IMG/VR virus record: IMGVR_UViG_3300036781_000418
Location: 1-64,000 of that record
DNA: 64,000 nt
Direction: 5' to 3' (one strand)
Shown: piece after piece, positions 1 to 64,000 of the stretch
How positions within the stretch are numbered: the first letter of the stretch is position 1
Layout of the letters: each line of letters begins with the position of its first letter
Position numbers and translations under genes: made by a program
The notes under the pieces: model-generated
Databases searched by the model: none
The model's input: only the letters and a program-made list of their open reading frames with translations
What the model was told of the DNA's origin: nothing

Positions 1-38
1 TGAAGATGCAACCGTCATTGGAGAAGTGAGAAGGAGTT

Positions 39-236
39 ATGGGCACACACGTCAACACACGCGACAAGACGCGCAAGCACAAGCGTCTGAACGAGGACGC
101 CGACGCGCGTCAACGTCGCATCAGCTTCAAGCAGTACCTACGCCAGGTGGAAGAAGAGCTTGAAGCCGACCTCGATGACACCAAGTCCAACGAGGAACTG
201 AACCAAGCTTTGGATCAAGACACCGACGACCTCTAA
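39..236 (+). CDS. hypothetical protein, possibly a small head-associated protein
   Basis: AGGAG RBS before ATG; acidic C-terminus; internal RLNE and SFKQYL motifs reminiscent of T4-type head-processed proteins. Confidence 0.6.
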   Translation: MGTHVNTRDKTRKHKRLNEDADARQRRISFKQYLRQVEEELEADLDDTKSNEELNQALDQDTDDL

Positions 237-239
237 ATA
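234..239 (+). promoter_or_regulatory. T4-like late promoter TAAATA
   Basis: CTAAATAC overlapping the stop codon, upstream of ORF 263; same motif recurs before most structural genes. Confidence 0.6.
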
Positions 240-262
240 CTGGATCTAAAAGAGGTTCAGTA

Positions 263-757
263 ATGTTCGTCGTCCCAGTTGCAGGTGACAAGATTCAGAC
301 GCATGAAGGCGATACCTTCACCGTTTCAAGCTACACCAACTACAAGACCGCCGGTCCGGCCGTCTACGCCAGCCTTGGCGACACTCCACCGGTGATCGTC
401 TACTACAGCGACATCGTGAAGATCAACGGCGTACCAGCGAAGCTCGGAGCCGGTAAGGTCTTCGTCGTCGCCGGTCGAATCAAGCGCACCTTCCACCTTC
501 CACAGCCTGGCGACGCGATCACCGTGCGTCAAGCTGACGCGCCAGTCGACTTGAAGGTTTCCGGGTACCGTCTCCACTCGAAGACAGACGGCTTGTCCAA
601 GGGTCTAGTTATCCTGGCCAAGAACGAAGAGGGTAAAGCCGTCCCGTTCCGACTCGACTCGATCGTCGACGTCAGTCGCGCGATTGGCAACGACCTCTTT
701 GATCGCACCAAGTTTCTTCGGTACTACCAAGACTACCGCGGCTACACTGGCAAGTAA
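263..757 (+). CDS. hypothetical protein
   Basis: GAGG RBS, typical codon usage, follows late promoter. Confidence 0.7.
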   Translation: MFVVPVAGDKIQTHEGDTFTVSSYTNYKTAGPAVYASLGDTPPVIVYYSDIVKINGVPAKLGAGKVFVVAGRIKRTFHLPQPGDAITVRQADAPVDLKVSGYRLHSKTDGLSKGLVILAKNEEGKAVPFRLDSIVDVSRAIGNDLFDRTKFLRYYQDYRGYTGK

Positions 758-774
758 CAACCAAAGACCACACG

Positions 775-993
775 ATGAGCATGCTAGCTGAAATTGAACA
801 AGGTCTTGGAAAAACTCCGTACCAAACCTACATCCTGGCCGTTGGCCTTGACCTCATTACGGTTGAGGTTCCACTGTCACAGACCGACAGCTTCGAACAA
901 GCCCTCAAGGAAGAGAACTCTCCGCGTGGCACGCGTCTTACCGTCGTGAAGCAGCTCATCGCCGCTCACAATGGCTTGATTCTGGAGGTCTAA
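775..993 (+). CDS. hypothetical protein
   Basis: Tightly packed in the + strand operon. Confidence 0.65.
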   Translation: MSMLAEIEQGLGKTPYQTYILAVGLDLITVEVPLSQTDSFEQALKEENSPRGTRLTVVKQLIAAHNGLILEV

Positions 994-994
994 C

Positions 995-1654
995 ATGCCA
1001 CAGATCATCGACGCCCAGTTGTTCACCAACAACGCGGTCTCGCTCCTTGCCGCGCCGATCACGTCGTCCGCCCTAACCTTCACGGTGATGGCCGGTCACG
1101 GTGCGAAGTTCCCACAGCCGGTAGGCGACGGTTCCGACTGGTTCTTGATTACCCTTGAGAGTCAAGACGCCCAGGACCGTGAGATCATCAACGTCATTGG
1201 TCGGACCGGTGACGTCTTCACCATCCACCCAATGGGTCGAGGCAATGAAGGCACCACCGCGCAGGCCTGGTCCGCGACCTCCGGCAACGACACGCTCGTG
1301 GACCTGCGCCTGACGGCCGAGTCGATTCGTCGACTGTCCAACGCGTACTCCACCGCAAGCTACCCAGACGTCGCCTCCACTGGAGATGCGCTGGACAAAC
1401 TTTTCAGTTTGTTTACGCTCTCAGGCACTTCACTTTACGATCAGCCGTACACGTTTGACGACTCGACGTGCAAGGTCACGTTGGAACAAGCCTACCAACC
1501 TGGGTCAGTTCGCATGTTCGTGGGTGGCCTGCGCCAGAAGAGTGGTGAGGACTACACCGAGTCAGGTGAGATGGAGCTGACCATGTCGTTTACGTTCTCG
1601 AACGCCATGATCGCTGAGGGCCAGACGCTGGTGATTGACTTCATTCCTGCTTGA
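995..1654 (+). CDS. virion structural/tail-associated protein
   Basis: GGAGG RBS; FTNNAVSLL..RG.EGTTAQAW N-terminal pattern typical of phage tail proteins; C-terminal MFVGGLRQ..DYT domain shared with the next gene. Confidence 0.65.
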   Translation: MPQIIDAQLFTNNAVSLLAAPITSSALTFTVMAGHGAKFPQPVGDGSDWFLITLESQDAQDREIINVIGRTGDVFTIHPMGRGNEGTTAQAWSATSGNDTLVDLRLTAESIRRLSNAYSTASYPDVASTGDALDKLFSLFTLSGTSLYDQPYTFDDSTCKVTLEQAYQPGSVRMFVGGLRQKSGEDYTESGEMELTMSFTFSNAMIAEGQTLVIDFIPA

Positions 1655-1672
1655 CGAAGGGCCAGTAACCTC

Positions 1673-1678
1673 TAAATA
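1673..1678 (+). promoter_or_regulatory. T4-like late promoter TAAATA
   Basis: CTAAATAG 36 nt upstream of tail-fibre ATG. Confidence 0.65.
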
Positions 1679-1714
1679 GGATGTTGGATTATTCCTAATG
1701 ATGAGAGGTTCCAA

Positions 1715-3232
1715 ATGGCACTAACTAAAATCCGTGGTAACAGTCAAATTCTTGACGGTACCATCTTCGATGCGCAGATTGCCGATGCAGCTGCGATCGC
1801 AACGACCAAGCTCGCCGACGGCGCGCTGTTCATCAAGTCAGACGGCTCAGTCGACTTCACCTCGGTCCAAGTTGGTGTCATGCCAACCGCGGACAACCAC
1901 CTGGCCACCAAGGAATACGTTGACAACGTCGCGACGGGCCTTGACGTCAAGCTTTCCGTGCGTGCCATGTCGGTCGCCGACGTCACCCTTAGCGGCGCTA
2001 CCGCGATGGACGGTGTTGCGATCACGACTGGTGATCGCGTTCTCCTGACCGGCCAAACTGACGCGACTCAGAACGGCATCTACGTCGTCAACGGCGACGG
2101 CGCTTGGGCTCGTTCAGCCGACGCCGACAACTCACCAGTTGGTGAAGTTACCTCGGGCATGTTCACCTTCGTCGAAGAAGGCGCCGTGTACGCTGGTACT
2201 GGCTGGGTCCTCACGACCGCCAACCCAATCGTGCTTGACACGACCGAGCTGGTCTTCGCCCAGTTCTCCCAAGCCGGTGTTATCAACCCTGGTGCAGGTC
2301 TCGTTAAGGTCGGTAACGTCCTCAACGTGGTCTCCTCTAACGGTGGTATCGTCGTCAACGCTGACGACATCGCCCTGACCGTCGATTCAAACGGCACCCT
2401 CGCCGTCGGCGCTGGTGGTATCAAGCTGGCCGACCTGGCCACTGGTAAGATCCTGGTCGGTAACGGCTCCAACGTCGCCACCGCAGTTGACGTCTCCGGT
2501 GACGCTACGATCTCCAGCGGTGGTGGTCTTACCATCTCCGACTCGGCCATCACGACCTCAAAGATTGCGGACGCCGCGGTCACTGAGGACAAGATCGCGG
2601 ACGGTGCAGTTCACCTGGCCAAGCTCGAAGCCCTTGACTCTACCGCGATCATCGTTGGTACGGGTTCCGGCAACGCACAGCGCCTGGTCTCCGGTGACGC
2701 TACGCTCGCTGAATCTGGCGCCCTGACGATCGCCAACGACGCGATCACCACGGTCAAGATCCTCGACGCTGCGGTTACCACTGACAAGCTCGCCTCGTCG
2801 GCCGTCACCGAAGACAAGATTGCGGACGCCGCAGTTACGTCCGACAAGATCGCCAACCAGGCCGTCGGCTTCAACCAGCTCCTGACCCTTGCTGACGCAC
2901 AGATCATCATCGGTACCTCGGGTGGTAACAACGCCGTCGTGTTGTCTGGTGACGTTACGATGGACGACACTGGGCTGGTCACGATCAACCCAGCTACGGT
3001 CGTTCGCGTCGCCGACGTGATCACCCGTGAAACTCCAGTCGGTACCGTCGACGGCGTGAACATGGTGTTCACCCTGGCGAACGTGCCGAAGGTTGGAACC
3101 GAGTCGGTGTTCTACAACGGCCTGCTCCAAGACGTGGGTGGTGCAAACGACTACACGATCTCGGGTGCCGTGGTTACGTTCACCTTCGCCCCAGAAGCTG
3201 GCACCAAGGTGCGAGTCAGCTACTTCAAATAA
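1715..3232 (+). CDS. tail fibre protein
   Basis: Repeated (D/N)xAVTxxKIA units; ATKEYVD and GDRVLL..Q...NGIY..GAW.R domain common in myovirus fibres; C-terminal FYNGLLQ..DYTISG domain. Confidence 0.8.
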   Translation: MALTKIRGNSQILDGTIFDAQIADAAAIATTKLADGALFIKSDGSVDFTSVQVGVMPTADNHLATKEYVDNVATGLDVKLSVRAMSVADVTLSGATAMDGVAITTGDRVLLTGQTDATQNGIYVVNGDGAWARSADADNSPVGEVTSGMFTFVEEGAVYAGTGWVLTTANPIVLDTTELVFAQFSQAGVINPGAGLVKVGNVLNVVSSNGGIVVNADDIALTVDSNGTLAVGAGGIKLADLATGKILVGNGSNVATAVDVSGDATISSGGGLTISDSAITTSKIADAAVTEDKIADGAVHLAKLEALDSTAIIVGTGSGNAQRLVSGDATLAESGALTIANDAITTVKILDAAVTTDKLASSAVTEDKIADAAVTSDKIANQAVGFNQLLTLADAQIIIGTSGGNNAVVLSGDVTMDDTGLVTINPATVVRVADVITRETPVGTVDGVNMVFTLANVPKVGTESVFYNGLLQDVGGANDYTISGAVVTFTFAPEAGTKVRVSYFK

Positions 3233-3247
3233 CAGAGGAGACCCGAG

Positions 3248-6049
3248 ATGCGCACGCGTATTCCCGGGCAACAGATCCTAGATGGCAGTGTCGGGGTTGA
3301 CGACATTGCCGACGGTGCGGTTACGGAGTCCAAACTCTCCGTAACCGGTGTTGCAGCCGGTACCTATCAATCCGTCACCGTCACGACCGCCGGTCGAGTT
3401 ACGGCCGGAACGAACCCAACCACCCTTGCCGGCTACGGCATCACTGACGGCGCGACCAACACCGCCTCCTACATCACGATCAGCGCTGAAGCTGGGCTGA
3501 CGTCGGAGCGTGTGCTCACTGGCACCGCGAACCGTCTCACAATTACGGACGGTGGAGTCAACTCGACCGTCACCCTAAACATTGCCCCGACCTACGTTGG
3601 TCAGAACACGATCACCACGCTCGGCACGGTAACCACCGGCACGTGGGCCGGTGTCACGATCGCGACGACGGTTGGTGGTACGGGCCTTACGTCAATAGGC
3701 TCTGCATCGCAGCTGCTCGGTGTGAACGTCGGCGCTTCAGGCCTCGAGTACAAGACGATCTCAGGTGGCACCGGTCTCGGTGTGACCCTGACGGCTGGCT
3801 CAATCGCGCTGTCGAACACCGGTGTCACGGCCATCGCCGGCACGGCGAACCAAGTGATCGCCTCCGGTTCGACTGGCAGCGTCACCCTCTCACTGCCACA
3901 GAGCATCAACACGGCGGCCACGCCGACCTTCGCCTCGATCACCGTCGCGGCGGACCCAACGTTGCCGTTGCAGCTCGCGACCAAGCAGTACGTGGACTTG
4001 ATCTCGCAGGGCATCGACCACAAGCAGTCGGTAAAGGCGGCTTCGACCGCCACCTTGACCCTGTCCGGTGCTCAGACGATCGATGGCATCGCCCTCGTAG
4101 CTGGTGACCGTGTTCTCGTCAAGGACCAGACGTCGGCCCCAGCGAACGGCATCTACGTCGTCGCGACTGGAGCTTGGACTCGTGCCACCGACATGGACGC
4201 TTGGTCGGAGGTTCCTGGAGCCTACACCTTCGTTGAGCAGGGTACCGTCAACGCCGACGTCGCCTTCCTCTGCACGTCTGACCAGGGCGGCACGCTTGGC
4301 ACGACCGCGATCACGTGGGTGCTGTACAGCTCCGCCACGTCGATTACGGCTGGCACTGGCCTGACACGTTCCGGCAACGCGCTCTCCATCACAAACACGG
4401 GCACGTCGACCGGCACCTTCGCTGGGTTGACGATCAACGCCCAAGGTCAAGTGACCGCGGCTTCCGCCCTGACGACCCTCGCTGGGTACGGCATCACGGA
4501 CGCGCAGCCAGTTGACTCTGACCTGACCGCTCTCGCGGCTACCGCGTCAACTGGACTTTACGCCATCACGGCGGTCGGCACGTCCGCAACTCGCACCATC
4601 ACCGCTGGCTCGACGAAGGTCGCGGTCACCAACGGTTCCGGTGTCGCGGGTAACCCAACGATCGACGTCACTGAAGCCAACCTTACGCTCAACAACATCG
4701 GCGGGACGCTGAGTGGTGCGAAGGGCGGTACAGGCTTGAACGCGCTTGGCACGGCCAACCAACTGCTTGGTATGCAGGGTGGTGGCTCCGCGTCCGAGTG
4801 GAAGACGATGGCCGCTGGAACTGGCATCAGCATTGGCAACACGCCGAACACGATGACGATTACCAACACTGGCGTGACGTCCATCTCGATCACCGCACCA
4901 ACTGCCGGTATCACGGTGGCCGGTAACCCAGTCACGACGACCGGCAACATTGCGCTGACCCTCGCCGACGATTTGGCCGCCGTTGAGAACATCTCCAGCG
5001 CTGGTATGGTCGTTCGTGTTGGCTCAAACACGTGGAACACGCGTACGTTCGCGGCTGGTTCGACGAAGATCGCCATCACCAACCCAGACGGTGTGTCAGG
5101 TGCGCCAACCTTCGACGCGGTTGAAGCCAACTTCACCCACAACAACATCGGCGGCGTGCTTAGTATCGCCAAGGGCGGCACGAACCTGACGGCACTCGGT
5201 ACGGCTAACCAAATCCCAGGTGTGAACGCTGGCGCGACCGCGCTGGAGTACAAGACCATTACGGCTGGCACTGGCATCACGGTTACGCAGGGTGTTGGCA
5301 CCGTCACGATCGCCAACAGCAGCACCGCCACGGTCTCCTCGGTCGCGCTCTCGCTGCCGTCCATGTTCACCGTCACCGGTTCGCCAGTGACGACGTCGGG
5401 CACGCTCACGGCGACCTTGGCCAACCAGGCCATCAACACCGTGCTGGCCGGCCCGTCAACTGGAAGTTCAGCCGCCCCAGCCTTCCGCACCCTTGGCCTC
5501 GCCGAAAACGACATCAACGACGTGACCATCACGTCCGCGACGTCTGGTCAGGCGCTGACGTACAACGGTTCACGTTGGGTTAACACGACGCTGACGGGCA
5601 ACAAGATCCTGCAAGTGGTCAGTGCCGCGATCGCCGTGTCAAGCTCAAACTCACAGGTGCCGTACGACAACACGACGCCGTTGAGCACCGAAGGTTTCCT
5701 GATGGTGACCCAAGCGTTCACGCCGCTGAGCGCCACCAGCACCATTATGATCACCATCAACGGCTTCGTCACGGTCAACTCAGCCAACGACGTGTTCGTG
5801 ACAGGTGCACTGTTCAACGGCACCACCTGTATCGGTGCCAAGTTGCTGACGTTCACCACCAATACCGGCGATGGAAATTCATTTGACTTCACGGTGACGT
5901 CGGCCGCCGCATCAACTACCGCTCGTACATACACCTTCAGAGCTGGACCAAACTCCAACGTCACCGTGTTCTACAACCAAGGTACTGGTGGTCAGGCTTT
6001 CGGTGGTGTTCAGACCGCAAACTACCAGATCATTGAGATCGCACCTTAA
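3248..6049 (+). CDS. long tail fibre protein
   Basis: Thr/Gly/Ala-rich; two [10 protein letters not shown] repeats; GGTG repeats; [14 protein letters not shown] domain; C-terminal putative receptor-binding tip. Confidence 0.85.
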
Positions 6050-6058
6050 GGAACATCA

Positions 6059-6715
6059 ATGGCCATCACCTACGCCGAAGCGATCGTAATTCTGTACCCT
6101 GACATCGTGTTCAGTTGCAGTGGCGACGGTTCCGTCTACGAGACGATCACGTGGATCTCAGGCTCTCAGCTGCCAAGCAAGGCGACGCTTGACACATGGA
6201 TGGCGGCGAACGCCGACGCCTCCCCGTCGATTCCAACCACGAACATCATCCAGATTAAGACGGGGACGTTCGGGGCGTTTAGTACGAACGCGACGATTCC
6301 GTACACCACCGCCACGCCATTGGTTACGCAAGGTGCCGAGGTCTTCAATACGACCTTCCGTCCACGCTTTGCCACCAGCAAGATCATCATTCGCGTGCAG
6401 CTCTTCGTGTCCCACTCGGCCACGACTCAGCGCTTCATCACGGGCGCGTTGTTCCGAGACGGTAGCTGTGTGCGGGCTTCAGTGCTCGGTAACGTGGCGG
6501 CAATTGCTGGACTGTTGGCTACCATTGTGGGCAATCAAGCTGGCAACGCCGCCCTTGAAGCGGTCGACGCCACGGGCGCGATCAACACGGTCACCTACTC
6601 GTTCCGTGTCGGCGCTGATGACAGCTCCGGCACGCTCTACGTCAACCAAGGCGCGGGTGGTCAAACCCTCGGCACCTTTGGTTCAGGCGTCTATACCATC
6701 ACGGAGGTCATGTGA
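6059..6715 (+). CDS. tail fibre-associated protein with tip-like domain
   Basis: C-terminal ~160 aa resemble the C-terminus of 3248..6049; N-terminal ~50 aa resemble the N-terminus of 6712..7230. Confidence 0.7.
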   Translation: MAITYAEAIVILYPDIVFSCSGDGSVYETITWISGSQLPSKATLDTWMAANADASPSIPTTNIIQIKTGTFGAFSTNATIPYTTATPLVTQGAEVFNTTFRPRFATSKIIIRVQLFVSHSATTQRFITGALFRDGSCVRASVLGNVAAIAGLLATIVGNQAGNAALEAVDATGAINTVTYSFRVGADDSSGTLYVNQGAGGQTLGTFGSGVYTITEVM

Positions 6716-7230
6716 CCGCCCTACCATCATACGTTGAGATCATCAGCCGCCAGTACCCAACAGTTCAGGTGACGGCGCTCGGTGACGGCTTTGACTACAA
6801 CTCGATCGTCTACCTTGGCGGAGATCCGATTCCTCCGCAGGCTGACCTTGACAGCGCTCGAACTGACGTCGTTCATGACGTTGTGTGGAGTGAAATCCAG
6901 GCAATTCGAGACTACCGTAAGGGACGTGGCGTGAAGGTTGGCGCCTACTGGTTCCACACCGACCCTGACTCCCGAATCCAGCACTTGGGACTAAATATGC
7001 TGGGCGCAAACATGCCACCAGGCATTATGTGGAAGACGATGACCGGCGCGTTCGTGGAGATGACCCAATCTCTTGCGGGCCAGATCTTTGTGGGAATCTC
7101 CATCAAGGACACCCAGACGTTTGGCGTGGCGGAAACGCACCGAGCAAACATGCTGGCAAGCGCCACTCCAGAAGACTATGACTACTCGACCAACTGGCCG
7201 CAAATCTTCGATGAGGACACATCAGCATGA
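6712..7230 (+). CDS. tail fibre assembly chaperone-like protein (DUF4376-like)
   Basis: IQAIRDYRK..GVKVG.YWFHTD.DSRIQ..WKTM.G.FVEMT..YDYSTNWP pattern; position after fibre genes. Confidence 0.7.
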   Translation: MTALPSYVEIISRQYPTVQVTALGDGFDYNSIVYLGGDPIPPQADLDSARTDVVHDVVWSEIQAIRDYRKGRGVKVGAYWFHTDPDSRIQHLGLNMLGANMPPGIMWKTMTGAFVEMTQSLAGQIFVGISIKDTQTFGVAETHRANMLASATPEDYDYSTNWPQIFDEDTSA

Positions 7231-7865
7231 ACATCTTTACCAGCATCTGGAACGGCATCAAGGCCGTTGAACAAGCCGTTATCTTGACCATTGGCAAGAT
7301 CCACTGGACTACCAAGGACACTATGACCGCCGACGAACAAGACAAGATCCGTAAGCTGCTTGAGGGCGGCTACTACATCATCCTGACCCGTCGCAAGAAC
7401 CACCTGTCCACGTTCTTCGTGAACTTGGCGACCTGGTTCCTCACCTTCAAGTGGGGCTACTGGTCGCACTCGCTGATGAACTTGGAAGACACTGTGGTCG
7501 GTGACGACGACTTCCGTCTGGTTGAGGCCATCGGTACGGGCGTCCAGTACACGCCGTTCGCCGACGAGTTCGACTGCACGTCCGTCGCGCTGCTCTCGCC
7601 AAAGGGCCTGACCACGCGTGACTGGACGCTCATGATGGAGAAGGCGAACTCGGAACTGGGTAAGCCGTACGACACCCTGTTTGACCTGAAGAACGACAAC
7701 GCCCTGAGCTGTGTCGAGCTGGTGCGTGACGCCCTGATGTCCGTTCCAGACTACGCGACTCGCTTCGCCGCCTTCGAGGCGATGATCGCCAAGGACGGTA
7801 ACCTCGACCCACAGACTTTCTACAACTGCCCAGACTTTGAGATCGTCTACGAGGCGCGTCACTAA
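7227..7865 (+). CDS. permuted papain-like NlpC/P60 amidase (YiiX/YaeF family)
   Basis: WSH (His before Cys), VEA..GV, LGKPYD..F, SCVELV motifs. Confidence 0.8.
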   Translation: MNIFTSIWNGIKAVEQAVILTIGKIHWTTKDTMTADEQDKIRKLLEGGYYIILTRRKNHLSTFFVNLATWFLTFKWGYWSHSLMNLEDTVVGDDDFRLVEAIGTGVQYTPFADEFDCTSVALLSPKGLTTRDWTLMMEKANSELGKPYDTLFDLKNDNALSCVELVRDALMSVPDYATRFAAFEAMIAKDGNLDPQTFYNCPDFEIVYEARH

Positions 7866-8212
7866 TGTCCTTGAACGCCTGCGCGCTTGACACCAACACC
7901 GTCGACCTGCTGTGCGGCTACCGCCGTTCACAGATCGTCAGCGGGCTGCTTCGCGAGAAGTACCCAGCGGTTGGTACGCGAGCGGGCGGTAGCGGCGGTC
8001 GTTCGCACTGGACTCCTCGAGCAAAGGTTGACGAGGAGTTCCAAGCACCAGGTGAACAGAGCGTCGTCACCATCTCGCTCAGCCTGGACGGTGTCACCTA
8101 CACGACCTCACAGGTGCGGACCAACGAGCACGCACTCGTCATGATCGGCAACATGGAGATCACGGAGGACCAGGTGATTAGCGTAAATATCTCAGGCCTC
8201 ACGTTGACGTAA
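7865..8212 (+). CDS. hypothetical protein
   Basis: TAATG overlap with the upstream gene. Confidence 0.6.
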   Translation: MSLNACALDTNTVDLLCGYRRSQIVSGLLREKYPAVGTRAGGSGGRSHWTPRAKVDEEFQAPGEQSVVTISLSLDGVTYTTSQVRTNEHALVMIGNMEITEDQVISVNISGLTLT

Positions 8213-8214
8213 CC

Positions 8215-8760
8215 ATGCTGCTAACCGAAGACAAACCAACCTCGATCTCCTTTGATCTTTCAATTGACGGTACCAAGTCAGTTCCATCTTCAGTGCGCCT
8301 CGTCATGGGTTCAAACCCTGGCATCGTCTATGAGGCCAGTAAGGAAGACGGCAAGTGGTCCTGCAGCTTTACCCCACCTAAGTCGCTTGGTTCATCCTTT
8401 CCAATTTTGATCGAAGTCGTCGTGAACGGCTCCGTGTTCGTTCCGTACAAGTCCACCGCCTCGTTTAAGCCACTTGAAACCGTTTCAGTTTCCAACGTTA
8501 CCGAAGCCAACAAGTTTGCCGACCTACGTGACCGCACCTTTACCGCTGAGCAGCAGACACGTGTGAAGGCTCGCACCACCGAGCTGCTCAAGACCCTTGA
8601 ACCCAAGCCAGTTCAACCCAAAAAATCTACGCCCAAGTCAACCCAAGTCAAACTACAATTGCCTGAAAGCAAGGTGAAGCTTGGAGCCGGTCTAAATGAG
8701 TCGACCTCCAGCACCACCGTAGGAATCAAGTTTACCAAGGGACCAGTCGTCTACAAATGA
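8215..8760 (+). CDS. hypothetical protein
   Basis: Follows TAAATA at 8184-8189; packed operon. Confidence 0.65.
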   Translation: MLLTEDKPTSISFDLSIDGTKSVPSSVRLVMGSNPGIVYEASKEDGKWSCSFTPPKSLGSSFPILIEVVVNGSVFVPYKSTASFKPLETVSVSNVTEANKFADLRDRTFTAEQQTRVKARTTELLKTLEPKPVQPKKSTPKSTQVKLQLPESKVKLGAGLNESTSSTTVGIKFTKGPVVYK

Positions 8761-8942
8761 AGAACCTTAACTCTGACCTCGTCTCCCGTAAGGAGTTCGA
8801 CCTCATCGCTACCACCTGTGCCGATCTTCGACGCGACCTGAAGTCGCTCACCGACAGCCACAACACCACCAAGAACGGTCTCATCCTTATTGGCGTGATC
8901 ACCGCAATCGCCATCGTCGCGTTTCTAGTCGTTTTGATCTAA
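8757..8942 (+). CDS. small membrane protein
   Basis: ATGA overlap; hydrophobic C-terminal ~20 aa. Confidence 0.6.
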   Translation: MKNLNSDLVSRKEFDLIATTCADLRRDLKSLTDSHNTTKNGLILIGVITAIAIVAFLVVLI

Positions 8943-8962
8943 CTCAACTCGCCAAAACTTTT

Positions 8963-8984
8963 AGGGACCGCAAGGTCCCTTTTT
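8963..8984 (+). terminator. rho-independent terminator
   Basis: AGGGACC-GCAA-GGTCCCT followed by T run. Confidence 0.85.
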
Positions 8985-9012
8985 GTTGCTCAGACCCTTC
9001 ACACCACTCGCT

Positions 9013-9047
9013 CGTAGAGGCATTAGCTGACAGATAGTGCGGGTTCA
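9013..9047 (+). repeat. 35-bp dispersed intergenic repeat, copy 1
   Basis: CGTAGAGGCATTAGCTGACAGATAGTGCGGGTTCA; 34/35 identical to 50499-50533. Confidence 0.9.
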
Positions 9048-9110
9048 CATTTAGGACGACGTCGGGGTACCACCATGCTATGATCGACGATCAACACGTG
9101 AGACCCAACC

Positions 9111-10268
9111 ATGTTCCCAGAGATCAAGACGTTCGCCGACCTGAAGCCAAAGCTGAACGAGAAGTTCAACATCCATGAGCGCGACAAGGGCTACGCCACC
9201 GTGGTCTACGGCATCCAAGACGACGAGGTGTTCGACGGTCCTGACGAGGCCTACCTGCGTGAGTGCCGTGGCATCATGTTCGACGGTGAGCGCGACGACT
9301 CCAAGCTGATCTGCCGTCCACTCCACAAGTTCTTCAACGTGGGCGAGCGCTCCGACACCCTGCCGTCGGCGATCGACTGGTCGCGTGTCAACAAGGTTGG
9401 CGTCAAGCGTGACGGCTCCATGATCACGCCGTTCATCGACCCGGCAACGTACGAACTGCGCTGCAAGACGAAGAAGTCCTCGGCGACGAAGGAGGCGGCG
9501 GCCGCCCTCAACCTGCTGCTCAACAACCAGCGCCAACACCAGTGGGTGGTGAACCTTATCGAGGTCGGCTACACGCCGATCTTCGAAATCACGTCCCCGC
9601 GCTTTCCAATCGTCGTGTTGTACGAACAGGAGGAGCTCACGCTGCTTCAAGTCCGCCACATGGAGCAGGGCGTCTATCTGACCGACGCAGAGATCGCCGC
9701 TCTCAACCCACCGTTCCCAGTCGTGCCCGACGTTGCAAGCCAGTTCCTTGACAGGGACGGTCACGTGAGCTGGCCGCTGATCCACAAGGCCTGCCAGGAA
9801 ACGCATGGCATGGAGGGCTGGATCATCCAGACGTCACGTGACATGTACAAGGCGAAGACGCAGTGGTACATGGACCTGCACCACTCGGTGACGTTCATCC
9901 GCTGGCGTGACGTCGCACGCTGCGTGCTGTCCAACAGTGCCGACGACCTGAAGGCGAACTTCCGGATGACGGGTCGGGACGTTGTTCCGATCGAGCTGGT
10001 TCAGGCCTACTTGAAGGAGGAGCTCGAGTACGTTCAAGGCAAGGTCAACTTCGAGGTCCAGTTCGCTCGTGACGCGGGTCTGTCCTTCAAGGACATGGCG
10101 GGTTCCCTGCGATCCCACCCGTACTTCAACCTGATTATGGCCACATCCCGCGGCCAAAACGTTGACTACAATGAATGGTACCAACGGCGTCGTCTCAGCG
10201 ACTGGTCCCTTGAAGTGATCACAACTGAGGTGAAGTTTATCGAACCCCTAGCACGCGAACGTCCATGA
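9111..10268 (+). CDS. rnlA: RNA ligase 1 (T4 RnlA-like)
   Basis: RECRGIMFD, CRPLHKFFN, motif I KRDGS, FE, EGW, KxKTQWY. Confidence 0.9.
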   Translation: MFPEIKTFADLKPKLNEKFNIHERDKGYATVVYGIQDDEVFDGPDEAYLRECRGIMFDGERDDSKLICRPLHKFFNVGERSDTLPSAIDWSRVNKVGVKRDGSMITPFIDPATYELRCKTKKSSATKEAAAALNLLLNNQRQHQWVVNLIEVGYTPIFEITSPRFPIVVLYEQEELTLLQVRHMEQGVYLTDAEIAALNPPFPVVPDVASQFLDRDGHVSWPLIHKACQETHGMEGWIIQTSRDMYKAKTQWYMDLHHSVTFIRWRDVARCVLSNSADDLKANFRMTGRDVVPIELVQAYLKEELEYVQGKVNFEVQFARDAGLSFKDMAGSLRSHPYFNLIMATSRGQNVDYNEWYQRRRLSDWSLEVITTEVKFIEPLARERP

Positions 10269-10675
10269 ACGTCAAGCTTCGGCACTACGCAGGTCCAAAG
10301 GACCTGATCACCGCGGTCGACCTGGCCATTGAACACGAGCTCTTCGTGCACGGCTGGTACTTCTCCAGGTACTATTACATCGTCCGACAGTGTGCCGAAG
10401 ACCTGTTCAGGTGGGACGCCGAGTACTGGCAGCGCGGGTACGAGATTGCCCTGGCCTTCGCCGACGGAAAACCAGTCGCGATCGCCGCCATGGAGCGAGC
10501 CAGGATCATGGCCTTCTGTAAGGAGAGCCATCGACGACAGGGGTTCGCCACGGCCTGCGTTCAGCGCCTCATGCCGATCGCCAGCCAATTTCCTGACCTG
10601 AACGCCGGCCTCGGGATTGACGGTTCCGAGCTGTTCTGGACGTCGAACGGGATCGTGATCAACACCGAATACTAG
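10265..10675 (+). CDS. GNAT-family acetyltransferase
   Basis: Acetyl-CoA-binding motif A HRRQGFAT; ATGA overlap with the ligase. Confidence 0.7.
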   Translation: MNVKLRHYAGPKDLITAVDLAIEHELFVHGWYFSRYYYIVRQCAEDLFRWDAEYWQRGYEIALAFADGKPVAIAAMERARIMAFCKESHRRQGFATACVQRLMPIASQFPDLNAGLGIDGSELFWTSNGIVINTEY

Positions 10676-10772
10676 GCGACACGAGAGGTCGCCGGTTGCA
10701 CTCGACCGGTTCGGTGCAGAGCTTCACAGACGAGGGACCCGAGTGGTCCCTCGGTTCGTCTCGTGTCGCCTA
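10673..10772. repeat. 100-bp element bounded by 14-bp perfect inverted repeats, with internal hairpins (probable bidirectional terminator)
   Basis: TAGGCGACACGAGA (10673-10686) and TCTCGTGTCGCCTA (10759-10772); internal GAGGGACC..GGTCCCTC. Confidence 0.85.
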
Positions 10773-10988
10773 AACGACCTTCGCCTCAATCATCGACTGC
10801 ACACGGTCGATCGCCCGTTGAATCGGCTTCCGGTAGGCTTCAACCCGCTTTGACGCGTCAAACTTCGCGTACAGCTTCGACCTGACGTCGAGCAGCTGAT
10901 CGAAGGACATGTCGCCCCATGTTTCAGGGTGTGGGATTGAGACGCGCTCTTCGTCGACGAACATTGGCTTGTTTTCTTCGGTTGTCAT
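10770..10988 (-). CDS. hypothetical protein
   Basis: AGGAGG RBS and TAAATA at 11014-11019 on the minus strand. Confidence 0.75.
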   Translation of the reverse strand: MTTEENKPMFVDEERVSIPHPETWGDMSFDQLLDVRSKLYAKFDASKRVEAYRKPIQRAIDRVQSMIEAKVV

Positions 10989-11013
10989 GGTGACCTCCTA
11001 AGTTAGTCCTTTC

Positions 11014-11032
11014 TATTTAGAGGGGCTAAATA
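11014..11032. promoter_or_regulatory. back-to-back divergent late promoters
   Basis: TATTTA at 11014-11019 (minus) and TAAATA at 11027-11032 (plus). Confidence 0.7.
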
Positions 11033-11059
11033 CGCTTGAAGTCAACGGAACCTGGACAC

Positions 11060-11443
11060 ATGAAGCTCCTACAAGACCTGATCGGCGAAGGCCGTCACCC
11101 AATCACCCCAGCCGCACCAATGCTGGTTAACCTGACTCTTCAAGAGATCGTTTCGGGCGGTGGTATCTCCAACCCGTACCAGCTCTTCGTCCTCGGCAAG
11201 ATGGCCCGCTTCTTCAAGGACGGCCTGAAGTCGGCTGACCTAGAGCTTGAGACGCCGGTGAACTACGGATCCGGTGAGACTGACTCAGCCCTGAAGGTCG
11301 AGATGCAGAAGCTCACGAACGAGGAGTGCGTCCACTTGGCCGCCTACCTGCTGGACTGCATCGACGCTGGTGAAGCCGCCCTCTACTGCGAAGGCATGGA
11401 CACCGTGGCGTGGATCAACTTTGTCCTCCAACGTCAGAAGTAA
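11060..11443 (+). CDS. putative internal head protein
   Basis: ATG start gives MKLLQDLIGE, a capsid-targeting-like leader; late promoter upstream. Confidence 0.6.
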   Translation: MKLLQDLIGEGRHPITPAAPMLVNLTLQEIVSGGGISNPYQLFVLGKMARFFKDGLKSADLELETPVNYGSGETDSALKVEMQKLTNEECVHLAAYLLDCIDAGEAALYCEGMDTVAWINFVLQRQK

Positions 11444-11857
11444 ATGAGGGTCGTTCACCTCTTTGAGGAGAACCTCGACCGTGAAGACGCACTGCATGCA
11501 ATGCAGCTCATGGCTAAATTCCTCACTAAGAAGCTTGGTGAGGAATACAAGGTATTTGACCGCGACCAAGGTAGTGGCAAGCCTCTTCCAGTCATGCTCA
11601 TTGAGGTAAAACCTGCGGTAAATTACATGGCCGCCAGTACGGATAGCAGCGCTGGTCGCTCCGCCCACATTTCACGTGGGGCTGATAAATGGGAAGTTGT
11701 CATCTATGAGGGGCGTAGGCGATCACAGACTTTGCTACACAAATTTAAGGTCGACACGGACAAAGAGGCGGTAGACACAGCCGTTGAATACGTGAAGAAG
11801 TTCGATGTTAATAAGCCGTACGTTGGCTCATTTAGAGCTGAAGATGCCGATGAGTGA
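11444..11857 (+). CDS. putative internal head protein, paralog family A
   Basis: MRVVHLFEE leader; weak similarity to downstream paralogs (..AVEYVKKF). Confidence 0.6.
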   Translation: MRVVHLFEENLDREDALHAMQLMAKFLTKKLGEEYKVFDRDQGSGKPLPVMLIEVKPAVNYMAASTDSSAGRSAHISRGADKWEVVIYEGRRRSQTLLHKFKVDTDKEAVDTAVEYVKKFDVNKPYVGSFRAEDADE

Positions 11858-11875
11858 TCTTAGGTATAACAAACT

Positions 11876-12247
11876 ATGAAACTTAATCACCTCTTTGAAG
11901 ATGATCTTGACGATCAGTTGGACGGGGCCGAAGAAGACTTCGCCATCTTGGCGCGCTCAGCCACTAAGACGCTGGGCCACAAGTTCAACTTCATCAAGGG
12001 CTATGGCTCAGTCACGCTTGAGATGAACGCCGACGACCTGTCGTTCTTTGAAGCTGACGGCATTGAAATCCCGTACCTTATCTTTACACCTTTCACGCCT
12101 AAGGGTGAACACGATGATCAATATCAGTACAAGGTGTCCTTGTACAACGGTGTTCAGATGGACGGTACCTTGTACGCGAAGCTTGGTGCCGCGTACACCG
12201 CGTTCATTGAACTTGCCAAGACCCAAATCGCAAAGAAGAAGCCATGA
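11876..12247 (+). CDS. putative internal head protein, paralog family A
   Basis: MKLNHLFED leader; LDGAEEDF..IEIPYL domain. Confidence 0.65.
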   Translation: MKLNHLFEDDLDDQLDGAEEDFAILARSATKTLGHKFNFIKGYGSVTLEMNADDLSFFEADGIEIPYLIFTPFTPKGEHDDQYQYKVSLYNGVQMDGTLYAKLGAAYTAFIELAKTQIAKKKP

Positions 12248-12669
12248 AGCTCAACAGCATTCTTGAACATTTTGACGATGAAGATGACGGGGACGACGGT
12301 GCTGGCGACGCCGCCATCCTTAAGGCGGAGTTTGAAGAAGCCGTTGACGACCTCGAACTGCTGGCTAAGATTGAATCCAAGCGATTTGACCTAGATCTGT
12401 TCGTGCGTGTGAACAATGGAGTGGGTGTAGCTACGATTGAATGCGAAAGCGCCCTTGATCAAGGCCTCAGAGCCAAGTACGACATCGAGTTGCCGAAGTT
12501 GGAGTTTAGTCAAACCAACCGTATCCTGAAGAATGAACCGTACACCATCACCATGTGGCACAAGGCACCTCGGCGACTTTCAACGTCACGCTACCGTGAC
12601 CTCAAGACCGCGCACGCTGAGTACGTCAAGCTCATAAAATATCAGCTGGAGAAGAGGACTGAGCCATGA
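12244..12669 (+). CDS. putative internal head protein, paralog family A
   Basis: MKLNSILE leader; DDLELLAK..KRF..IELP domain. Confidence 0.65.
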   Translation: MKLNSILEHFDDEDDGDDGAGDAAILKAEFEEAVDDLELLAKIESKRFDLDLFVRVNNGVGVATIECESALDQGLRAKYDIELPKLEFSQTNRILKNEPYTITMWHKAPRRLSTSRYRDLKTAHAEYVKLIKYQLEKRTEP

Positions 12670-13658
12670 AGCTTGACCACCTTCTCGAAGACTCCAACAA
12701 GGAAACTTTGGACGGGGTTAAAGAAGACTTTGAACTCTTCGCGCTCGCGGACACCAAGCGCTTTGGGCTTGGGTTTGACGTGCGCGAAACGGCCACCTCC
12801 GTGATACTGGGTCTGACCTACGAGATCTCAGATAAGATTGAGGCGGACAACAGAAACAGAGTTGAACTGCCGTATCTAATGTTCAGCAATGACAGTGAAT
12901 TCCCGGAACCGTTTAGAGTGGCTTCGTGGAACCATCAGAGTAAGATTGTCCCGCCACGATACTTCAAGAGCGCCAGTCAAGCACATGCCGCAATGGTCTT
13001 TATCATGCGTCAACAGTTGAAGGTGGCGGGGATTATTAAAGAAGAGTCGTCAGGTGAGCTCACGTCCGCCGGTACGTGGAAGCACGCGCTGCGCGTGTTG
13101 GGCCAACACGATGAGCTCAACGTCATTGACTGCGTGACAAGTGCAACCGTCACAATTGCGCTTGCTGCGTTCTTCAATGAACACATGCGTGCGGACATTA
13201 AGGACGCTCATTCTGGCAACTATGAGGAGCTCTTTGACAAGGTCAATAAGGACCGCAAGCTGCTTGACTTGTTCGTCGAACACATGGGCAACAAGCTGGT
13301 CAAGCTGCAGCCGCTGATCTCCGTCAAAGTTCGTAAGGCGTTTGACATGTGCATTGCGAAGTACGTTGATTTGGCGGACGTGAAGGAGGACCTTGAACTG
13401 CTTGGCGCCGCCCTTGCAAAGATCTACGACACTGACTACAAAATCGTAGTTAAAGATGGACACGTGGATCTCCGTGTTGACGTTGAGACGGATAAAGACG
13501 GTGTCGAACCTTACATCACCTACAGCCTGAACACGTTCCGACTTGAGTTCATTACGGACCTTAGACGAACTCAAGTGCTGCCGCGCTACTTCCTCACCGC
13601 GGGTCAGCTGTCAAAGGTGGCCGTCGAATATGCCAAGCGCTTTAAAGACGCTAAATAA
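12666..13658 (+). CDS. putative internal head protein, paralog family A (two domain copies)
   Basis: MKLDHLLED leader; VKEDFEL..PRYF and VKEDLEL..PRYF repeats. Confidence 0.65.
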   Translation: MKLDHLLEDSNKETLDGVKEDFELFALADTKRFGLGFDVRETATSVILGLTYEISDKIEADNRNRVELPYLMFSNDSEFPEPFRVASWNHQSKIVPPRYFKSASQAHAAMVFIMRQQLKVAGIIKEESSGELTSAGTWKHALRVLGQHDELNVIDCVTSATVTIALAAFFNEHMRADIKDAHSGNYEELFDKVNKDRKLLDLFVEHMGNKLVKLQPLISVKVRKAFDMCIAKYVDLADVKEDLELLGAALAKIYDTDYKIVVKDGHVDLRVDVETDKDGVEPYITYSLNTFRLEFITDLRRTQVLPRYFLTAGQLSKVAVEYAKRFKDAK

Positions 13659-13862
13659 GCCATGATTATCTCGAACGCCTTGGACTAGCTCCCTGATCGA
13701 ATTCAAGGCACGGCAATGAGCACACTCCTACCTTAAGGTGATTCGCATCTTGACGATCACAGCTATCTACCAACTGCTCCTCTTGCTTCAACTGACCCCA
13801 TCGGAGGTGCGTTGAAGCACACTGATGGCCTCACCACTCGTTCCCTCACCGTAGGAGGTACC
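13652..13862 (+). promoter_or_regulatory. late promoter plus ~200-nt structured leader of phoH
   Basis: TAAATA at 13652-13657; three hairpins; CTCCTAC (13725-13731) complementary to the RBS region GTAGGAG (13851-13857). Confidence 0.5.
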
Positions 13863-14615
13863 ATGGGACGTAGAACGCCAAAGTTGGAAATCATTTCTTC
13901 AGATGATGACTTCGCTCTGCCACGCAAGGCAGCCAAGCAGAAGTACCCTCAGCCAGAGAAGACGGCAAGTCAAATCTGGTTCAAGCACAAGCTCACGCCG
14001 CGAACCGGCAACCAAGAATACTACCTGCAGAACCTACGCGAGAATCAACTCACCATGTGTGGTGGTCCAGCTGGTACTGGCAAGACGATGTTCGTCACAC
14101 GAGTCGCCCTCGAGATGTTGCAAGCCAACGCCGTGGGAAAGATCGTCGTGACGAAGCCGATCATTGAAGCGGGTGATGAAGAGCTGGGGTTCCTACCAGG
14201 TGATCAGACCGACAAGATCATGCCGCACTTCCAATCGATCCTCGACCAGTTCGAAGAGCACGTTGGACCGACCATCCTCAAGCGACTGCTTGACAGCGGC
14301 AAGATCACGTTCCTCCCAACGGCGTTTGCACGCGGCCGTGACATCAAGCACGCCTTCATCTTGATCGATGAAGCACAGAACCTCTCGAAGAAGGGCATCA
14401 AGACCATGATGACTCGCATCTCCGAAGGCTCGGTGATGGCGCTGAACGGTGACTCAGACCAGTGCGACTTGAAGGACCCACGCATGAGCGGGTTCGAATG
14501 GGCGATTGAGCGCCTCACTGGCCGTGACGGCAACATCGGTGTGGTGCGCATGACTGAGGATGACATCCAACGCCACCCACTCGTGGCGGTCATCTGCAAG
14601 GCGCTGCGCGATTAA
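13863..14615 (+). CDS. phoH: PhoH-like ATPase
   Basis: GPAGTGKT, LGFLPG, ARGR, IDEAQN, NGDSDQCD, IQRHPLV motifs; AGGAGG RBS before ATG 13863. Confidence 0.95.
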   Translation: MGRRTPKLEIISSDDDFALPRKAAKQKYPQPEKTASQIWFKHKLTPRTGNQEYYLQNLRENQLTMCGGPAGTGKTMFVTRVALEMLQANAVGKIVVTKPIIEAGDEELGFLPGDQTDKIMPHFQSILDQFEEHVGPTILKRLLDSGKITFLPTAFARGRDIKHAFILIDEAQNLSKKGIKTMMTRISEGSVMALNGDSDQCDLKDPRMSGFEWAIERLTGRDGNIGVVRMTEDDIQRHPLVAVICKALRD

Positions 14616-14634
14616 GCGACCAGCCACGCAGCGA

Positions 14635-14656
14635 AAAGGGACCGTAAGGTCCCTTT
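14635..14656. terminator. bidirectional terminator
   Basis: AAAGGGACC-GTAA-GGTCCCTTT between convergent genes. Confidence 0.85.
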
Positions 14657-14658
14657 GT

Positions 14659-14958
14659 TCATTCCGCGTTACGGTACTTGAAGAACAGCGTCAGCCATGT
14701 TATCTGCGTTAGCATGTAGATGAAGTTGATGACGTTGGCCAAGTAGAACGACGCGCTTGGGTAGACCACGAAGGTCGACCAGACGTTCCACCCAAGGAAC
14801 AGGCACATGTTCTTCCAGTCAAACCCCTTCACCTCTTTGTCCTTTATCAGCTTGCGTAGGTTCTCGATACCGGCACAGACGAAGATGGTGTCAAAGATCG
14901 CGGTGATCAGGTCAGTTCGACTAGGATGCAGCATGTGCTGCACCCACTCGGCGATCAT
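14659..14958 (-). CDS. small 3-TM membrane protein, PQ-loop/SemiSWEET-like
   Basis: Three hydrophobic segments; KLIKDKEVKG loop; GGAGG RBS; overlaps the Thg1 stop codon. Confidence 0.55.
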   Translation of the reverse strand: MIAEWVQHMLHPSRTDLITAIFDTIFVCAGIENLRKLIKDKEVKGFDWKNMCLFLGWNVWSTFVVYPSASFYLANVINFIYMLTQITWLTLFFKYRNAE

Positions 14959-15812
14959 GGTGCCTCCACGATCGGACCACCAAACAGCAAGGTGGCCACT
15001 GGATCTTCCTGCTTTGACAGCCAAATGTCGCGCAGCACGACTTCACTGCGTTCAATCGGCCCAGTGGGTCGGTGTTCAGGCTTCAGCTTCGCGACGATCA
15101 ACGGGTCCAACTCCTTGAACACCTTCTCACGACGGGCAAACGTACCGCGCTTGAAGCTCCAGTCGTAGTCGTTGAAGTTTACGCCAGCGTCGTTGAACAT
15201 CTTCTCTTGACGTTCCTTGGAGTTCATACCAAGCACCGCCTTGTGGCCGCAGTGAAACACGGCCGCTGATGAGATGGCGTTCTTCACCGCGTCTTGCTGA
15301 CGCCAGAGGACTGCGTTGTAGGCCTCAACGAGGGTCGGCACGACGAAGGCGCGGGCGTCGAAGCAGGCTTCAGCCTTTGACTTCTCTTGAAGGTGCTTGT
15401 CGATCAGCTTGGCGAAGCGGGCGGCGGCCCATGACGGCAGCTGGGACTCAAGCTTCTGGAAGCGGCCGGCGAAGGGGTAGTCACCACTGGAGTCAGGGGT
15501 CTCGTACCAGACGAGCGTGATCTCGTCGGACTGTACATAGCCAACCGTCGCTTGGTAGCGTTCGACCAACCCAACCATCAGCTCCTGCATGCAGGTGGTG
15601 AAGCGGTAGTCGAAGGGCTTGGCGAGTCCCTTGGTGAAGGTGCTGAAGTTGTCGCCGTCAAGACGGACGATCAGTGGTTGGCCTTTGTAGGCGCGGCGGG
15701 CGGTGGACGGCTCTTCATAGAGCTTCATCCGGTCCCCAAGTGACATGGAAGGTTTCATGGTCTCGAACTCCGAGTTAATGGTTGGTCTGGCCTCATCGGC
15801 CAGTGCGTTCAT
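14955..15812 (-). CDS. thg1: tRNA(His) guanylyltransferase Thg1-like 3'-5' polymerase
   Basis: GDRMK.YE, IVRLDG..F..FT, QSDEI, GRFQKL, FDAR, WRQQD..KN motifs; exact start uncertain. Confidence 0.92.
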   Translation of the reverse strand: MNALADEARPTINSEFETMKPSMSLGDRMKLYEEPSTARRAYKGQPLIVRLDGDNFSTFTKGLAKPFDYRFTTCMQELMVGLVERYQATVGYVQSDEITLVWYETPDSSGDYPFAGRFQKLESQLPSWAAARFAKLIDKHLQEKSKAEACFDARAFVVPTLVEAYNAVLWRQQDAVKNAISSAAVFHCGHKAVLGMNSKERQEKMFNDAGVNFNDYDWSFKRGTFARREKVFKELDPLIVAKLKPEHRPTGPIERSEVVLRDIWLSKQEDPVATLLFGGPIVEAP

Positions 15813-15854
15813 ACTATCAAGGTGGTTGGGTTGTGCCTACTCCTCTCTGGTTGC

Positions 15855-15860
15855 TAAATA
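15855..15860 (+). promoter_or_regulatory. late promoter TAAATA
   Basis: CTAAATAC upstream of a structural gene. Confidence 0.65.
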
Positions 15861-15935
15861 CCCAGCTGCGAACGATCGACTAGGTAGCCAGCCATGATCA
15901 ACTCGCGTCTTCTTTAGCTGGCAAAGGAACATTAG

Positions 15936-18851
15936 ATGTCATACAACCTCTTCTGGCGCTCGCCAGGCGTGCACACCTACGGCACGAAGAACACGATCAC
16001 CGTCCCAGTTGGACAGGTCGTCTCTGACCAAGCCTCCCTCCGTTTCACGGGTAAGGGCGCTGCAAACACCGGTAAGATTCAGCAGGAAAACTTGATGCGG
16101 CTCCTCGAGAGCTTCGCTGGTCCAACCCCGCCTGACTACCCAACCGTCGGCCAGTTCTGGTACGACACGACCTTCTCACAGCTTAAGATCTGCGTTGCCG
16201 CCGCGCCGCTCCCAGTCGAATGGCGTGAGATTCGCTCGAGCATCTCGATCACCGACGTCGGTGAACCACCACCAGACGGCGCCGTGCTGGGTGACAGCTG
16301 GTTCCAGCGTACCGGCTCGATGTCAGGTTTCCTGTACATCTACACTGGCCTTGGACGCTACCCTGAAGTCAACGGCGTGATCGGTGGTTGGGACCAAGTA
16401 TGGCCCGAGTCCGACCGCGCCGCTGCCCGTGAAGAGTACGAGATCATGTTCGGTCTCATCGACCAGTTCATCGGCCCAACGAGCTCACGCGGTTCTGGTG
16501 CCACCAACCGTGCGATCCGCAACTTCGCCCCGCTCGGCGACCTTGACTCCTCGATGCGCAACGCATGGCGCGCCCACACGCCGCTCGACGGCAACGTGCT
16601 CGCCTTCCAACCAGCCGACCCGAACTACCCACAGCAGGCCTTCGCCTCCAAGAAGTACGTGATCACGGTCAACACCCTTGGCCTGCAGTCCGTCGCGGCT
16701 GGCAACGCCTACGTCTCCGGTTTTAGCCCAACCACTGGCGCGCCAGCCGACGTTGACGGCAAGATCTGGGTGAACGGTGTACTGACAACCCTGCCACGCG
16801 CCTCCCTCTGGTACCATCAGATCGTCTCCGACGCGTGGATCATGTGGGACACCACCTCCACGCTCACCTCGTCCTCTGGCCCAGCCAAGTACTTCGTCGT
16901 GCAGAAGGTCGGAAACCAGTGGCAGTACGACACCGACCTCGTGACGATCACGCCGTCCGCTGGCTGGCAGAACTTCACCCCAGTCGCGGGCATGTACCTG
17001 ATCGGCTTGATCACCACCACGCTGAACGGCTCGACCTCAAACGATCCGAACACGTCGTACATCCAGCCTTGGGACAACACCGTTGAGATCATCCAGCCTG
17101 ACAACGACCTGTTGAAGGTTGAACCGAACTCGACCGACTGGGACGCGCTCCTGGCCGCTGGTCGCTACGCGTTGAACCGTCTTGACGTGCCTTCAGCCGC
17201 GTTGGCTGACTTCCGCCAGACGCCGTTCGTCACCGATGGTCGCCAACCAGACCCATCGTTGCTCGCGCTCGCGTCGACCGACGTTCGCTATCCACCAGCC
17301 GCCCGTCGTGCTTCACGTCGCTTCGGCTCGGTCACGCTGGCCCGTTACTTCAACGAAGCGAACAACGTGATCTCGCTGGCGATGCCGAATCGTTACGTCC
17401 TCAAGGGCCTGCTTGGTACCTCCGGTGTTAGCGCCGCCTTCAACTCCAACGTGACGGTCGACACGCAAGCCACGTTCTCCGCGGACGCTGGCGCGTCTGG
17501 TGGCTCGTTTGGTACGTCCGCAAAGCCGTTGACCGTGGGAATCCACTTCAACTCACGTGACGAGTACGAGCGCTTCTTCTTCAGCGGTCAAGCTATCGAG
17601 GTTCGCATGGCCCACACGCCAAGCACGAACACCGCGGCTGACTTGAACTTGAAGACGATCACGGACACGCAAGGCCGCATTCGCATCACAGCCAACCGCA
17701 CGTACGTCATGACCCCAGCCGCGACTCCAGCGCTGAGTGGCACGACGGGTACGAACGGTGGTGTGAACATCGTCAACACCCCAACCTTGATGACGAACCT
17801 TGCCTCTGGCGGTGCTACCATCTCACTGAACGCGCAGGCTGACTCCACCCACTTCAGCCTCACGCTGTCGGTGGCGGCTGGTGGCGCAACCTCCGGTACC
17901 TTCGCCATCACGATCGCGACGATCAACGACAACGAACTCTGGGCCGGTGGCCGTGTGTACCCATCGGTCCTGCCGTTCGTGGTTGGCACCGACGCCGTCC
18001 TTGGTGTCTACACCAACACAACGCCTGGTGTCCCACTCGCAATCGTGGCGGCCCCACAGAACGTGTCCGCCAACATCAACCAACCAGCCTTGTTCTCGGT
18101 CGTGGCGAAAGCTACGCCTGGTCCAATCTCGTACCAGTGGAACCGCAACGGAGTCCCAATCTCCGGCGCTACTAGCTCCACGTACGTCCGCACCGCGATT
18201 ATCTCCGACTCTGGCTCGTCCTACAGCTGCGCGGTGACCGCGAACGCGACGACGATCACGTCCTCGGCTGGTACGCTGACGGTGAGCTCCACCACGGCGC
18301 CAACGATTACGGTTGCCGGCTTCACGGCGCTGGCTGGTACGTCGATGCTCGTCATCGGCACGTTCACCGGCGATGGCGTCACGCTGTCGGCGAAGCGCAA
18401 CGGTGCGTCGGTTACGATCAACCAGCTGGGTTCACCGCTCTACACGATCGGCTCGAACATCTTCGTGAACGTTGACTTCACCCTGTTGTCGAACAACAGT
18501 GACATCTACTCGATCACGGCGACGAACACCGGTGGTTCAGCGAACGGCAGTGGTACGGTGGTGATCAACTCACGCACCTTCACCTTGGCCGCGAACAACG
18601 CCACGATCGCCAGCGCGACACCCGCCTCCCTGCGGATCGCCAGTGAGCTCAGCAGCGACGCGCCGATCGCGACCACCGCGATCTCAGCCGGTGTGCTGCC
18701 ACCTGGCTTGTCGTTGGACGGTACCCTTGGGTTCGTTTCTGGGACTCCAACGTCCCCTGGAACCTACACCTTCACCGCCCACTTCACCCCAGCGGCGAAC
18801 TACACCTCGATCGTCGAGACCTTCGTGAACGTCACCCTGACGGTGACCTAA
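15936..18851 (+). CDS. large virion structural protein with C-terminal Ig-like domains
   Basis: ENLMRLLESFA..P..P.VGQFWYD N-terminus typical of large-phage baseplate/fibre proteins; YQW.RNG..I.GAT and LPPGLSLD..G..SGTP Ig motifs. Confidence 0.75.
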   Translation: MSYNLFWRSPGVHTYGTKNTITVPVGQVVSDQASLRFTGKGAANTGKIQQENLMRLLESFAGPTPPDYPTVGQFWYDTTFSQLKICVAAAPLPVEWREIRSSISITDVGEPPPDGAVLGDSWFQRTGSMSGFLYIYTGLGRYPEVNGVIGGWDQVWPESDRAAAREEYEIMFGLIDQFIGPTSSRGSGATNRAIRNFAPLGDLDSSMRNAWRAHTPLDGNVLAFQPADPNYPQQAFASKKYVITVNTLGLQSVAAGNAYVSGFSPTTGAPADVDGKIWVNGVLTTLPRASLWYHQIVSDAWIMWDTTSTLTSSSGPAKYFVVQKVGNQWQYDTDLVTITPSAGWQNFTPVAGMYLIGLITTTLNGSTSNDPNTSYIQPWDNTVEIIQPDNDLLKVEPNSTDWDALLAAGRYALNRLDVPSAALADFRQTPFVTDGRQPDPSLLALASTDVRYPPAARRASRRFGSVTLARYFNEANNVISLAMPNRYVLKGLLGTSGVSAAFNSNVTVDTQATFSADAGASGGSFGTSAKPLTVGIHFNSRDEYERFFFSGQAIEVRMAHTPSTNTAADLNLKTITDTQGRIRITANRTYVMTPAATPALSGTTGTNGGVNIVNTPTLMTNLASGGATISLNAQADSTHFSLTLSVAAGGATSGTFAITIATINDNELWAGGRVYPSVLPFVVGTDAVLGVYTNTTPGVPLAIVAAPQNVSANINQPALFSVVAKATPGPISYQWNRNGVPISGATSSTYVRTAIISDSGSSYSCAVTANATTITSSAGTLTVSSTTAPTITVAGFTALAGTSMLVIGTFTGDGVTLSAKRNGASVTINQLGSPLYTIGSNIFVNVDFTLLSNNSDIYSITATNTGGSANGSGTVVINSRTFTLAANNATIASATPASLRIASELSSDAPIATTAISAGVLPPGLSLDGTLGFVSGTPTSPGTYTFTAHFTPAANYTSIVETFVNVTLTVT

Positions 18852-18896
18852 ATCGAGTTGGGTCTCAACCTTCAACGAGGTTGCAGTTGAGCGAGC

Positions 18897-18932
18897 AGCT
18901 CGTTACAATTGACTTAACAGTTGTAACGAGCT
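18897..18932. promoter_or_regulatory. 12-bp perfect inverted repeat (terminator or operator)
   Basis: AGCTCGTTACAA-N12-TTGTAACGAGCT followed by CTTCTTTT. Confidence 0.6.
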
Positions 18933-18952
18933 CTTCTTTTCTAAATTTCAAT

Positions 18953-19249
18953 ATGCAGCCAATCATCCTTCAAGGTCAAGTCTACCTCCACGAAACTCTG
19001 AACGAGTACGTCGTCGTCAAGTCCTGTCTCAAGGGCCTGGTGACCTACGCGGGTCATGGTCTCGGCGGTATGATGGACTACGAGCGCTTCATGGAGATCT
19101 ACGGTCCCGTAAACCCAGACGACCTGACGCCAGTCGAAGCTGCACAGCTGTGCATCCACCTGCCTGAGACGGTCAAGCTGTCTACTGGCTGGGTGGCGAC
19201 GCTGGAAGACGGTCTCGAGTTCGAACTTGATGACGATTGTGACAGCTAA
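18953..19249 (+). CDS. hypothetical protein
   Basis: ATG at 18953; typical codon usage. Confidence 0.65.
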   Translation: MQPIILQGQVYLHETLNEYVVVKSCLKGLVTYAGHGLGGMMDYERFMEIYGPVNPDDLTPVEAAQLCIHLPETVKLSTGWVATLEDGLEFELDDDCDS

Positions 19250-19275
19250 ATAGCTCCATACAAGGAGATCACATA

Positions 19276-19761
19276 ATGTACATCTTGAGTGACCCAATCT
19301 CCGAGAAGTTCTCGGAGAAGGATCGTAAGGCGCTAGTCGACGGCCTTGAGCACATGAACACGCTGTCGAACCCTTCAATTCGAATTGAAGGCATCGAGCG
19401 GATCGATGACGTGTCCAACTTGTCCGTCATCAACACGGTCCTGCGTGTGGCCAACACCCTCCACAGCGTGGTGGGTTCGTCGAACGACGAGATTCGCAAG
19501 CTCGAGCAGAAGCTGCTTGACACGCTTGAGGAGACCATCTCCTTGAACCTGCAGGTGCGTGACCTCACGGACGACCTGCGCTTCATGAAGCAGGACCCAA
19601 ACATCAACTCGGACGCGCTCAACGCCGTGATCAACGTGGCGTTGGCCTACGGTACTGAGGGCACCACCGACGGCGACGATGACACGGTCATCATCTTCTC
19701 CAAGGCGAGCCTGAAGGCGGCGGTCTCGGACGCGATCTTCTCGTACAACAACTACGAGTAA
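19276..19761 (+). CDS. hypothetical protein (coiled coil)
   Basis: AGGAG RBS; TAAATA at 19247-19252. Confidence 0.75.
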   Translation: MYILSDPISEKFSEKDRKALVDGLEHMNTLSNPSIRIEGIERIDDVSNLSVINTVLRVANTLHSVVGSSNDEIRKLEQKLLDTLEETISLNLQVRDLTDDLRFMKQDPNINSDALNAVINVALAYGTEGTTDGDDDTVIIFSKASLKAAVSDAIFSYNNYE

Positions 19762-19773
19762 GGCCTGGAGGCC

Positions 19774-19835
19774 GTTACAATTCTCTTGGACGGTTACAAT
19801 TCTCTTCAACCTTTTTCTCGAGAATGAGCTAGAAT
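19774..19835 (+). promoter_or_regulatory. 14-bp direct repeat plus sigma70-like -10
   Basis: GTTACAATTCTCTT at 19774 and 19793; TAGAAT at 19830. Confidence 0.55.
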
Positions 19836-19859
19836 TCACTCATGCCAACCAAACCATGA

Positions 19860-20984
19860 GTGAACATCATGCCGAAAGTTTCGAAGAAGCCAGCCGCTCC
19901 CGCAGTCGAAGAAGTTGAGGTTACCGCCGCTCCGAACGTCCTGACGCCGCCCTTGGCCGACGACGAAGCCGCCGTGATCTGGAACGAAGGTGCGCAGCGC
20001 TTTCAAGCTGTGACGAGTCGCGGTGCTATCGTGGCTGAAGGCCGCGAGAAGCAGTACATCTGGGCCGTGATCCCCGCCACGAGCAAGAAGGCCCAGCGCC
20101 TCGGCATCACGAAGCTTCGTGACTGCACCGGCATGACGGCTGACGGCACACAGATCAACCCCCTCTTGAACGCCTCGCCGATCACGATGGCCGCTGGTCA
20201 AGTCGTCGGCTACCGCATCGAAGATGAGTTCGCGATCAACGAGCGCTTCGAGATCCTCACCGACTACGTCGACATGGTCGCTCGCAAGAAGCAAGTCGGC
20301 TGCGTCGTTACGGGTTCCGGTGGTCTTGGTAAGACCCACACGGTCCTCGCCACCCTCCGCCACGCTGGTGTGAAGGACGTCACCGACGTCGAACTCGAAA
20401 AGCGGATCGCGATGGAGAACGCCTTCATCGTCGTCAAGGGTTACTCCACGCCCAAGGCGTTGTACCGCACCCTCTTCGAGAACAAGAACAAGATCGTGGT
20501 CTTCGACGACTGCGACTCCATCCTCCGCGACCCCACCGCGATCAACGTGCTCAAGGCCGCCTTGGACTCCTACGAAGTGCGCCGGGTCTCGTGGAACACC
20601 GAAGGCTTCGGCTCCGCCGACGACCTCCCCTCGACCTTCGTCTTTGAAGGTGGTGTGATCTTCATCACCAACTACGCGATCACCAAGGTGCCGCAGCCCA
20701 TCCGCTCGCGCGCTCCCTGCGCCGACGTGACGATGACCCACGACGAGGTGATCGAACGGATGCGCACCATCGTGGCGTCGGAGGAGTTCCTCCCCGAGTT
20801 CCCGATGGACCTCAAGCTCGAGGCCCTCGAGTTCGTCGCCGGGCACGCTCACCACCCCTTGGTCAAGGTGCTCAACCTCCGCTCGCTCATCAACACCACC
20901 CGCACCGCCGCCGCGAAGCCCGATTCCTGGAAGCGTGTCGCGCTGTACGACCTCGCCAGCAACTCGGTTGGCTACACGCAGTAA
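19860..20984 (+). CDS. AAA-family ATPase
   Basis: Walker A GSGGLGKT, Walker B IVVFDDCD, IFITN sensor, RSR arginine finger; start may be 19869. Confidence 0.85.
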   Translation: MNIMPKVSKKPAAPAVEEVEVTAAPNVLTPPLADDEAAVIWNEGAQRFQAVTSRGAIVAEGREKQYIWAVIPATSKKAQRLGITKLRDCTGMTADGTQINPLLNASPITMAAGQVVGYRIEDEFAINERFEILTDYVDMVARKKQVGCVVTGSGGLGKTHTVLATLRHAGVKDVTDVELEKRIAMENAFIVVKGYSTPKALYRTLFENKNKIVVFDDCDSILRDPTAINVLKAALDSYEVRRVSWNTEGFGSADDLPSTFVFEGGVIFITNYAITKVPQPIRSRAPCADVTMTHDEVIERMRTIVASEEFLPEFPMDLKLEALEFVAGHAHHPLVKVLNLRSLINTTRTAAAKPDSWKRVALYDLASNSVGYTQ

Positions 20985-20993
20985 GCACCATAC

Positions 20994-21016
20994 GGCGACA
21001 CGAGAGGTCGCCGGTT
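20994..21016 (+). repeat. GGCGACACGAG-family intergenic repeat
   Basis: GGCGACACGAGAGGTCGCCGGTT identical to 10675-10697. Confidence 0.85.
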
Positions 21017-21038
21017 CCCTCAACTTAGGAGCCTCAAC

Positions 21039-21575
21039 ATGCTATTCATCGGTTCACCTGACCACCCTGGCAAGGTCCTGGGACGAGTCAAACTTGGCAT
21101 CTTCGAGTTCATCTACCCGAGCATGATCATGGCGGGTCTCCACCGCGAGGTCTACCAGTGCCCGCAAAGTCTCGACGAGGCGTTCGTCGAAATGGAGTAC
21201 CTGAAACTCAAGCTGCAGAACCCCTTCAAGCAGCTCCACATCCTCCGCTACGGCATCGTCGGTGAGCCCATCACCGAGAGCCTGGTGGGTGCGTGGACGC
21301 ACTTGACCGAGGACCAGTTCGCCGCGAAGCTCCTCGGTGGAGAGGACATGGACTACAACCCCGTCACGCGTGAGGCCGCTCGGCGCCGTCTGAAAGAAGA
21401 GCAGGACGCCGAGCTGCGCCTGTACCCCGTCGCCGTCGCGGCACGGCTCACACCCCCAGTTCCCGAACCGAAGCCTGAAGTTGGAGTCTTCGGCGAGAAG
21501 CTGCCGTTCTGGCAGGAAGTTGGCTTGGCCATCGGCGCCATCATCGGCCTGAAGGCCATTACCAGGAAAGACTGA
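21039..21575 (+). CDS. hypothetical protein with C-terminal membrane anchor
   Basis: AGGAG RBS; hydrophobic tail. Confidence 0.7.
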   Translation: MLFIGSPDHPGKVLGRVKLGIFEFIYPSMIMAGLHREVYQCPQSLDEAFVEMEYLKLKLQNPFKQLHILRYGIVGEPITESLVGAWTHLTEDQFAAKLLGGEDMDYNPVTREAARRRLKEEQDAELRLYPVAVAARLTPPVPEPKPEVGVFGEKLPFWQEVGLAIGAIIGLKAITRKD

Positions 21576-21587
21576 AAGGAGCACACC

Positions 21588-21962
21588 GTGCAATATCAAC
21601 TCATGGGAAGTTCAAGTTACTTCGTTGGCGATCCCACCAACGTCATGACGGGTGAGGCGGTGACGCACCTCCTGCGGGCCGCGAAAGCGAGCCTCGTCGA
21701 GTACCAAGACGGCGTCATCCCCGTCGGCGGGCTGAACCTCTGGCTGGTTCGACTGCCCGAACACGACACGGCCTTCGAAGACCAGAACGGTGTGGGCTAC
21801 TCCACCGACTCCGGCCTCTTCGCCGTCGTGCCGATGGAGATGATCGACGAGCCGTCGGGCGAGGAGTTCGGCACGATGCTGCAGTCCCGCGTCATCAACA
21901 TCTCGTACATGAACGGAAACCTGCTGGTGAACGACATCAGCATCGTGTTCAAGGACTCCTGA
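21588..21962 (+). CDS. hypothetical protein, paralog of 22034
   Basis: YFVGDP..DSGLFAVVP; AGGAG RBS before GTG. Confidence 0.7.
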   Translation: MQYQLMGSSSYFVGDPTNVMTGEAVTHLLRAAKASLVEYQDGVIPVGGLNLWLVRLPEHDTAFEDQNGVGYSTDSGLFAVVPMEMIDEPSGEEFGTMLQSRVINISYMNGNLLVNDISIVFKDS

Positions 21963-22033
21963 TCCCAAGATTGAGTTCACACGGCTGGCAGGCTGTCTAG
22001 AATAGGGAGCAAGTTAACTACTTGCTCCCTTTC

Positions 22034-22459
22034 ATGCGCTCCACCATGCTCCCACCGGACACCTACTTCATCGGTGATCCAATCTTCGCGCTCTCCAACG
22101 AGCACCTCACGGAACTCTCCAGTCAGCTTGGTCGTCGGTCGTCGGCCGAGTTTGAGATCGATGGCCACCAAGGCTGGTGTGCCGTCACGCCGACCGAGGA
22201 GATGACCGCCACCTCCACAGGCGTCCTCTATGAGATCCAGTCGGGACGACTGGCCGTGATCCCGTCCGCCCTCGTCAAGGAAGACGACGAGCTCGAAGTC
22301 GAGCTTGACGACGTTGGCGACATCAAGATGTACAAGCGTGTCTTCACGTGCGAGGAGACGCCCACCACGTTGATGGTTGGCCGCACATCCATCTCGCTCG
22401 AGGCGACGGGCGACGATGACGAGCTCGACGAAGAGCTCGATTATGTCGACTTCGACTAA
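22034..22459 (+). CDS. hypothetical protein, paralog of 21588
   Basis: YFIGDP..QSGRLAVIP; GTTCAC-N17-TAGAAT upstream. Confidence 0.7.
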   Translation: MRSTMLPPDTYFIGDPIFALSNEHLTELSSQLGRRSSAEFEIDGHQGWCAVTPTEEMTATSTGVLYEIQSGRLAVIPSALVKEDDELEVELDDVGDIKMYKRVFTCEETPTTLMVGRTSISLEATGDDDELDEELDYVDFD

Positions 22460-22486
22460 ATACGAAAAGTCGTTAAGAGAGTCCAC

Positions 22487-22924
22487 ATGTCCTCACTCGA
22501 ACAGCAGTACCGTACGACCCTCCATGAGGTGGACGACGCCTTGGGTATTCTAGTGAGGAATCAAAACGCGCTGCTCGACGCGGTGGACCTCTATCAAGCT
22601 CGCATCGGAACCCGCTGCAGCTCCGAGCGGTTCGTGACACGCGAGCTGATCCGTACGATCAACATCATCGCGTCCCTCCCACATCAGCTCGCTGGTCAGG
22701 TCTACGAGTGGAAGCTTGGCATGATCCCCACCATCTCCTCAACGGGCTTCAAGCAGACCGTGTTGGATGAACTCCTAATCAACTTTTCGATCGTTGACGG
22801 GTTCATGAAGCGGGAGAAGGTGCCGATGCCGGAATTCAGCCTGGTCGCCGTTCAGCACGCCTTTACCGTGATCGTGAAGGCGAACGCCCTGTTCGGTAAG
22901 TTTGCCGGAGAACCGATCCCGTAA
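22487..22924 (+). CDS. hypothetical protein
   Basis: TAAATA at 22457-22462 upstream. Confidence 0.7.
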   Translation: MSSLEQQYRTTLHEVDDALGILVRNQNALLDAVDLYQARIGTRCSSERFVTRELIRTINIIASLPHQLAGQVYEWKLGMIPTISSTGFKQTVLDELLINFSIVDGFMKREKVPMPEFSLVAVQHAFTVIVKANALFGKFAGEPIP

Positions 22925-22940
22925 CTGTCGTTACACTTTA

Positions 22941-22971
22941 GTTTACCTGGAAAATCCGGTTTGGCTATAAT
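22941..22971 (+). promoter_or_regulatory. sigma70-type early promoter
   Basis: GTTTACC..TATAAT, preceded by GTAAC-TGTC-GTTAC. Confidence 0.65.
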
Positions 22972-23003
22972 GCACCTACGCCAACCAACCTGAGGTGAAC
23001 ACC

Positions 23004-23093
23004 ATGTTCGAAGTTCTGAAAGCCGGATATGAAGTCGCCAAGCTCGACGTCAAGCTGGCCATCAACGCCCTGCAAATCTTCTGGTACTCCTGA
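23004..23093 (+). CDS. 29-aa small protein (not in ORF track)
   Basis: GAGGTG RBS; MFEVLKAGYEVAKLDVKLAINALQIFWYS; directly after the promoter. Confidence 0.6.
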   Translation: MFEVLKAGYEVAKLDVKLAINALQIFWYS

Positions 23094-23095
23094 TC

Positions 23096-23329
23096 ATGGC
23101 TACCAACACCATGAACTTCCAGCAGATCCTGCGTGCTGAAGGCGCCGGTCTGGTGCTGACCAATGCCACACCGGAAGTCGTCGAGTCGCTCAAGCCTCAC
23201 CTGGAAGCTTCGGCTGAACCAAAGGCCATGGAGTTGTACGAGAAGCTGAAGGCGAACGCCGAGGCAAGTCGCGCTCTCAGTGCACTGATCATCGAGCTGG
23301 CTGCAAAGTACGACGCCAAACTGTACTGA
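23096..23329 (+). CDS. hypothetical protein
   Basis: Packed early operon. Confidence 0.7.
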   Translation: MATNTMNFQQILRAEGAGLVLTNATPEVVESLKPHLEASAEPKAMELYEKLKANAEASRALSALIIELAAKYDAKLY

Positions 23330-23331
23330 TC

Positions 23332-23508
23332 ATGCACATACGAGTAAAGTTCGTCCTGCACATGATCATCAACTTGATCAAGGTGAACATGGAGTTCAAG
23401 GACGACGATGAAGCGATTCAGGTCGCCAAGGCCCTACGCGAAGCCGGATTTCCGGTGAAGCTGATGCGGGTTACCGAGGACGTGAAGAGCGAAGACGTCA
23501 AGTTCTAA
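23332..23508 (+). CDS. 58-aa hypothetical protein (not in ORF track)
   Basis: Same TGATCATG junction as the preceding gene pair. Confidence 0.6.
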   Translation: MHIRVKFVLHMIINLIKVNMEFKDDDEAIQVAKALREAGFPVKLMRVTEDVKSEDVKF

Positions 23509-23523
23509 AATCCGAACGAAAGC

Positions 23524-23622
23524 ATTCGAGGACCGCAAGGTCCTCGAATCGTTTGCGGCGACGATAGGCGACGCCGGTTGAACCTGAGCTTGCATACCAA
23601 AAGAGGGACCGCAAGGTCCCTC
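23524..23622. terminator. two GGACC-GCAA-GGTCC hairpins between convergent genes
   Basis: 23524-23549 and 23603-23622, with a degenerate TAGGCGAC..GCCGGTTG repeat between them. Confidence 0.7.
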
Positions 23623-23652
23623 AGTCGCATCCGGTGGCCCGGTCAGGCGTGC

Positions 23653-24690
23653 TTAAGTTGAAGCGCGCGTGAACATGTTGAACATCTGCTTGGTCACGCC
23701 GATCTTGCGCATGGCCTGCTGAATCTGCTCATAGGACTCGTAGTCCTCGCGGAAACCGTCGAGCTTGTTCAGGAAGTTCATGAACTTCGTCATACCAGCT
23801 CCACCGCCACCACCAAGGAAAAAGTCCTCAACAGCGCGCTGGCCGACGTTGGCACCGAGTTCGGCCAGCTTTGGCATGACGACGTCGCGGATCTTCTCAC
23901 GTGCGAGCTGATGGACGTCCTTCTTCATCTCTTCCAGCTCAAAGCTTTCAGCCATCGTGCTGTCCGACTTTTCAGCTGGAGCTGACGAAGCGCCGATCTC
24001 ACCAGCACCAACGAACACGGTGTTCAAGTCGGCTTGATCTTCATCGTTGGCGACCATCACCAAGACGTCGTCCTTCTTCATGAAGGTAAAGCCCTTGTAC
24101 GAACGGACCTTCTCAAAGTCGGCTTCCTTGAAGTCCTTCATCTCTGGCGCGCTTGGGTTGCGAACGCCGAGCTTACGCATGATGCGGGTGTATTCAGGCT
24201 TGAAGCTGTTGACCGCGTAGGTGTAGACCTTGTCCTGTGGAACCTTCCAGCCCATGATGCGGAGCGCGGAACGGAACAGGTTAACGACTTCAGGGAAATC
24301 GTTGATCGAGCTGGCTTCTTCGATGTCCGTTAGCAGGGCGCGACGAGCGTGGCGGAAGCCTTCGTTCAGCTTACCTTCGTCCATGTTGCCAACCCAATCG
24401 CGTTCAGCACTGCGGCCGGACGCGGCTTGCGAACGCATCGTCATGGAACCACGTTCCATTGGATCGAAGCCACCGTTCTTCTCGTCCTGTTCGGCCTTCT
24501 TGGCGGCGCTCCACTTCTTGTCGAGCTTTTTCTTCGCGTCTTCGCGCTTCTTCTTCAACGCTTCTCGTTCAGCACGAAGCTTCTCGATCTTGTCGTTGTT
24601 CTTGAACATACCGAAGATCTCATTGAGCTCCTCTTCGGTCGTTGCCTCAGCCATGATGCGGTTGTAGGTCTTGAATGACAGTTTTGACAT
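23653..24690 (-). CDS. putative internal head protein
   Basis: MSKLSFKTYNRIMAE leader; several L/MxE sites (LNE, MAE, LEE); TAAATA at 24717-24722 on minus. Confidence 0.65.
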   Translation of the reverse strand: MSKLSFKTYNRIMAEATTEEELNEIFGMFKNNDKIEKLRAEREALKKKREDAKKKLDKKWSAAKKAEQDEKNGGFDPMERGSMTMRSQAASGRSAERDWVGNMDEGKLNEGFRHARRALLTDIEEASSINDFPEVVNLFRSALRIMGWKVPQDKVYTYAVNSFKPEYTRIMRKLGVRNPSAPEMKDFKEADFEKVRSYKGFTFMKKDDVLVMVANDEDQADLNTVFVGAGEIGASSAPAEKSDSTMAESFELEEMKKDVHQLAREKIRDVVMPKLAELGANVGQRAVEDFFLGGGGGAGMTKFMNFLNKLDGFREDYESYEQIQQAMRKIGVTKQMFNMFTRAST

Positions 24691-24750
24691 GGTGCAAGGT
24701 TGCAGATGTGATTGCTTATTTAGCATGACTCGCAGCTGAACCAGCATTTT

Positions 24751-24780
24751 GGATGCCAAGACCAGCCCGGCAGCTACAAT
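24751..24780 (+). promoter_or_regulatory. putative middle promoter GGATGC-N18-TACAAT
   Basis: Same motif and spacing at 29157, 32511 and 38077. Confidence 0.65.
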
Positions 24781-24808
24781 CAACGTTGAAATACACATAA
24801 GGTCGTCT

Positions 24809-25408
24809 ATGATCATTGGAATTAGTGGCCCGCAGGGCAGTGGCAAGACCACCGTCCTCGCCGCCCTGGAACAACGAGGTTGGAAGCTGGATCCCTACAA
24901 GGCGTCCCGCCAGGTTCAAGCTCAGCTCGAGGTGTTGAACTTGCTCGACGCCATCAAGACCCCCGAGGGCATGAAGATGTTCCAAGGGCTGGTGTTGGAG
25001 CAAAAGTGCCGGAACCTTGAGCTCATGCAACGCCAGCTGCAGGACGGTGAGCACCTCCTGACCGAACGCAGCTTCGCCGACATCGCGGCCTACGCCCAGC
25101 TCTGGTCGTTTGAGCTGGTGGACCAGCGGCGCTGGTCGTTCAGCGAGGCCATGGCGTTCAACATCGAGTTCTCGATGCGGTGCTACACGATGCAGGAAAA
25201 GTGGTTCGACCGCGTGATTCACCTGCCACGCATGCCGCACATCGTCGAGGAGAACGATCCACACCGGGCGCCAGCCAAGATGGTGGACTTCATCGACGAG
25301 CAGCTCCAGTCCTTCTACAAGCTGCAGGACCGCACCGCCACGCGCGTCATCTCGGCCCTCACGGTGGAAGACCGTGCCGACCAAATCGAATACTTCATCA
25401 ACCTCTGA
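24809..25408 (+). CDS. P-loop nucleoside/nucleotide kinase-like protein
   Basis: MIIGISGPQGSGKTT; ERS..D motif of dNMP kinase/AAA_28-type proteins. Confidence 0.75.
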   Translation: MIIGISGPQGSGKTTVLAALEQRGWKLDPYKASRQVQAQLEVLNLLDAIKTPEGMKMFQGLVLEQKCRNLELMQRQLQDGEHLLTERSFADIAAYAQLWSFELVDQRRWSFSEAMAFNIEFSMRCYTMQEKWFDRVIHLPRMPHIVEENDPHRAPAKMVDFIDEQLQSFYKLQDRTATRVISALTVEDRADQIEYFINL

Positions 25409-25410
25409 TC

Positions 25411-26031
25411 ATGGCCTACACCAAAACCTACTCCAAGTTCCATCCCGGTAAGTACGGACTGCTGATCGACTGGGAGACGACCGGCGCTGAGTTTGGCACA
25501 GACAGCTCCAAGCGTTTCCAAGGCATCGCCTTCGGGGCGATCATCTTCAACACCTCGACCTTCGAGGAAGTCGAGTCCATCTACCGTGAGGTCCAATACG
25601 ACGCCACGAAGTACGAGTGGACCGAGACCGCGGAGAAGATCCACGGCCTGTCGCGTGAGCACTTGGCCGCGAACGGCGTCACCCGTGAACAGGCCTGCGT
25701 CGACCTCTTCACGCTGATCCTCAAGTACATCGGGGCTGGCAACAAGGTGCTGTTGGCCGGCCACAACTGCGGCTTTGACGCGGACTTCACCAACCAGCTC
25801 GCGACGGACCATGGCATCGACCTGGTGCTTCACCACGTGATGCTGGACTCGTCGAGCCTCGCGTTCGCCCTTATCACGGAGTACAAGTCGGACGTCGTGT
25901 TCGAGCTGCTGGGCGGCATCGACAAGCGTGGCTTGCACAACGCCCTTGAGGACGCTCGTGCCTCGCTCGCCGTCTTCCGCAACGCGCGCCAGATCTTCGA
26001 GAAGGGCCTGTTCGCCGAGGTGAAGTCATGA
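25411..26031 (+). CDS. DEDDh 3'-5' exonuclease (DnaQ-like)
   Basis: DWETTG, HN..FD, HNALEDA. Confidence 0.9.
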   Translation: MAYTKTYSKFHPGKYGLLIDWETTGAEFGTDSSKRFQGIAFGAIIFNTSTFEEVESIYREVQYDATKYEWTETAEKIHGLSREHLAANGVTREQACVDLFTLILKYIGAGNKVLLAGHNCGFDADFTNQLATDHGIDLVLHHVMLDSSSLAFALITEYKSDVVFELLGGIDKRGLHNALEDARASLAVFRNARQIFEKGLFAEVKS

Positions 26032-26348
26032 TCGAGATTATGCAGGTCAGCAAGTGGGTTACCCTACGGCCAGGTGAGTGCTGGTACGCCAAGCTGCCAG
26101 GCAAGACTCAGGTGAGCCGCGTTATTGTGCGCGAGCTCACCAAGGTCACCGTGCTGGTCGAGGTTCTCTATGAGGAACACGGCGACATGTCGCAGTTTGG
26201 ATTCCAGCTGCCAGTCCAGCTTAACCGCTACATAGCAGATGCCGTGGGCTGGCTTGAACAGCTTGATCCACCACCTCCAAGACCTGATCCTGATCCACAA
26301 CCTTGGTGTACCGACCAGGAACAGTCACCGACCACCGCAGTAGAATGA
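26028..26348 (+). CDS. hypothetical protein
   Basis: ATGA overlap; GAGGTG RBS. Confidence 0.6.
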   Translation: MIEIMQVSKWVTLRPGECWYAKLPGKTQVSRVIVRELTKVTVLVEVLYEEHGDMSQFGFQLPVQLNRYIADAVGWLEQLDPPPPRPDPDPQPWCTDQEQSPTTAVE

Positions 26349-26354
26349 GCTTAC

Positions 26355-26567
26355 GTGACCGACACAACGTACATCCTTGAAGATATTGAAGTGAAGCGCA
26401 CGGGGCGCATTGCCAAAAAGCAACGCCGCCAAATTGTCGGTCGACCTGCCATTCCAGATGAGGTCCTCGTTGAGGTGACGCCAGTCGCGATCAACGAAGG
26501 CAACTGGAAGAAATGGGTTCCTGAAGCCAGTCTATTTGAGGTGATCAACGATGATTCTGTCAAGTGA
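26355..26567 (+). CDS. hypothetical protein
   Basis: Packed operon. Confidence 0.6.
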   Translation: MTDTTYILEDIEVKRTGRIAKKQRRQIVGRPAIPDEVLVEVTPVAINEGNWKKWVPEASLFEVINDDSVK

Positions 26568-26838
26568 AGATCCGAAGCCACGCGTGTCCTGGAACGCCAA
26601 GCAGTTAATCGACATGAAGCCGCTCAAGGCAATAACCTACTGGGCGCCGTCAACATTGCCCAAGACCGGCACCGTGTCCTTCGTGCAGTCAAAGCAACGC
26701 GCTAATCGTGGCACGACGGAAGTCGTCGTCTTAGACCTTGAAAACTTGAGCTTCGCCAAGCGGTACAAGGGGCCACGGGAGAATTCAGCCCATACCTGCC
26801 CTATCTGTGAGCGGGAGAAGTTCCACGGTCGAGGTTGA
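26551..26838 (+). CDS. hypothetical protein
   Basis: GAGGTG RBS; C-terminal CxxC. Confidence 0.5.
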   Translation: MILSSEDPKPRVSWNAKQLIDMKPLKAITYWAPSTLPKTGTVSFVQSKQRANRGTTEVVVLDLENLSFAKRYKGPRENSAHTCPICEREKFHGRG

Positions 26839-26840
26839 AG

Positions 26841-27140
26841 ATGCGCTACACCGTCATCTCCAACGTCCAGCTGTTTCTCCTTGCCATCCTGATTGGCCTG
26901 TTTTCGGCGTCCGCGGTCGTGCTAAATAGCATGTACCTCAGCTATAAGCTGCTGCCGCAGGTCATCACCGACAAATCGGGCCAGTGTGTAAAGGTCGTGA
27001 ACTTCGAAAACGGTCACGCCTTCACCTGTCAAGACGTTGATGTTGTCCTGCGACAATATCGGAAACGTTTGGACAATGACAAAGAGATACACGCGCCTGA
27101 AGTGCACGGTCTGCAGCCGAGTGAAGGATCAGCTCAATGA
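26841..27140 (+). CDS. membrane-anchored hypothetical protein
   Basis: N-terminal TM segment; two Cys in the exported part. Confidence 0.6.
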   Translation: MRYTVISNVQLFLLAILIGLFSASAVVLNSMYLSYKLLPQVITDKSGQCVKVVNFENGHAFTCQDVDVVLRQYRKRLDNDKEIHAPEVHGLQPSEGSAQ

Positions 27141-28263
27141 TCTGGGTCACTACGTTCCTGACCAGTGCACCATCACGTACCAGTGCGAGGGCCGACTCTT
27201 CCCGATCGACTACGTCTCCAACGGATCGCCGATCCTAGACGTACCACCAGTTGGCGTGTCCAACTGGTACCCTCGCGGTTCCACCTTCTCGACCACGACG
27301 GCCGCACCAGCGCCCACGCTGGTCGACACGTCAACAGGCTCTACACAGCAGGTCATCGTGGCCCTGCCGTTCACCGGCACGGCATCACCGTACCCTGACG
27401 ACGCGATCCTACGCGTCACGCTCGGCTACCAAAGCCAGTCGTCACAGGCCTTCCTGCAGTACACGTACAAGCGGTCCAGCCCGTTCACCATCATCAACGG
27501 GGTTGAGGACGGCACCGGCAAGAAGGTGCTGCGCTACAACGTCACGGGTGGTGCTCCGGACTCCGTGGTCGTGTACATCAACGGCGTCAAACGCAACCAA
27601 GGCACGGCGTCGGATCAGTACCAACTCTACGACGGCACAGTTGGATCTCCTTGCCCACCAAACTCCGTCTACTTCAACTCCACCGTAACTGGCACGTCGA
27701 CGCAGGTGGACGTGGTCGTGACCAAGGCACCTGAAGCCTCCGAGGTCGTGTTCAACTTTACCAAGATGATCGACGACGAGTCGCGGGCCGGGACCGGTGC
27801 TTGGGAAGGTGTTGAGCATGTCCGCACGTTCAACGGCAACTGGATTCTCTCTGACCTGTTCTACCTGGACTTCAGCGAGTTCGTGCCACCAACTGACCAA
27901 CCACTACCACGTGACACCCCGTTGAACGTGGCGAAGGTCGAGCTGATCACCAACGTGACGACGCCCATCTCGTCGTCCACGGTGTCCATGCTGTTGAGCC
28001 GTGAGAAGCTCCACCTCACGCTTGACCGAATTAAGTCCAGCAACGTTGCGCTGTCCGTCTTTGACGGCCTCAGCAACTGGTTGGTCTGCAAGTTTATCGA
28101 TGATGTTCGAGTGCTGCTGTTTACCGAGGCGGCTGCTACCTCCGTGTTTCCACCGATGGAGGTGTTGAGGTTCTCACCAGAGGCCTTGGCAACTACCGGC
28201 TTGGGTGGTGACACGGACGCGACGCAGCTTGATAGTGACCTGATTGTAGGACCAGACTCATGA
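27076..28263 (+). CDS. putative virion structural (baseplate-type) protein
   Basis: N-terminal CxxC..C..C; beta-rich; VYINGV motif. Confidence 0.55.
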   Translation: MTKRYTRLKCTVCSRVKDQLNDLGHYVPDQCTITYQCEGRLFPIDYVSNGSPILDVPPVGVSNWYPRGSTFSTTTAAPAPTLVDTSTGSTQQVIVALPFTGTASPYPDDAILRVTLGYQSQSSQAFLQYTYKRSSPFTIINGVEDGTGKKVLRYNVTGGAPDSVVVYINGVKRNQGTASDQYQLYDGTVGSPCPPNSVYFNSTVTGTSTQVDVVVTKAPEASEVVFNFTKMIDDESRAGTGAWEGVEHVRTFNGNWILSDLFYLDFSEFVPPTDQPLPRDTPLNVAKVELITNVTTPISSSTVSMLLSREKLHLTLDRIKSSNVALSVFDGLSNWLVCKFIDDVRVLLFTEAAATSVFPPMEVLRFSPEALATTGLGGDTDATQLDSDLIVGPDS

Positions 28264-28715
28264 TTGAAGTTCCACCAAACACCACCTGCTACTACACCGT
28301 TAAGCTTCAGGGCGAGGCGATGTTGAGCACCCTACACGATCTGTTTCCCGTAAAGTCGGGCACCTTTGACCATGCGGTCGTGGTGTCCGTCGACATGGAC
28401 TCGGACATTGAGGCGACCAACGCGGTTGAACACGCAGGCGCCAACCTCATCGGCAGCAAGTGGAAGGACTCTCGGTCCTTCAACCCACTCTACCTGCCGA
28501 TGGAACGTGACAAGCTCGTCGAACAAGTCGAGACTGACACCGACGGCAACCTCGTCGCCGTCGGTCGCTTTGAAGATCCGTTCGAGACGTACTTCCTTGA
28601 ACGCGCCGAGCCAGAGTCGGTCAACGCCTTCACTGGCAAGGTTGTCTACCATGAGTTCAAGATTCCACACCCAATGGACGTCTCACAACCATGGCCACAG
28701 AGGTACTTGGCTTGA
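28260..28715 (+). CDS. hypothetical protein
   Basis: ATGA overlap. Confidence 0.65.
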   Translation: MIEVPPNTTCYYTVKLQGEAMLSTLHDLFPVKSGTFDHAVVVSVDMDSDIEATNAVEHAGANLIGSKWKDSRSFNPLYLPMERDKLVEQVETDTDGNLVAVGRFEDPFETYFLERAEPESVNAFTGKVVYHEFKIPHPMDVSQPWPQRYLA

Positions 28716-29146
28716 ACCTCGTACCTTCTTTCAAGTTCGCGATCAACCTGAAGTTCAGGGAGATCGAGTCCATGCACGCCACGTTGCCGTCCTTCGCCCG
28801 TGCTGAGGAGCTGGTAGTGATGTCAAAGCCGTACGACACGCTCGAGGAGATCAGCGACGACGCTGGTGACGTGCTTGAGGGGCTCATTGAGTCGCTTGAG
28901 CGCAAGAACCTCGGCACGTTCAAGATCGACGTTGAGCGCAACCTCACCCTGTTCGATGTCTCGGCCGAGCCTGAGACCGAGCAGCTGGCCGCGGAGATTG
29001 AGGACTTCGACGCTGAAGAGTGGGCCGAAGGCGAGCTCACCAAGATGTGGATCTACGAGGTTGAGTCCAACCCTGACATGATCATCCCAGTTGCGCTGAT
29101 TCAGATCTACAAGGAGCTGGTCAGCGCACCGCGTCTCTACTCTTGA
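28691..29146 (+). CDS. hypothetical acidic protein
   Basis: Typical codon usage. Confidence 0.65.
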   Translation: MATEVLGLNLVPSFKFAINLKFREIESMHATLPSFARAEELVVMSKPYDTLEEISDDAGDVLEGLIESLERKNLGTFKIDVERNLTLFDVSAEPETEQLAAEIEDFDAEEWAEGELTKMWIYEVESNPDMIIPVALIQIYKELVSAPRLYS

Positions 29147-29156
29147 CCAAGTGTTG

Positions 29157-29186
29157 GGATGCATAACACGGCCACAAGCCTACAAT
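29157..29186 (+). promoter_or_regulatory. putative middle promoter GGATGC-N18-TACAAT
   Basis: Recurrent motif. Confidence 0.65.
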
Positions 29187-29212
29187 AACATACTCATCTC
29201 ATAGGAGCATAA

Positions 29213-29560
29213 ATGCAAGAGCTAGTAAAGTCACCGAAGTTCCAGCCCATCGCCTCGATCATGAAGGATCCGTTGCTGGCTAGTCGGTTGGCCACGTTCA
29301 TCGACAACGCCGTTGAGGCCAAGGGCGAGATTGCGAAGCAGAACCAACTAATCAAGGACACCGTGAAGTTGGCCTGTGATGAACTCAAGGTTGATCCAAA
29401 GCTGTTCCGCATCTACGTGGCGGCCGCGTTCAACAACGACTACGGCCTGCGTCTCCAGTCGCTGAACACGCAAGTCGACCTGCTTGAACGCATCATCATG
29501 ACCCTGCCAGGCGGCCTTGACGCCTACATGCCGCAGCTCACGAACGACGACGGCGAGTAA
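29213..29560 (+). CDS. dsbA: T4 DsbA-like double-stranded DNA-binding protein
   Basis: LATFI..A...K..I...NQLIKD....A.DEL.VD.KLF resembles T4 DsbA as recalled. Confidence 0.7.
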   Translation: MQELVKSPKFQPIASIMKDPLLASRLATFIDNAVEAKGEIAKQNQLIKDTVKLACDELKVDPKLFRIYVAAAFNNDYGLRLQSLNTQVDLLERIIMTLPGGLDAYMPQLTNDDGE

Positions 29561-29579
29561 GCAACGTCACACAACACCC

Positions 29580-29599
29580 AAGGCGCGCAAGCGCCTTTT
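29580..29599 (+). terminator. terminator
   Basis: AAGGCGC-GCAA-GCGCCTTTT. Confidence 0.75.
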
Positions 29600-29613
29600 C
29601 TGGGCAATACACT

Positions 29614-32502
29614 ATGCAAAAATCCTACATTGGCATCGCCAATGACTACCGCAGCGACCAGCTGATGGTGTGGGAACGGCCAGTTGCCGGTGGTCCACGC
29701 ACCTTGCGGTACGTCAAGCCACCCCGCTACTTCTACGTTCCAGACGAAGACGGACAGTACACCTCGATCTTCCGTCAGAAGTTGTCACGCCTTGACTTCG
29801 ACTCCAAGGACGAGTTCGACTACGCCAAGCGTCGCTACTCCCAGCGCTACGAGTCTGACATTCAGCCGCTCTACAAGTGCTTGATGAACGAGTACTACGG
29901 AGTGCCAACTCCGCAGATCAACTTCGCGCTGTTCGACATTGAAGTCGACTATGACTCGAAGCTGGGCTTTAGCTCCCACGACAACCCCTACGCACCGATC
30001 AACGCGATCACGATCTACCAGTCGTGGACGAAGGAGTACATCACCGTCGTCGTGCCACCAAAGGGCTGGGACCGTGACGTGCCAAAGCTGCTGGCTGAGA
30101 TCAAGAAGGTCGCTGACGACGCGGGCATGAAGGACCGTCCAGCACCGATCATCGCCTACAACGAGCGGGAGTTGATCGACGTCTTCCTCGACGCGATCGA
30201 AGAGGCGGACATCATCTCTGGTTGGAACTCGGACTTCTTCGACATCCCATACATCGTGCAGCGCTTGATGCGCCTGTTCGGTGATCAAGGCCACTCCAAA
30301 CTCTGCTTCCCAGGCGCCCCACGCCCACGCTCAAACGTGGTGCAGCGCTTTGGCTCGCCGTCCACCACCTACACGCTCTACGGTCGCACCCACCTCGACT
30401 ACCTGCAGCTCTTCCAGAAGTTTACCTTCGAAGGCCGCACGTCCTACGCGCTGGGCAACATCCTTCAAGAGGAAGTTGGACTCGGTAAGATCGACTACGA
30501 GGGTACCCTCGAGCAGCTGTACAACAACGACTTCGCCCGCTTTACGGTGTACAACTTCCGAGATGTCTCGGGCATGGTTGATCTCGACGCGAAGTTCAAG
30601 TTCATCCAACTGGTCAACCAGATGGCGCACGAGAACACGTGCCAGTTCATGAACATTCTGGGTACCGTTCGCTACGTCGAGACGGGCATCATGAACTTCG
30701 CCCACCACGTGCACCAGCTCATCTGCCCTGACAAGTTCATCTCCAGCGAGAAGAACCGCAAGGTGGAAGGTGCGGTTGTACTGTCGCCTCAGAAGGGCCT
30801 GCACAAGTGGCTTGGTTCAGTGGACATCAACTCACTGTACCCATCGGTCATTCGCGCCCTCAACATGTCGGTCGAGACGTTCGTTGGACAGTTCCAAGGT
30901 GAGGACCTTGACTGGATCGCGTTGTTCGACGACCGTGAACGCAAGCGCAACGTCACCAAGCACTTCAAGCAGTTTGGTACCCTGCACAACGTTCGCTACC
31001 GCTCACCTGAGGACATGCTGGAACGGCGTGCTAAGTCCTACTCGATGTACCACGCCGACGGCTCCACCACGACCAAGACATGGTTTGAATGGCGTGACTG
31101 GTTGAAGGACAACAAGTATTCGGTGTCGGCCTTCGGCACGGTGTTCAACCAAGAGCATGTTGGCATGGTCGCCGGGGTGCTGACCTTCTGGTACGGCGAA
31201 CGTAAGCGTCTCCAAGCCGAGAAGAAGAAGTGGGGCAAGATTGTCAAGGATCTTAGCGCTGAGTATTCCGAATATGTAGCCAAGCACAGTGGCGGATCAT
31301 ATGGTGATAGTGATGAGCTTCACGAGCGAATCAAAAACGCAACGGCTGAAGCGGAAAAGATCTATGGTTCAGATTTGAACCATGCCAAACGACAGGAGGA
31401 GCACTTCGACCTGCTTCAGCTGACGAAGAAGATCCAGTTGAACTCAACCTACGGCGCCCTCCTTAACGAGGCCTTCCTCTTCGGTCGTCGAGAGATTGGT
31501 GCGTCGGTTACCGCCACTGGCCGTGAAATCACGCTCTTCATGAACGAGCAGATCGGTACCGCCGCAACTGGAGAGGCGGCTGAGATCGAGAAGTACATGG
31601 CGATCGAGACCGACGATGAAGGCTACCCCGAAGTCGTCAACATCTACATCTCAGCGTGTGACGCCAACATCGCGGCCGACACGGACTCCGCGTACTTCAA
31701 GACCTACGCTGAGAACAAGGAGGACGCGGTTGCGATCGCCGATCACCTGGCCGACCACGTCAACGAGATGTTCCCTGGCTTCATGGAGAAGTTTTTCAAC
31801 ACCCAAGGTGATCGCTCCAAGCTGATCGTCGGCGGACGTGAGATCGTGGGTAAGAGTGGCCTCTTCATGGACGTCAAGAAGAAGTACACCATCAAGGTGG
31901 TGGACAAGGAAGGCAAGGCGGTTGATGAGTTGAAGTCCATGGGCTCTGAGCTCAAGAAGGCCGACACCCCGAAGGTCGTGCAGAACTTCCTCAAGGCGCT
32001 GATGGAGCTTGTGCTGGACAGTGAACCTTACCCAACCATCGAGAAGTTCGTCAACGACAACCGCATCGGCTTGATCAAGAAAAACTCCGAGATTCTGGCG
32101 CTGGGCACGGCCAAGCAGGTGAACAACCTCGACTCCAAGTACGCGGAGTGGGAACGAGTTGAGAAGCCAAAGAAGGGTAAGGTCAACTTGCCTGGCCACG
32201 TTCGAGCGGCCATCAACTACAACGAGCTCGTCAAGCAGTTCGAGGAAGGCGCGAAGCAGATCCAGACTGGTGACAAGGTCGTGATCTTCTACGTGAAGAT
32301 GAACCAGTTCAACATCAAGTCCATTGGGTTTCCGTCGGACAAGATGCACGTTCCAGAATGGTTCACTGAAAACTTCCAAGTGGACATGGCCTTGACCGAG
32401 GAAAAGCTGATCGACGCCAAGCTGGCCGGCATCTTCAACGCCCTCGACTGGGAGGTGCCGACCCTTCAGCGTTCGTACCTTTCAGCGTCCTTCGACTTCT
32501 AG
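29614..32502 (+). CDS. family B DNA polymerase (gp43-like)
   Basis: Exo FDIE, WN..FD, YN..D; motif A DINSLYPS; motif B KIQLNSTYG; motif C DTDS. Confidence 0.97.
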   Translation: MQKSYIGIANDYRSDQLMVWERPVAGGPRTLRYVKPPRYFYVPDEDGQYTSIFRQKLSRLDFDSKDEFDYAKRRYSQRYESDIQPLYKCLMNEYYGVPTPQINFALFDIEVDYDSKLGFSSHDNPYAPINAITIYQSWTKEYITVVVPPKGWDRDVPKLLAEIKKVADDAGMKDRPAPIIAYNERELIDVFLDAIEEADIISGWNSDFFDIPYIVQRLMRLFGDQGHSKLCFPGAPRPRSNVVQRFGSPSTTYTLYGRTHLDYLQLFQKFTFEGRTSYALGNILQEEVGLGKIDYEGTLEQLYNNDFARFTVYNFRDVSGMVDLDAKFKFIQLVNQMAHENTCQFMNILGTVRYVETGIMNFAHHVHQLICPDKFISSEKNRKVEGAVVLSPQKGLHKWLGSVDINSLYPSVIRALNMSVETFVGQFQGEDLDWIALFDDRERKRNVTKHFKQFGTLHNVRYRSPEDMLERRAKSYSMYHADGSTTTKTWFEWRDWLKDNKYSVSAFGTVFNQEHVGMVAGVLTFWYGERKRLQAEKKKWGKIVKDLSAEYSEYVAKHSGGSYGDSDELHERIKNATAEAEKIYGSDLNHAKRQEEHFDLLQLTKKIQLNSTYGALLNEAFLFGRREIGASVTATGREITLFMNEQIGTAATGEAAEIEKYMAIETDDEGYPEVVNIYISACDANIAADTDSAYFKTYAENKEDAVAIADHLADHVNEMFPGFMEKFFNTQGDRSKLIVGGREIVGKSGLFMDVKKKYTIKVVDKEGKAVDELKSMGSELKKADTPKVVQNFLKALMELVLDSEPYPTIEKFVNDNRIGLIKKNSEILALGTAKQVNNLDSKYAEWERVEKPKKGKVNLPGHVRAAINYNELVKQFEEGAKQIQTGDKVVIFYVKMNQFNIKSIGFPSDKMHVPEWFTENFQVDMALTEEKLIDAKLAGIFNALDWEVPTLQRSYLSASFDF

Positions 32503-32510
32503 CCACCGTA

Positions 32511-32540
32511 GGACGCCAAGCGCGCCCTACCCACTATAAT
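32511..32540 (+). promoter_or_regulatory. putative middle promoter GGACGC-N18-TATAAT
   Basis: Recurrent motif; ATG only 6 nt downstream. Confidence 0.65.
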
Positions 32541-32546
32541 TGACCT

Positions 32547-33329
32547 ATGAAGCTTACCTCAACACAGATTGGCCATCTTCGAACGGCCCTGACGGCGGCT
32601 AAGACGGCCAACGTCTCGCAAGTCGCGTTGTACGCCAACATGATCCGCGGCGTCTCGGACACGGAGAACTCGATCATCTTCTCCAAGCTCGACCTAGGGC
32701 TGGCTATGGATGTCCAAGTTGGCATCGGCAACGTCGACACCCTCGTCAAGCGGCTCATGATCTTCGGTGACGCTGGCCTGACGTTGGAGGGTGAAGTCGG
32801 CGCCGACAACCAGACCATCAAGCGTCTCTCGATCAAGGCGCCAAACGGCAAGACCGAGTTCCGTTGCAGCTCGATTAAGCACATCAAGCACCCCAAGAAC
32901 ACGCCAGATGACCTGGACAACATCACCCTTGCCCGTGACACGAAGGTCGCGACGCTCGTCTTGACGTTGGAGGAGCTCCAACAGCTTTCACGTGGGGCGA
33001 AGACCCTTGGCACCGAGGCGATCACCATCCAGCTCAAGGCAGACGGTGGCGTCAAGGCGGAGTGCTACGACACCGACAACAACGTCTTCACGATCACGCT
33101 AAAGAACCCATGCGTGTTCGAAGATGATGAGTTCTCGGTTGTACATAGCTATGCAGCGGGATCAAGTGGTGTACTCCTGACCCTCATGGAGAACATGGCG
33201 CGTGAGCGTCAAGGTGAGGAGCTGATCGAGTTCCCGCTGTATAGCAACGGCATGATTGGTTGCCGTGTAAACGGTCACTTCATCTTGGCGGCCAAACGAG
33301 CCGACCGTGACGAAGGCGACGACGAATAA
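32547..33329 (+). CDS. possible DNA sliding clamp
   Basis: 260 aa with two alpha/beta halves, immediately after the polymerase; function inferred from size and position only. Confidence 0.45.
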   Translation: MKLTSTQIGHLRTALTAAKTANVSQVALYANMIRGVSDTENSIIFSKLDLGLAMDVQVGIGNVDTLVKRLMIFGDAGLTLEGEVGADNQTIKRLSIKAPNGKTEFRCSSIKHIKHPKNTPDDLDNITLARDTKVATLVLTLEELQQLSRGAKTLGTEAITIQLKADGGVKAECYDTDNNVFTITLKNPCVFEDDEFSVVHSYAAGSSGVLLTLMENMARERQGEELIEFPLYSNGMIGCRVNGHFILAAKRADRDEGDDE

Positions 33330-33337
33330 GGATTGAT

Positions 33338-33706
33338 ATGCATAACGAAGACTTTGAAAAGAACCGCATCGAATACGTGATGCTGATTGAAAACCAGCTG
33401 CGCCACGCGAAGCATGAGCTCGCGATCGCCAAGGCCGCGGTCACCGCGTGGGAACCGAAGTTCTCCACCGAGATGAACATTGGCAGCGACTCCACCAAGG
33501 TGTCCCTTACCTTCGGTGGCAAGGTCGCCGCGTTCTCGGTGAACGACGCTTGGCTCAACGCAACCTCTGCCACCGACGCCTGCGTCGACGTCGTCGACAA
33601 GCTCGTTGAGGCGATCGTGGCCGAGAAGCTGCGTGAGCTGCTCCGCCCGCAGCTTGAACACGTCAAGGCCAACATTCAGGTGCGGGCCGCATCAGGGAAG
33701 TGGTAA
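33338..33706 (+). CDS. hypothetical protein
   Basis: AAGGA RBS. Confidence 0.7.
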   Translation: MHNEDFEKNRIEYVMLIENQLRHAKHELAIAKAAVTAWEPKFSTEMNIGSDSTKVSLTFGGKVAAFSVNDAWLNATSATDACVDVVDKLVEAIVAEKLRELLRPQLEHVKANIQVRAASGKW

Positions 33707-34017
33707 TGTTTGAGAAGCTCATCCGTAAGCTCTTCACCTCTCAGCAGGAGAAGTCCAAGGAACCTTGGGCCTCCTTTGAGATCAGCAACGTCGACAAGAG
33801 TGGACGAGCTCAAGTGTCCTTCGCCTGGAATCAGGCCTTCCTCACGTACATCCACGCACAGGGCGTGCAAGCTGAGACCGATGAGGAGAGCGTCCAGCTC
33901 TTCTTCATGATGGCCCGCATGTCTCCTGAGGAACAGGCCATGTTGGGTGGTGACGAGCCGGTCCAGTCGGCCGCGCACCCTAACTTGAGCCAGCCAGTTA
34001 ACCGTTTTTACTCGTAA
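33706..34017 (+). CDS. hypothetical protein
   Basis: TAATG overlap; FAWN..F..TDEE.V pattern. Confidence 0.7.
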   Translation: MFEKLIRKLFTSQQEKSKEPWASFEISNVDKSGRAQVSFAWNQAFLTYIHAQGVQAETDEESVQLFFMMARMSPEEQAMLGGDEPVQSAAHPNLSQPVNRFYS

Positions 34018-34023
34018 GATCAA

Positions 34024-35070
34024 ATGACCAAACGCCTTGTAGTTGATTGCGCAAACATGTTTTGGAGGGCAGTCGCCGCCCAACAGCGGTACGGCTCTCC
34101 AGACGCCAAGGAAAGCGCCGGTTTCGGTCTCCACATGTCGCTGATGTCGCTGCGCAAGCAGTGGAACGCCATCAAGCCTGACAAGATGGCCATCGTCTTC
34201 GAAGGCAAGGCTAACTGGCGGAAAGACTACACGCGCTCTGAGGCCTGCGTTTCCAAGCGCCTCTACAAGGGCAACCGAGTCGCTGATCCGTCCATGGCGA
34301 TTCTTGGTGAGGTGATCAGGTCGTTTGAGGAGCTGGCACGGCTGCACTCCAACATCACCTGCCTCTCACACATGAAGCTTGAAGGCGATGATCTGATTGC
34401 CGGCTACGCCCAACACTTCAGCAAGCTGGGTGATGAGGTCACCATCCTCTCAGGTGACAAGGACTTCGTCCAGCTGTTGGACAATCCACTCATTAGCTTG
34501 GTCAACCCAGAAGATGGCAAGAAGCGCACGCTCCTTGACGTCTGTGGTGTTGAGACCCCAGGGTACTTCATCTTTGAGAAGTGCTTCCGCGGCGACGCTG
34601 GTGACAACGTGCTGACGGCTTACCCACGCGCCGCCTCCAAGAAAATGAAGAAGGCGTTCGGGGTCGACAGTCCAGCCGACAGCTTCGAGCTCTCCAACCT
34701 CATGGCCCACACGTGGACGTTGCGTGACAAGGACACGGGCGACGACCGTGAAATGAAGACCAACGAGATGTTCGCCGAGAACAAGCTGCTGATGGACCTC
34801 ACAGCTCAGCCACCTGAGATTCGTGAGCTGATCACGCAGACGATCGTGGAGGAGAGCGAGAAGACGGGCAAGTTCAACTACTTCCACTTCTCCAAGTTCC
34901 TCGGCCAATACGACCTGAAGCAGATCAGCGAACGCAGTCAAGACTTCGTGGAGATGCTGTCAGGTCGTCACCCAGCCTCAGTTGAACGCAACCGTCAACC
35001 CGCCGCTCAAAGCGGCACGGTGGCCGCCGCTATCCAGAAGATCAACCAAAGCCGTGGGTTTGACCTGTGA
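34024..35070 (+). CDS. rnh: T4 RNase H-like 5'-3' exonuclease/flap endonuclease
   Basis: VD..N, WRK, YKGNR, EGDD, SGDKDF.QL, GD.GDN. Confidence 0.92.
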   Translation: MTKRLVVDCANMFWRAVAAQQRYGSPDAKESAGFGLHMSLMSLRKQWNAIKPDKMAIVFEGKANWRKDYTRSEACVSKRLYKGNRVADPSMAILGEVIRSFEELARLHSNITCLSHMKLEGDDLIAGYAQHFSKLGDEVTILSGDKDFVQLLDNPLISLVNPEDGKKRTLLDVCGVETPGYFIFEKCFRGDAGDNVLTAYPRAASKKMKKAFGVDSPADSFELSNLMAHTWTLRDKDTGDDREMKTNEMFAENKLLMDLTAQPPEIRELITQTIVEESEKTGKFNYFHFSKFLGQYDLKQISERSQDFVEMLSGRHPASVERNRQPAAQSGTVAAAIQKINQSRGFDL

Positions 35071-35306
35071 AGCTGCTGAAAGCTGAGACCATCTTCGACA
35101 ACGATACGTTTGAACCGCGCCACCGACTGACGGTGGAAGTTAGTCAGACGTTCATCGACGATGTGCAGTTGTACGAAGGACTGCGGACCGACATAGCCCA
35201 GGTGATTGGACTTCGGTTTATGGAGCTAATCGATCAGCTGATAACGGCCAACGCTGCGCTTTCTAAACTGAACCCTTCGGTGCAGCTTGGCGAAGCGCAG
35301 CCTTAG
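35067..35306 (+). CDS. hypothetical protein
   Basis: GTGA overlap. Confidence 0.5.
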   Translation: MKLLKAETIFDNDTFEPRHRLTVEVSQTFIDDVQLYEGLRTDIAQVIGLRFMELIDQLITANAALSKLNPSVQLGEAQP

Positions 35307-35793
35307 TCGCCCTAGCCTTCATCTCAGGCACCTTGTCGTCGAGGAACTTAGCGACCTCGACGGCGTCGATGATCCGAACCTTAGTTGGCTTGGAGACGCC
35401 GTTAGCGTAGAAGATGTTCCAACCACCCTGCCTAAACTCCATCTCAACGCTGACCCTTACGGCCTCCGCTTTTGGTACGTCCCAGAACGCGAAGATGTGG
35501 TGTGACGCATAGCTGGTCTTAAGGGCCTGGCCATTGTCCACGGTCAAGCCAAGCTTTTCCAGCTTCTTCATGAACAGGTGCTGGTCAACGTCCAGGTCTT
35601 CTGGCTCATGGGCGCCGGTAACTCGGCTTACGACGCCGTCAATCTGTGCGGCTGATAGAATGTCCGACAAGATATCGGCCAACTTGTCCTGTACTTGCTT
35701 AGGATCGTCCACCTGGGCGAAGGCGTCGTGTAGGGCCTTAAGCTTGTTAGTTTTGCTGTCGACTGAGGCCTCGAAAAGGTGCTGGATATGCAT
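35263..35793 (-). CDS. putative internal head protein
   Basis: MHIQHLFEA leader; TAAATA at 35817-35822 on minus. Confidence 0.65.
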   Translation of the reverse strand: MHIQHLFEASVDSKTNKLKALHDAFAQVDDPKQVQDKLADILSDILSAAQIDGVVSRVTGAHEPEDLDVDQHLFMKKLEKLGLTVDNGQALKTSYASHHIFAFWDVPKAEAVRVSVEMEFRQGGWNIFYANGVSKPTKVRIIDAVEVAKFLDDKVPEMKARATKAALRQAAPKGSV

Positions 35794-35816
35794 GGATCGG
35801 CGTCCGGTAGTTTCTC

Positions 35817-35841
35817 TATTTATGGCCGGCCTCGCTAAATA
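35817..35841. promoter_or_regulatory. divergent late promoters
   Basis: TATTTA at 35817-35822 and TAAATA at 35836-35841. Confidence 0.65.
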
Positions 35842-35930
35842 AGCCATGACCGCAAGGTCTAGCAAAGGGTTCGGCTCCATCTTCTTGGCGCTGGTAAATC
35901 GTTCACGATGTCCCGCTAAAGGAGAGAAAC

Positions 35931-36356
35931 ATGGCTACAATTGAAAAGCGCGCTACGTCCCTGAACCACGTGTTCCTGATCGACTGGCATGACGACGGCA
36001 TCCTACGCGAAATCATCGTCGTGATGGAGGATAAGGTCGGTGCAATCTACGGCATCGAAGTTAACCGCCTTCACCCAATCGACAAGGGTCGCCTCAAGAA
36101 GGTGATCACGTCCATCCACTCGGACAAGTACTCGCTGTGGCAGCTGCTCGCCGACTCACGTCTGCCTAACGGCATGAACGCCCTTGACTTCTTCCACGCT
36201 AACTACGTGAAGGTCAAGCGTCCTCGTGGCTCGATCGGTGCAATGTCCATGGGTGGCACGATGGCTGATATTCAGATCACCAACGAGTCCGACAAGGTTA
36301 TCGGCTCAGGCTTCACCTCAGGTGTGGCTACGGCGGCTGAACCTACGTCGATGTAA
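35931..36356 (+). CDS. hypothetical protein
   Basis: AGGAG RBS; strong codon bias. Confidence 0.8.
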   Translation: MATIEKRATSLNHVFLIDWHDDGILREIIVVMEDKVGAIYGIEVNRLHPIDKGRLKKVITSIHSDKYSLWQLLADSRLPNGMNALDFFHANYVKVKRPRGSIGAMSMGGTMADIQITNESDKVIGSGFTSGVATAAEPTSM

Positions 36357-36376
36357 CCTGCGACCTGGTAGTACGG

Positions 36377-36400
36377 AGAGGTTCTTCGGAACCTCTTTTT
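36377..36400 (+). terminator. terminator
   Basis: AGAGGTTC-TTCG-GAACCTCT plus T run. Confidence 0.85.
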
Positions 36401-36443
36401 GGCCTCTGCTGTGTTACTATTTTTGAACTGAGAGGAGCACAGC

Positions 36444-36746
36444 ATGGATGAAGAAGTTTACAAGGTCTCCATTGTCGGTGACCTGCCTGAGATCGTCAAG
36501 GGAGTTACCGTCGAGATTGACGACGAACTGCCACGACACACGACCACGTTTGCGTGCCTCTGTGGCGGCGACAACGTGATTGAAGCACCGAGCACGCCCG
36601 ACGAAATCAATGGTCAGCTCAACTGCAACCGCGACTACGCGTGCTGCTGCGTTGCCTTCACCTGTCCTAAGTGCGGGCTTCGTTATGCCGGCAGTCAGGC
36701 CGCTCCAGAGTACATCCCAGACTATGAGCTGGACTCTGAAGATTAA
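36444..36746 (+). CDS. Cys-rich putative zinc-ribbon protein
   Basis: CxC, C..CC, CPKC; AGGAG RBS. Confidence 0.65.
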   Translation: MDEEVYKVSIVGDLPEIVKGVTVEIDDELPRHTTTFACLCGGDNVIEAPSTPDEINGQLNCNRDYACCCVAFTCPKCGLRYAGSQAAPEYIPDYELDSED

Positions 36747-36816
36747 ACCAGTTGGCCGATGGTCAACGTCAGAGGTGCTCACGCACCCTTCATGATCAAC
36801 CACAAAAGGAGTCATC

Positions 36817-37449
36817 ATGCGGCGCATCCTACTTGCGTTGACGGTCGTTCTGTCCTCGTCAGCTTTCCTAATCAACTACGCCTTCTCGGAGATGCCTCAG
36901 GCCAAGGGCACGGTCGTCATCGGCGAGAAGCCCACCTACATCAAAGGCAACCAAGCGGTCACCCTCCTGCCGACCGACCTCAACATGAGCCAGGCCCAGC
37001 TCCTCAGCAAGGCCTATGAGATCGCGAAGGCCGACGGCCACAAGGATCCAGAGCTCGTGCAGGGCATTATCCTTCAGGAGTCTGAGGCGGGTCGGGCCAC
37101 GGCCTACCGCGTTGCAGGCTCGAAGTCGGAGCCGTACTACGGCGTCGGTCAAGTGAAGCTGGACGCGACGCGTGACGTCATGTCGGCCTACCCAGCCATG
37201 TGGACGAAGTACCGCTTCCAAACGAAGACGGACGATGAGCTCAAGGCCTACTTGATCTTGAACAACGTCTTCAACATGGAGGTGACGTCCAAGTACCTCC
37301 GCATCTTGGAAGTTCGCTACGGCCTCTCTGGTCGCGACCTGCTGAACGCCTACCAGAAGGGGCCAGGTGGCTACAAGGAAGTTGACCCTGATGAGTACCA
37401 CTACGCCCGTGGGGTTGAGGACAAGCTGGCAAGGATGAAGCGTCGATGA
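36817..37449 (+). CDS. lytic transglycosylase (SLT-like) with N-terminal signal/anchor
   Basis: QES catalytic motif, GVGQV, AYQKG, Y..V; hydrophobic N-terminus. Confidence 0.8.
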   Translation: MRRILLALTVVLSSSAFLINYAFSEMPQAKGTVVIGEKPTYIKGNQAVTLLPTDLNMSQAQLLSKAYEIAKADGHKDPELVQGIILQESEAGRATAYRVAGSKSEPYYGVGQVKLDATRDVMSAYPAMWTKYRFQTKTDDELKAYLILNNVFNMEVTSKYLRILEVRYGLSGRDLLNAYQKGPGGYKEVDPDEYHYARGVEDKLARMKRR

Positions 37450-37988
37450 TGAAGAATATCGTGCTACCGCAGATCAAACGCGTCGTGCCATCCACCGTGG
37501 TGATGACGAACGTTGGTGTGCAACCAATGTCGGCACCAAGTGGGATACTACCAATGCTTAGGTACAATTTCACTCCCAACGTTGTCACTGTTGACATTGC
37601 GCGACCAACTATCATGTTGATCACGCATGACCAGTATATGGAGTTAAGATGTAAGAATAGCGTCGTTGACACTTGCGTAGCTCGCTCATGGCCAGTTGAC
37701 GCAATTATGGCATGGCTCCAGTCAAACATCGATCCAGAAGGCTCAATCATCATCCATGTCAATCAGCTTAGCTTGATTGTCTCATCTGGTATTTGGTCTG
37801 GTATACTAAAAGGGCGGGCTTACTTGTATAGCCTAGGGCAAGATAAAGGATTGTCCTTTCACTTTAACGGCATGATCGCTTTGGTTGGGTTAGATGAACT
37901 TACGCCTGTTAAACAGCGGGCCGCATTCTCGCGACTTCGGTTGATCGCGCCCAAGACGCAAATCATCCCCGGCAAGTACAAGCTCTAA
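37446..37988 (+). CDS. hypothetical protein with N-terminal major-capsid (Gol-like) segment
   Basis: IKRVVP..VGVQPMSAPSG..LR matches the T4 gp23 RRAIP..GVQPMNSPTG..LR segment; remainder unrelated and more AT-rich. Confidence 0.65.
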   Translation: MMKNIVLPQIKRVVPSTVVMTNVGVQPMSAPSGILPMLRYNFTPNVVTVDIARPTIMLITHDQYMELRCKNSVVDTCVARSWPVDAIMAWLQSNIDPEGSIIIHVNQLSLIVSSGIWSGILKGRAYLYSLGQDKGLSFHFNGMIALVGLDELTPVKQRAAFSRLRLIAPKTQIIPGKYKL

Positions 37989-37998
37989 GCACCGCTAC

Positions 37999-38038
37999 GG
38001 CGACACGAGAGGCCACCGGCTCATACGGTGGCCTCTCT
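37999..38038 (+). repeat. GGCGACACGAG-family repeat fused to a terminator hairpin
   Basis: GGCGACACGAGAGG, then GAGAGGCCACCG..CGGTGGCCTCTC. Confidence 0.75.
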
Positions 38039-38076
38039 TCATTTAGCTCTACAACCTAAGCGGCCCACAGCAACTG

Positions 38077-38106
38077 GGACGCACGTCGTGGCTCGATCGT
38101 TACAAT
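38077..38106 (+). promoter_or_regulatory. putative middle promoter GGACGC-N18-TACAAT
   Basis: Recurrent motif upstream of the primase-helicase operon. Confidence 0.65.
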
Positions 38107-38140
38107 CTACCTATCAACTTTAACTTTGGTAGGTGCATTG

Positions 38141-38440
38141 ATGAGCTATGAACCGACTGGCTACCAGCCAGGCCGCCCACGATACGGCGAGGTTCGTCCT
38201 GACAGTGATCGTAAGTACGCGGCTCGCGAGCGAGCACGTGAACGTCGCGCCACTGACCCTGAGTACGCCGAGCGCTGTCGCGCCGCGTACCGTCGCTGGT
38301 ACTACAACAATCCAGCTCGGGCCATGGCCATGCAGAAGGCCTGCAAGCTGCGCATGAAGGGCTTCAAGGAGCTGCTTGAGCACCAGAATTACGTGGTCAC
38401 CGACCCTGCTCAGCTGATCATCACCGCGGGCTTTGAGTGA
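38141..38440 (+). CDS. basic hypothetical protein
   Basis: AGGTG RBS; Arg-rich helix. Confidence 0.6.
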   Translation: MSYEPTGYQPGRPRYGEVRPDSDRKYAARERARERRATDPEYAERCRAAYRRWYYNNPARAMAMQKACKLRMKGFKELLEHQNYVVTDPAQLIITAGFE

Positions 38441-39474
38441 TCAAGCAAGTACTTCTCTGGGACCTCATCACCACTCGGATCGGGCTTGGCGCTCGAAAGC
38501 CGAACGGCTGGTACCCATGCCGCTGTCTCATCTGCAACGACTACCAAGAACGCGGTGGTTTTAAGCAGGACGGTGATGAGGTCCGTTGGAAGTGCTTCAA
38601 CTGTGGCTCACGCTTCAAGTACACCGAACATTCTGGCAAGCTCTACTCCGACGCGAAGCAAGTTCTCTACTCCTTTGGAGTCACCAGCAACGAGCTGGAC
38701 GAGGTCCTTGGCTCCACGTTCTTCAACAAGGGCGAGGCCAAGGCGGAGATCAGCGAGGAAACGCTCAAGCCAAAGTTCTCACTGTTCACGCCTGAGATTG
38801 AGCTCCCACCAAGCTCCCACCTGCTAGGCGCGCCCATCAAGGACGAGCTGCAAAACCCGCTGATCGAGTACATGGTGCAGCGCAAGCTTGACCCAATCAA
38901 GCTCAACGCCCACTTCAGCTTGGATCCGAAGTTTCTCGGTCGCATCATCGTGCCATGCTACCGTGACACGAAGGTGATCTTCTGGCAGGCCCGCACGATC
39001 TTCAAGGACGTCAACCCACGGTACCTCTCACCGTCGGTCGTCAAGGAGGCCGTGCTCTGGGGCTACGACAACATCTGGCGTCGGTACGACACACCGCTCT
39101 TCATCACTGAGGGCATCTTCGACGCCCACCACCTAGACGGTGTCGCCCTGCTCGGCTCCGAGTTGACGGCCGCGAAGTTGGAGGTGTTGAACCGCACGAA
39201 GCGTCGGAAGGTGGTCGTGGTCGACCGCAACATGAACGGCAAGAAGCTGGCTGAGGTCGCGCTCACCAACGGTTGGGAGATCACCTTCCCACCTGAAGGC
39301 ACGAGTGACACCAACGACAGCGTGCAGAAGCACGGCCTCGCGTACACTATGTGGACCTTGATGCGGGACATTACGCAACCCACAGGGGTGAAGGACGTCG
39401 ACGGCCTGACGGTACAATCGAAGCTTCAACTCAACATGCAACTCGCACTGGCTAACATTGGCAGATCAAAGTGA
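38437..39474 (+). CDS. DNA primase (gp61-like)
   Basis: Zn finger C..C..CFNC; WQAR; TOPRIM ITEGIFDA and DxN. Confidence 0.92.
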   Translation: MIKQVLLWDLITTRIGLGARKPNGWYPCRCLICNDYQERGGFKQDGDEVRWKCFNCGSRFKYTEHSGKLYSDAKQVLYSFGVTSNELDEVLGSTFFNKGEAKAEISEETLKPKFSLFTPEIELPPSSHLLGAPIKDELQNPLIEYMVQRKLDPIKLNAHFSLDPKFLGRIIVPCYRDTKVIFWQARTIFKDVNPRYLSPSVVKEAVLWGYDNIWRRYDTPLFITEGIFDAHHLDGVALLGSELTAAKLEVLNRTKRRKVVVVDRNMNGKKLAEVALTNGWEITFPPEGTSDTNDSVQKHGLAYTMWTLMRDITQPTGVKDVDGLTVQSKLQLNMQLALANIGRSK

Positions 39475-39650
39475 AGACCTACTACTCAGCCACCATCACG
39501 ATCGAGCTGCCCACCAGCCTGCAAAGCTACGAGGAGGCACACCAGCTGGCCGTCCTCTGTAAGGAGGCGCTTGATCACGCCATCAACGGAGGTGGGGAGT
39601 TTGCCCTCAGCCTCGGTGAAATCACGGAGCACCATGACAACTCTAATTGA
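39471..39650 (+). CDS. 59-aa hypothetical protein (not in ORF track)
   Basis: GTGA overlap; fills the primase-helicase gap with typical codons. Confidence 0.55.
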   Translation: MKTYYSATITIELPTSLQSYEEAHQLAVLCKEALDHAINGGGEFALSLGEITEHHDNSN

Positions 39651-40962
39651 CGACGAGGCCCAGCGCCTCTTTATGACCACCATGCTGGGCAACCCCTCGT
39701 TGTTTGCCCGCGTCCAACACCTGATCAAGCCGTCGTACTTCGACTTGCAGTTCCAGCATGGTGTGAAGTTCATGCAGGACTTCTTCCAAGATCACCGTGG
39801 AGTTCCCTCCCAGCCGGTCTTTCAAGCGGCCACGAAGTTGCCGCTGCAACCAGCCCAGTTGCCGACGCAGGACGTCGCCTTCGTGGCCGAGCAGATCGCG
39901 AACTTCTGCCAGATCCGAGCGTCCATCGAGGCCGTGATGACGGCCCCGGCCCTGATCGAGAAGGGCGACTTCGGTTCGTTGGTGGCCAACATCAAGTCGG
40001 CGTCGGAGATCAAGCTTCACACGGACCTCGGCATCGACTACTTCGCCGACCCAGCCGCTCGCCTGACTGAGGACGAAGCGGAGGACATTCCCTTTCCACT
40101 TGGCTGGGACACGGTGGACGACCTCATCGGTGGCGGCATGGGTCGTGAGGAGCTGCTCCTGTTTCTCGCCAACTCAGGTGGTGGTAAGTCCGTCACGATG
40201 TTGAACGTTGCCTACAACCTCATCAAGCGTGGGTTGAACGGCGTCTACATCTCGTTGGAAATGAAGGACAAGAAGGTCGCCAAGCGGTTGGACAGCATCA
40301 TCTCGCGCATCGTCGGCAAGAAGATCTTCCTCAACAAGATGGAGGTCGTCCACCAGATCGAGCAGCTGCGGGAGCAGGGCGCCGGTCGGTTCTTCGTAAA
40401 GCGGATGCGGGAGAACACGACCACCTCCAACCACATCATCGCCTACCTCCGTGAGCTCGAGGCGGTCTACGCCTTCAAGCCTGACTTCGTAGTAGTGGAC
40501 TACCTTGACCTGCTGGGTTCCGTTCGCAAGATGACGAGCGACTCCCTGTTCACCAAGGACAAGTACGTCGCCGAGGAAGTTCGAGCCATCGGCTTCGACT
40601 TCAAGTGCCTGATGATCTCAGCTTCACAGCTTGGACGTGGTGCCATCACCGCGGTTCGTGAGGACAAGGACCTTGGCCAAGACCACATTCAAGGTGGTAT
40701 CTCGAAGATCAACACGGCCGACCTCGTGATCGGCTTGGTGAAGGACGAGGCGATGGACGCGGCGGGCGAGTACCGCTTCGAGTTCTTGAAGTCACGGAAC
40801 TCCAGCGCGGTCAACAAGAAGTTGATGATGAAGTGGGACTCGCTCTCACTGCGAATCAGCGACTGGCCGAAGCAGGACGGCTACAGTCGACCGATCAGCG
40901 CCACCACTCCAACTGGACCAAAGTTGATTCCAGGCCGAAAGCAGAACTTGTCGGACCTCTAA
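39634..40962 (+). CDS. replicative DNA helicase (gp41/DnaB-like)
   Basis: ANSGGGKS, ISLEM, VDYLD, SASQ, KSR. Confidence 0.95.
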   Translation: MTTLIDDEAQRLFMTTMLGNPSLFARVQHLIKPSYFDLQFQHGVKFMQDFFQDHRGVPSQPVFQAATKLPLQPAQLPTQDVAFVAEQIANFCQIRASIEAVMTAPALIEKGDFGSLVANIKSASEIKLHTDLGIDYFADPAARLTEDEAEDIPFPLGWDTVDDLIGGGMGREELLLFLANSGGGKSVTMLNVAYNLIKRGLNGVYISLEMKDKKVAKRLDSIISRIVGKKIFLNKMEVVHQIEQLREQGAGRFFVKRMRENTTTSNHIIAYLRELEAVYAFKPDFVVVDYLDLLGSVRKMTSDSLFTKDKYVAEEVRAIGFDFKCLMISASQLGRGAITAVREDKDLGQDHIQGGISKINTADLVIGLVKDEAMDAAGEYRFEFLKSRNSSAVNKKLMMKWDSLSLRISDWPKQDGYSRPISATTPTGPKLIPGRKQNLSDL

Positions 40963-40967
40963 ACGAA

Positions 40968-40991
40968 AAAGGGAACCTAAAGGTTCCCTTT
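40968..40991. terminator. bidirectional terminator
   Basis: AAAGGGAACCT-AA-AGGTTCCCTTT. Confidence 0.85.
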
Positions 40992-41008
40992 GTTGTATGC
41001 AGGTATGA

Positions 41009-41719
41009 TCAAGAGTTCGGGAACGGACCCGTTGCTGGGGTGAACGTGCCAGTGTAGCGAGCCACACCCTTGGTGACACGCACTTCGTCGATGTAGCCAG
41101 GGAAGAAGTGGGCGTCGGTAGAGCCACCAACCCGTGCTACTTGTGACGTCATGTTGATCGAGTTCGTCGCCGTACCAGCCGACACACCGTTGATCCACAC
41201 CGTCAGAGTCGTGCCAGAACGTGTCACGGCGACGTGTGACCAGGTGTTCACCACCACGGCCACAGTTGACGTCAGGTAGTTGGCCAAGTGGTTACCCAAG
41301 ACCACACGACCAGAACCGTTCACGTAGGCGTTGCAACCGTCTTGAGCTGAGGCGCTGGCCGAGCAGATGAACGTACCGACCGTCACGAAGGACGTTGGGA
41401 AGATCCAGCATTCCTGCGTGAAGTCACCAGTGCCGAAGGCGTAGGCCGCGATAGTCGGAAAGTCAAGATAGTCTGTTGAGCCGTTGAACTTGCCCGACGT
41501 TGCACCGTACTTGAACTGAGTCGTTGACGTGACTGGAGTACCCGTCCGAGTCGGCGTGGCTCCCTTCTGGTCGGTGAACACGGTGCCGTTGTTGGCACCT
41601 TCCATGTGCATGAGCAGCGAGACGTTGGCGAAGAACGGATCAACGGAGAGCGCGACTCCACGCTGGGCCCCGAAGGACCGAGCCGAAGCCGCGCCGAAAG
41701 TTGACATAAGAGGCATCAT
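41009..41719 (-). CDS. LamG/concanavalin A-like receptor-binding protein
   Basis: DPFF.NVSLL.H.EG, FGTGDFT.ECW, W.HVAV.R, GYIDEVR.TKGVARY. Confidence 0.85.
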   Translation of the reverse strand: MMPLMSTFGAASARSFGAQRGVALSVDPFFANVSLLMHMEGANNGTVFTDQKGATPTRTGTPVTSTTQFKYGATSGKFNGSTDYLDFPTIAAYAFGTGDFTQECWIFPTSFVTVGTFICSASASAQDGCNAYVNGSGRVVLGNHLANYLTSTVAVVVNTWSHVAVTRSGTTLTVWINGVSAGTATNSINMTSQVARVGGSTDAHFFPGYIDEVRVTKGVARYTGTFTPATGPFPNS

Positions 41720-41725
41720 GGATCC

Positions 41726-43783
41726 TTACTTGTACTGGGTTTGCGATGCGAGCACCGTGTAGGTGGCCGACGCGGTCTTGATAATCGTGAACGAATACGA
41801 GTCGATACCGCTTGCGTTACCAGCACTTGGCGCGACACCACCAATCCACTTTGGCGTCACGGCGGAACCGTCCACTTGGTAGGCTGAAGCGTAGAACGGC
41901 GAAGCACCGTTGGTGATCAACATAGCGACCGAGACTGACTCACCGACTGCGAGGGCCGTGTTCATCGACGTACCGCTGGACCATGCAAAGTTGACCGTGA
42001 AGTTGGCCGTTGCGTTGGACGTGTAGTACTGGACGGCACCTGACGCGGCGTAGAATGTCTGTGTCGTGGACGGTGCCGATCCAACGACCGACACGACTTC
42101 CGTAGCGTTGGTCAAGTGGGCGGCCGGAGCGGAGGTTGTACCAGCCAGCGTGGTGGAACCAAGGGTAGCCGTGCTGGTTGTCGTCAGCGTGCTGAAGCGA
42201 CCAGTCGAAGCCGTGGTAGCGCCGATTGGCGTGTTGTCGATCGACGTAGCGGATACGGCACCGGTGAGGGTGATGGTCGTGCCAGTCAAGGCGATCGTCG
42301 TACCAGCCAGCGTGATGGTCGTCGCTGTGTTACCAGTGCGAGCCACCGTGAGCCAGTCGGCGTTCGAGGAGATCGCGTCGTTCTGGAGCGTGAAGTGGAT
42401 CGTACCACCAGAGCCAACGTAGATTTCCGAGGTCTTCAGGTCAGTGCCAACGGCACTGTTGATGAGACGGACGATTGGGAAGGAGTTGGTGTCAATACCC
42501 GCGTAGGTACCCGTAGTTCCAGCGCTTGAGACCAAGCTCGTGCCGTTCAGCGACGTGACGGACAGGCTCTGCCAAGTAGCTGAGGTGCCGTCCGTGATCA
42601 GGGCCTTGGTGGCGTTGGTGGCTTGCGATGGGAGGATCGCGGTCAGGGCGGCGGCCGCGGAAGTCGCGCCAGTACCACCGTTGGCGAGGGCCAACGTGCC
42701 AGCCAGCGTGATCGTGCCGGAGGTCGTGATTGGAGAACCCGTAACCGTCAGACCAGTCGTACCACCGGAGAAGGCGACCGAAGTCACGCCACCACCAGCG
42801 GAGGAGACCTGCGAGAACGTCAGGCTGGTCGTGCCGACGGTGATCGCGCCAGAGGTGATGAGCACCCAGCCAGTTCCACCGTTCAAGGTACCAGATTGGA
42901 CGTACACGAAGTCACCGGATGAGACTTCGTTCGATGGGTTGCCGTCGAAGTCGGCGGCTCGTGCCCAAGCGCCAGCAGCCGAAACGTAAACGCCGTTCTG
43001 CGAGCCAGTCGATTGGTTCTTGACCAGCACGCGTGAGCCGCTGGTGAGAACACCGTCGATGGTTTGTTCACCTGACAGGGTCAGGTTGGCGGTCGATGCA
43101 ACGTTGACGGACGGCTTTGGGGTGAGACCAGCGGCGACCGCGTCAACGTACTGCTTGGTGGCGACTTGAAGGTTGCCAGTTGGGTCAGCGGAGACCGAGA
43201 CAGTACCAGCCAACGCAATGGCCGTGCCAGTCAGGGTAATAGTGGTAGCCGTCGTGCCGGTACGAGCGACCGAGAGCCAGTCGACGTTGGACGAGATGGC
43301 GTCGTCTTGCAGAGTCCAGTGAATCGTGCCGTTGTTACCGACGTAGACTTCAGACGTCTTAGCGTTTGAGCCGGCTGACGAGTTCAGGAACCGCGTGATT
43401 GGGAAACTGTTTGAGTCCAAACCAACGTAAACACCAGTCGTGCCTGAGCTGGAGACCAGCGCGGTGGCCGAGAGGCTAGTTGGGGTGCCAGCCACTGTGG
43501 ACCAGACACCGTCACCACGCCAATAGGTAGAGCTGGACGCGTTGGTGCCGCTGTTCAGGTGGGACACGTCCAAGTTGCCGGTGGCCGTTGAAAGGTCGAC
43601 TGAGCCACTACCACCAGACTGTGACCAGGTGGATCCGTTGTAGGAGTAGAGACCTTCAGGCGCTGCGTCGGTGCGGTAGAACAGTTCGCCGACGGATGGA
43701 TTCGATGGGAAAGCCGTACCGTTCGCCACGGTAAGGTTGGTTACGACAGACCCTTCGAGGAGGGTTAGACCGTCTGAATGCAT
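41726..43783 (-). CDS. tail fibre protein
   Basis: ATKQYVD, RVLVKNQ..NGVY domain; ~90-aa internal duplication; TAAATA at 43811-43816 on minus. Confidence 0.85.
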   Translation of the reverse strand: MHSDGLTLLEGSVVTNLTVANGTAFPSNPSVGELFYRTDAAPEGLYSYNGSTWSQSGGSGSVDLSTATGNLDVSHLNSGTNASSSTYWRGDGVWSTVAGTPTSLSATALVSSSGTTGVYVGLDSNSFPITRFLNSSAGSNAKTSEVYVGNNGTIHWTLQDDAISSNVDWLSVARTGTTATTITLTGTAIALAGTVSVSADPTGNLQVATKQYVDAVAAGLTPKPSVNVASTANLTLSGEQTIDGVLTSGSRVLVKNQSTGSQNGVYVSAAGAWARAADFDGNPSNEVSSGDFVYVQSGTLNGGTGWVLITSGAITVGTTSLTFSQVSSAGGGVTSVAFSGGTTGLTVTGSPITTSGTITLAGTLALANGGTGATSAAAALTAILPSQATNATKALITDGTSATWQSLSVTSLNGTSLVSSAGTTGTYAGIDTNSFPIVRLINSAVGTDLKTSEIYVGSGGTIHFTLQNDAISSNADWLTVARTGNTATTITLAGTTIALTGTTITLTGAVSATSIDNTPIGATTASTGRFSTLTTTSTATLGSTTLAGTTSAPAAHLTNATEVVSVVGSAPSTTQTFYAASGAVQYYTSNATANFTVNFAWSSGTSMNTALAVGESVSVAMLITNGASPFYASAYQVDGSAVTPKWIGGVAPSAGNASGIDSYSFTIIKTASATYTVLASQTQYK

Positions 43784-43899
43784 GAGTGAAGCTCCTTATG
43801 ATAGAGGAACTATTTAGACCTCTGACCTGGAAATGGATCGTTTGTTACCGCTTTGAGCTCGCTAAATATCAGCATCTTCCACTCATATTGAGATCACAC

Positions 43900-44142
43900 A
43901 TGACTACCCCACAAAGCATCACCGTTGACGGCATCGGCTACGACGTTGCCCAGTTCTCCGATGAAGTCAAGGGCGCCATCGGCCTGTACAACACGATCAA
44001 CTTGGACCTGCAGAAGGCCAACATTGAAGTCGTGAAGCATCAGGCCGCGCTGCAGACGATCGGTGCCCAAGTTTCGAACGCCGTGCGCAAGGAACTCGCC
44101 GCCATGCAGCCGCCAGCTGAACCAGCCAAGGCCGCTGAGTAA
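43900..44142 (+). CDS. small coiled-coil protein (DUF6447-like, possible fibre chaperone)
   Basis: ITVDG..YD...SDE.K pattern; TAAATA at 43863. Confidence 0.65.
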   Translation: MTTPQSITVDGIGYDVAQFSDEVKGAIGLYNTINLDLQKANIEVVKHQAALQTIGAQVSNAVRKELAAMQPPAEPAKAAE

Positions 44143-44169
44143 GTCATCGACGCTTAGGCGGTCGACATA

Positions 44170-44195
44170 AATAGGACACTTGCGTGTCCTATTTT
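44170..44195 (+). terminator. terminator, followed by late promoter at 44198-44203
   Basis: AATAGGACAC-TTGC-GTGTCCTATTTT. Confidence 0.7.
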
Positions 44196-44207
44196 GGTAA
44201 ATAGCGA

Positions 44208-46487
44208 ATGACTATCCTCCGCCGCCTTAACGAAGGCATCGATCACGTCGACGATCTCCCAGTCGACCAGTTCATCCAGATCATCTCGACCCTGAAGGAC
44301 ATGCGTCTTTCGGAGAAGCTGGACGGCTCAAACCTGTGGGCGGGCGTCGACGATCAAGGGAAGGTGTTCATCTCCCGTGAGGGTAAGCGGAACAACGCCA
44401 AGCGGATGTACGCGCCAGAAGACTGGGCGAAGGTCGGCAACAACAACCAGTTCATCGCCGCCACGGCCGCCATCATCAACCAGCAAGCTATCTTTACCCA
44501 GTGCCTGAAGCCTGGTCAAATGGTCGAGCTTGAAGTCCTGTACGGCAACCAACCGAACACCGTCGTCTACAACAACGCGTTCAACTTGATCGCCGTGTTG
44601 CGTGGCGTCGAGGACACACCGTTGGGCGTCGCCACCTCGCTGGCCGCGGCCCTGAAGGACAAGACGGCCGACGTTAGCGTCAACCTCGTCTCCAGCGACG
44701 ACGGTGAAAACCTGAAGATGGTCCTGACGGACGCGAAGTTCCAGTTCATCACCCCGAAGACGTTCGACGCCAAGAAGCTCGAGCACGGTAAGCTGAACGC
44801 CGAGGTCAAGAAGTTGCAGGACTTTGCCGCCAAGAAGTCCACCATTGCTGGGTACACGAACGCCGAGCTCGCCGCGGTCAACCTCAACAAGGTCCCGAAG
44901 GAAGAGCGCGACGCCGCCAAGTCGGCCCGTCAAGAGCTGCTTGACACCTTCCAGTCCGACTTCATCCAGCCAATCAAGGCCCTCCTGCTCGACACCTTCA
45001 TCGGTGGTAGCCGTGACGGCGCCGAAGGTGTCGTCATCTCCAACCCCAACGATGGCTCCCAGTTGAAGCTGGTGGACAAGGAGAAGTTCACCCAGCGTAA
45101 CGTGGAAGTCCAGCAGGAACGTGCGAACCTGCAAGGCGCCGTGATGACGACCGACCAGAACGCTGACCTAGCAGCCCGTGGCGGCCTGATGGGTGAGCTG
45201 AAGATTATGTTGGCCGAGCTGCTGGGCAACCGCAACATGGCCCGCGGCGCCGAGTTGAACAAGGTGCTGGCCTCGTTGAAGGCACAAGACGTCCCAGCCG
45301 CCGTCCAGAAGCTGGCGGACCAGCTCCAAGTCGACGACTACCTAGCGATCCGCAACAAGGCGATTGCCTTGACGTCCGCCACACAGGACAAAGTCGCGGC
45401 CGCCCTGAAGGAGTTCAAGGGTCAAGTCCAGGCTGACACGACTGGCAAGAAGCTTGGTCAGGACAACGTCAAGCGGACGTTGGTCACCTACGCTGAAGTC
45501 AACAACCGCCTGAAGTCGTTGGTCGCCAAGCTCAAGGGTGCGGAGGACATGCGTGGCATGGTCAACGCGATCTACGGCCCAGCGATCACCACGTACTTCG
45601 AGAAGCGGATTGAAGCACAGCAGGCGAACGAGGCGCTCACCGAGAACAAGGGTGAGCAGGACATGATCAACCTCAAGAACCTGACACCGTTCATCGTGAT
45701 CAACTGCTACCTTGCCACCCTGTTCATGACGATCATCTGCATCAAGGAACAGGACAAGCTGGCGATGCGCAAGATCGCGGACCGTTCGAACTTCAGGCTC
45801 AAGGACTTCTCCCACAACATGTCGCCGCTGAACTTCTGGGGCTACATCTTCTGGCGGGCCTCGAAGGCGGACGTCAAGAAGACGCTCGGCAAGGAGACCT
45901 CGGCGAAGCTGCACACGATCACGAAGAACATCCCAGTGATCTGGTGGCGGACCATGCACCAACAGCTGGCCCAACACAGCCAGCTGAAGTTGGACGTTCC
46001 AACCACCCAGCGAATGTTCAAGCTGATCCTTGAATACTCGGGAATGAGGACCGCCCGTGTAAATAGACTGATCAATGGGGTGCTGAGCTGGGATGATCAG
46101 GACTTCGATCAGAAGGTTGAGCTGCTCAACGACATGTACCTGTACGGTCAACAGTTCCTCCCAACCTCATACCTCTACAAGCGTGTTCGAATCATCCAGT
46201 CGAACATGCTGCTCAATGCAAACGGAGTAAACGACATGGTGGTCACCGAAGGACGGCTGTTGAAGCGCCTGATTGGACTGACTGAAGACGGTGAAGGCGA
46301 CGGCATGGCTGGGGCCGAACCCTCTGGTCAGCCAGCCGGCATGACGGCGACGACGGACATCGCGCCGCTCGCGATGCCACTCGGCACGACCGTCCACGTG
46401 GTCAAACGCAAGCGCAACCCTAACATCAAGCGCCTCAAGTTCAAGTACAAGGATCCAACCCAGAATGAAACTCCTAAAAACGATTAA
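44208..46487 (+). CDS. putative virion protein with an RNA-ligase-like nucleotidyltransferase domain
   Basis: EKLDGSN (motif I), SR, ELE, EGVVI (IV), LKLVDK..F (V); LNE/LTE sites; late promoter. Confidence 0.65.
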   Translation: MTILRRLNEGIDHVDDLPVDQFIQIISTLKDMRLSEKLDGSNLWAGVDDQGKVFISREGKRNNAKRMYAPEDWAKVGNNNQFIAATAAIINQQAIFTQCLKPGQMVELEVLYGNQPNTVVYNNAFNLIAVLRGVEDTPLGVATSLAAALKDKTADVSVNLVSSDDGENLKMVLTDAKFQFITPKTFDAKKLEHGKLNAEVKKLQDFAAKKSTIAGYTNAELAAVNLNKVPKEERDAAKSARQELLDTFQSDFIQPIKALLLDTFIGGSRDGAEGVVISNPNDGSQLKLVDKEKFTQRNVEVQQERANLQGAVMTTDQNADLAARGGLMGELKIMLAELLGNRNMARGAELNKVLASLKAQDVPAAVQKLADQLQVDDYLAIRNKAIALTSATQDKVAAALKEFKGQVQADTTGKKLGQDNVKRTLVTYAEVNNRLKSLVAKLKGAEDMRGMVNAIYGPAITTYFEKRIEAQQANEALTENKGEQDMINLKNLTPFIVINCYLATLFMTIICIKEQDKLAMRKIADRSNFRLKDFSHNMSPLNFWGYIFWRASKADVKKTLGKETSAKLHTITKNIPVIWWRTMHQQLAQHSQLKLDVPTTQRMFKLILEYSGMRTARVNRLINGVLSWDDQDFDQKVELLNDMYLYGQQFLPTSYLYKRVRIIQSNMLLNANGVNDMVVTEGRLLKRLIGLTEDGEGDGMAGAEPSGQPAGMTATTDIAPLAMPLGTTVHVVKRKRNPNIKRLKFKYKDPTQNETPKND

Positions 46488-47901
46488 CGAGTTTGTAGGC
46501 GACGCTCAGTCCAACCTGAAGACTAGCGACGGTAACGACGCCGGGCAGACCGACGTCAAGAGCTACAACGTCTCGTTCAACATGCTCCGCAACACCATCA
46601 ACCAAGGTGACGGTGAGAACGTCCAAGCTTCAGACGTGAACAACTACCTTGAGCGTGCCCATGAGATCAACAACGAAGTTGACACCGTGGAGTATGGTCT
46701 CGAGACGGACGACGGCCGCATCATCAAGATTTGGGTGAACGCGGCGGACGCCACGGCCTTCCAAGACGAGATGCAGCACCTGCTCGGCGTGGAGAATGAC
46801 ATTGAGGAGGCGATCAACACGCTGGCCTCGAAGTTCGACATCGTCGACGTGGTCTGGCCAGACGCCAACCAAGCGACCGCCGACGTGCCGGACGCTGAAG
46901 CAACCGACGACCTTGGAGTCACGGACGACCTAGACGCCGTCGGCGACGACGACCGAGACGGTGCGACCCTGGCTAAGGCCGCCCTTGATAAGATCAACGG
47001 CAAGTCCAGTGACGACAAAGACGATGACGACGAACCAACCAACGAAACAAAGGCCCCAATGAGCATCGGTAGCGACTTCTTCAAACGCGTCATGCAGGAG
47101 GCCGATGAGGCTGACGTTGACGGCATCAACGACGGCTTGAACATCAAGCTCGACCCACGTCAACGTTCGATCATGCTGCGCCTACGTCGTGCGATCGACC
47201 GCAAGATCCTCGCCTTGTTCGCCATGATTGGTGTTCCAGGCCGCTACATGGACGTCGAGGGTATCGACGGCCTGATCAAGGAAGCGGGCCTGAAGCTGCG
47301 TGCCTCACCAACCCAGCAGGCCGCGTTCAACTCCTTCTACACGGCCTTGGGCAACGCCCGCGGCTTTGGAACTGCGCCTGACGCCGAGACGGTCGCCGAA
47401 GCCGGTGAAGAGAACCTGAAGGGTGCCTACATCCAGAAGATGCTTGAGGGCATCGCGGTCCACCTTGGTCTGCCAGAGTCGCTCGTCGTCTCGGGCGGTC
47501 CACAGCAAGTCTCCCTCGCCTTCTACAACTGCGCCAAGCTGATTGAAGACGACGGCGCGTTGGAAGCCGCGATGCGCAAGTTGGCCCAACGGTTGAAGGT
47601 CTCCTCGTCCGCTGAAAAGCCGGCCGAGAAGGTCGCTGAAGACGTGAACACCGGTGGTGACCCGTTCCTGGCGGCCGTGGTTACGTTGGTGGAGGCCCTT
47701 GGTATCCCAGAAGCCAACCTCAACTACCAGCGCTCGAACGTGCTCAACAGCCTGCGCGCCCTTAAGCTCAGCTTGAACAACCGCTCGATGATCCAGCAAC
47801 GGATGGCGGCCCTCAGCACGCTGATCGCGGCCAACGTCAAGCAAACCGCTGGACAGCCAGCGGATACGACCGACACCGCTGGAACTGCTGGCACCGCCTA
47901 A
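46465..47901 (+). CDS. putative internal head protein
   Basis: MKLLKTINE leader; acidic linkers with TNE, MQE and VAE sites. Confidence 0.65.
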   Translation: MKLLKTINEFVGDAQSNLKTSDGNDAGQTDVKSYNVSFNMLRNTINQGDGENVQASDVNNYLERAHEINNEVDTVEYGLETDDGRIIKIWVNAADATAFQDEMQHLLGVENDIEEAINTLASKFDIVDVVWPDANQATADVPDAEATDDLGVTDDLDAVGDDDRDGATLAKAALDKINGKSSDDKDDDDEPTNETKAPMSIGSDFFKRVMQEADEADVDGINDGLNIKLDPRQRSIMLRLRRAIDRKILALFAMIGVPGRYMDVEGIDGLIKEAGLKLRASPTQQAAFNSFYTALGNARGFGTAPDAETVAEAGEENLKGAYIQKMLEGIAVHLGLPESLVVSGGPQQVSLAFYNCAKLIEDDGALEAAMRKLAQRLKVSSSAEKPAEKVAEDVNTGGDPFLAAVVTLVEALGIPEANLNYQRSNVLNSLRALKLSLNNRSMIQQRMAALSTLIAANVKQTAGQPADTTDTAGTAGTA

Positions 47902-47918
47902 CACGTCGTGCTCACACG

Positions 47919-47940
47919 CAAGGGACCTACGGGTCCCTTG
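47919..47940 (+). terminator. terminator
   Basis: CAAGGGACC-TACG-GGTCCCTTG plus TTT. Confidence 0.8.
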
Positions 47941-47979
47941 TTTCGTTTGCGCAGCCGGCATGGCTACATACAATCAACC

Positions 47980-48660
47980 ATGTCACAGTTCAACTACCAA
48001 CCGATCGAGGCCGTCACCCACCCCACCTCGGGAGTTCGGCTCTACAAGACCCCAGACGGCGACTTTCCCAGCATCACCACGATGCTCGGTCAGACTATGC
48101 CACCCGACAAGGCGGCGGTGCTGCAACGTTGGCGCGACTCCATTGGGCATGAGGAGGCGGACGCCCACTCGAAGCGAGCCACGGACCATGGCACGATGGT
48201 GCACACGTGTGTCGAACGGTTCCTACTTGGTACGCCTATTGACGCCCCAGTCGACGGTGAGCCGGTGCCACCTCGTGCCCTCGAGTCGGTACAGAGCCTC
48301 AAGCTGAAGCTCAAGAAGATCAGCCTCATCTACGGTCAGGAGCAGGCGGTCTGGTCGAAGACCCTCAAGCTGGCCGGTCGGTTTGACTGCATGGGCGTCT
48401 ACGACGGTGTTCCGTCAATCATCGACTTCAAGACGTCGGGTCGCATGAAGACACGTGAGGACATTGCGGACTACGAACTGCAGCTCGCCTTCTACGCGAT
48501 CGCCCACAACGAGCTGTTCGGCACCGACGTTCGAAACGGCGTCATCCTCATGTCGGTGGACGGTGGCTTCCCGCTTGAGTTCAGGGTGGCGCTTTTTGAG
48601 GGCGACATCATCAACCGCCTCCTGGCGCGCACCCTTCAGCACCATGCTTTGTTCCGGTAG
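47980..48660 (+). CDS. PD-(D/E)xK exonuclease (Cas4/RecB-like phage exonuclease)
   Basis: PSITT.L, GT.VH...E, AGRFD, IIDFKTS, QL..Y. Confidence 0.9.
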   Translation: MSQFNYQPIEAVTHPTSGVRLYKTPDGDFPSITTMLGQTMPPDKAAVLQRWRDSIGHEEADAHSKRATDHGTMVHTCVERFLLGTPIDAPVDGEPVPPRALESVQSLKLKLKKISLIYGQEQAVWSKTLKLAGRFDCMGVYDGVPSIIDFKTSGRMKTREDIADYELQLAFYAIAHNELFGTDVRNGVILMSVDGGFPLEFRVALFEGDIINRLLARTLQHHALFR

Positions 48661-48692
48661 GCTAAATAAGCGGTAAGTCTCTGGAGTCTTTA

Positions 48693-49127
48693 ATGGACCA
48701 ACTGAACGAATTTAACAGCGTGCTCTCCGTGATGTCCGCACCGGCGATGGCCCTTGGCAGTGCCGTGGCAGATTTGCAGGGTAGGCTGGCTACGGCTGAC
48801 GCGTCGACCCCGTACGTCGCACCGGTCCAACAGGACGCGCCACCAGCCCCGCCACAACCGAAGTACAAGAACATCTACGTGTCCCCAGCGTGCTTTGAGC
48901 AGGCCTCCAACACGCCTGACGGCATGACGGTGTTCAACCTCGTCTTCGACGTGTCCTACACCGACGAGAACGACAGCTACAAGCGCTTCAAGGTCGCCAA
49001 GCAGATCTCCATCTGCCCTGACAAGCTGGCCTGCGAAGCCTCACAAACCCAACCTATCCAGGTCATTGAAAACAAGAGCGAGATCGACGCCATGACGGCG
49101 CGCCTGGTCTTCCTCGGAGGAAAGTAA
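48693..49127 (+). CDS. hypothetical late protein
   Basis: TAAATA at 48663; GGAG RBS; QLNE leader. Confidence 0.7.
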   Translation: MDQLNEFNSVLSVMSAPAMALGSAVADLQGRLATADASTPYVAPVQQDAPPAPPQPKYKNIYVSPACFEQASNTPDGMTVFNLVFDVSYTDENDSYKRFKVAKQISICPDKLACEASQTQPIQVIENKSEIDAMTARLVFLGGK

Positions 49128-49129
49128 AC

Positions 49130-49774
49130 ATGGAACCGATCGTTATCCTGACACACGGCAAAGCAAGCGACCTCGATGAGTTCACGCAAGCCCTCGCCGA
49201 CAAGGACATGCAGGCCACGGTGCTCAACACCGCCACCGCAACCTTGACCGACATCTTGGCCGCACTTGCCGGTGAAGACGACGGTGGCGACAAGAAAGAT
49301 AAGAAGGACGACAAAGATAAGGACAAGGACGATAAGGAACCGAAGGACGACGACCTTGGTGACGACAAGGCGCCCAAGAAGCCGAAGAAGGACAAGGACG
49401 CGGTTGACGACGACACCACGCCACCTGACACTGGCGCTCCAGCGGACGACTCCGCCCCGGCCGACGAGACCTTCGAAGAAGGCTTCAAGCTGGCGAGCGT
49501 GCCGATCAAGGCGGTCGTCAGCGAACGCTACAAGCACGCCCAGCTCCACGCCAACTTCATCGGCGTGTTGTCCGAAGGTGGTGGTTCCTCGCGCAACACG
49601 GTCCAACTCGACCAGTTCTCCGAGATGGTAATCTACGAGGACAACGGTGCGATCCACGCGCCACTGGCCTACGGCGAGACCTACCACGCGCTGTCCGTCA
49701 AGCTCGTCAAGTCGACTTCCCCGACCGCCGTGCTCAAGCTTTCACCCGCCGCCTTCAAGCGCTTTACCAAGTAA
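49130..49774 (+). CDS. hypothetical late protein with D/K-rich linker
   Basis: GGAGG RBS; low-complexity DK tract. Confidence 0.7.
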   Translation: MEPIVILTHGKASDLDEFTQALADKDMQATVLNTATATLTDILAALAGEDDGGDKKDKKDDKDKDKDDKEPKDDDLGDDKAPKKPKKDKDAVDDDTTPPDTGAPADDSAPADETFEEGFKLASVPIKAVVSERYKHAQLHANFIGVLSEGGGSSRNTVQLDQFSEMVIYEDNGAIHAPLAYGETYHALSVKLVKSTSPTAVLKLSPAAFKRFTK

Positions 49775-49777
49775 TCA

Positions 49778-50422
49778 ATGACGACGCCATACGGACCCTT
49801 CATCGTCGCGGAGGATTTTCTATCTCCGCTGCGTTGTGAAAACATCGTCAAGCAGTATGGCATTCGGCGTCCGAGCTTCGATGAGCGCGGACTGCCAATC
49901 AACCAGAAACGAGACCTAGAGTCTGACGTCACCTTCCCGCTGACGTCAGACCTGCTGTCTGACTTTACGTCCGAGATCGAACAACGCTACAACGCGAAGC
50001 TTCGCTCGGACCAGCCGATCTACAAGTTCATCCAGTACTTCGAGAACTCGAAGGAAAAGCCGGAAGGCATGGGCTGTGCGAACTCCGTGTACCAACGGAA
50101 GAAGTGGACCCGCTCCCGAGACGTCGACCTGGTCGGCTACATCTGGCTGAAGTCCTACTGCGGCACCGTGCCACTTGACCCTCGTGAAGAGGTGTACGGT
50201 GGCAAGCTCGAATTTCCGAGGTGGAACTGCTCCCTCACGCCGAACCGTGGCACGATGGTGATCTTTCCAGCGGGCCCTCAGTTCCTGACGAGCGTCTCAC
50301 ACGTCCTGGTCGGCAGTCTCGAGCTGATCAAGTTCGGTATAAAGCTGCAGGCGCCAGACGGCGAGCCATGGAGCTTTGAAGGTGAGCGATACTCCGGTGA
50401 ATTTCCGGAGTGGTTCGTCTAA
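49778..50422 (+). CDS. 2OG-Fe(II) oxygenase-fold protein, apparently degenerate
   Basis: DFLS...C, YGGKLEFP, P..GTMVIFP; no recognisable HxD..H triad. Confidence 0.6.
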   Translation: MTTPYGPFIVAEDFLSPLRCENIVKQYGIRRPSFDERGLPINQKRDLESDVTFPLTSDLLSDFTSEIEQRYNAKLRSDQPIYKFIQYFENSKEKPEGMGCANSVYQRKKWTRSRDVDLVGYIWLKSYCGTVPLDPREEVYGGKLEFPRWNCSLTPNRGTMVIFPAGPQFLTSVSHVLVGSLELIKFGIKLQAPDGEPWSFEGERYSGEFPEWFV

Positions 50423-50442
50423 GTCGACCGCACGCTACTAAT

Positions 50443-50468
50443 AAGAGGACCTCACTGAGGTCCTCTTT
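50443..50468 (+). terminator. terminator
   Basis: AAGAGGACCTC-ACT-GAGGTCCTCTTT. Confidence 0.85.
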
Positions 50469-50498
50469 CGTTTTCGGCTCTGCTCACGCAGTGCGACG

Positions 50499-50533
50499 CG
50501 TAGAGGCATTAGCTGGCAGATAGTGCGGGTTCA
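50499..50533 (+). repeat. 35-bp dispersed intergenic repeat, copy 2
   Basis: One mismatch to 9013-9047. Confidence 0.9.
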
Positions 50534-50710
50534 TGATCCTGATCCTGAGGATGTAACGACGGAGGGTCAGGGAAGTAAAGTGTAACCAGCTATGTACAAA
50601 GTCAAACGAGGGATTAGAATTCACCTAACTGCTAAACCTTGCAGCCCGAAGCTGAAGCGAATCTTCAGCGTTATTTGAGGAGTAATCCTCGCAAATTTCT
50701 GGAGAACATC

Positions 50711-51040
50711 ATGACCGCATCCACCAAGAAGACCGCCCGTGCCGCCAAGGCCAAGCCCGAAGTCCGTGAACGTCCGAAGGCTGCCGACGCAATGGCCGGC
50801 CGCGGTCGCATGACTTTCGGCGAAGCCTACATCCGTGACGTGATCGCCGGTGTCCAGCGTGACTTCAGCAAGCAGCTGTCCCACGCCGTCGCCCTCGGCA
50901 TCGACTCGAAGGCGAAGCTGGCCAAGCTGGAAGGCACCGAACTGCGTGACAAGCTCGCGGCCAAGCTGAAGAAGCTGCCGAAGGCTCAGCAAGTCTGGTC
51001 CGCCACGCCCGAAGGTGAAGTCATCGCGATGGTCGGCTGA
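50711..51040 (+). CDS. basic Lys/Ala-rich early protein
   Basis: GGAG RBS; TAGAAT at 50615; strongly biased codons. Confidence 0.75.
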   Translation: MTASTKKTARAAKAKPEVRERPKAADAMAGRGRMTFGEAYIRDVIAGVQRDFSKQLSHAVALGIDSKAKLAKLEGTELRDKLAAKLKKLPKAQQVWSATPEGEVIAMVG

Positions 51041-51095
51041 TCAAGAAGTTCGTTCCCCTGGTCCGCTTTTCCTCCCTGAGTGGACCAGGTCCTTC

Positions 51096-51130
51096 GCCCC
51101 CTATGACTAACCCTCATAGGGGGCTCTTTT
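51096..51130 (+). terminator. terminator
   Basis: GCCCCTATGA..TCATAGGGGGC plus T run; a second hairpin lies just upstream. Confidence 0.75.
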
Positions 51131-51143
51131 ATGCGGAGCCCAC

Positions 51144-51449
51144 ATGAACACCCCAGAACTCCCGAAGGACTACCACTACTTCTGCCACGCTCGTGCGAAG
51201 CGCGGATTTAGCCTTGAACGTCGCGACCTCCTGGCCAGGGTGCGGGCTGAGCTGAACGACCTTGTCCATGCGATCATCGCCATCCAAGCCTCCGGGCAGC
51301 ACGTCACGCAGGATCAACTTGATCGGCGCAAGGCGCACGAGGACCAGATCGAGTCCTTCCTCAAGCAGCTGGACACCATGTGCTGGCCCGCCAAGTTCGG
51401 GCCGAAGGTCCGACACCAGGTCCGGCCAAGTCGCAGTCGCCAGACCTGA
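51144..51449 (+). CDS. hypothetical protein
   Basis: GGAG RBS. Confidence 0.65.
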   Translation: MNTPELPKDYHYFCHARAKRGFSLERRDLLARVRAELNDLVHAIIAIQASGQHVTQDQLDRRKAHEDQIESFLKQLDTMCWPAKFGPKVRHQVRPSRSRQT

Positions 51450-51462
51450 CCAACCGCTGAAA

Positions 51463-51546
51463 CGACACGAGGGCCCCTAGGGGCCCTCGACTGTTTAGCT
51501 CATCACCAACACCGACCGAAGTGAGCCGTCGTCGCCTCGTGTCGCC
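51463..51546. repeat. GGCGACACGAG-family inverted pair with internal hairpin
   Basis: CGACACGAGG (51463-51472) and CCTCGTGTCG (51535-51544) between convergent genes. Confidence 0.75.
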
Positions 51547-51551
51547 GAGCC

Positions 51552-51848
51552 TTAGGCCTCAGCTGATACGTTCGACGACGAGCTCGAAGCCGTGCCGTCG
51601 TGGCAGGATGACTTCTTGCAGTGCACCTTAATCTTCGTGGAACCCTTGATCGCGACGGGCTGGTTCTCCACGAACACGGTGGACGTGAAGTTGCTGATGA
51701 AGACCGTCGGCGGGTAACCGTCATGTCCCGTCGTCGTGGGGTGTCCCTTGGTCGTGATGGCGATGTTGTTGGCGAAGACCGTGCTGGCCCCGTCCGCTGA
51801 GAAGTCCCCACAACTGACCTTGTCGCCGATTCGAACTACGTTGCCCAT
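51552..51848 (-). CDS. PAAR-domain spike tip protein
   Basis: RIGD..SCG, STVF.N, GH, STVFVE..PVA, H..H, S.NV. Confidence 0.85.
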   Translation of the reverse strand: MGNVVRIGDKVSCGDFSADGASTVFANNIAITTKGHPTTTGHDGYPPTVFISNFTSTVFVENQPVAIKGSTKIKVHCKKSSCHDGTASSSSSNVSAEA

Positions 51849-53452
51849 TAGAGTGCCTTGATTGCCGCGGTGATGGAGGTGACACGGTTGCTCCAGCCCT
51901 TGGCGAAGCGCGCCTGAGCTGGGTTGGCCGCGACGATGGAGTCGTACGTCTTCTGACGGGCGGCGGCGTACTGGTCCACCTGCTGGTCGTCCGTGCCTGA
52001 GAGGTTGGCCGACGCCTTGATGGAGTTTGCACGTGAGACGCCGTGGTTGACACACGTGTCGAAGTGCATGGCCGCCACCTTCAAGGAGAACGCGTCACAG
52101 CCACCAGCCGTCCAGTAGCGGTTGTAGTAGACGGACTTGGCGTCGGTCAGGGCGATGGACTTCACGTCCGTCTGACGGTTCGCGTTCTGCGAGACGCCGT
52201 ACTTGGTGAGACCGCCGGAGTCGACTGGGTCGTTCACGTAGCCGACCTTCTTTTGCTGGGCCGCCGTCGTGATGTTTCCGGCGATGACGTCACTGTCCGC
52301 CTCGTTCCAGAAGCCGCCAACCTCGTAGTGCATGGACAGCGTGAAGGACGTGTCAAAGTCGGCTGGTGCGGTGGACGGGTCCTGTGGTGGTTGCGGTCCC
52401 TGTGTCGGATCAGGGTTGGCCACTGGGTCGTTCGGGTAGTCGCCACCGAAGGTCTTGCAGCTTTCCGCCTGACGAGCCGCCACCTCGTCCTGCGTCAGTG
52501 TCGCGGTGGACGTGCGTGGCGTAGGGTTAGGGTCAGTCGGCGTTCCGTCTGGGTTCGTACCTGGCGAAATCTTCAAGGAACCGTTGATGTACGGCTCAGG
52601 GTCGACGAAGGTGCCGTTCGGCAGCTTGCACTCGAAGTGAAGGTGCGGGCCAGTGACGGCGCCCGTGGCCCCTTCCTTACCGATCACCTGCCCAGCCATG
52701 ACCTTCTGCCCAGTGCCAGCGTAGCAGGCGGCCAGGTGGTTGTACGTCGTGGTGCAGAGCACGGTGCCGTTCGGCAGCGAGTGCTGGACGTGAACGCGCA
52801 GGCCGTAGCCCGTCGCTGGGTCGCCACCTGACAAGATGACCTGACCGTCGGCTGCGGCCACCACGTCCACGATCTTGTTTCCAGGCAGGACCATGTCAAT
52901 GCCGGTGTGGGCCTTCATGACGTGCGTGATTGGGTGCAGGCGTGGGCCGTACTTCGAGTTGACGATGCCACCAGGTAGCGGGGAGATGAAGCTGATGCTC
53001 GAGTTCTCGGAGGTGGAGGACCGTGGCACCATGACGAAGGTGCGTGAGTCGACCAAGTCGGTGCCGTTCATCGCCTTGATCTTCACGTTGATTGTCTCAC
53101 CGAAGCGCGAGTCAAAGGTGCCGCTCAAATGTCCAGCCGTCGTGTCGAAGGTCAGGCCCGCGATCGTCGTGGTGGCGGTGCCGTTCTCACTCAGCTCCCA
53201 AACCGTGGCTGAACCACTGGTCAGCGTGAACGTCACGTCCACCTGCCCAGTGCCACTCACCGGAATCGTGGTGTTCTCAATCTTGCCAGTCGGCGTGTCG
53301 GTAGCATCGTCGTGCAGGCCCGTCATGTTCCCACCACGCCGTGCGTAGCAGTCTACGTTCTCACCTGGGAGAATCGAGTTCTCCTCACCTTGAGCCTCAG
53401 TAGAGCTGCCAGATAGGTTGGTGGGCTGCGGTGCTGGTGGGCAGCATGACAT
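51848..53452 (-). CDS. M23 peptidase + GH108 muramidase fusion
   Basis: HTGID, GYG, YNHL, TGPHLHFE (M23); GYVNDP.D.GG.TKYGV, YW, FD..VN.G, F.KGW.NR (GH108/PG-binding). Confidence 0.9.
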   Translation of the reverse strand: MSCCPPAPQPTNLSGSSTEAQGEENSILPGENVDCYARRGGNMTGLHDDATDTPTGKIENTTIPVSGTGQVDVTFTLTSGSATVWELSENGTATTTIAGLTFDTTAGHLSGTFDSRFGETINVKIKAMNGTDLVDSRTFVMVPRSSTSENSSISFISPLPGGIVNSKYGPRLHPITHVMKAHTGIDMVLPGNKIVDVVAAADGQVILSGGDPATGYGLRVHVQHSLPNGTVLCTTTYNHLAACYAGTGQKVMAGQVIGKEGATGAVTGPHLHFECKLPNGTFVDPEPYINGSLKISPGTNPDGTPTDPNPTPRTSTATLTQDEVAARQAESCKTFGGDYPNDPVANPDPTQGPQPPQDPSTAPADFDTSFTLSMHYEVGGFWNEADSDVIAGNITTAAQQKKVGYVNDPVDSGGLTKYGVSQNANRQTDVKSIALTDAKSVYYNRYWTAGGCDAFSLKVAAMHFDTCVNHGVSRANSIKASANLSGTDDQQVDQYAAARQKTYDSIVAANPAQARFAKGWSNRVTSITAAIKAL

Positions 53453-53760
53453 TACTTCGAGGCTCCTTGGGCCGGCGCTGAGGCCGCTTCAGGCGGGGCG
53501 ACGGGCGCTTCGTAGAACTTGACGAGCTCAAGCGTGATCCGCTCAAGCTGACGCTGACGATCTTCGGACGCGGCGATCCACGTGGCCAACTGCGATTGGT
53601 CGGCCGTCTTCACGTCGATCGGGTCTGGGTACGGTGGTAGCTTCTTCTGGTCGGCACTGGCGGTACGCACCACGTAGTTGGTCTCCACCACGACTTCCTT
53701 CTCAGGGACGGTGGCGCAGGCGGACAGGGCGATGGCGAGGATTAGGATGAGGCGCTTCAT
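53452..53760 (-). CDS. o-spanin (outer-membrane lipoprotein)
   Basis: Lipobox LSAC; Pro-rich; adjacent to i-spanin. Confidence 0.8.
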   Translation of the reverse strand: MKRLILILAIALSACATVPEKEVVVETNYVVRTASADQKKLPPYPDPIDVKTADQSQLATWIAASEDRQRQLERITLELVKFYEAPVAPPEAASAPAQGASK

Positions 53761-54197
53761 TGCTTGGCTCCGTCGAGCTCAGCTTGACGCTGGCTACGTG
53801 CTTGTTGGATGGCGTCAACCGTCAGCTGCAGGACTGGAGAGAGCTCCACCTTGTTCAGCGGGTTGTTCTTTTGGATGTTGATGGCCGACTTGAGTGTGTT
53901 GATCGTCACGGCGTCCTTGGCCTTCAGGGACTCGAGCGTCTTGACCGCGTCGGCCGAACGCTCTTGGTCCGCCTGCATCTGACGAATCGTCTCTTGGTTG
54001 GTCTTGTTGGCTTGGACGGCGGTGTCCAGCTGCGCGCTGATCGTAGTTACCTGCGCCTCAGCCGTCACGCGAGCCTCATGTTCCATGGTCAGCTTGAACC
54101 ACTGCCAGGTAAAGGCGCCGCCGATGGCGAGCACAATCAGCCCAATGCCGATCAACTTGGCGTTACCGCCGGTGAAAAGGGAAAGAAGAAAGCCCAT
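53757..54197 (-). CDS. i-spanin
   Basis: N-terminal TM then coiled coil; AGGAG RBS; TAAATA upstream. Confidence 0.8.
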   Translation of the reverse strand: MGFLLSLFTGGNAKLIGIGLIVLAIGGAFTWQWFKLTMEHEARVTAEAQVTTISAQLDTAVQANKTNQETIRQMQADQERSADAVKTLESLKAKDAVTINTLKSAINIQKNNPLNKVELSPVLQLTVDAIQQARSQRQAELDGAKQ

Positions 54198-54254
54198 ATC
54201 AGATCTCCTATGATATGGGCTTATTTACGTCTATTCCTTAGAATGTATTTAGAC

Positions 54255-54476
54255 TCACGTGACCAACGCCGACCCCGTCTGTGGAGAGCTCCACGTGATG
54301 GTGATTTCGTTCAGTCCAGGATCAGCGACTACCTTGAGTGGTAGCACCTTGAAAACGACCCCATCTAGTTCCAGCCGTGTGTCGACGTTTACGAGTCGGC
54401 CGAAGTTGTGCGTGATAATCCAGGTGTCGCTTGGCGACTCTGGTGTGAAGGTAAAGTTCTGCAGTCCAGCCATCAT
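54255..54476 (-). CDS. small structural protein (W.I.HN domain)
   Basis: SDTWIITHNFG..G.A. Confidence 0.7.
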   Translation of the reverse strand: MMAGLQNFTFTPESPSDTWIITHNFGRLVNVDTRLELDGVVFKVLPLKVVADPGLNEITITWSSPQTGSALVT

Positions 54477-54691
54477 GAGCACCTTGCGAAGCCGCTCTGG
54501 GCGTTCGTGAACGTGACCGTAGCCGTGTTCACGTCGACGAAGGTGATGGTTGGCAGCACCTTGACGAGCTCAGAGTTTAGGTTGATGTAGACGTCCATGA
54601 TCGGGTAGCCACCGATGTTGTGAACTACCGTCCACGTCGTGTCCGCAACGTCCTGGGTATGGGTAAACTGAGTTGCGACGCGGTAGGTCAT
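54473..54691 (-). CDS. small structural protein (W.I.HN domain)
   Basis: TTWTVVHNIGGYP..VTF..SG.A. Confidence 0.75.
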   Translation of the reverse strand: MTYRVATQFTHTQDVADTTWTVVHNIGGYPIMDVYINLNSELVKVLPTITFVDVNTATVTFTNAQSGFARCS

Positions 54692-55293
54692 TAGATCAAC
54701 CTCGCTACACCCACGTAGGCCTGATCAAAGGTGACCGTGACCTGGTTGATGCTGTTGAACGTGATGGACTCAGGCTGCACTTCCTGGTTGCCGATGAAGA
54801 TCCGCACGATCGGCTCGTAGCCGAGGTTGTGGTTGATGACCCATGTGTCGGACAACGACGTCTGCGTGAACTCGAAGGCGTACGTCGGCTTGGTGTTGCC
54901 GTCGATTGAACCAGAAAGCAGCACCGCGCGACCAGTCGTTGTGCCGGCAAACGTGACCACCACTTGGGAGTTTGACAGGATGGTGATCGTGTCTGGAATG
55001 ATCACTTCGTTCGAGTCGTTGAAGATCTGAACGATGAGTCCAGTCGTGTTCAAGTTGTGGTTGATCGTCCAGGAAGATGACGACGTCGTCTGCGAGTACG
55101 AGAACATGTCAATCTCGCGCGTCATCGGCACCCAGACTGGCAGGTTGTTTGACGTGCTGACGCAGATGTACAGGATGCTGTTGACGAACGCGACTTCACC
55201 GGCCTTTGGGCCTGCGGGGAACGCCGTGTTGACTGGAATGACCGCACGCTGCAGCTCGTTCTGCTGGAGGTTGGCGTGGCCGTAGAATTTCAT
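54691..55293 (-). CDS. structural protein with two W.I.HN domains
   Basis: WTINHNL and WVINHNLG; TAAATA at 55319-55324. Confidence 0.75.
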   Translation of the reverse strand: MKFYGHANLQQNELQRAVIPVNTAFPAGPKAGEVAFVNSILYICVSTSNNLPVWVPMTREIDMFSYSQTTSSSSWTINHNLNTTGLIVQIFNDSNEVIIPDTITILSNSQVVVTFAGTTTGRAVLLSGSIDGNTKPTYAFEFTQTSLSDTWVINHNLGYEPIVRIFIGNQEVQPESITFNSINQVTVTFDQAYVGVARLI

Positions 55294-55347
55294 GGTGGTG
55301 GCTTCCTCTGTAAATGGCTATTTAGAACCTGAAGGTAGATTTTGGGC

Positions 55348-55379
55348 AAAAGAAAAGGCGGCCGAAGCCGCCTTCTTTT
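55348..55379 (-). terminator. terminator
   Basis: AAGGCGGC-CGAA-GCCGCCTT flanked by A and T runs. Confidence 0.8.
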
Positions 55380-55393
55380 CGATCAAACTATGA

Positions 55394-57766
55394 TCAGACG
55401 CCGCCGGCGTTAACACCCATCACAACCACAGTTGCTTGGAGTGGCGAGTTGAACGTCACCGTCAGTGTGTTAGCATCAACGTAGGTGATGCTCTGTGGGA
55501 TGACCACTTCGTCAGTGTCGTCCACGACCGTCACGTTGCAGTACTTCTGGCCCAGGTTGTGGCCGACCGAGTGGGACGTCGATGCCGAAACGGCTTGGTA
55601 CAGGAAGTAGATCTGCTGGTTGACGAACTCGGAACCGTTGAAGATCACCGCGTCACCACCAGTGGCGGACGTGATGGTCACATCGGAGAGGTCGTCCAGT
55701 GCGAGGTCGTTAGCCGTAACCACACCAGCGGTAACCGTGAAGTCACCGGAGTCGAAGGATGCAACACCCTTGACGGAGTCAGTAGCGTCGATACCTGAGA
55801 AGGTTACTACATTGCCATCAGAAACTGCAACCGCAAGGCCAGTACCGGAGGTGACTTCAAAGTTGAGGTCTTGACCCAGTTCCATTGGCTCAACTTGGGC
55901 GGCTGAGTTCGACTGCAGCGTGATCACGCCACCGGTCGAGAGCTTCGTGTTGGTGATGCCAGCGTCCTTGACTTGCACGACGTTCGTGGCAACTTCAATG
56001 GTCGAGTCATCAACGTTGACGGCGAGAGCCGAACCAGCGCCACCAGTCAGGCCGGAACCAGCCACCGAAGCTGCAAGCTCAGTTGCCGTAACACCGGAAG
56101 CCACGATGAAGAGGCCGCCGACGCCTTGGTCGAGCTGTGCGGTGTTGGTCAAGAGCTGCAGTTGAGCAGCCGTGTCGGTCGTGCGGTCCGTACCTGAGGA
56201 AGTCAGGATCAGGGCGCCGGTCGTTGGGTTGAACAGGTCGATACCGACTTCGTCAGTTGGGAGCTGAGCGATACCAGCACCAAGGTTGACGTTGAAGGTG
56301 TTACCAGCCAGCGAGAGACCCGTACCAGCGGAGTACGTACCAGCACCAGTGAACTGGGTGAATGAGACTGGGTCAGTGCCAACCGTCGTGACGGCGTTGA
56401 CTTGGGTCCAACCGGAACCTGCGTTCAGGGTACCTTCACCAACGAAGATTGCGGAACCTTCGAACTCAACGGCGTCGTCCATGTCCGTCGAACGGGTCAG
56501 GGCGGCGGCTGCTGCGGTGAAAACGTAGATACCGTTTTCAGCTGGAGCGGTTTGGTCCTTGATCAGCACGCGATCGTTGGCGGCCAGGGTCACACCGTCG
56601 AGGGCGGCTGGAGCCGAAGCGAGGTCAACGTTGGCGGTCGAGGCGGCGCGAGCGGCGGTCTTCCAAGAGAGGCCAGCAACGGCAGCGTCGAGCTGGTTCT
56701 TGTTGACAGCGTCTGTGCCGCCTTCAGCTGGAGCAATACCCGTAACCTTATTGCCGTTAAATCCAATGTCAGCGCTAACCACCGATGAACCATCAACGGC
56801 GATGAAATCGCCAGCGGCGTGCGTAGCTGCAGTGCCAAGTCCAAGGGCAGTGCGAGCTGCAGACCCATTCAACAGCGAGTAGCGAGCACCTTCAGCGCCA
56901 CCGTTGCCAACGATGAAATCGCCGCTAGCTGGGGTGAAGGCGGCGAGCTGGGCCAGGTCAACGTCATACGCTTGGACGTTGGTACCAGGAACGAGCGACA
57001 GGGTCGTTTGAACTTGGGAAGGCGTCTGCGATTCGTAACCACTGGCGGTGCCAACGATGAAGTTGCCAGCAGCTGGAGTCAGGGCGGCGATAGCCGAGAG
57101 GTCTGGGTCAAACGCTTGGACGTCGGTACCGATTACAACACCGAGGGTGGTGCGGGCGGTAGCGGAGTCAGCGTCGTCGAGCAGGGTGCGGGCGTAGGCC
57201 GTCAGGGACGCGGTTGCGTACGTGTCACCAGCGGTGGTGTACAGCATCTGGTTGGCCGCGGTCGTGAGACTAGCGATCGAGTCCAGTGCAGGGTCATTCG
57301 CTTGAACACCAGAGGTCGCGCCAGTAGCAGCCGCGGTCCAAGTGCCAGCGTTGTTGTAGATCACCTGACCGTTGGTGCCTGGAAGGATCTCGTCAAGGGT
57401 GTCCTTGCCGGAGATGGCCGAGTCAAGCTGGGCCAACGCGTTGGTGACGCTGGTTGGCGTGTGGACGTTGGCGAAGGCTGAGAAGGCGGCGGCGTTGAAC
57501 GTGCCGTCGGTGTTGATAGACGCACCAAGTGCGGCTTCAAGCGCGTCAAGTTCGACCTGGATGCCAGCAGCGTCGCCGCCAGTAGCAAATGGAACCCAAC
57601 CGGCACCGTCGTAGAACTTGAATTCTGCGGTGGTCGTGTTGAAGTAGATGCGGCCCTTGTTAGCGCTGGTTTGGCTAGCTGGGTCGGCGGACAGTCGCTC
57701 TACGTACAGGTTCTGAATTTCGCCTGAGGCGTCGGTATTCAGTACAAGATTGCCATTGAGTTTCAT
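55394..57766 (-). CDS. tail fibre protein
   Basis: ARTTLG/VQA.D repeats; DRVLIKDQT..NGIY domain; C-terminal HNLG domain. Confidence 0.85.
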   Translation of the reverse strand: MKLNGNLVLNTDASGEIQNLYVERLSADPASQTSANKGRIYFNTTTAEFKFYDGAGWVPFATGGDAAGIQVELDALEAALGASINTDGTFNAAAFSAFANVHTPTSVTNALAQLDSAISGKDTLDEILPGTNGQVIYNNAGTWTAAATGATSGVQANDPALDSIASLTTAANQMLYTTAGDTYATASLTAYARTLLDDADSATARTTLGVVIGTDVQAFDPDLSAIAALTPAAGNFIVGTASGYESQTPSQVQTTLSLVPGTNVQAYDVDLAQLAAFTPASGDFIVGNGGAEGARYSLLNGSAARTALGLGTAATHAAGDFIAVDGSSVVSADIGFNGNKVTGIAPAEGGTDAVNKNQLDAAVAGLSWKTAARAASTANVDLASAPAALDGVTLAANDRVLIKDQTAPAENGIYVFTAAAAALTRSTDMDDAVEFEGSAIFVGEGTLNAGSGWTQVNAVTTVGTDPVSFTQFTGAGTYSAGTGLSLAGNTFNVNLGAGIAQLPTDEVGIDLFNPTTGALILTSSGTDRTTDTAAQLQLLTNTAQLDQGVGGLFIVASGVTATELAASVAGSGLTGGAGSALAVNVDDSTIEVATNVVQVKDAGITNTKLSTGGVITLQSNSAAQVEPMELGQDLNFEVTSGTGLAVAVSDGNVVTFSGIDATDSVKGVASFDSGDFTVTAGVVTANDLALDDLSDVTITSATGGDAVIFNGSEFVNQQIYFLYQAVSASTSHSVGHNLGQKYCNVTVVDDTDEVVIPQSITYVDANTLTVTFNSPLQATVVVMGVNAGGV

Positions 57767-57794
57767 CGAGAAGTTCTCCTAATTTACGATTGGG

Positions 57795-58049
57795 TCAGAG
57801 GATCCGCTTGGCAGCAGTGGTCAGGGTTCGAACAGCATTATTGAACGCAACTGGCTCGACCATAGTTTGACCCAGGTTGAATTCAGTCACAACGCTCACT
57901 TCAACATTCGAAAACATGAAGATACCCTTACGACCATCTTTTTCGATGGAGTCGAGACGGTATCCCTTAACCTTTAGAACCGCGGCGAAGACGATGTCAT
58001 TCGTCTCCACATTTTGCAGGCTGCTCATGATCTTGCTCTGGGTATTCAT
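57795..58049 (-). CDS. small protein (DUF5659-like)
   Basis: T.DI.FAA.L...GY.L..I...G...F.F pattern; TAAATA at 58058-58063. Confidence 0.6.
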   Translation of the reverse strand: MNTQSKIMSSLQNVETNDIVFAAVLKVKGYRLDSIEKDGRKGIFMFSNVEVSVVTEFNLGQTMVEPVAFNNAVRTLTTAAKRIL

Positions 58050-58077
58050 TCACAGGGTATTTAGACCAAGGGCCCGG

Positions 58078-59013
58078 TCAGAACAAGAAAATCACCGCAC
58101 GACCGGCCTGTGAGCTGGTAAAGTGCACAGTGAGGTTGTCCGCGTCAATAATCTCCACACCGTCTGGCCACACTTGGAAGCCTGAATGGTCGTAGATGGT
58201 GACTTGGGCGTTGATTGAGTTCTGGCCGTGGTTGATCGCCCAGGTGACGGCACCGCTGGCTTCGAAGTAGGCGTAGGTTCGGATCGTGGCACCGGCTGAA
58301 CCGATGGCCGAGTCGATCGACTCCAGCGCTTCTTGGACGTTGGCACCTGAAATGTGGGTGAACGGGCCTTGCACGCTGACCTGTTCGGCGGTGTGCTTGA
58401 CTAGACTGTCCGACGCCAAGTGGAGCGTTAGCGCGGCGTGGTCGGCCGAGATGTCGACACCGTTGATCGTCGTCGCGACCTGCAGCTGGTAGACCGAGGT
58501 CAACCCAGCGCTGTCGATCTTGAAGACGTCCTGTCCACCGTGGGCGAGACGGAACCTGACAAGGTCCGTCAGCATCGTGACACCAACAACCGGCTCAATT
58601 AGGAGGGCCGAGGTGTTGCCGTCAGGTGGGTTGATGTTGACCTGATCCAGGTTCGAGATCGTACCGTCGATGACCGTCGAGGAGCCTTGCACCTCGAAGT
58701 CGCCGGTGATGGTGACCTTACCCGTGACCGCGTCGACCTTAAGAACCTTCGAGCTCGTTGAGCTGAAGATCAGGTCCTTGGACGGTGATAGGTTGATGAC
58801 GCCGTTCGAGTTGTCGTAGACACCCTGCAGCGTGGACGTGACGATGTTCGTCCCACTGCCGTCGGTGGACGTACCGTCGGCGAAGATCAGCGGCTTACCG
58901 TCAACGAAGAAGGTTGGGCCGATGACCCCACCCGCGTTGATCGTATCGCCGTTGGCTAGTCGGTGCAGCTCACCAGTTGATGAGACATAGGCAACGTATT
59001 TTCCTACAGTCAT
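58078..59013 (-). CDS. virion structural protein
   Basis: TLQGVYD, NVQEALESID; C-terminal W.I.H domain. Confidence 0.75.
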   Translation of the reverse strand: MTVGKYVAYVSSTGELHRLANGDTINAGGVIGPTFFVDGKPLIFADGTSTDGSGTNIVTSTLQGVYDNSNGVINLSPSKDLIFSSTSSKVLKVDAVTGKVTITGDFEVQGSSTVIDGTISNLDQVNINPPDGNTSALLIEPVVGVTMLTDLVRFRLAHGGQDVFKIDSAGLTSVYQLQVATTINGVDISADHAALTLHLASDSLVKHTAEQVSVQGPFTHISGANVQEALESIDSAIGSAGATIRTYAYFEASGAVTWAINHGQNSINAQVTIYDHSGFQVWPDGVEIIDADNLTVHFTSSQAGRAVIFLF

Positions 59014-60656
59014 GGACGGACTCCAATGGTAAGGCTGAGGGTGTTATCATCGGTGGTCGAATCATGCTCTGGGCTCGTAACATCGCCGTAAAGCTGGACG
59101 GCGACCGCGGTCGAAGCCACGGTGAGGTCGAACGTCGAGGAGGTGAAGCCACCTGAAGCAAGGGCCGTCACGGCTGGTAGGGTGATCGTACGGTAGACGC
59201 CGTCGTCGGTAATGATCGTGCCCATCGGCGCGTTCGTCACGGAGACCAAGGATCCGTCTGAGCTACGCAGCTTGACGGAACGTGCCACGTTGGTCGCGTC
59301 GCCCAAGCCGTCGTTCGAGACGTTGACTTGGAGGGTGAACGCTTGACCAGCGGTTGCTTGGAACGGGGCGTTGAACGAGATGCCGAGGTTCGTGTTGCCA
59401 GCGCCTGAACCAGGAGCCAGCACCGTGACGTAGTTTGCGCGGATCTTTTCAGAGGAACCGAAGGTGTTCGAGGCAACTTCACGGACCGTGTAGGTACCTG
59501 GCGTGGAGTACACGTAGACTGGGTTGACCACCGTCGTGTCGATGAAACCGTCGTTGTTGAAGTCCCACTGGATCGTGTCTGGGGCGCCGGTCGAGGCGTC
59601 CATAAACTGGACCGTAAGTGGTGCTACACCAGTAACTGGATCACCTGAGAAGTCCGCCACTGGCGTACCAGACGGCGGCGATGGAGGTGGCGCTGGGGTC
59701 GAGCCAGGCTCGTCGATCACGATGGCTTGCTTGATCTCAACGTAGATGGAGTCCACGTCTTGGATGAAGCCGAACTGTTGGATGACGCCGCTTGATGGGG
59801 CCGTCGTGGTGACCTCACCCGTTGGACCGCAGAAGACTGGACGACCGATCTGATCGTCCGTCCAAGTCCACGCTTGGTTTTGGACGATGCCGTCGGAGAT
59901 GATGATGCCGACTTCACCTTCGTAGAGGTCCTCAACCACGATACCGGCGAGGCGTGTACTCTGGTCAGATGAGCGACCAAGCACCATGCGACGTCCACGG
60001 TGGAACTGCACGATGCTGAAGGTTGGGATGTACTCGTTGGCCATGCCGCTGATGACCGTGCTCTCAACTCGAACCGTGGCGGTGCCGTAGTTCGTGATGT
60101 TCAGCCAGTCAGTCGACGTGACGAAGCTACCGTCGCTCTGGCGCAGTGGGTGGCCAAAGCTGTCGAGCATGATGTGTCCAGCGTCGAAGCTGCCGTTCAA
60201 TCCAGCTTGCGAGCCGATCGGCGCTGGAATCAAGACGGCGGACGATGAGTACGTACCAGCGAAGAGTCGAACCTTGTCCAACCACTTCGTGCCGTTCCAG
60301 ACGCGCATGACGTACTGGAGGGTGTCGAACCAGTGTTGGTCTACGCTCGGCGACGTTGGAGCGTCGGACGTGTAGATCGGCGGGAACGAGGTGTAGCTAC
60401 GGGTAAGTTCGCCAGTGAGCAGGTTGACGTCCCAGTACAAGTACTGGGTGGTTGTGCCGGAAAATGGACCCCAAGCGTGCTGAACCGTGCGCAGCTCTTC
60501 AACCAGGTACGTGGCCTGCTTGTGCGCAAAGATGAGAATTGTTGGGTCGGGGGAGACAATCAGATCGACGAAAGCACCGTTCCGCTGTAGGAAGATTGGA
60601 TTCCCATACAGATCGGTCTGGTGCCGTGCGATACCTTGTCTGAAGGTCACGAGCAT
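59010..60656 (-). CDS. virion structural protein with PKD and C-terminal Ig-like domain
   Basis: PVADF..G.APLTVQF.D.S..WDF.NDG..Y..PGTYTV; TAAATA at 60687-60692. Confidence 0.8.
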   Translation of the reverse strand: MLVTFRQGIARHQTDLYGNPIFLQRNGAFVDLIVSPDPTILIFAHKQATYLVEELRTVQHAWGPFSGTTTQYLYWDVNLLTGELTRSYTSFPPIYTSDAPTSPSVDQHWFDTLQYVMRVWNGTKWLDKVRLFAGTYSSSAVLIPAPIGSQAGLNGSFDAGHIMLDSFGHPLRQSDGSFVTSTDWLNITNYGTATVRVESTVISGMANEYIPTFSIVQFHRGRRMVLGRSSDQSTRLAGIVVEDLYEGEVGIIISDGIVQNQAWTWTDDQIGRPVFCGPTGEVTTTAPSSGVIQQFGFIQDVDSIYVEIKQAIVIDEPGSTPAPPPSPPSGTPVADFSGDPVTGVAPLTVQFMDASTGAPDTIQWDFNNDGFIDTTVVNPVYVYSTPGTYTVREVASNTFGSSEKIRANYVTVLAPGSGAGNTNLGISFNAPFQATAGQAFTLQVNVSNDGLGDATNVARSVKLRSSDGSLVSVTNAPMGTIITDDGVYRTITLPAVTALASGGFTSSTFDLTVASTAVAVQLYGDVTSPEHDSTTDDNTLSLTIGVRP

Positions 60657-60724
60657 GTTGAGCGCCTCAGCGGTTTAGATCAGACCTATTTAGAAGGCTG
60701 ACCTAAACCGGCTGGTCCTGGCGA

Positions 60725-61369
60725 TCAGGTCACCGTGATGATCAGGCTGTACGTCAGCGTGAGTTCACGGGAGCCCGTGTGCTCGATCGGGGAGAAGATC
60801 AGGTGGGAGAGCATCAGCTCGTCCGCTTCGTCGGCGAGGTACGGACCCGAGAAGGTGCCGTCGCCCTGGGTAAAGAGCCCCAGTTCGTCGAAGAAGTACT
60901 GACCATCAGGGTCCAACGTAGCGTCGGTGCTTGGGTCCGGAGTTGGCGTGGCGCTCGAGGCGTCGTCGCTTGGGCGGTTCACGGCTTGGTTGGCCGAGAT
61001 GACGCACGTGACGATCACACGTTGGGAGATGGTCGCTGGAACCGGTCCGTACACGACCGAGTTGCCGGCGTCCGCGCCCGCCGAACCAGCGTCAACGATC
61101 TCGTAGTACGTCGCTTGGTAGAGGTCGGCCGTCGTGCCAGTGGTGTTTGGTGGACGGAAGACGATCTGTTGCGAGGAGTCGATGTACGTGCCCTGGTTAC
61201 CAAGCTTCAGCTTGTAGATCTGCGCGTGGGCGGAGTTCGAAAGTCCACGGGCGATGGCGATGGCCATGTTGCCTGGGTGGATGGCGTTCTTCTGATCCAG
61301 CAAAACCTTGCCGGTATCGTCCGTGATACGCACGTGACCTTCGACATGGGTCTTGAATTGTTCCTTCAT
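60725..61369 (-). CDS. virion structural (baseplate-type) protein
   Basis: EGHV.I.D, KNAIH..N, FDELGL, H.IFSP..Y pattern; TAAATA at 61396-61401. Confidence 0.7.
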   Translation of the reverse strand: MKEQFKTHVEGHVRITDDTGKVLLDQKNAIHPGNMAIAIARGLSNSAHAQIYKLKLGNQGTYIDSSQQIVFRPPNTTGTTADLYQATYYEIVDAGSAGADAGNSVVYGPVPATISQRVIVTCVISANQAVNRPSDDASSATPTPDPSTDATLDPDGQYFFDELGLFTQGDGTFSGPYLADEADELMLSHLIFSPIEHTGSRELTLTYSLIITVT

Positions 61370-61398
61370 TGGGGCCTCTTGGGTTAGCGATGCTCTAT

Positions 61399-64000
61399 TT
61401 AGGTGATCGCAAGTTTGAAGTTGTTGGCTTGTCCGACACCAAACCTAAAGAGTCGGGTGTTGATTCGTTCAAGGTACGCGACTGGGGTTGGGGACGGTTC
61501 GGTCTCAAACCAGATGTACACGGTTGGCGGCACTGGAATATCAGTGGCGAACGACAGCTCGATGACTTGACCCGTGCCGGTCAAGTCCGTTTCGTAGTCG
61601 ACCCAGGCGCCAGTTGGGACTGATGGCAGTGGCACGTAGCTGGACACCATGAAGGTGGCCTGCACGTAGGCGATCTTGTCGTAGCCGCCAACTCCCCAAC
61701 CCATCATGTCGTAGGTCGTGCCGTACTCGTTGAGGTTGAGGTACATGGCGTCGACGATCTGGGCGCCGGTGACGTCACCTTCCACTTGGTCCGTGTCCAC
61801 CGCCAGGCCGCTGGTTGGGAAGCCGAATGACTCAGGCTGCAGGGTGGCGAGGTTCGTCAGGAACTCGGCCTTGAGCGGTGCGGTGTCTGTGGCGATGGTA
61901 GTGGCGGTCGCGGCGTTGATCGCGTCGACCTGGACGTTGTAGTCGGCGATGGTTGAGTTAATCTCAGCCGTGATCTGCAGTCGACGTGCTGGAGTAGTCG
62001 CTGGGTTGTTCATCTCCGCGGTCAGCGCGTCGACTTGGGTGGACGTCGTGGTCGCCAGCGTCGTGATCTGGGTGGCGTCGGCTTGCAGGTCAGTGGACCA
62101 CACGTCGGCCGGTGTCAGGTCAACGTACGGCGTCAGCAGCGTCGTGAGGTTCGTCAGCTCAGCCTGGTCTGGGCCAGACAAGGTCGCACGTGCCTTCAGC
62201 TCGACGGCACGCATGAACATGTCGTAGACTGAGCGGTTGACGAGGTCGTCCGCCTCGATGGCGGCTTGGAACTCAATGAAGGTCGTGTCGTCCAAGTTAG
62301 CGTCGACGAGGTAGGCCTGCACCAAGCTCGTGTAAAGTTCAAGGTTGGCCGTCTCGGTGTCCGACAGACCAACGTCCAGTTGCTTCGCACGCAGCACCTT
62401 GGCCAACGAGAAGAACGTCGAGAACGGGTAGCCGATGTCGTAGTAGCCGTCGACTTGATCTTCGAAGTCGTAGCCACCGGTGTCGTACCCTTGCAGGAAG
62501 CCGGTGAACGTGTCGTCAAGGTTGACGGCTGCGGTCTCTTCATGGACCTGGGAGATGGCCCACTGTGGATCTTCAACGACCTGAATGTTGATCGTGTCGT
62601 TGAAGAGGAAGCCCTCGTCGACGCCACCACCACTGATCAGGATGTTCAGCGTCTCGCTGAAGTTGACGTTGAAGTGTTCGTTCAGCCCTGAACCGACGGT
62701 CAAGAAGACGGACTCGGCGTTCAGCGGCATGTAGGAGCTGAAGAAGCCGGTGTCCCACGTCACGCCCCAACCAGCGGCGTCGTTCTGCAGCGTGCCGACG
62801 GCCTCGCCAGTGGACGCGGCCGTGATGTCCACCGCGACCTGTGGGTCAGTGAAGATCGCCTCGGAGGTTGCACCGTCACGGCGGTTGAACAGGATTGGAA
62901 TCCAGTCGGAGAGGACGTCGATCTCAGGCGAGGTCGTGTCGACCTGCGTCAAGCCAGCCGAGTAGTTGACGAAGCGTGGGTCGATTGAGACGGGCTCCAG
63001 CACCTCAAGCGTCGTCGCGTGGGCCATGTTGACTGGACGGATCGCGAAGCGGATGTTGTTCGCCTTGGTGCGTTCGAACAGGAGGTAGTCGTCGGCGGAC
63101 GGCAGGCGAGCTGGGGTGGCCTTCAAGATGGCGAGGTCGCGACCGATGGACAGCGAGCGATCGTCACCCAGCAGCGACATCGTGAAGAGCTTACCGACGG
63201 TCGCCGAACCAGCGGTTGGCAGGCTGATCGTGACGTACAGGTCCTTGACTTGGTCGGTGCCGGCTCCAACGAGTTCACCGTTGCGGTACAGCATCCACTG
63301 TTCGCCCTTGGAGCCCTTGATCGTGTAGTTGAACGATGGGCAGTCTGGACGGACGTAGTCAAGGGTCAGGTCACCGGCGCTGGTCGTCCACACGTTCTCG
63401 GCCGATTCAGGGAGGAGGCCGTTGTAGAAGCCCTCCGAGACGGCGTCGTCGAAGAACTCACGCACCTCGTAGACTTGGGCTTCAGGTGGTTCGATGTAGA
63501 AGCCGACCATGCCGTTGAAGTACCACTGACCCACCTGGGCGGACGGCATCCAACCGTTGGCGGACGAGTGGACGAGGTACGACGGGCTGAACCCGTACGT
63601 TTCAAAGGTGAAGACGTCACCAGCGTCCAGGCCACCAAGTCCTGGTACCACGGTGAAGTGAATGCCAAGGTCGTCGTCCTTGTAGGACAGGCCGTCCGTA
63701 AAGCTGATTACCTTGAGCGGATCGTAGAGCTGCGCGCCAGCGTTGGCGGTCGCCGTCGAGATTCCTGAGATCGTGTAGGTGTTCGTGTCCAGCCACGTCA
63801 GCGCCCACTGGGCTTGCGTGTCCTTCTGGAACGTGTCACCGTGCATGATCAGGCGCGGGGTGTGCGAGGAGACCAGCCCGTCGGTGTCAGCCACTGGCGG
63901 CTTGTTGATGATCGTCCAGTTGAACACGTCACCACCGTCCGTGTTCTCTTGGGAGAACGTCGAGGCGGTCGTCGAGGCGTACCAGCTTGAGCTCAGGCGC
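61399..64000 (-). CDS. large virion structural protein, 5' end outside the window
   Basis: Frame stays open to the window edge; acidic, beta-rich, with GYD repeats; lies in the structural cluster. Confidence 0.75.
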   Translation of the reverse strand, partial: RLSSSWYASTTASTFSQENTDGGDVFNWTIINKPPVADTDGLVSSHTPRLIMHGDTFQKDTQAQWALTWLDTNTYTISGISTATANAGAQLYDPLKVISFTDGLSYKDDDLGIHFTVVPGLGGLDAGDVFTFETYGFSPSYLVHSSANGWMPSAQVGQWYFNGMVGFYIEPPEAQVYEVREFFDDAVSEGFYNGLLPESAENVWTTSAGDLTLDYVRPDCPSFNYTIKGSKGEQWMLYRNGELVGAGTDQVKDLYVTISLPTAGSATVGKLFTMSLLGDDRSLSIGRDLAILKATPARLPSADDYLLFERTKANNIRFAIRPVNMAHATTLEVLEPVSIDPRFVNYSAGLTQVDTTSPEIDVLSDWIPILFNRRDGATSEAIFTDPQVAVDITAASTGEAVGTLQNDAAGWGVTWDTGFFSSYMPLNAESVFLTVGSGLNEHFNVNFSETLNILISGGGVDEGFLFNDTINIQVVEDPQWAISQVHEETAAVNLDDTFTGFLQGYDTGGYDFEDQVDGYYDIGYPFSTFFSLAKVLRAKQLDVGLSDTETANLELYTSLVQAYLVDANLDDTTFIEFQAAIEADDLVNRSVYDMFMRAVELKARATLSGPDQAELTNLTTLLTPYVDLTPADVWSTDLQADATQITTLATTTSTQVDALTAEMNNPATTPARRLQITAEINSTIADYNVQVDAINAATATTIATDTAPLKAEFLTNLATLQPESFGFPTSGLAVDTDQVEGDVTGAQIVDAMYLNLNEYGTTYDMMGWGVGGYDKIAYVQATFMVSSYVPLPSVPTGAWVDYETDLTGTGQVIELSFATDIPVPPTVYIWFETEPSPTPVAYLERINTRLFRFGVGQANNFKLAIT

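What the first reader, a model, noticed from the sequence alone, without database searches (positions are those of the whole stretch)
37446..37988. Orphan ORF beginning with a mimic of the major-capsid Gol peptide
Seen: residues 5-39, IVLPQIKRVVPSTVVMTNVGVQPMSAPSGILPMLR, align without gaps to the T4 gp23 segment as I recall it, AVMGMVRRAIPNLIAFDICGVQPMNSPTGQVFALR (10 of the first 29 identical, including GVQPM..P.G). The other ~140 aa do not resemble capsid protein, the ORF is AT-richer, and it lies among non-capsid genes. Known: this gp23 segment is the Gol peptide, which binds EF-Tu and activates the Lit abortive-infection protease. Capsid proteins are also triggers for other defences. Inference: a decoy or inhibitor of capsid-sensing immunity, an EF-Tu-binding module, or a handle that docks the C-terminal domain on capsid-assembly factors.
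Basis: partly seen in the sequence, partly recalled or inferred. Interest (0 to 1): 0.76.

Follow-up and report, generated by a model that had tools for sequence, protein, structure and literature searches.

The report
Accessory phage gene with capsid-derived start
A small, fast-evolving gene of a 343-kb soil jumbo phage begins with a roughly 45-residue stretch inherited from the most conserved part of the phage's own major capsid protein and continues into an unrelated domain; this is real and unusual, but nothing yet shows that it works as an immune decoy.

Summary
ORF 37446-37988 (180 aa) is a real open frame, and residues 2-48 are homologous to the N-arm/first shell strand of gp23-type capsid proteins, the T4 'Gol' stretch. 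The match is strongest to this phage's own capsid protein (20/46 identical; hhalign E 5e-9; alignment score about 15 SD above shuffles). DNA identity is only 48%, so it is an old copy by descent, not a recent duplication. The other 130 residues match no capsid or other family.

The ORF is not a complete orphan. The closest relative has a 32%-identical homologue in the same slot, although flanking genes are 72-89% identical. The best-kept block is QPM..SG..P.RYNF, inside the capsid-derived part. The slot between the SLT-like gene and the primase is hypervariable: empty in RsoM2USA, a homing endonuclease in one relative.

Similar capsid fragments occur in other small non-capsid ORFs of this genome, Xoo-sp13 and XacN1. 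In XacN1 ORF261 the fragment looks dispensable.

Best reading: a translated accessory gene that took over a capsid-gene fragment, probably as a docking strand. The decoy, EF-Tu and Lit ideas remain untested. Interest is moderate.

The parts
37446..37988 (+). ORF A: 180-aa coding sequence including the stop codon. An accessory gene with a capsid-derived N-terminus.
   Evidence: An open 180-codon frame at this composition has P about 1.5e-4 in shuffles. Both halves score alike in this frame for codon usage (-0.14 and -0.16), the best of the three forward frames. A homologue in L009 keeps the frame across 12 gap runs.
37446..37449 (+). ATGA overlap: the ORF's start codon overlaps the stop of the upstream SLT-like gene, an arrangement that suggests translational coupling.
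   Evidence: The same arrangement is seen in L009 (upstream gene ends 1875, ORF starts 1872).
37449..37589 (+). Capsid-derived module, residues 2-48. It equals own capsid protein residues 59-105 and T4 gp23 about 91-134, that is N-arm plus first ordered shell strand, and it includes the Gol-equivalent stretch.
   Evidence: Structural meaning from PMC9546572; Gol definition from PMC3014915.
37518..37571 (+). Residues 25-42, VQPMSAPSGILPMLRYNF: the best-conserved block between the two family members (11/18 identical).
37590..37661 (+). Residues 49-72: a weak, colinear continuation of the capsid similarity into the start of the clade's insertion-domain region (VD..TI..IT...E...NS).
   Evidence: Gapped BLASTP 27/71 identical, E 2e-10. 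This stretch is weak on its own.
37662..37985 (+). C-terminal domain, residues 73-180: no detectable family. A low-confidence model suggests an alpha/beta fold.
   Evidence: AlphaFold pLDDT 33 and 45.5. Foldseek found nothing.
37707..37709 (+). Alternative start M88, used by the source's gene caller (93-aa product P0001).
   Evidence: No Shine-Dalgarno upstream, and no codon-usage reason to prefer it.
38007..38047 (+). Intrinsic-terminator-like hairpin (12-bp stem, 9 G-C pairs) plus T-rich tail, 19 nt after the stop codon.
   Evidence: sequence.
36817..37449 (+). Upstream SLT-like gene (210 aa, signal-peptide-like N-terminus): the conserved left border of the variable slot.
   Evidence: 72% identical to its L009 counterpart.
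38141..38440 (+). Small basic ORF just upstream of the primase. It shares the slot with ORF A and is conserved in L009 and L014.
38437..39474 (+). DNA primase: the conserved right border of the variable slot.
   Evidence: phrog_47 E 2.7e-33.

Best explanation
ORF A is a translated, lineage-restricted, fast-evolving accessory gene that sits in a hypervariable cargo slot of a Rak2/XacN1-type jumbo phage. It arose when a piece of the lineage's own gp23-type capsid gene became the 5' end of a new gene encoding an unrelated ~110-130-aa alpha/beta domain. That piece runs from just after the propeptide, through the N-arm, to the first shell strand.

The capsid-like stretch is therefore similar by descent. 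I think it is kept because it still works as an extended docking strand. In the real capsid protein this segment is the flexible N-terminal piece that faces the scaffolding core in the prohead and later pairs with neighbouring subunits. In T4 it is also what EF-Tu binds. Carried on another protein, it would compete for, or dock onto, a partner of unassembled capsid protein and bring the C-terminal domain with it.

Shown here: the homology, old age, ORF integrity, family conservation centred on the strand, the variability of the slot, and the recurrence of such fragments. Inferred: that the strand still binds anything, and which partner it binds. My ranking of partners within this explanation is capsid protein or scaffold (assembly interface) about 0.2, EF-Tu or a capsid-sensing immune protein about 0.15, other about 0.05.
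For: Homology to the own capsid protein.

Old copy under constraint: DNA identity is 48% and third codon positions match at 15/44, yet 43% of amino acids and 12 of 25 clade-invariant capsid residues are kept.

The ORF is coding: the open frame has P about 1.5e-4, and a 32%-identical homologue keeps the frame over its whole length despite 12 gap runs.

The most conserved block of the family lies inside the capsid-derived part: 11/18 identical against 43/138 elsewhere.

Gene architecture: start coupled to the upstream stop in both phages, and a strong terminator downstream.

Fast divergence inside a conserved frame: 32% identity against 72-89% for flanking genes. The slot content differs in every relative sampled.

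The same capsid segment heads other unrelated small ORFs: ORF B (hhalign E 3.5e-5) and Xoo-sp13 gp312 (Pfam E 0.0011).

Structural role of the segment in T4: disordered and inward-facing in the prohead, probably contacting the scaffold, the site of head-length mutations A94V and G97S, and the N-arm after expansion (PMC9546572). EF-Tu binding by this segment: PMC3014915.
Against: There is no direct evidence of binding or of expression.

The homologue's capsid-like half has decayed: hhalign E 0.08 and an inserted KSTLG. Precise mimicry of the capsid protein is therefore not being maintained.

Only 12 of 25 clade-invariant capsid residues survive in ORF A.

In XacN1 ORF261 the capsid segment is C-terminal and is the variable part. 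One variant has a 6-residue deletion in it, and another lacks it.

XacN1 ORF451 carries a different capsid piece. This suggests a non-specific scattering of capsid-gene fragments rather than selection for this particular segment.

The window copy is AT-shifted and scores poorly for this phage's codon usage. The protein language model hardly recognises it. The source's gene caller skipped the capsid-like part.
Confidence: 0.4

Rival explanations
1. One reading: an anti-defence decoy or inhibitor. The Gol-like N-terminus engages EF-Tu and/or a capsid-sensing immune protein (Lit-type protease, Avs7/8, Dsr1, CapRel, Thoeris). The fused domain blocks activation, protecting the later burst of real capsid protein. 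This is the special case of the best explanation in which the partner is immune or EF-Tu.
For: The segment is the Gol equivalent. Many defences sense capsid protein, and some use EF-Tu. The gene diverges fast and lies in a variable slot among replication genes, as many anti-defence genes do. Its position in the replication cluster would fit expression before the capsid gene (inference only).
Against: The Gol peptide alone activates Lit (PMC3014915), so a faithful mimic made early would trigger abortive infection rather than block it. The Gol-specific first two thirds are not conserved between the two family members (7/24 identical). Only 10/29 residues match T4 Gol. There is no PADLOC or anti-defence family hit. 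The host and its defences are unknown. No capsid-fragment decoy was found in the literature searched.
Confidence: 0.15
2. Relic only. The capsid fragment supplied raw coding material, and its surviving strand is now just a structural element of a new fold. The protein has some unrelated accessory function, and the resemblance to Gol has no functional meaning.
For: The capsid likeness has decayed in the homologue. Half of the invariant capsid residues are lost. Fragments of other capsid regions also occur in small ORFs (XacN1 ORF451). The ORF261 tail looks dispensable. The N-arm/Gol segment and the spine helix are the most conserved parts of the family profile, so old fragments of them remain detectable longest, which is a detection bias.
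Against: The capsid-derived block is the best-conserved part of the family. Three unrelated ORFs carry the segment at their extreme N-terminus, starting within about three residues of the same capsid position (58-60). Random relics would not be expected to line up like this.
Confidence: 0.3
3. Decaying debris. A recombination leftover that is no longer functional. The open frame is transient, and only the 93-aa C-terminal call, or nothing at all, is expressed.
For: Lowest GC and GC3 in the window, and negative codon-usage scores. The source's gene caller skipped the 5' half. There are no homologues at standard thresholds among 1.8 billion representatives. Atlas recognition is low. The slot is a hot spot for insertions, including an HNH endonuclease in L013.
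Against: A 180-codon open frame at 48% GC is unlikely by chance (P about 1.5e-4). A 32%-identical homologue retains a full-length frame with conserved blocks throughout. The gene has a tidy architecture, with a coupled start and a strong terminator. M88 has no ribosome-binding site and no codon-usage advantage.
Confidence: 0.12
4. Head-targeting tag. Like the capsid-targeting sequence of T4 internal proteins, the N-terminal module takes otherwise unrelated, polymorphic small proteins into the prohead by binding the scaffolding core. They would then be injected with the DNA.
For: Unrelated ORFs (A, B, Xoo-sp13 gp312) share only this N-terminal module. In T4 the homologous capsid segment lies inside the prohead next to the scaffold. 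A scaffold-like coiled-coil gene precedes the capsid gene in this genome (function inferred from position and composition). From general knowledge, T4 internal-protein loci are hypervariable and share only an N-terminal tag.
Against: There is no sequence similarity to the T4 tag, and no L-x-E protease motif directly after the module (sequence). In XacN1 ORF261 the module is C-terminal. The genes lie in replication clusters, not head clusters. The virion status of XacN1 ORF261 and ORF451 could not be read, because the list is in a figure not held.
Confidence: 0.1

Closest known systems
Gol region of T4 gp23 (the Lit / EF-Tu abortive-infection trigger)
   Same: It is the homologous stretch of a gp23-type capsid protein. 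ORF residues 5-39 align without gaps to T4 A94-R128, and GVQPM..P.G and LR are kept.
   Different: 10/29 identical to T4. It is closer to this phage's own capsid protein. It sits in a non-capsid protein. The Gol-specific first two thirds are not conserved within the ORF family. EF-Tu binding and Lit activation are untested.
gp23-type major capsid protein (Pfam PF07068, HK97 fold): N-arm plus first E-loop/I-linker strand
   Same: Residues 2-48 (weakly to 72) are homologous to residues 59-105 (124) of the resident capsid protein.
   Different: Only profile positions 5-44 of 376 are matched, and the score is below the gathering threshold. There is no P-domain or A-domain, and the remaining 130 aa are unrelated.
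phrog_12830: short 'major head protein' ORFs that end in this same segment
   Same: ORF B, Xoo-sp13 gp312 and XacN1 ORF261 match its last ~30 positions. This shows that isolated copies of this capsid segment recur in phage genomes.
   Different: In that family the segment is at the C-terminal end of a 128-position model, whereas in ORF A it is N-terminal and followed by a 130-aa domain. ORF A itself was not listed as matching phrog_12830.
Capsid-targeting sequence of T4 internal proteins in hypervariable loci
   Same: The logic is the same: unrelated, fast-changing small proteins that share only a short terminal module related to head assembly.
   Different: No sequence similarity and no protease site, and packaging is not shown. 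This is a recalled analogy only.
Phage accessory genes ('morons' or ORFans) in hyperplastic slots bordered by conserved genes
   Same: A variable slot between the conserved SLT-like and primase genes, atypical composition, its own terminator, and a homing endonuclease in the same slot of a relative.
   Different: This one is visibly built from a fragment of an essential structural gene.

Membership tests
Gol peptide (T4 gp23 / Lit system) | Sequence corresponds to the 29-residue gp23 stretch that defines Gol function. | tested here: met
   Gap-free alignment of ORF residues 5-39 to T4 A94-R128. The homology is significant through the own-clade capsid profile. Identity to T4 itself is only 10/29.
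Gol peptide (T4 gp23 / Lit system) | The 13 critical residues of the 20-residue Gol core are retained. | not tested
   The review (PMC3014915) cites the scanning mutagenesis but does not list the residues. The primary paper was not in the library.
Gol peptide (T4 gp23 / Lit system) | Binds domains II and III of EF-Tu. | not testable with these tools
   Needs a pull-down or a co-fold. The weak Foldseek row for EF-Tu (E 0.39, TM 0.23) is noise from a low-confidence model.
Gol peptide (T4 gp23 / Lit system) | Promotes Lit cleavage of EF-Tu between G59 and I60. | not testable with these tools
   Needs a biochemical or genetic assay. The host and its defences are unknown.
gp23-type major capsid protein (PF07068) | Reaches the family's curated score and covers the HK97-fold core (P and A domains). 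| tested here: not met
   18.6 bits against a cut-off of 24.4, covering only profile positions 5-44 of 376. Residues 49-180 score -5.0 bits against the clade capsid HMM.
T4-type internal protein with capsid-targeting sequence | N-terminal ~10-residue tag ending in an L/I-x-E prohead-protease site. | tested here: not met
   No such motif follows the module in ORF A, its L009 homologue or ORF B (sequences). The only L-x-E in ORF A is L149-D150-E151, near the C-terminus.
T4-type internal protein with capsid-targeting sequence | Protein is packaged in the head. | not testable with these tools
   No virion proteome exists for this phage. The XacN1 virion list is in a figure not held.
Exon fragment of an intron- or homing-endonuclease-split capsid gene | A group I intron RNA or an endonuclease domain adjoining the fragment. 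| tested here: not met
   No Rfam match at E <= 1 in 35500-39500, and no intron-family match around ORF B or the capsid gene (only a weak whalefall-1 sRNA hit, E 0.25, 19.4 bits against a cut-off of 37). No endonuclease domain in ORF A. The resident capsid gene is intact.
Known anti-phage-defence or counter-defence families | Profile match to a described family. | tested here: not met
   No PADLOC, Pfam or PHROG family other than the capsid hit.

The most novel reading that the evidence does not exclude
Jumbo phages of the Rak2/XacN1 group repeatedly turn the N-arm/Gol segment of their own capsid protein into a portable module on small accessory proteins. ORF A would be a counter-defence protein of this kind. 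It would be made before the capsid protein and would occupy EF-Tu or a capsid-sensing immune receptor with a non-activating look-alike. That would make it the first phage-encoded capsid-fragment decoy.
Probability: 0.12. Interest if true: 0.85.

Novelty: new variant of a known kind. Interest (0 to 1): 0.45.

Why it matters
Capsid proteins are now known to trigger many bacterial defences: Lit, CapRel, Avs7/8, Dsr1, Thoeris and CBASS. In at least two of these, EF-Tu takes part. A phage protein that carries the most conserved, EF-Tu-binding, scaffold-facing stretch of the capsid protein on an unrelated domain is an obvious candidate for interfering with capsid sensing or with head assembly. I found no such protein described. 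Even if it proves to be only a relic, the set collected here shows that fragments of an essential structural gene are reused as building material for new accessory genes in jumbo phages, and it gives cultured systems in which to test this. The set is ORF A, its L009 homologue, ORF B, Xoo-sp13 gp312, and XacN1 ORF261 and ORF451; the cultured phages are Xoo-sp13 and XacN1.

Tried and rejected
1. My idea that the ORF's C-terminus (SRLRLIAPKTQIIPGKYKL) is the capsid E-loop return strand, making the ORF a truncated capsid paralogue. Rejected: hhalign finds only the N-terminal match, and residues 49-180 score -5.0 bits against the capsid HMM, below the shuffle median.

2. Spondin_N similarity of residues 89-140 (P0002, summed E 7.8e-8). 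The score adds up six near-identical repeats, and each stretch alone reaches only about 30 bits or less. Pfam does not report Spond_N for the ORF. Set aside.

3. Recent duplication of the resident capsid gene. Rejected: 48% DNA identity, with third codon positions matching at 15/44.

4. Intron or homing-endonuclease origin. No intron RNA and no endonuclease domain. Only circumstantial support: an HNH gene in the same slot of L013.

5. XacN1 ORF261's tail as a remnant of the second capsid paralogue that Xoo-sp13 keeps. No synteny between the two regions.

6. Structure. AlphaFold gave pLDDT 33 (single sequence) and 45.5 (two sequences). Foldseek against PDB found nothing significant, and the Atlas found nothing.

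7. More family members. Pattern scans of viral and metagenome contigs with ORF A, its homologue and their alignment found none. L040 is the same phage as L009, so no dN/dS test was possible.

8. Expression. No RNA run was listed.

9. The fourth 'VQPMSGP' hit, at G000 97430-97543, is a chance match (E 0.11, 8 residues).
Full report
WHAT IS THERE

The window is the first 64 kb of a 342,591-bp virus record with direct terminal repeats, from a soil metagenome. Its major capsid protein (G000 131661-132947, 428 aa) is a full gp23-type protein (Pfam Gp23, E 2e-86). The closest GenBank relative is Ralstonia phage RsoM2USA (capsid protein 52.5% identical), followed by Stenotrophomonas phages CM1 and RAS14 and Xanthomonas phages XacN1 and Xoo-sp13. 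This places the phage among the Rak2/XacN1-like jumbo myoviruses. Many closer relatives exist only as metagenome contigs (capsid protein 71-94% identical).

Its start codon overlaps the stop of the upstream SLT-like gene (ATGA). A strong terminator-like hairpin (12-bp stem, 9 G-C pairs, T-rich tail) lies 19 nt after its stop. Its GC (0.477) and GC3 (0.55) are the lowest in the window, against a window mean of 0.578 and typical GC3 of 0.7-0.8. An independent assembly of the source run spans 35500-40000 in one 41.5-kb contig with no differences, so neither junction of the ORF is an assembly artefact.

IS THE CAPSID RESEMBLANCE REAL?

Yes. ORF residues I5-R39 align without gaps to T4 A94-R128, with 10/29 and 12/35 identities. 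Against T4 alone this is marginal (E about 2 across PDB). Pfam Gp23 gives E 0.0014, below its gathering score.

The match to the phage's own capsid protein is much stronger. BLASTP gives 20/46 identical at E 6e-10, and 27/71 at E 2e-10 with gaps. The Smith-Waterman score is 102, against 32 +/- 4.7 and a maximum of 65 in 3000 shuffles. hhalign against a profile of 32 clade capsid proteins gives E 5.2e-9. In tblastn against all GenBank phages, 496 records matched, almost all of the 40 listed best hits lie in capsid genes, and the best are in own-group phages.

At the DNA level the two segments are only 48% identical, and third codon positions match at 15/44. So this is not a recent duplication of the resident gene. 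The alignment continues weakly but colinearly to residue 72, into the start of the clade's insertion-domain region. This argues for descent from this group's capsid gene rather than convergent mimicry.

The rest of the protein is not capsid-like. Residues 49-180 score -5.0 bits against the clade capsid HMM, below the median of shuffles. That also disposes of my own idea that the C-terminus is the E-loop return strand.

IS IT A GENE?

The source's gene caller called only M88-L180 (P0001). I see no reason to prefer that start. M88 has no Shine-Dalgarno sequence. Both halves have the same codon-usage score in this frame (-0.14 and -0.16), which is the best of the three forward frames but atypical for this phage (one reverse frame scores slightly higher over the N-terminal part). 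The 87 upstream codons would be open by chance with P about 0.008, and all 180 codons with P about 1.5e-4.

The decisive evidence is a homologue. In the closest relative with sequence here (L009, a 10.6-kb JGI contig with a primase 82% identical), the same slot holds a 195-aa ORF. It is also start-coupled to the SLT-like gene, and it is 32% identical to ORF A over 161 residues (BLASTP E 2e-15). The frame is preserved over the whole length despite 12 gap runs, which a dead gene would not manage.

Flanking genes are 72-89% identical between the two phages, so this gene evolves far faster than its surroundings, or has been replaced by a distant allele. The L009 copy has native composition (GC 0.56, GC3 0.75), and the window copy is AT-shifted. 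No other homologue was found in 5.8 billion clustered proteins, in 1.8 billion representatives, or in pattern scans of viral and metagenome contigs. A second contig, L040, is the same phage as L009, so no dN/dS test was possible. No RNA run was listed.

WHICH PART IS CONSERVED?

Between the two family members, identity is 7/24 in residues 1-24, 11/18 in residues 25-42 (VQPMSAPSGILPMLRYNF against TQPMVPSSG..GIYP-IRYNF), and 43/138 in the rest. The capsid-derived part thus contains the family's best-kept block. That block is the second half of the module, corresponding to T4 114-131, and overlaps only the end of Gol.

The homologue as a whole no longer matches the capsid profile significantly (hhalign E 0.08, although it aligns in register). 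ORF A keeps 12 of the 25 residues that are invariant in the clade's capsid proteins across this stretch.

CONTEXT

The slot between the SLT-like gene and the primase is hypervariable:
- RsoM2USA: the two genes are 68 bp apart.
- L010: ORFs of 71 and 98 aa.
- L013: two tiny ORFs and an HNH-type homing endonuclease on the opposite strand.
- L015: three ORFs.
- L016: five ORFs.
- L017: three ORFs.

None of these is related to ORF A.

OTHER CAPSID FRAGMENTS

The same genome has a second small ORF (ORF B, G000 230120-230386, 88 aa, native GC). Its residues 3-37 align to capsid residues 58-92 (Pfam E 1.5e-4; hhalign E 3.5e-5).

Scanning the GenBank relatives with the Gp23 model and following up gave:
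- Xoo-sp13 gp312: 72 aa, segment at the N-terminus, lying between the DNA polymerase and RNaseH genes.
- XacN1 ORF261: 261 aa, segment at the C-terminus, Pfam E 4e-8.
- XacN1 ORF451: 74 aa, carrying a different capsid piece (E-loop return strand plus spine helix), E 2e-7.
- Full second capsid paralogues in Xoo-sp13 and RAS14.

RsoM2USA, the Vibrio phage and EJP2 have no extra fragments. PHROGs holds a 128-position 'major head protein' family, phrog_12830, that ends in this very segment.

Six near-identical variants of ORF261 differ mainly in the capsid-like tail. One has a 6-residue deletion in it, and one lacks it altogether. There, the segment looks dispensable.

No intron RNA lies near ORF A, ORF B or the capsid gene.

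WHAT THE SEGMENT DOES IN A REAL CAPSID PROTEIN

In T4 gp23, the N-terminal region up to L106 is disordered and points into the unexpanded prohead, probably touching the gp22 scaffolding core. Head-length mutations A94V and G97S map there. After expansion it becomes the N-arm and N-fist, which make contacts between capsomers. The chain from residue 106 onwards is the first ordered part of the shell subunit (PMC9546572).

The same stretch is Gol. It comprises 29 residues, binds EF-Tu domains II and III, and lets the Lit protease cut EF-Tu between G59 and I60. It is also the most conserved region of gp23 (PMC3014915). Capsid proteins also trigger CapRel, Avs7 (with EF-Tu as a structural partner), Avs8, Dsr1, Thoeris and CBASS. 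I found no report of a phage-encoded capsid-fragment decoy.

INTERPRETATION

What is shown: ORF A is a real, probably translated, lineage-restricted and fast-evolving accessory gene in a variable slot, and its first ~45-70 residues descend from the lineage's capsid gene.

What is inferred: why the fragment is kept.

For a retained function:
- The fragment is old, yet 43% of its residues are conserved.
- The family's best-conserved block lies inside it.
- Three unrelated ORFs start with it, at nearly the same capsid position.

Against a retained function:
- The likeness has decayed in the homologue.
- Half of the invariant capsid residues are gone.
- A different capsid fragment also turns up in a small ORF.
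- The ORF261 tail is dispensable.
- There is a detection bias, because the most conserved capsid motifs stay recognisable longest.

I rate 'docking strand that still engages a partner of unassembled capsid protein' at about 0.4. Within that, assembly interface is about 0.2 and EF-Tu or immune sensor about 0.15. I rate 'relic inside a protein with an unrelated function' at about 0.3, and 'decaying debris' at about 0.12.

A faithful Gol mimic made early would be expected to trigger Lit rather than block it. The decoy idea therefore needs the fused domain to prevent activation, and nothing here tests that.

The C-terminal domain gave no usable model (pLDDT 33 and 45.5) and no fold or family match.

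VERDICT

This is a new variant of a known kind, namely an accessory gene built from a fragment of an essential gene. Interest is moderate (0.45). It would be high if the capsid-fragment decoy reading were shown.

Noticed in passing
L002:1492-1758 (G000 230120-230386, outside the window): ORF B, 88 aa with native GC, lies in a run of small same-strand ORFs downstream of a secreted DNA/RNA endonuclease-like gene. Its residues 3-37 align to capsid residues 58-92 (Pfam E 1.5e-4, hhalign E 3.5e-5). It is alone in its 90% cluster.
   Followed up: partly
L039:1405-1623 (Xoo-sp13 gp312); L037:2298-3083 (XacN1 ORF261); L038:1251-1475 (XacN1 ORF451): These are annotated non-capsid ORFs of cultured relatives that carry capsid fragments. 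In gp312 the N-arm segment is N-terminal. In ORF261 it is C-terminal and varies among six near-identical variants. ORF451 carries the E-loop return strand plus spine helix.
   Followed up: partly
L013:4139-4960 (- strand): An HNH-type homing endonuclease (…ERHHIIPGSMGGSNNKDNLVKLTAKEHYVCHW…) occupies the SLT-primase slot in one relative, marking the slot as an insertion hot spot.
   Followed up: no
L015:2920-3309 and L002:1710-1991: The ORF that is start-coupled to the SLT-like gene in L015 is 81% identical over 47 aa (E 6e-23) to the ORF directly downstream of ORF B in this genome. Small accessory genes evidently move between hot spots.
   Followed up: partly
L036:523-1716 (Xoo-sp13) and L032 (RAS14): Xoo-sp13 and RAS14 have a second full-length gp23-like paralogue (355-398 aa frames), possibly a vertex protein. 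This genome, RsoM2USA and XacN1 show none with the Pfam model.
   Followed up: no
window 38141-38440: A small arginine-rich ORF immediately upstream of the primase is conserved in L009 (43% identical) and L014 (31% identical, E 5e-8). It has a weak Pfam DUF4880 hit and a weak PADLOC PDC-M17B hit (E 0.015).
   Followed up: no
window 11444-13658, 8215-8760 and 57795-58049: Other ORFs with clearly lower GC (0.48-0.51) than the window mean of 0.578. These may be further foreign or fast-evolving insertions.
   Followed up: no
window 41009-43783 (- strand): Two large genes, one with a Laminin_G_3 domain, lie next to the helicase. Relatives have different Laminin_G_3/SPRY and Phage_phiTE_241_C proteins at the same place, so these are probably variable fibre or receptor-binding genes.
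   Followed up: no
phrog_12830: This 128-position PHROG family, annotated 'major head protein', ends in the N-arm/Gol segment. It suggests that capsid genes truncated or split just after this segment are common in phages.
   Followed up: no

Follow-up and report, generated by a model that had tools for sequence, protein, structure and literature searches.

Does the uncultivated jumbo phage represented by IMG/VR record IMGVR_UViG_3300036781_000418 carry a ligase-like enzyme inside its capsid? The question arises from an open reading frame in the window analysed here (64,000 nt, positions 1 to 64,000 of that record), which a preliminary description, made from sequence alone, had taken to encode a probable virion-packaged RNA-ligase-like enzyme with ordered nucleotidyltransferase motifs, a long helical region, a second domain bounded by LTE sites, an RLNE leader and a late promoter. 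The open reading frame and the sequence features ascribed to it are real. It spans 44208..46487 (+), starts with ATG and encodes 759 aa (84.5 kDa, pI 9.1); an in-frame TAG two codons upstream makes this the first possible start, whereas position 44198, given previously as the start, is that of a TAAATA hexamer. The locus is composed of the following features.

44169..44194 (+), terminator-like hairpin after the upstream small gene, with an 11-bp perfect stem (AAAUAGGACAC / GUGUCCUAUUU) and a UUGC loop
44198..44203 (+), TAAATA promoter-like (T4-late-like) hexamer, 4 nt before the ATG
44208..46487 (+), the open reading frame, stop codon included
44208..44234 (+), N-terminal leader MTILRRLNE (residues 1-9), a putative capsid-targeting propeptide with predicted cleavage after E9
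44235..45107 (+), predicted ligase-type nucleotidyltransferase domain (residues 10-300)
45108..45620 (+), helical domain (residues 301-471), completing a conserved N-module of ~480 aa that many relatives encode on its own
45621..45650 (+), linker (residues 472-481) with the second L-T-E site (residues 477-479, ALTENK)
45654..46217 (+), basic, all-helical C-terminal domain (residues 483-670) without assigned fold or function
46278..46286 (+), third L-T-E site (residues 691-693, GLTEDG)
46287..46484 (+), disordered C-terminal tail (residues 694-759)
46465..47901 (+), downstream partner gene (478 aa, acidic), overlapping the open reading frame by 23 nt

Is the N-terminal part a ligase-type domain? 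All five motifs named in the preliminary description are present and colinear: SEKLDGSN (I, residues 35-42, with the K37 codon at 44316-44318), SR (Ia, 56-57), ELE (III, 107-109), AEGVVI (IV, 272-277) and LKLVDKEKF (V, 286-294). A family-specific GxQPN...Y signature lies at residues 113-121, and an insertion of roughly 140 aa (126-265) separates motifs III and IV. A word-seeded search returned 43 homologs, and an exhaustive profile search returned 597 clusters at 50% identity. In an alignment of 28 full-length homologs of 33-76% identity, E36, K37, D39, G40, S56, R57, E109, E273, G274, K287, D290 and K291 are invariant, and K37, D39, G40, R57, E109, E273, G274 and K287 are also invariant in 52 N-modules of 20-40% identity, an alignment from which two rows from annotated GenBank loci were left out. 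Across 143 N-modules, the motif I lysine is found in 140 of 141 aligned sequences, the other motif residues are conserved in 138-142 of 143, and K291 is K or R in 135 of 143; the motifs are thus not chance look-alikes. The predicted structure of the N-module (pLDDT 93.5, pTM 0.90) shows a nucleotidyltransferase domain fold. In fold searches, RNA ligases consistently outranked capping enzymes, which appeared among the weaker matches, although Foldseek E-values against the PDB were weak (0.02-0.2). A 498-aa relative (E 1.5e-24) is labelled “RNA ligase domain-containing protein” in AFDB.

Sequence-based family assignment was less successful. The window protein itself did not reach the threshold of any Pfam ligase model, and it had no hit to the RNA_ligase model PF09414 at E up to 1; 21 of the 28 homologs matched this model below its gathering score of 27 bits (best score 25.7 bits), and one distant relative, P0146, reached 29.1 bits. 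The protein did not match PF09511 (RNA_lig_T4_1), and hhalign comparison of the family profile with the genome's own Rnl1 and with its two PF09414 ligases as single sequences was not significant, albeit the short alignments fell on motif I and motif IV. A Pfam DUF3348 hit (19 bits) was set aside because it is sub-threshold and lies in the helical region. Searches of the protein and of both family profiles against PDB sequences gave only coiled-coil noise (SKA1, AUGMIN, ApoA-I), and PHROGs contained no family for this protein or for ten relatives. The family of about 600 clusters is unannotated and has no characterised member and no literature.

The preliminary description regarded the protein as a second ligase beside a conventional Rnl1 encoded at 9111. 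The Rnl1 gene is confirmed at 9111..10268 (PF09511, E 2e-21), but the genome additionally encodes two canonical PF09414 RNA ligases and an ATP-dependent DNA ligase (PF01068, genome coordinate C1:172280, a model that does not match the present open reading frame), which makes the present gene the fifth ligase-like gene rather than the second. The possibility that it codes for the replicative DNA ligase was rejected, because a canonical ATP-dependent DNA ligase is present and because no OB-fold domain with motif VI follows motif V, the residues after motif V being all helical in both models.

Does the protein bear signals for packaging into the head? Three L-x-E sites, ending at E9 (RLNE, residues 6-9), E479 and E693, fall in low-confidence or disordered stretches of the models (residues 1-9, 472-481 and 671-737), and an [LIVMF]-x-E is kept at each place in the homologs. 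The leader is disordered in both models; 91 of 126 family leaders of 3 aa or more end in [LIVMF]-x-E directly before a conserved G-I-x-H-I-E-D-L, and one subgroup starts with Met exactly at the post-cleavage position, with no upstream in-frame start. In the linker (pLDDT 42), all 28 homologs keep [LIVMF]-x-E followed by basic residues and a variable-length insert. At the third site, [LI]-x-E is kept in 27 of 28 homologs, and E693 is invariant. The genome encodes a T4 gp21-type prohead protease (PF03420, 88.9 bits, C1:129812-130219); gp21 cuts after L/I-x-E, and T4 Alt is trimmed at both ends (PMC9026906). Family leaders resemble the capsid-targeting leader MKTYQEFIAE of T4 IPII/IPIII. In this genome, N-terminal [LI]xE leaders are three times more frequent than the motif at control positions, are associated with the TAAATA motif (Fisher 4.5e-7), and are carried by the protease, scaffold-like, capsid and adjacent genes, pointing to a very large set of capsid-targeted proteins in this phage; however, L-x-E is a short motif which also occurs at the N-terminus of its tail-fibre-like proteins.

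Published virion data for two homologs differ. ORF438 of Ralstonia phage RsoM2USA is one of the ten most abundant SDS-PAGE/LC-MS bands of purified virions (PMC8504454), whereas the homolog of Pseudomonas phage PA5oct is not among the 93 virion proteins found by mass spectrometry, although many of its neighbours are. The RsoM2USA band is listed at 51.69 kDa, compared to 62.4 kDa predicted for the ORF and 54.4 kDa for the piece between its L-x-E sites; since it is not known how the 51.69 kDa figure was derived, this is only an indirect hint of processing.

The C-terminal domain (pLDDT 85-94) carries a conserved MSPLN-WGY motif plus D516, D525, H584 and N619. It occurs as stand-alone proteins of ~217 aa (AFDB A0A0F9NFE1, TM 0.69, rmsd 3.0; and P0153), but is absent from the RsoM2USA and PA5oct homologs, and it had no match in Pfam or the PDB and nothing usable in the ESM Atlas (TM 0.35 or less). 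The tail (pLDDT below 50) consists of an acidic/Gly stretch followed by a basic ATT..IA..P..G...KRKRNP..K.L..KF.DP motif, which is conserved in the full-length family and also present at the end of RsoM2USA ORF438.

How is the gene organized and possibly transcribed? TAAATA occurs 26 times in the window against 2.8 expected and lies upstream of 62 of 441 crude ORFs, including the prohead protease and tail-fibre-like genes. Its usual distance to a start codon in this genome is 21-32 nt, with a mode of 24-25 nt, so that the 4-nt spacing is atypical and the previously proposed late promoter uncertain, although the ortholog at locus L003 has a spacing of 5 nt. A downstream alternative start at the usual spacing was considered, but there is no in-frame start codon there. 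A second TAAATA copy (44168-44173) overlaps the 5' arm of the hairpin, which folds with -23.9 kcal/mol (z -3.7 against shuffles). The same hairpin-then-promoter layout sits upstream of the orthologs at loci L003, L004 and L006 and in RsoM2USA and PA5oct; promoter function is inferred. The partner gene has no promoter motif of its own nearby, and its N-terminus, MKLLKTINE, also ends in I-N-E. Homologous partners follow the ligase-like gene in L003, L004, L006 and RsoM2USA (ORF437), share a block of ~80 aa, and all have an N-terminal L-x-E; searches, including the ESM Atlas, yielded no family or fold assignment for the partner protein encoded here. The order primase, DnaB-type helicase, small genes, this gene, partner, PD-(D/E)XK nuclease is conserved in very divergent phages; the conserved neighbours are thus replication genes and not head genes.

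Taken together, we consider it more likely than not, with moderate confidence, that the gene encodes a capsid-targeted member of the polynucleotide-ligase (covalent nucleotidyltransferase) superfamily, closest in predicted fold to ATP-dependent RNA ligases. In this view, the gene would be transcribed late from a TAAATA-type promoter together with the partner gene, and the 84.5-kDa precursor would be recruited into the prohead core through its leader and possibly its basic tail. Cleavage by the gp21-type protease after E9, E479 and E693 would release a ~51-kDa catalytic N-module and a ~25-kDa basic helical C-domain, which would stay in the DNA-filled head, as T4 Alt and the internal proteins do, and would be expected to leave with the DNA on infection. 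The N-module would then use K37 to form an enzyme-AMP intermediate and seal or 5'-adenylylate broken nucleic acid before any phage gene is expressed; the target could be host or phage RNA, or nicks or ends of the incoming genome. The motifs, their conservation, the predicted fold, the position and conservation of the cleavage-type sites, and the protease gene are established by the present analysis, and the abundance of a homolog in virions is taken from the literature, while cleavage, ejection, ATP use, the covalent intermediate, strand joining and the substrate are inferred only. The interpretation of the preliminary description is therefore supported in part: a ligase-type domain and, by inference, packaging are supported, but the proposed injection and the repair of RNA or DNA breaks or modification of host targets before phage gene expression, for example against anticodon nucleases, remain hypotheses. 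A role in RNA repair against anticodon nucleases would, moreover, need an end-healing (kinase/phosphatase) module, and none is attached.

Two alternative readings appear unlikely, to about the same degree. The protein might be a cytoplasmic replication or repair enzyme that is not deliberately packaged, i.e., an extra nick-sealing ligase working with the neighbouring primase, helicase and nuclease, for example on Okazaki-fragment or recombination intermediates, with the RsoM2USA virion signal being adventitious. The conserved neighbourhood, the intact active-site motifs and the absence of the PA5oct homolog from the detected virion proteins are in line with this view. However, the genome already has an ATP-dependent DNA ligase with its own Pfam-level match, no OB domain or motif VI is present, the RsoM2USA homolog is a Coomassie-visible band of purified particles and not a trace, and the conserved leader and linker L-x-E sites and T4-like leaders would have no explanation. 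Alternatively, it might be mainly a structural or DNA-organising internal head (core) protein built on an exapted ligase fold, with secondary or vestigial catalysis. This is suggested by the high abundance of the homolog in RsoM2USA virions, by the basic C-domain and tail (pI 9.7 and 9.2), and by about a dozen distant relatives which have lost the motif I Lys and motifs Ia, III, IV and V, yet persist as proteins of 690-930 aa, so that the scaffold has some role that does not need catalysis. Nevertheless, the conservation of the catalytic Lys in this protein and in 140 of 141 aligned N-modules that keep the GxQPN signature, and of the other motif residues, indicates purifying selection on the active site. 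Least likely is a packaged nucleotidyl transferase that does not ligate but caps or adenylylates the 5' ends of the incoming genome (end protection) or AMPylates a host target, since, although ligases, capping enzymes and end-adenylylating enzymes share the same fold and motifs and the nick-clamping domains of ligases (OB, or the Rnl2 C-domain) are not recognisable here, RNA ligases outrank capping enzymes in fold searches, the motif I context K-L-D-G-S-N is of the RNA-ligase type, and there is no evidence for any protein target.

Known phage RNA and DNA ligases are made after infection and work in the cytoplasm, and the known packaged and ejected enzymes are of other kinds (ADP-ribosyltransferase, RNA polymerases, nuclease inhibitors). 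A ligase-type enzyme delivered with the DNA would add nucleic-acid repair or end modification to the things a phage can do before its first gene is read, when it is most exposed to host nucleases. The strongest form of this idea, which is doubtful on present evidence, is that a catalytically active polynucleotide ligase is pre-loaded in many copies and ejected with the genome, reseals RNA or DNA cut by host defence nucleases or adenylylates genome ends before phage transcription, and would be the first packaged nucleic-acid repair or end-modifying enzyme; the family would be widespread among T4-like and jumbo phages, and some lineages would since have turned the protein into a purely structural head component. 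Since at least one member is in a culturable phage, RsoM2USA, where the protein is already visible on a gel, the idea is directly testable, and the family offers natural versions predicted to be active and inactive for comparison.

Among known systems, Pfam DUF6267 and cyanophage “cytidyltransferase-like domain” proteins are only a weak lead to possible relatives of the present protein. Profile matches of 10.2 and 15.6 bits cover the motif IV-V region (profile positions 319-375 of 376), far below the gathering score of 27 bits; DUF6267 clusters are the nearest named neighbours in the ESM Atlas feature search (score 0.62, a lead only), Foldseek matches cyanophage proteins at E about 1e-4, and a second word-seeded search with the N-module profile added no DUF6267-annotated relatives. 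The cyanophage and DUF6267 proteins often carry an extra HIGH-type nucleotidyltransferase domain that is absent here.

From the ATP-dependent RNA ligases (T4 Rnl1, Naegleria/Deinococcus Rnl5-type, T4 Rnl2/REL1, and the fungal Trl1 ligase domain), the protein differs by the lack of a significant sequence match to PF09414 or PF09511, the ~140-aa insertion between motifs III and IV, the GxQPN..Y signature, the K-x-x-x-K spacing of the two motif V lysines, the propeptide-like termini, the extra C-terminal modules and the inferred presence in virions; its activity is predicted only. RsoM2USA ORF438 and PA5oct EST35_0228, both annotated as hypothetical proteins, are homologs of the N-module (30% identity over residues 7-482 and 27% over 8-345, respectively; Foldseek E 5e-21 to the PA5oct protein). 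Both lack the 483-670 domain, but the RsoM2USA protein keeps the leader, an L-L-E site and the basic tail. T4 Alt and the internal proteins IPI-IPIII are capsid-targeted, gp21-processed, ejected head proteins. The present protein has no sequence or fold relationship to them, its predicted catalytic domain is a ligase-type nucleotidyltransferase and not an ADP-ribosyltransferase, and its cleavage and ejection are inferred; it resembles them in its short leader ending in L/I-x-E and in the gp21-type protease encoded by the same genome, and it resembles Alt in having a second cleavage-type site near the C-terminus (PMC9026906) and in being, by prediction, an enzyme rather than a building block.

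The gene for the ligase-like protein is an uninterrupted open reading frame of 759 amino acids, with an in-frame stop two codons upstream of its ATG. The window is the first 64 kb of a 342,591-bp virus record with direct terminal repeats and a G+C content of 57.8% (G000:C1, the whole genome), whose nearest cultured relatives are the jumbo phages Ralstonia RsoM2USA and the Pseudomonas PA5oct group. The window features considered here are as follows.

9111-10268, the Rnl1 gene
37446..37988, a small ORF with a weak partial match (37449-37571) to the Gp23 major-capsid profile
41009-43783 (- strand), a tail-fibre-like gene and a Laminin_G_3 lectin-fold gene
44169-44194, a terminator-like hairpin with an 11-bp stem
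44198-44210, a TAAATA promoter-like element and the start of the ligase-like gene
44208..46487 (+), the ligase-like gene
46465..47901, an acidic partner gene of 478 amino acids

The observation made in the preliminary description holds, since every sequence string it had named is present and in the order it gave: SEKLDGSN (residues 35-42), SR (56-57), ELE (107-109), AEGVVI (272-277) and LKLVDKEKF (286-294), together with RLNE at residues 6-9 and LTE at residues 477-479 and 691-693. A word-seeded search found 43 relatives, and an exhaustive profile search found 597 clusters at 50% identity, 273 of them at E below 1e-30. In 28 full-length homologs (33-76% identity), E36, K37, D39, G40, S56, R57, E109, E273, G274, K287, D290 and K291 are invariant. 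In 52 diverse N-modules (20-40% identity), the invariant set comprises K37, D39, G40, G46, R57, E109, N117, Y121, E273, G274, K287, F294 and R305, and across 143 aligned N-modules K37 is K in 140 of 141. The residues a ligase needs are therefore exactly the ones under the strongest constraint.

The full-length AlphaFold model built on the 28-sequence alignment has a pLDDT of 78, while the model of the N-module (residues 1-482, 52 sequences) has a pLDDT of 93.5 and a pTM of 0.90. Foldseek searches against the PDB listed almost only polynucleotide ligases at the top, albeit with weak E-values of 0.02-0.2. The Pfam RNA_ligase model (PF09414) does not hit the window protein; it hits 21 of the 28 homologs below threshold (best 25.7 against 27 bits) and one distant relative, P0146, above it (29.1 bits). 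The AlphaFold DB cluster representative of the 498-aa form carries the automatic name "RNA ligase domain-containing protein" (E 1.5e-24). After motif V the predicted chain is helical, and there is no OB domain or motif VI. An insertion of about 140 residues (126-265) separates motifs III and IV, which probably explains the poor sequence and Foldseek scores. Cyanophage "cytidyltransferase-like domain" proteins of 590-970 aa, among them the BFVD hit A0A0M6VVW4 (S-PM2), share the ligase-like fold at a Foldseek E of about 1e-4, suggesting fusions of this module with a HIGH-type nucleotidyltransferase, possibly the DUF6267 lineage.

The conserved core of the family is formed by the first ~480 residues, made of the nucleotidyltransferase domain plus a helical domain. 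Many relatives consist of just this core (450-520 aa), and others carry unrelated C-terminal extensions up to 1460 aa. In the window protein the core is followed by a linker, an all-helical basic domain (483-670, pLDDT 85-94) and a disordered tail. The C-domain exists elsewhere as a free-standing protein of about 217 aa, but searches returned no recognisable fold relative. The tail, with its KRKRNP-type basic motif, is conserved even in RsoM2USA_438, which lacks the C-domain. The distant family members P0058, P0063, P0106, P0110, P0121, P0123, P0124, P0128, P0130, P0139, P0154 and P0177 (690-930 aa) have lost the motif I lysine and most other catalytic motifs while keeping the fold-level similarity, and are natural inactive versions.

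The three L-x-E sites fall in the only disordered stretches of the models (1-9, 472-481 and 671-737), and an [LIVMF]-x-E is kept at each place in the homologs. The genome encodes a T4 gp21-type prohead protease (PF03420, 88.9 bits) next to scaffold-like and Gp23-type capsid genes; weak matches to only the N-terminal (propeptide) part of the Gp23 major-capsid profile were also obtained in unrelated small ORFs (window 37449-37571 in ORF 37446..37988, and C1:230129-230227). In T4, gp21 cuts after L/I-x-E, virion proteins lose N-terminal propeptides of 7-65 residues, the 10-19-residue leaders of the internal proteins are capsid-targeting sequences (CTS), and the packaged enzyme Alt is trimmed at both ends (PMC9026906). 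Across the family, 91 of 126 leaders of at least 3 residues end in [LIVMF]-x-E immediately before the conserved G-I-x-H-I-E-D-L, and many resemble the IPII/IPIII leader MKTYQEFIAE of the T4 record, examples being MKTFKQFIFQKTPIAE, MKSSFKEFL... and MLTFKQYAQPILTE. The annotated start of RsoM2USA_438 (L001:5947-5970, in the RsoM2USA locus) is probably seven codons too early, as starting at Met8 gives the CTS-like MLTFKQYAQPILTE and the usual distance from TAAATA, here 27 nt. One subgroup begins with Met exactly where the others would be cut, with no possible upstream start. In this genome, an [LI]xE within residues 3-12 occurs in 86 of 441 crude ORFs, about three times the rate in control windows further in (6-7%), and is strongly associated with an upstream TAAATA (28 of 62 against 58 of 379; Fisher 4.5e-7). 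This very large set of ORFs with "MKLxxLxE"-type leaders (for example C1:75611-76685, 133888-136277 and 272364-273347, and at window 8215, 11060, 19276, 46465 and 48693) suggests dozens of capsid-targeted, protease-processed proteins.

Experimental support comes from RsoM2USA, for which purified particles were separated by SDS-PAGE, the most abundant bands were cut out, and ORF438 was identified by LC-MS/MS as one of ten (PMC8504454). The supplementary table of that study gives ORF438 the coordinates of RsoM2USA_438, the homolog found here. The protein is listed at 51.69 kDa, whereas the ORF predicts 62.4 kDa and the segment between its leader and tail L-x-E sites 54.4 kDa; this is suggestive of trimming, although we cannot tell how the listed figure was obtained. 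In contrast, the more distant PA5oct homolog EST35_0228 is not among the 93 proteins detected in PA5oct virions, although many neighbouring genes are represented.

In the window and in three unrelated metagenomic phage contigs, the gene order is primase-like, DnaB-type helicase, small genes, the ligase-like gene, an overlapping partner gene, and a PD-(D/E)XK nuclease. In the window, the tail-fibre-like gene (685 aa, with an internal duplication and PHROG tail fiber/virion hits) and the Laminin_G_3 lectin-fold gene on the other strand are inserted between the helicase and the ligase-like gene, interrupting the synteny seen in related contigs. The partner overlaps the ligase-like gene by 23 nt and is homologous in four of the five other loci compared, being conserved as a pair through a block of about 80 aa in L003, L004 and L006 (loci with related genes) and RsoM2USA (ORF437), while the PA5oct neighbour showed no similarity. 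Each copy starts with its own L-x-E leader; searches assigned no fold or family to the partner. The preliminary description had counted the gene as a second ligase besides Rnl1; however, the genome also holds two canonical PF09414 RNA ligases and an ATP-dependent DNA ligase (C1:262401-263459, 176836-178173 and 171605-173152), but no NAD-dependent ligase, so that this is a fifth ligase-like gene.

TAAATA occurs 26 times in the window against 2.8 expected, mostly as cTAAATA upstream of start codons, including those of the prohead protease and tail-fibre-like genes. The late promoter proposed in the preliminary description, of a T4-like type, is a fair inference. However, the usual distance to the ATG is 21-32 nt, whereas here it is 4 nt, which would imply a leaderless or nearly leaderless mRNA. 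The L003 ortholog has 5 nt (L003:7989-8003), and L006 has TATAATA 5 nt from its ATG (L006:7993-8004). Promoter-like elements only 3-8 nt from the ATG, with no Shine-Dalgarno sequence, are found in five genes of this genome and in orthologs, pointing to possible leaderless mRNAs. A second TAAATA copy, 34 nt upstream, sits in the 5' arm of the terminator-like hairpin at 44169-44194, and either copy might be the active one. Hairpins of this layout also lie upstream of C1:118133 and C1:252917, so that the end of one transcription unit and the start of the next overlap.

Taken together, the best reading is a capsid-targeted, protease-processed, ligase-type adenylyltransferase. The motifs and their conservation, the predicted fold, the placement of the L-x-E sites and the presence of the protease gene emerge directly from the analysis, and occurrence in virions rests on the published homolog, whereas packaging and processing of the window protein and its catalytic activity are inferred, and any substrate or timing of its action is conjectural. 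The interpretation in the preliminary description, a virion-packaged ligase acting before phage gene expression, is partly supported, and the suggested role against anticodon nucleases in particular would need an end-healing activity that is not visible here. A cytoplasmic replication or repair ligase, which we consider unlikely, would be favoured by the synteny and by the non-detection of the homolog in PA5oct virions, but the existing DNA ligase, the missing OB domain and the virion band count against it. Similarly unlikely is a mainly structural core protein on an exapted fold, as favoured by the abundance in virions and the dozen relatives lacking catalytic motifs, since the motifs are nearly universally conserved elsewhere. 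A non-ligating end-capping or AMPylating enzyme appears the least likely alternative.

Literature searches retrieved no paper describing a packaged ligase-like protein or this family, and all database names are "hypothetical", apart from occasional automatic labels such as "RNA ligase domain-containing protein" and one likely misannotation as a transcriptional regulator. The protein is best regarded as a ligase-superfamily enzyme that differs by its putative capsid-targeting propeptides and new accessory modules; in this view it would be carried in the head like T4 Alt, but with a predicted nucleic-acid-joining active site.
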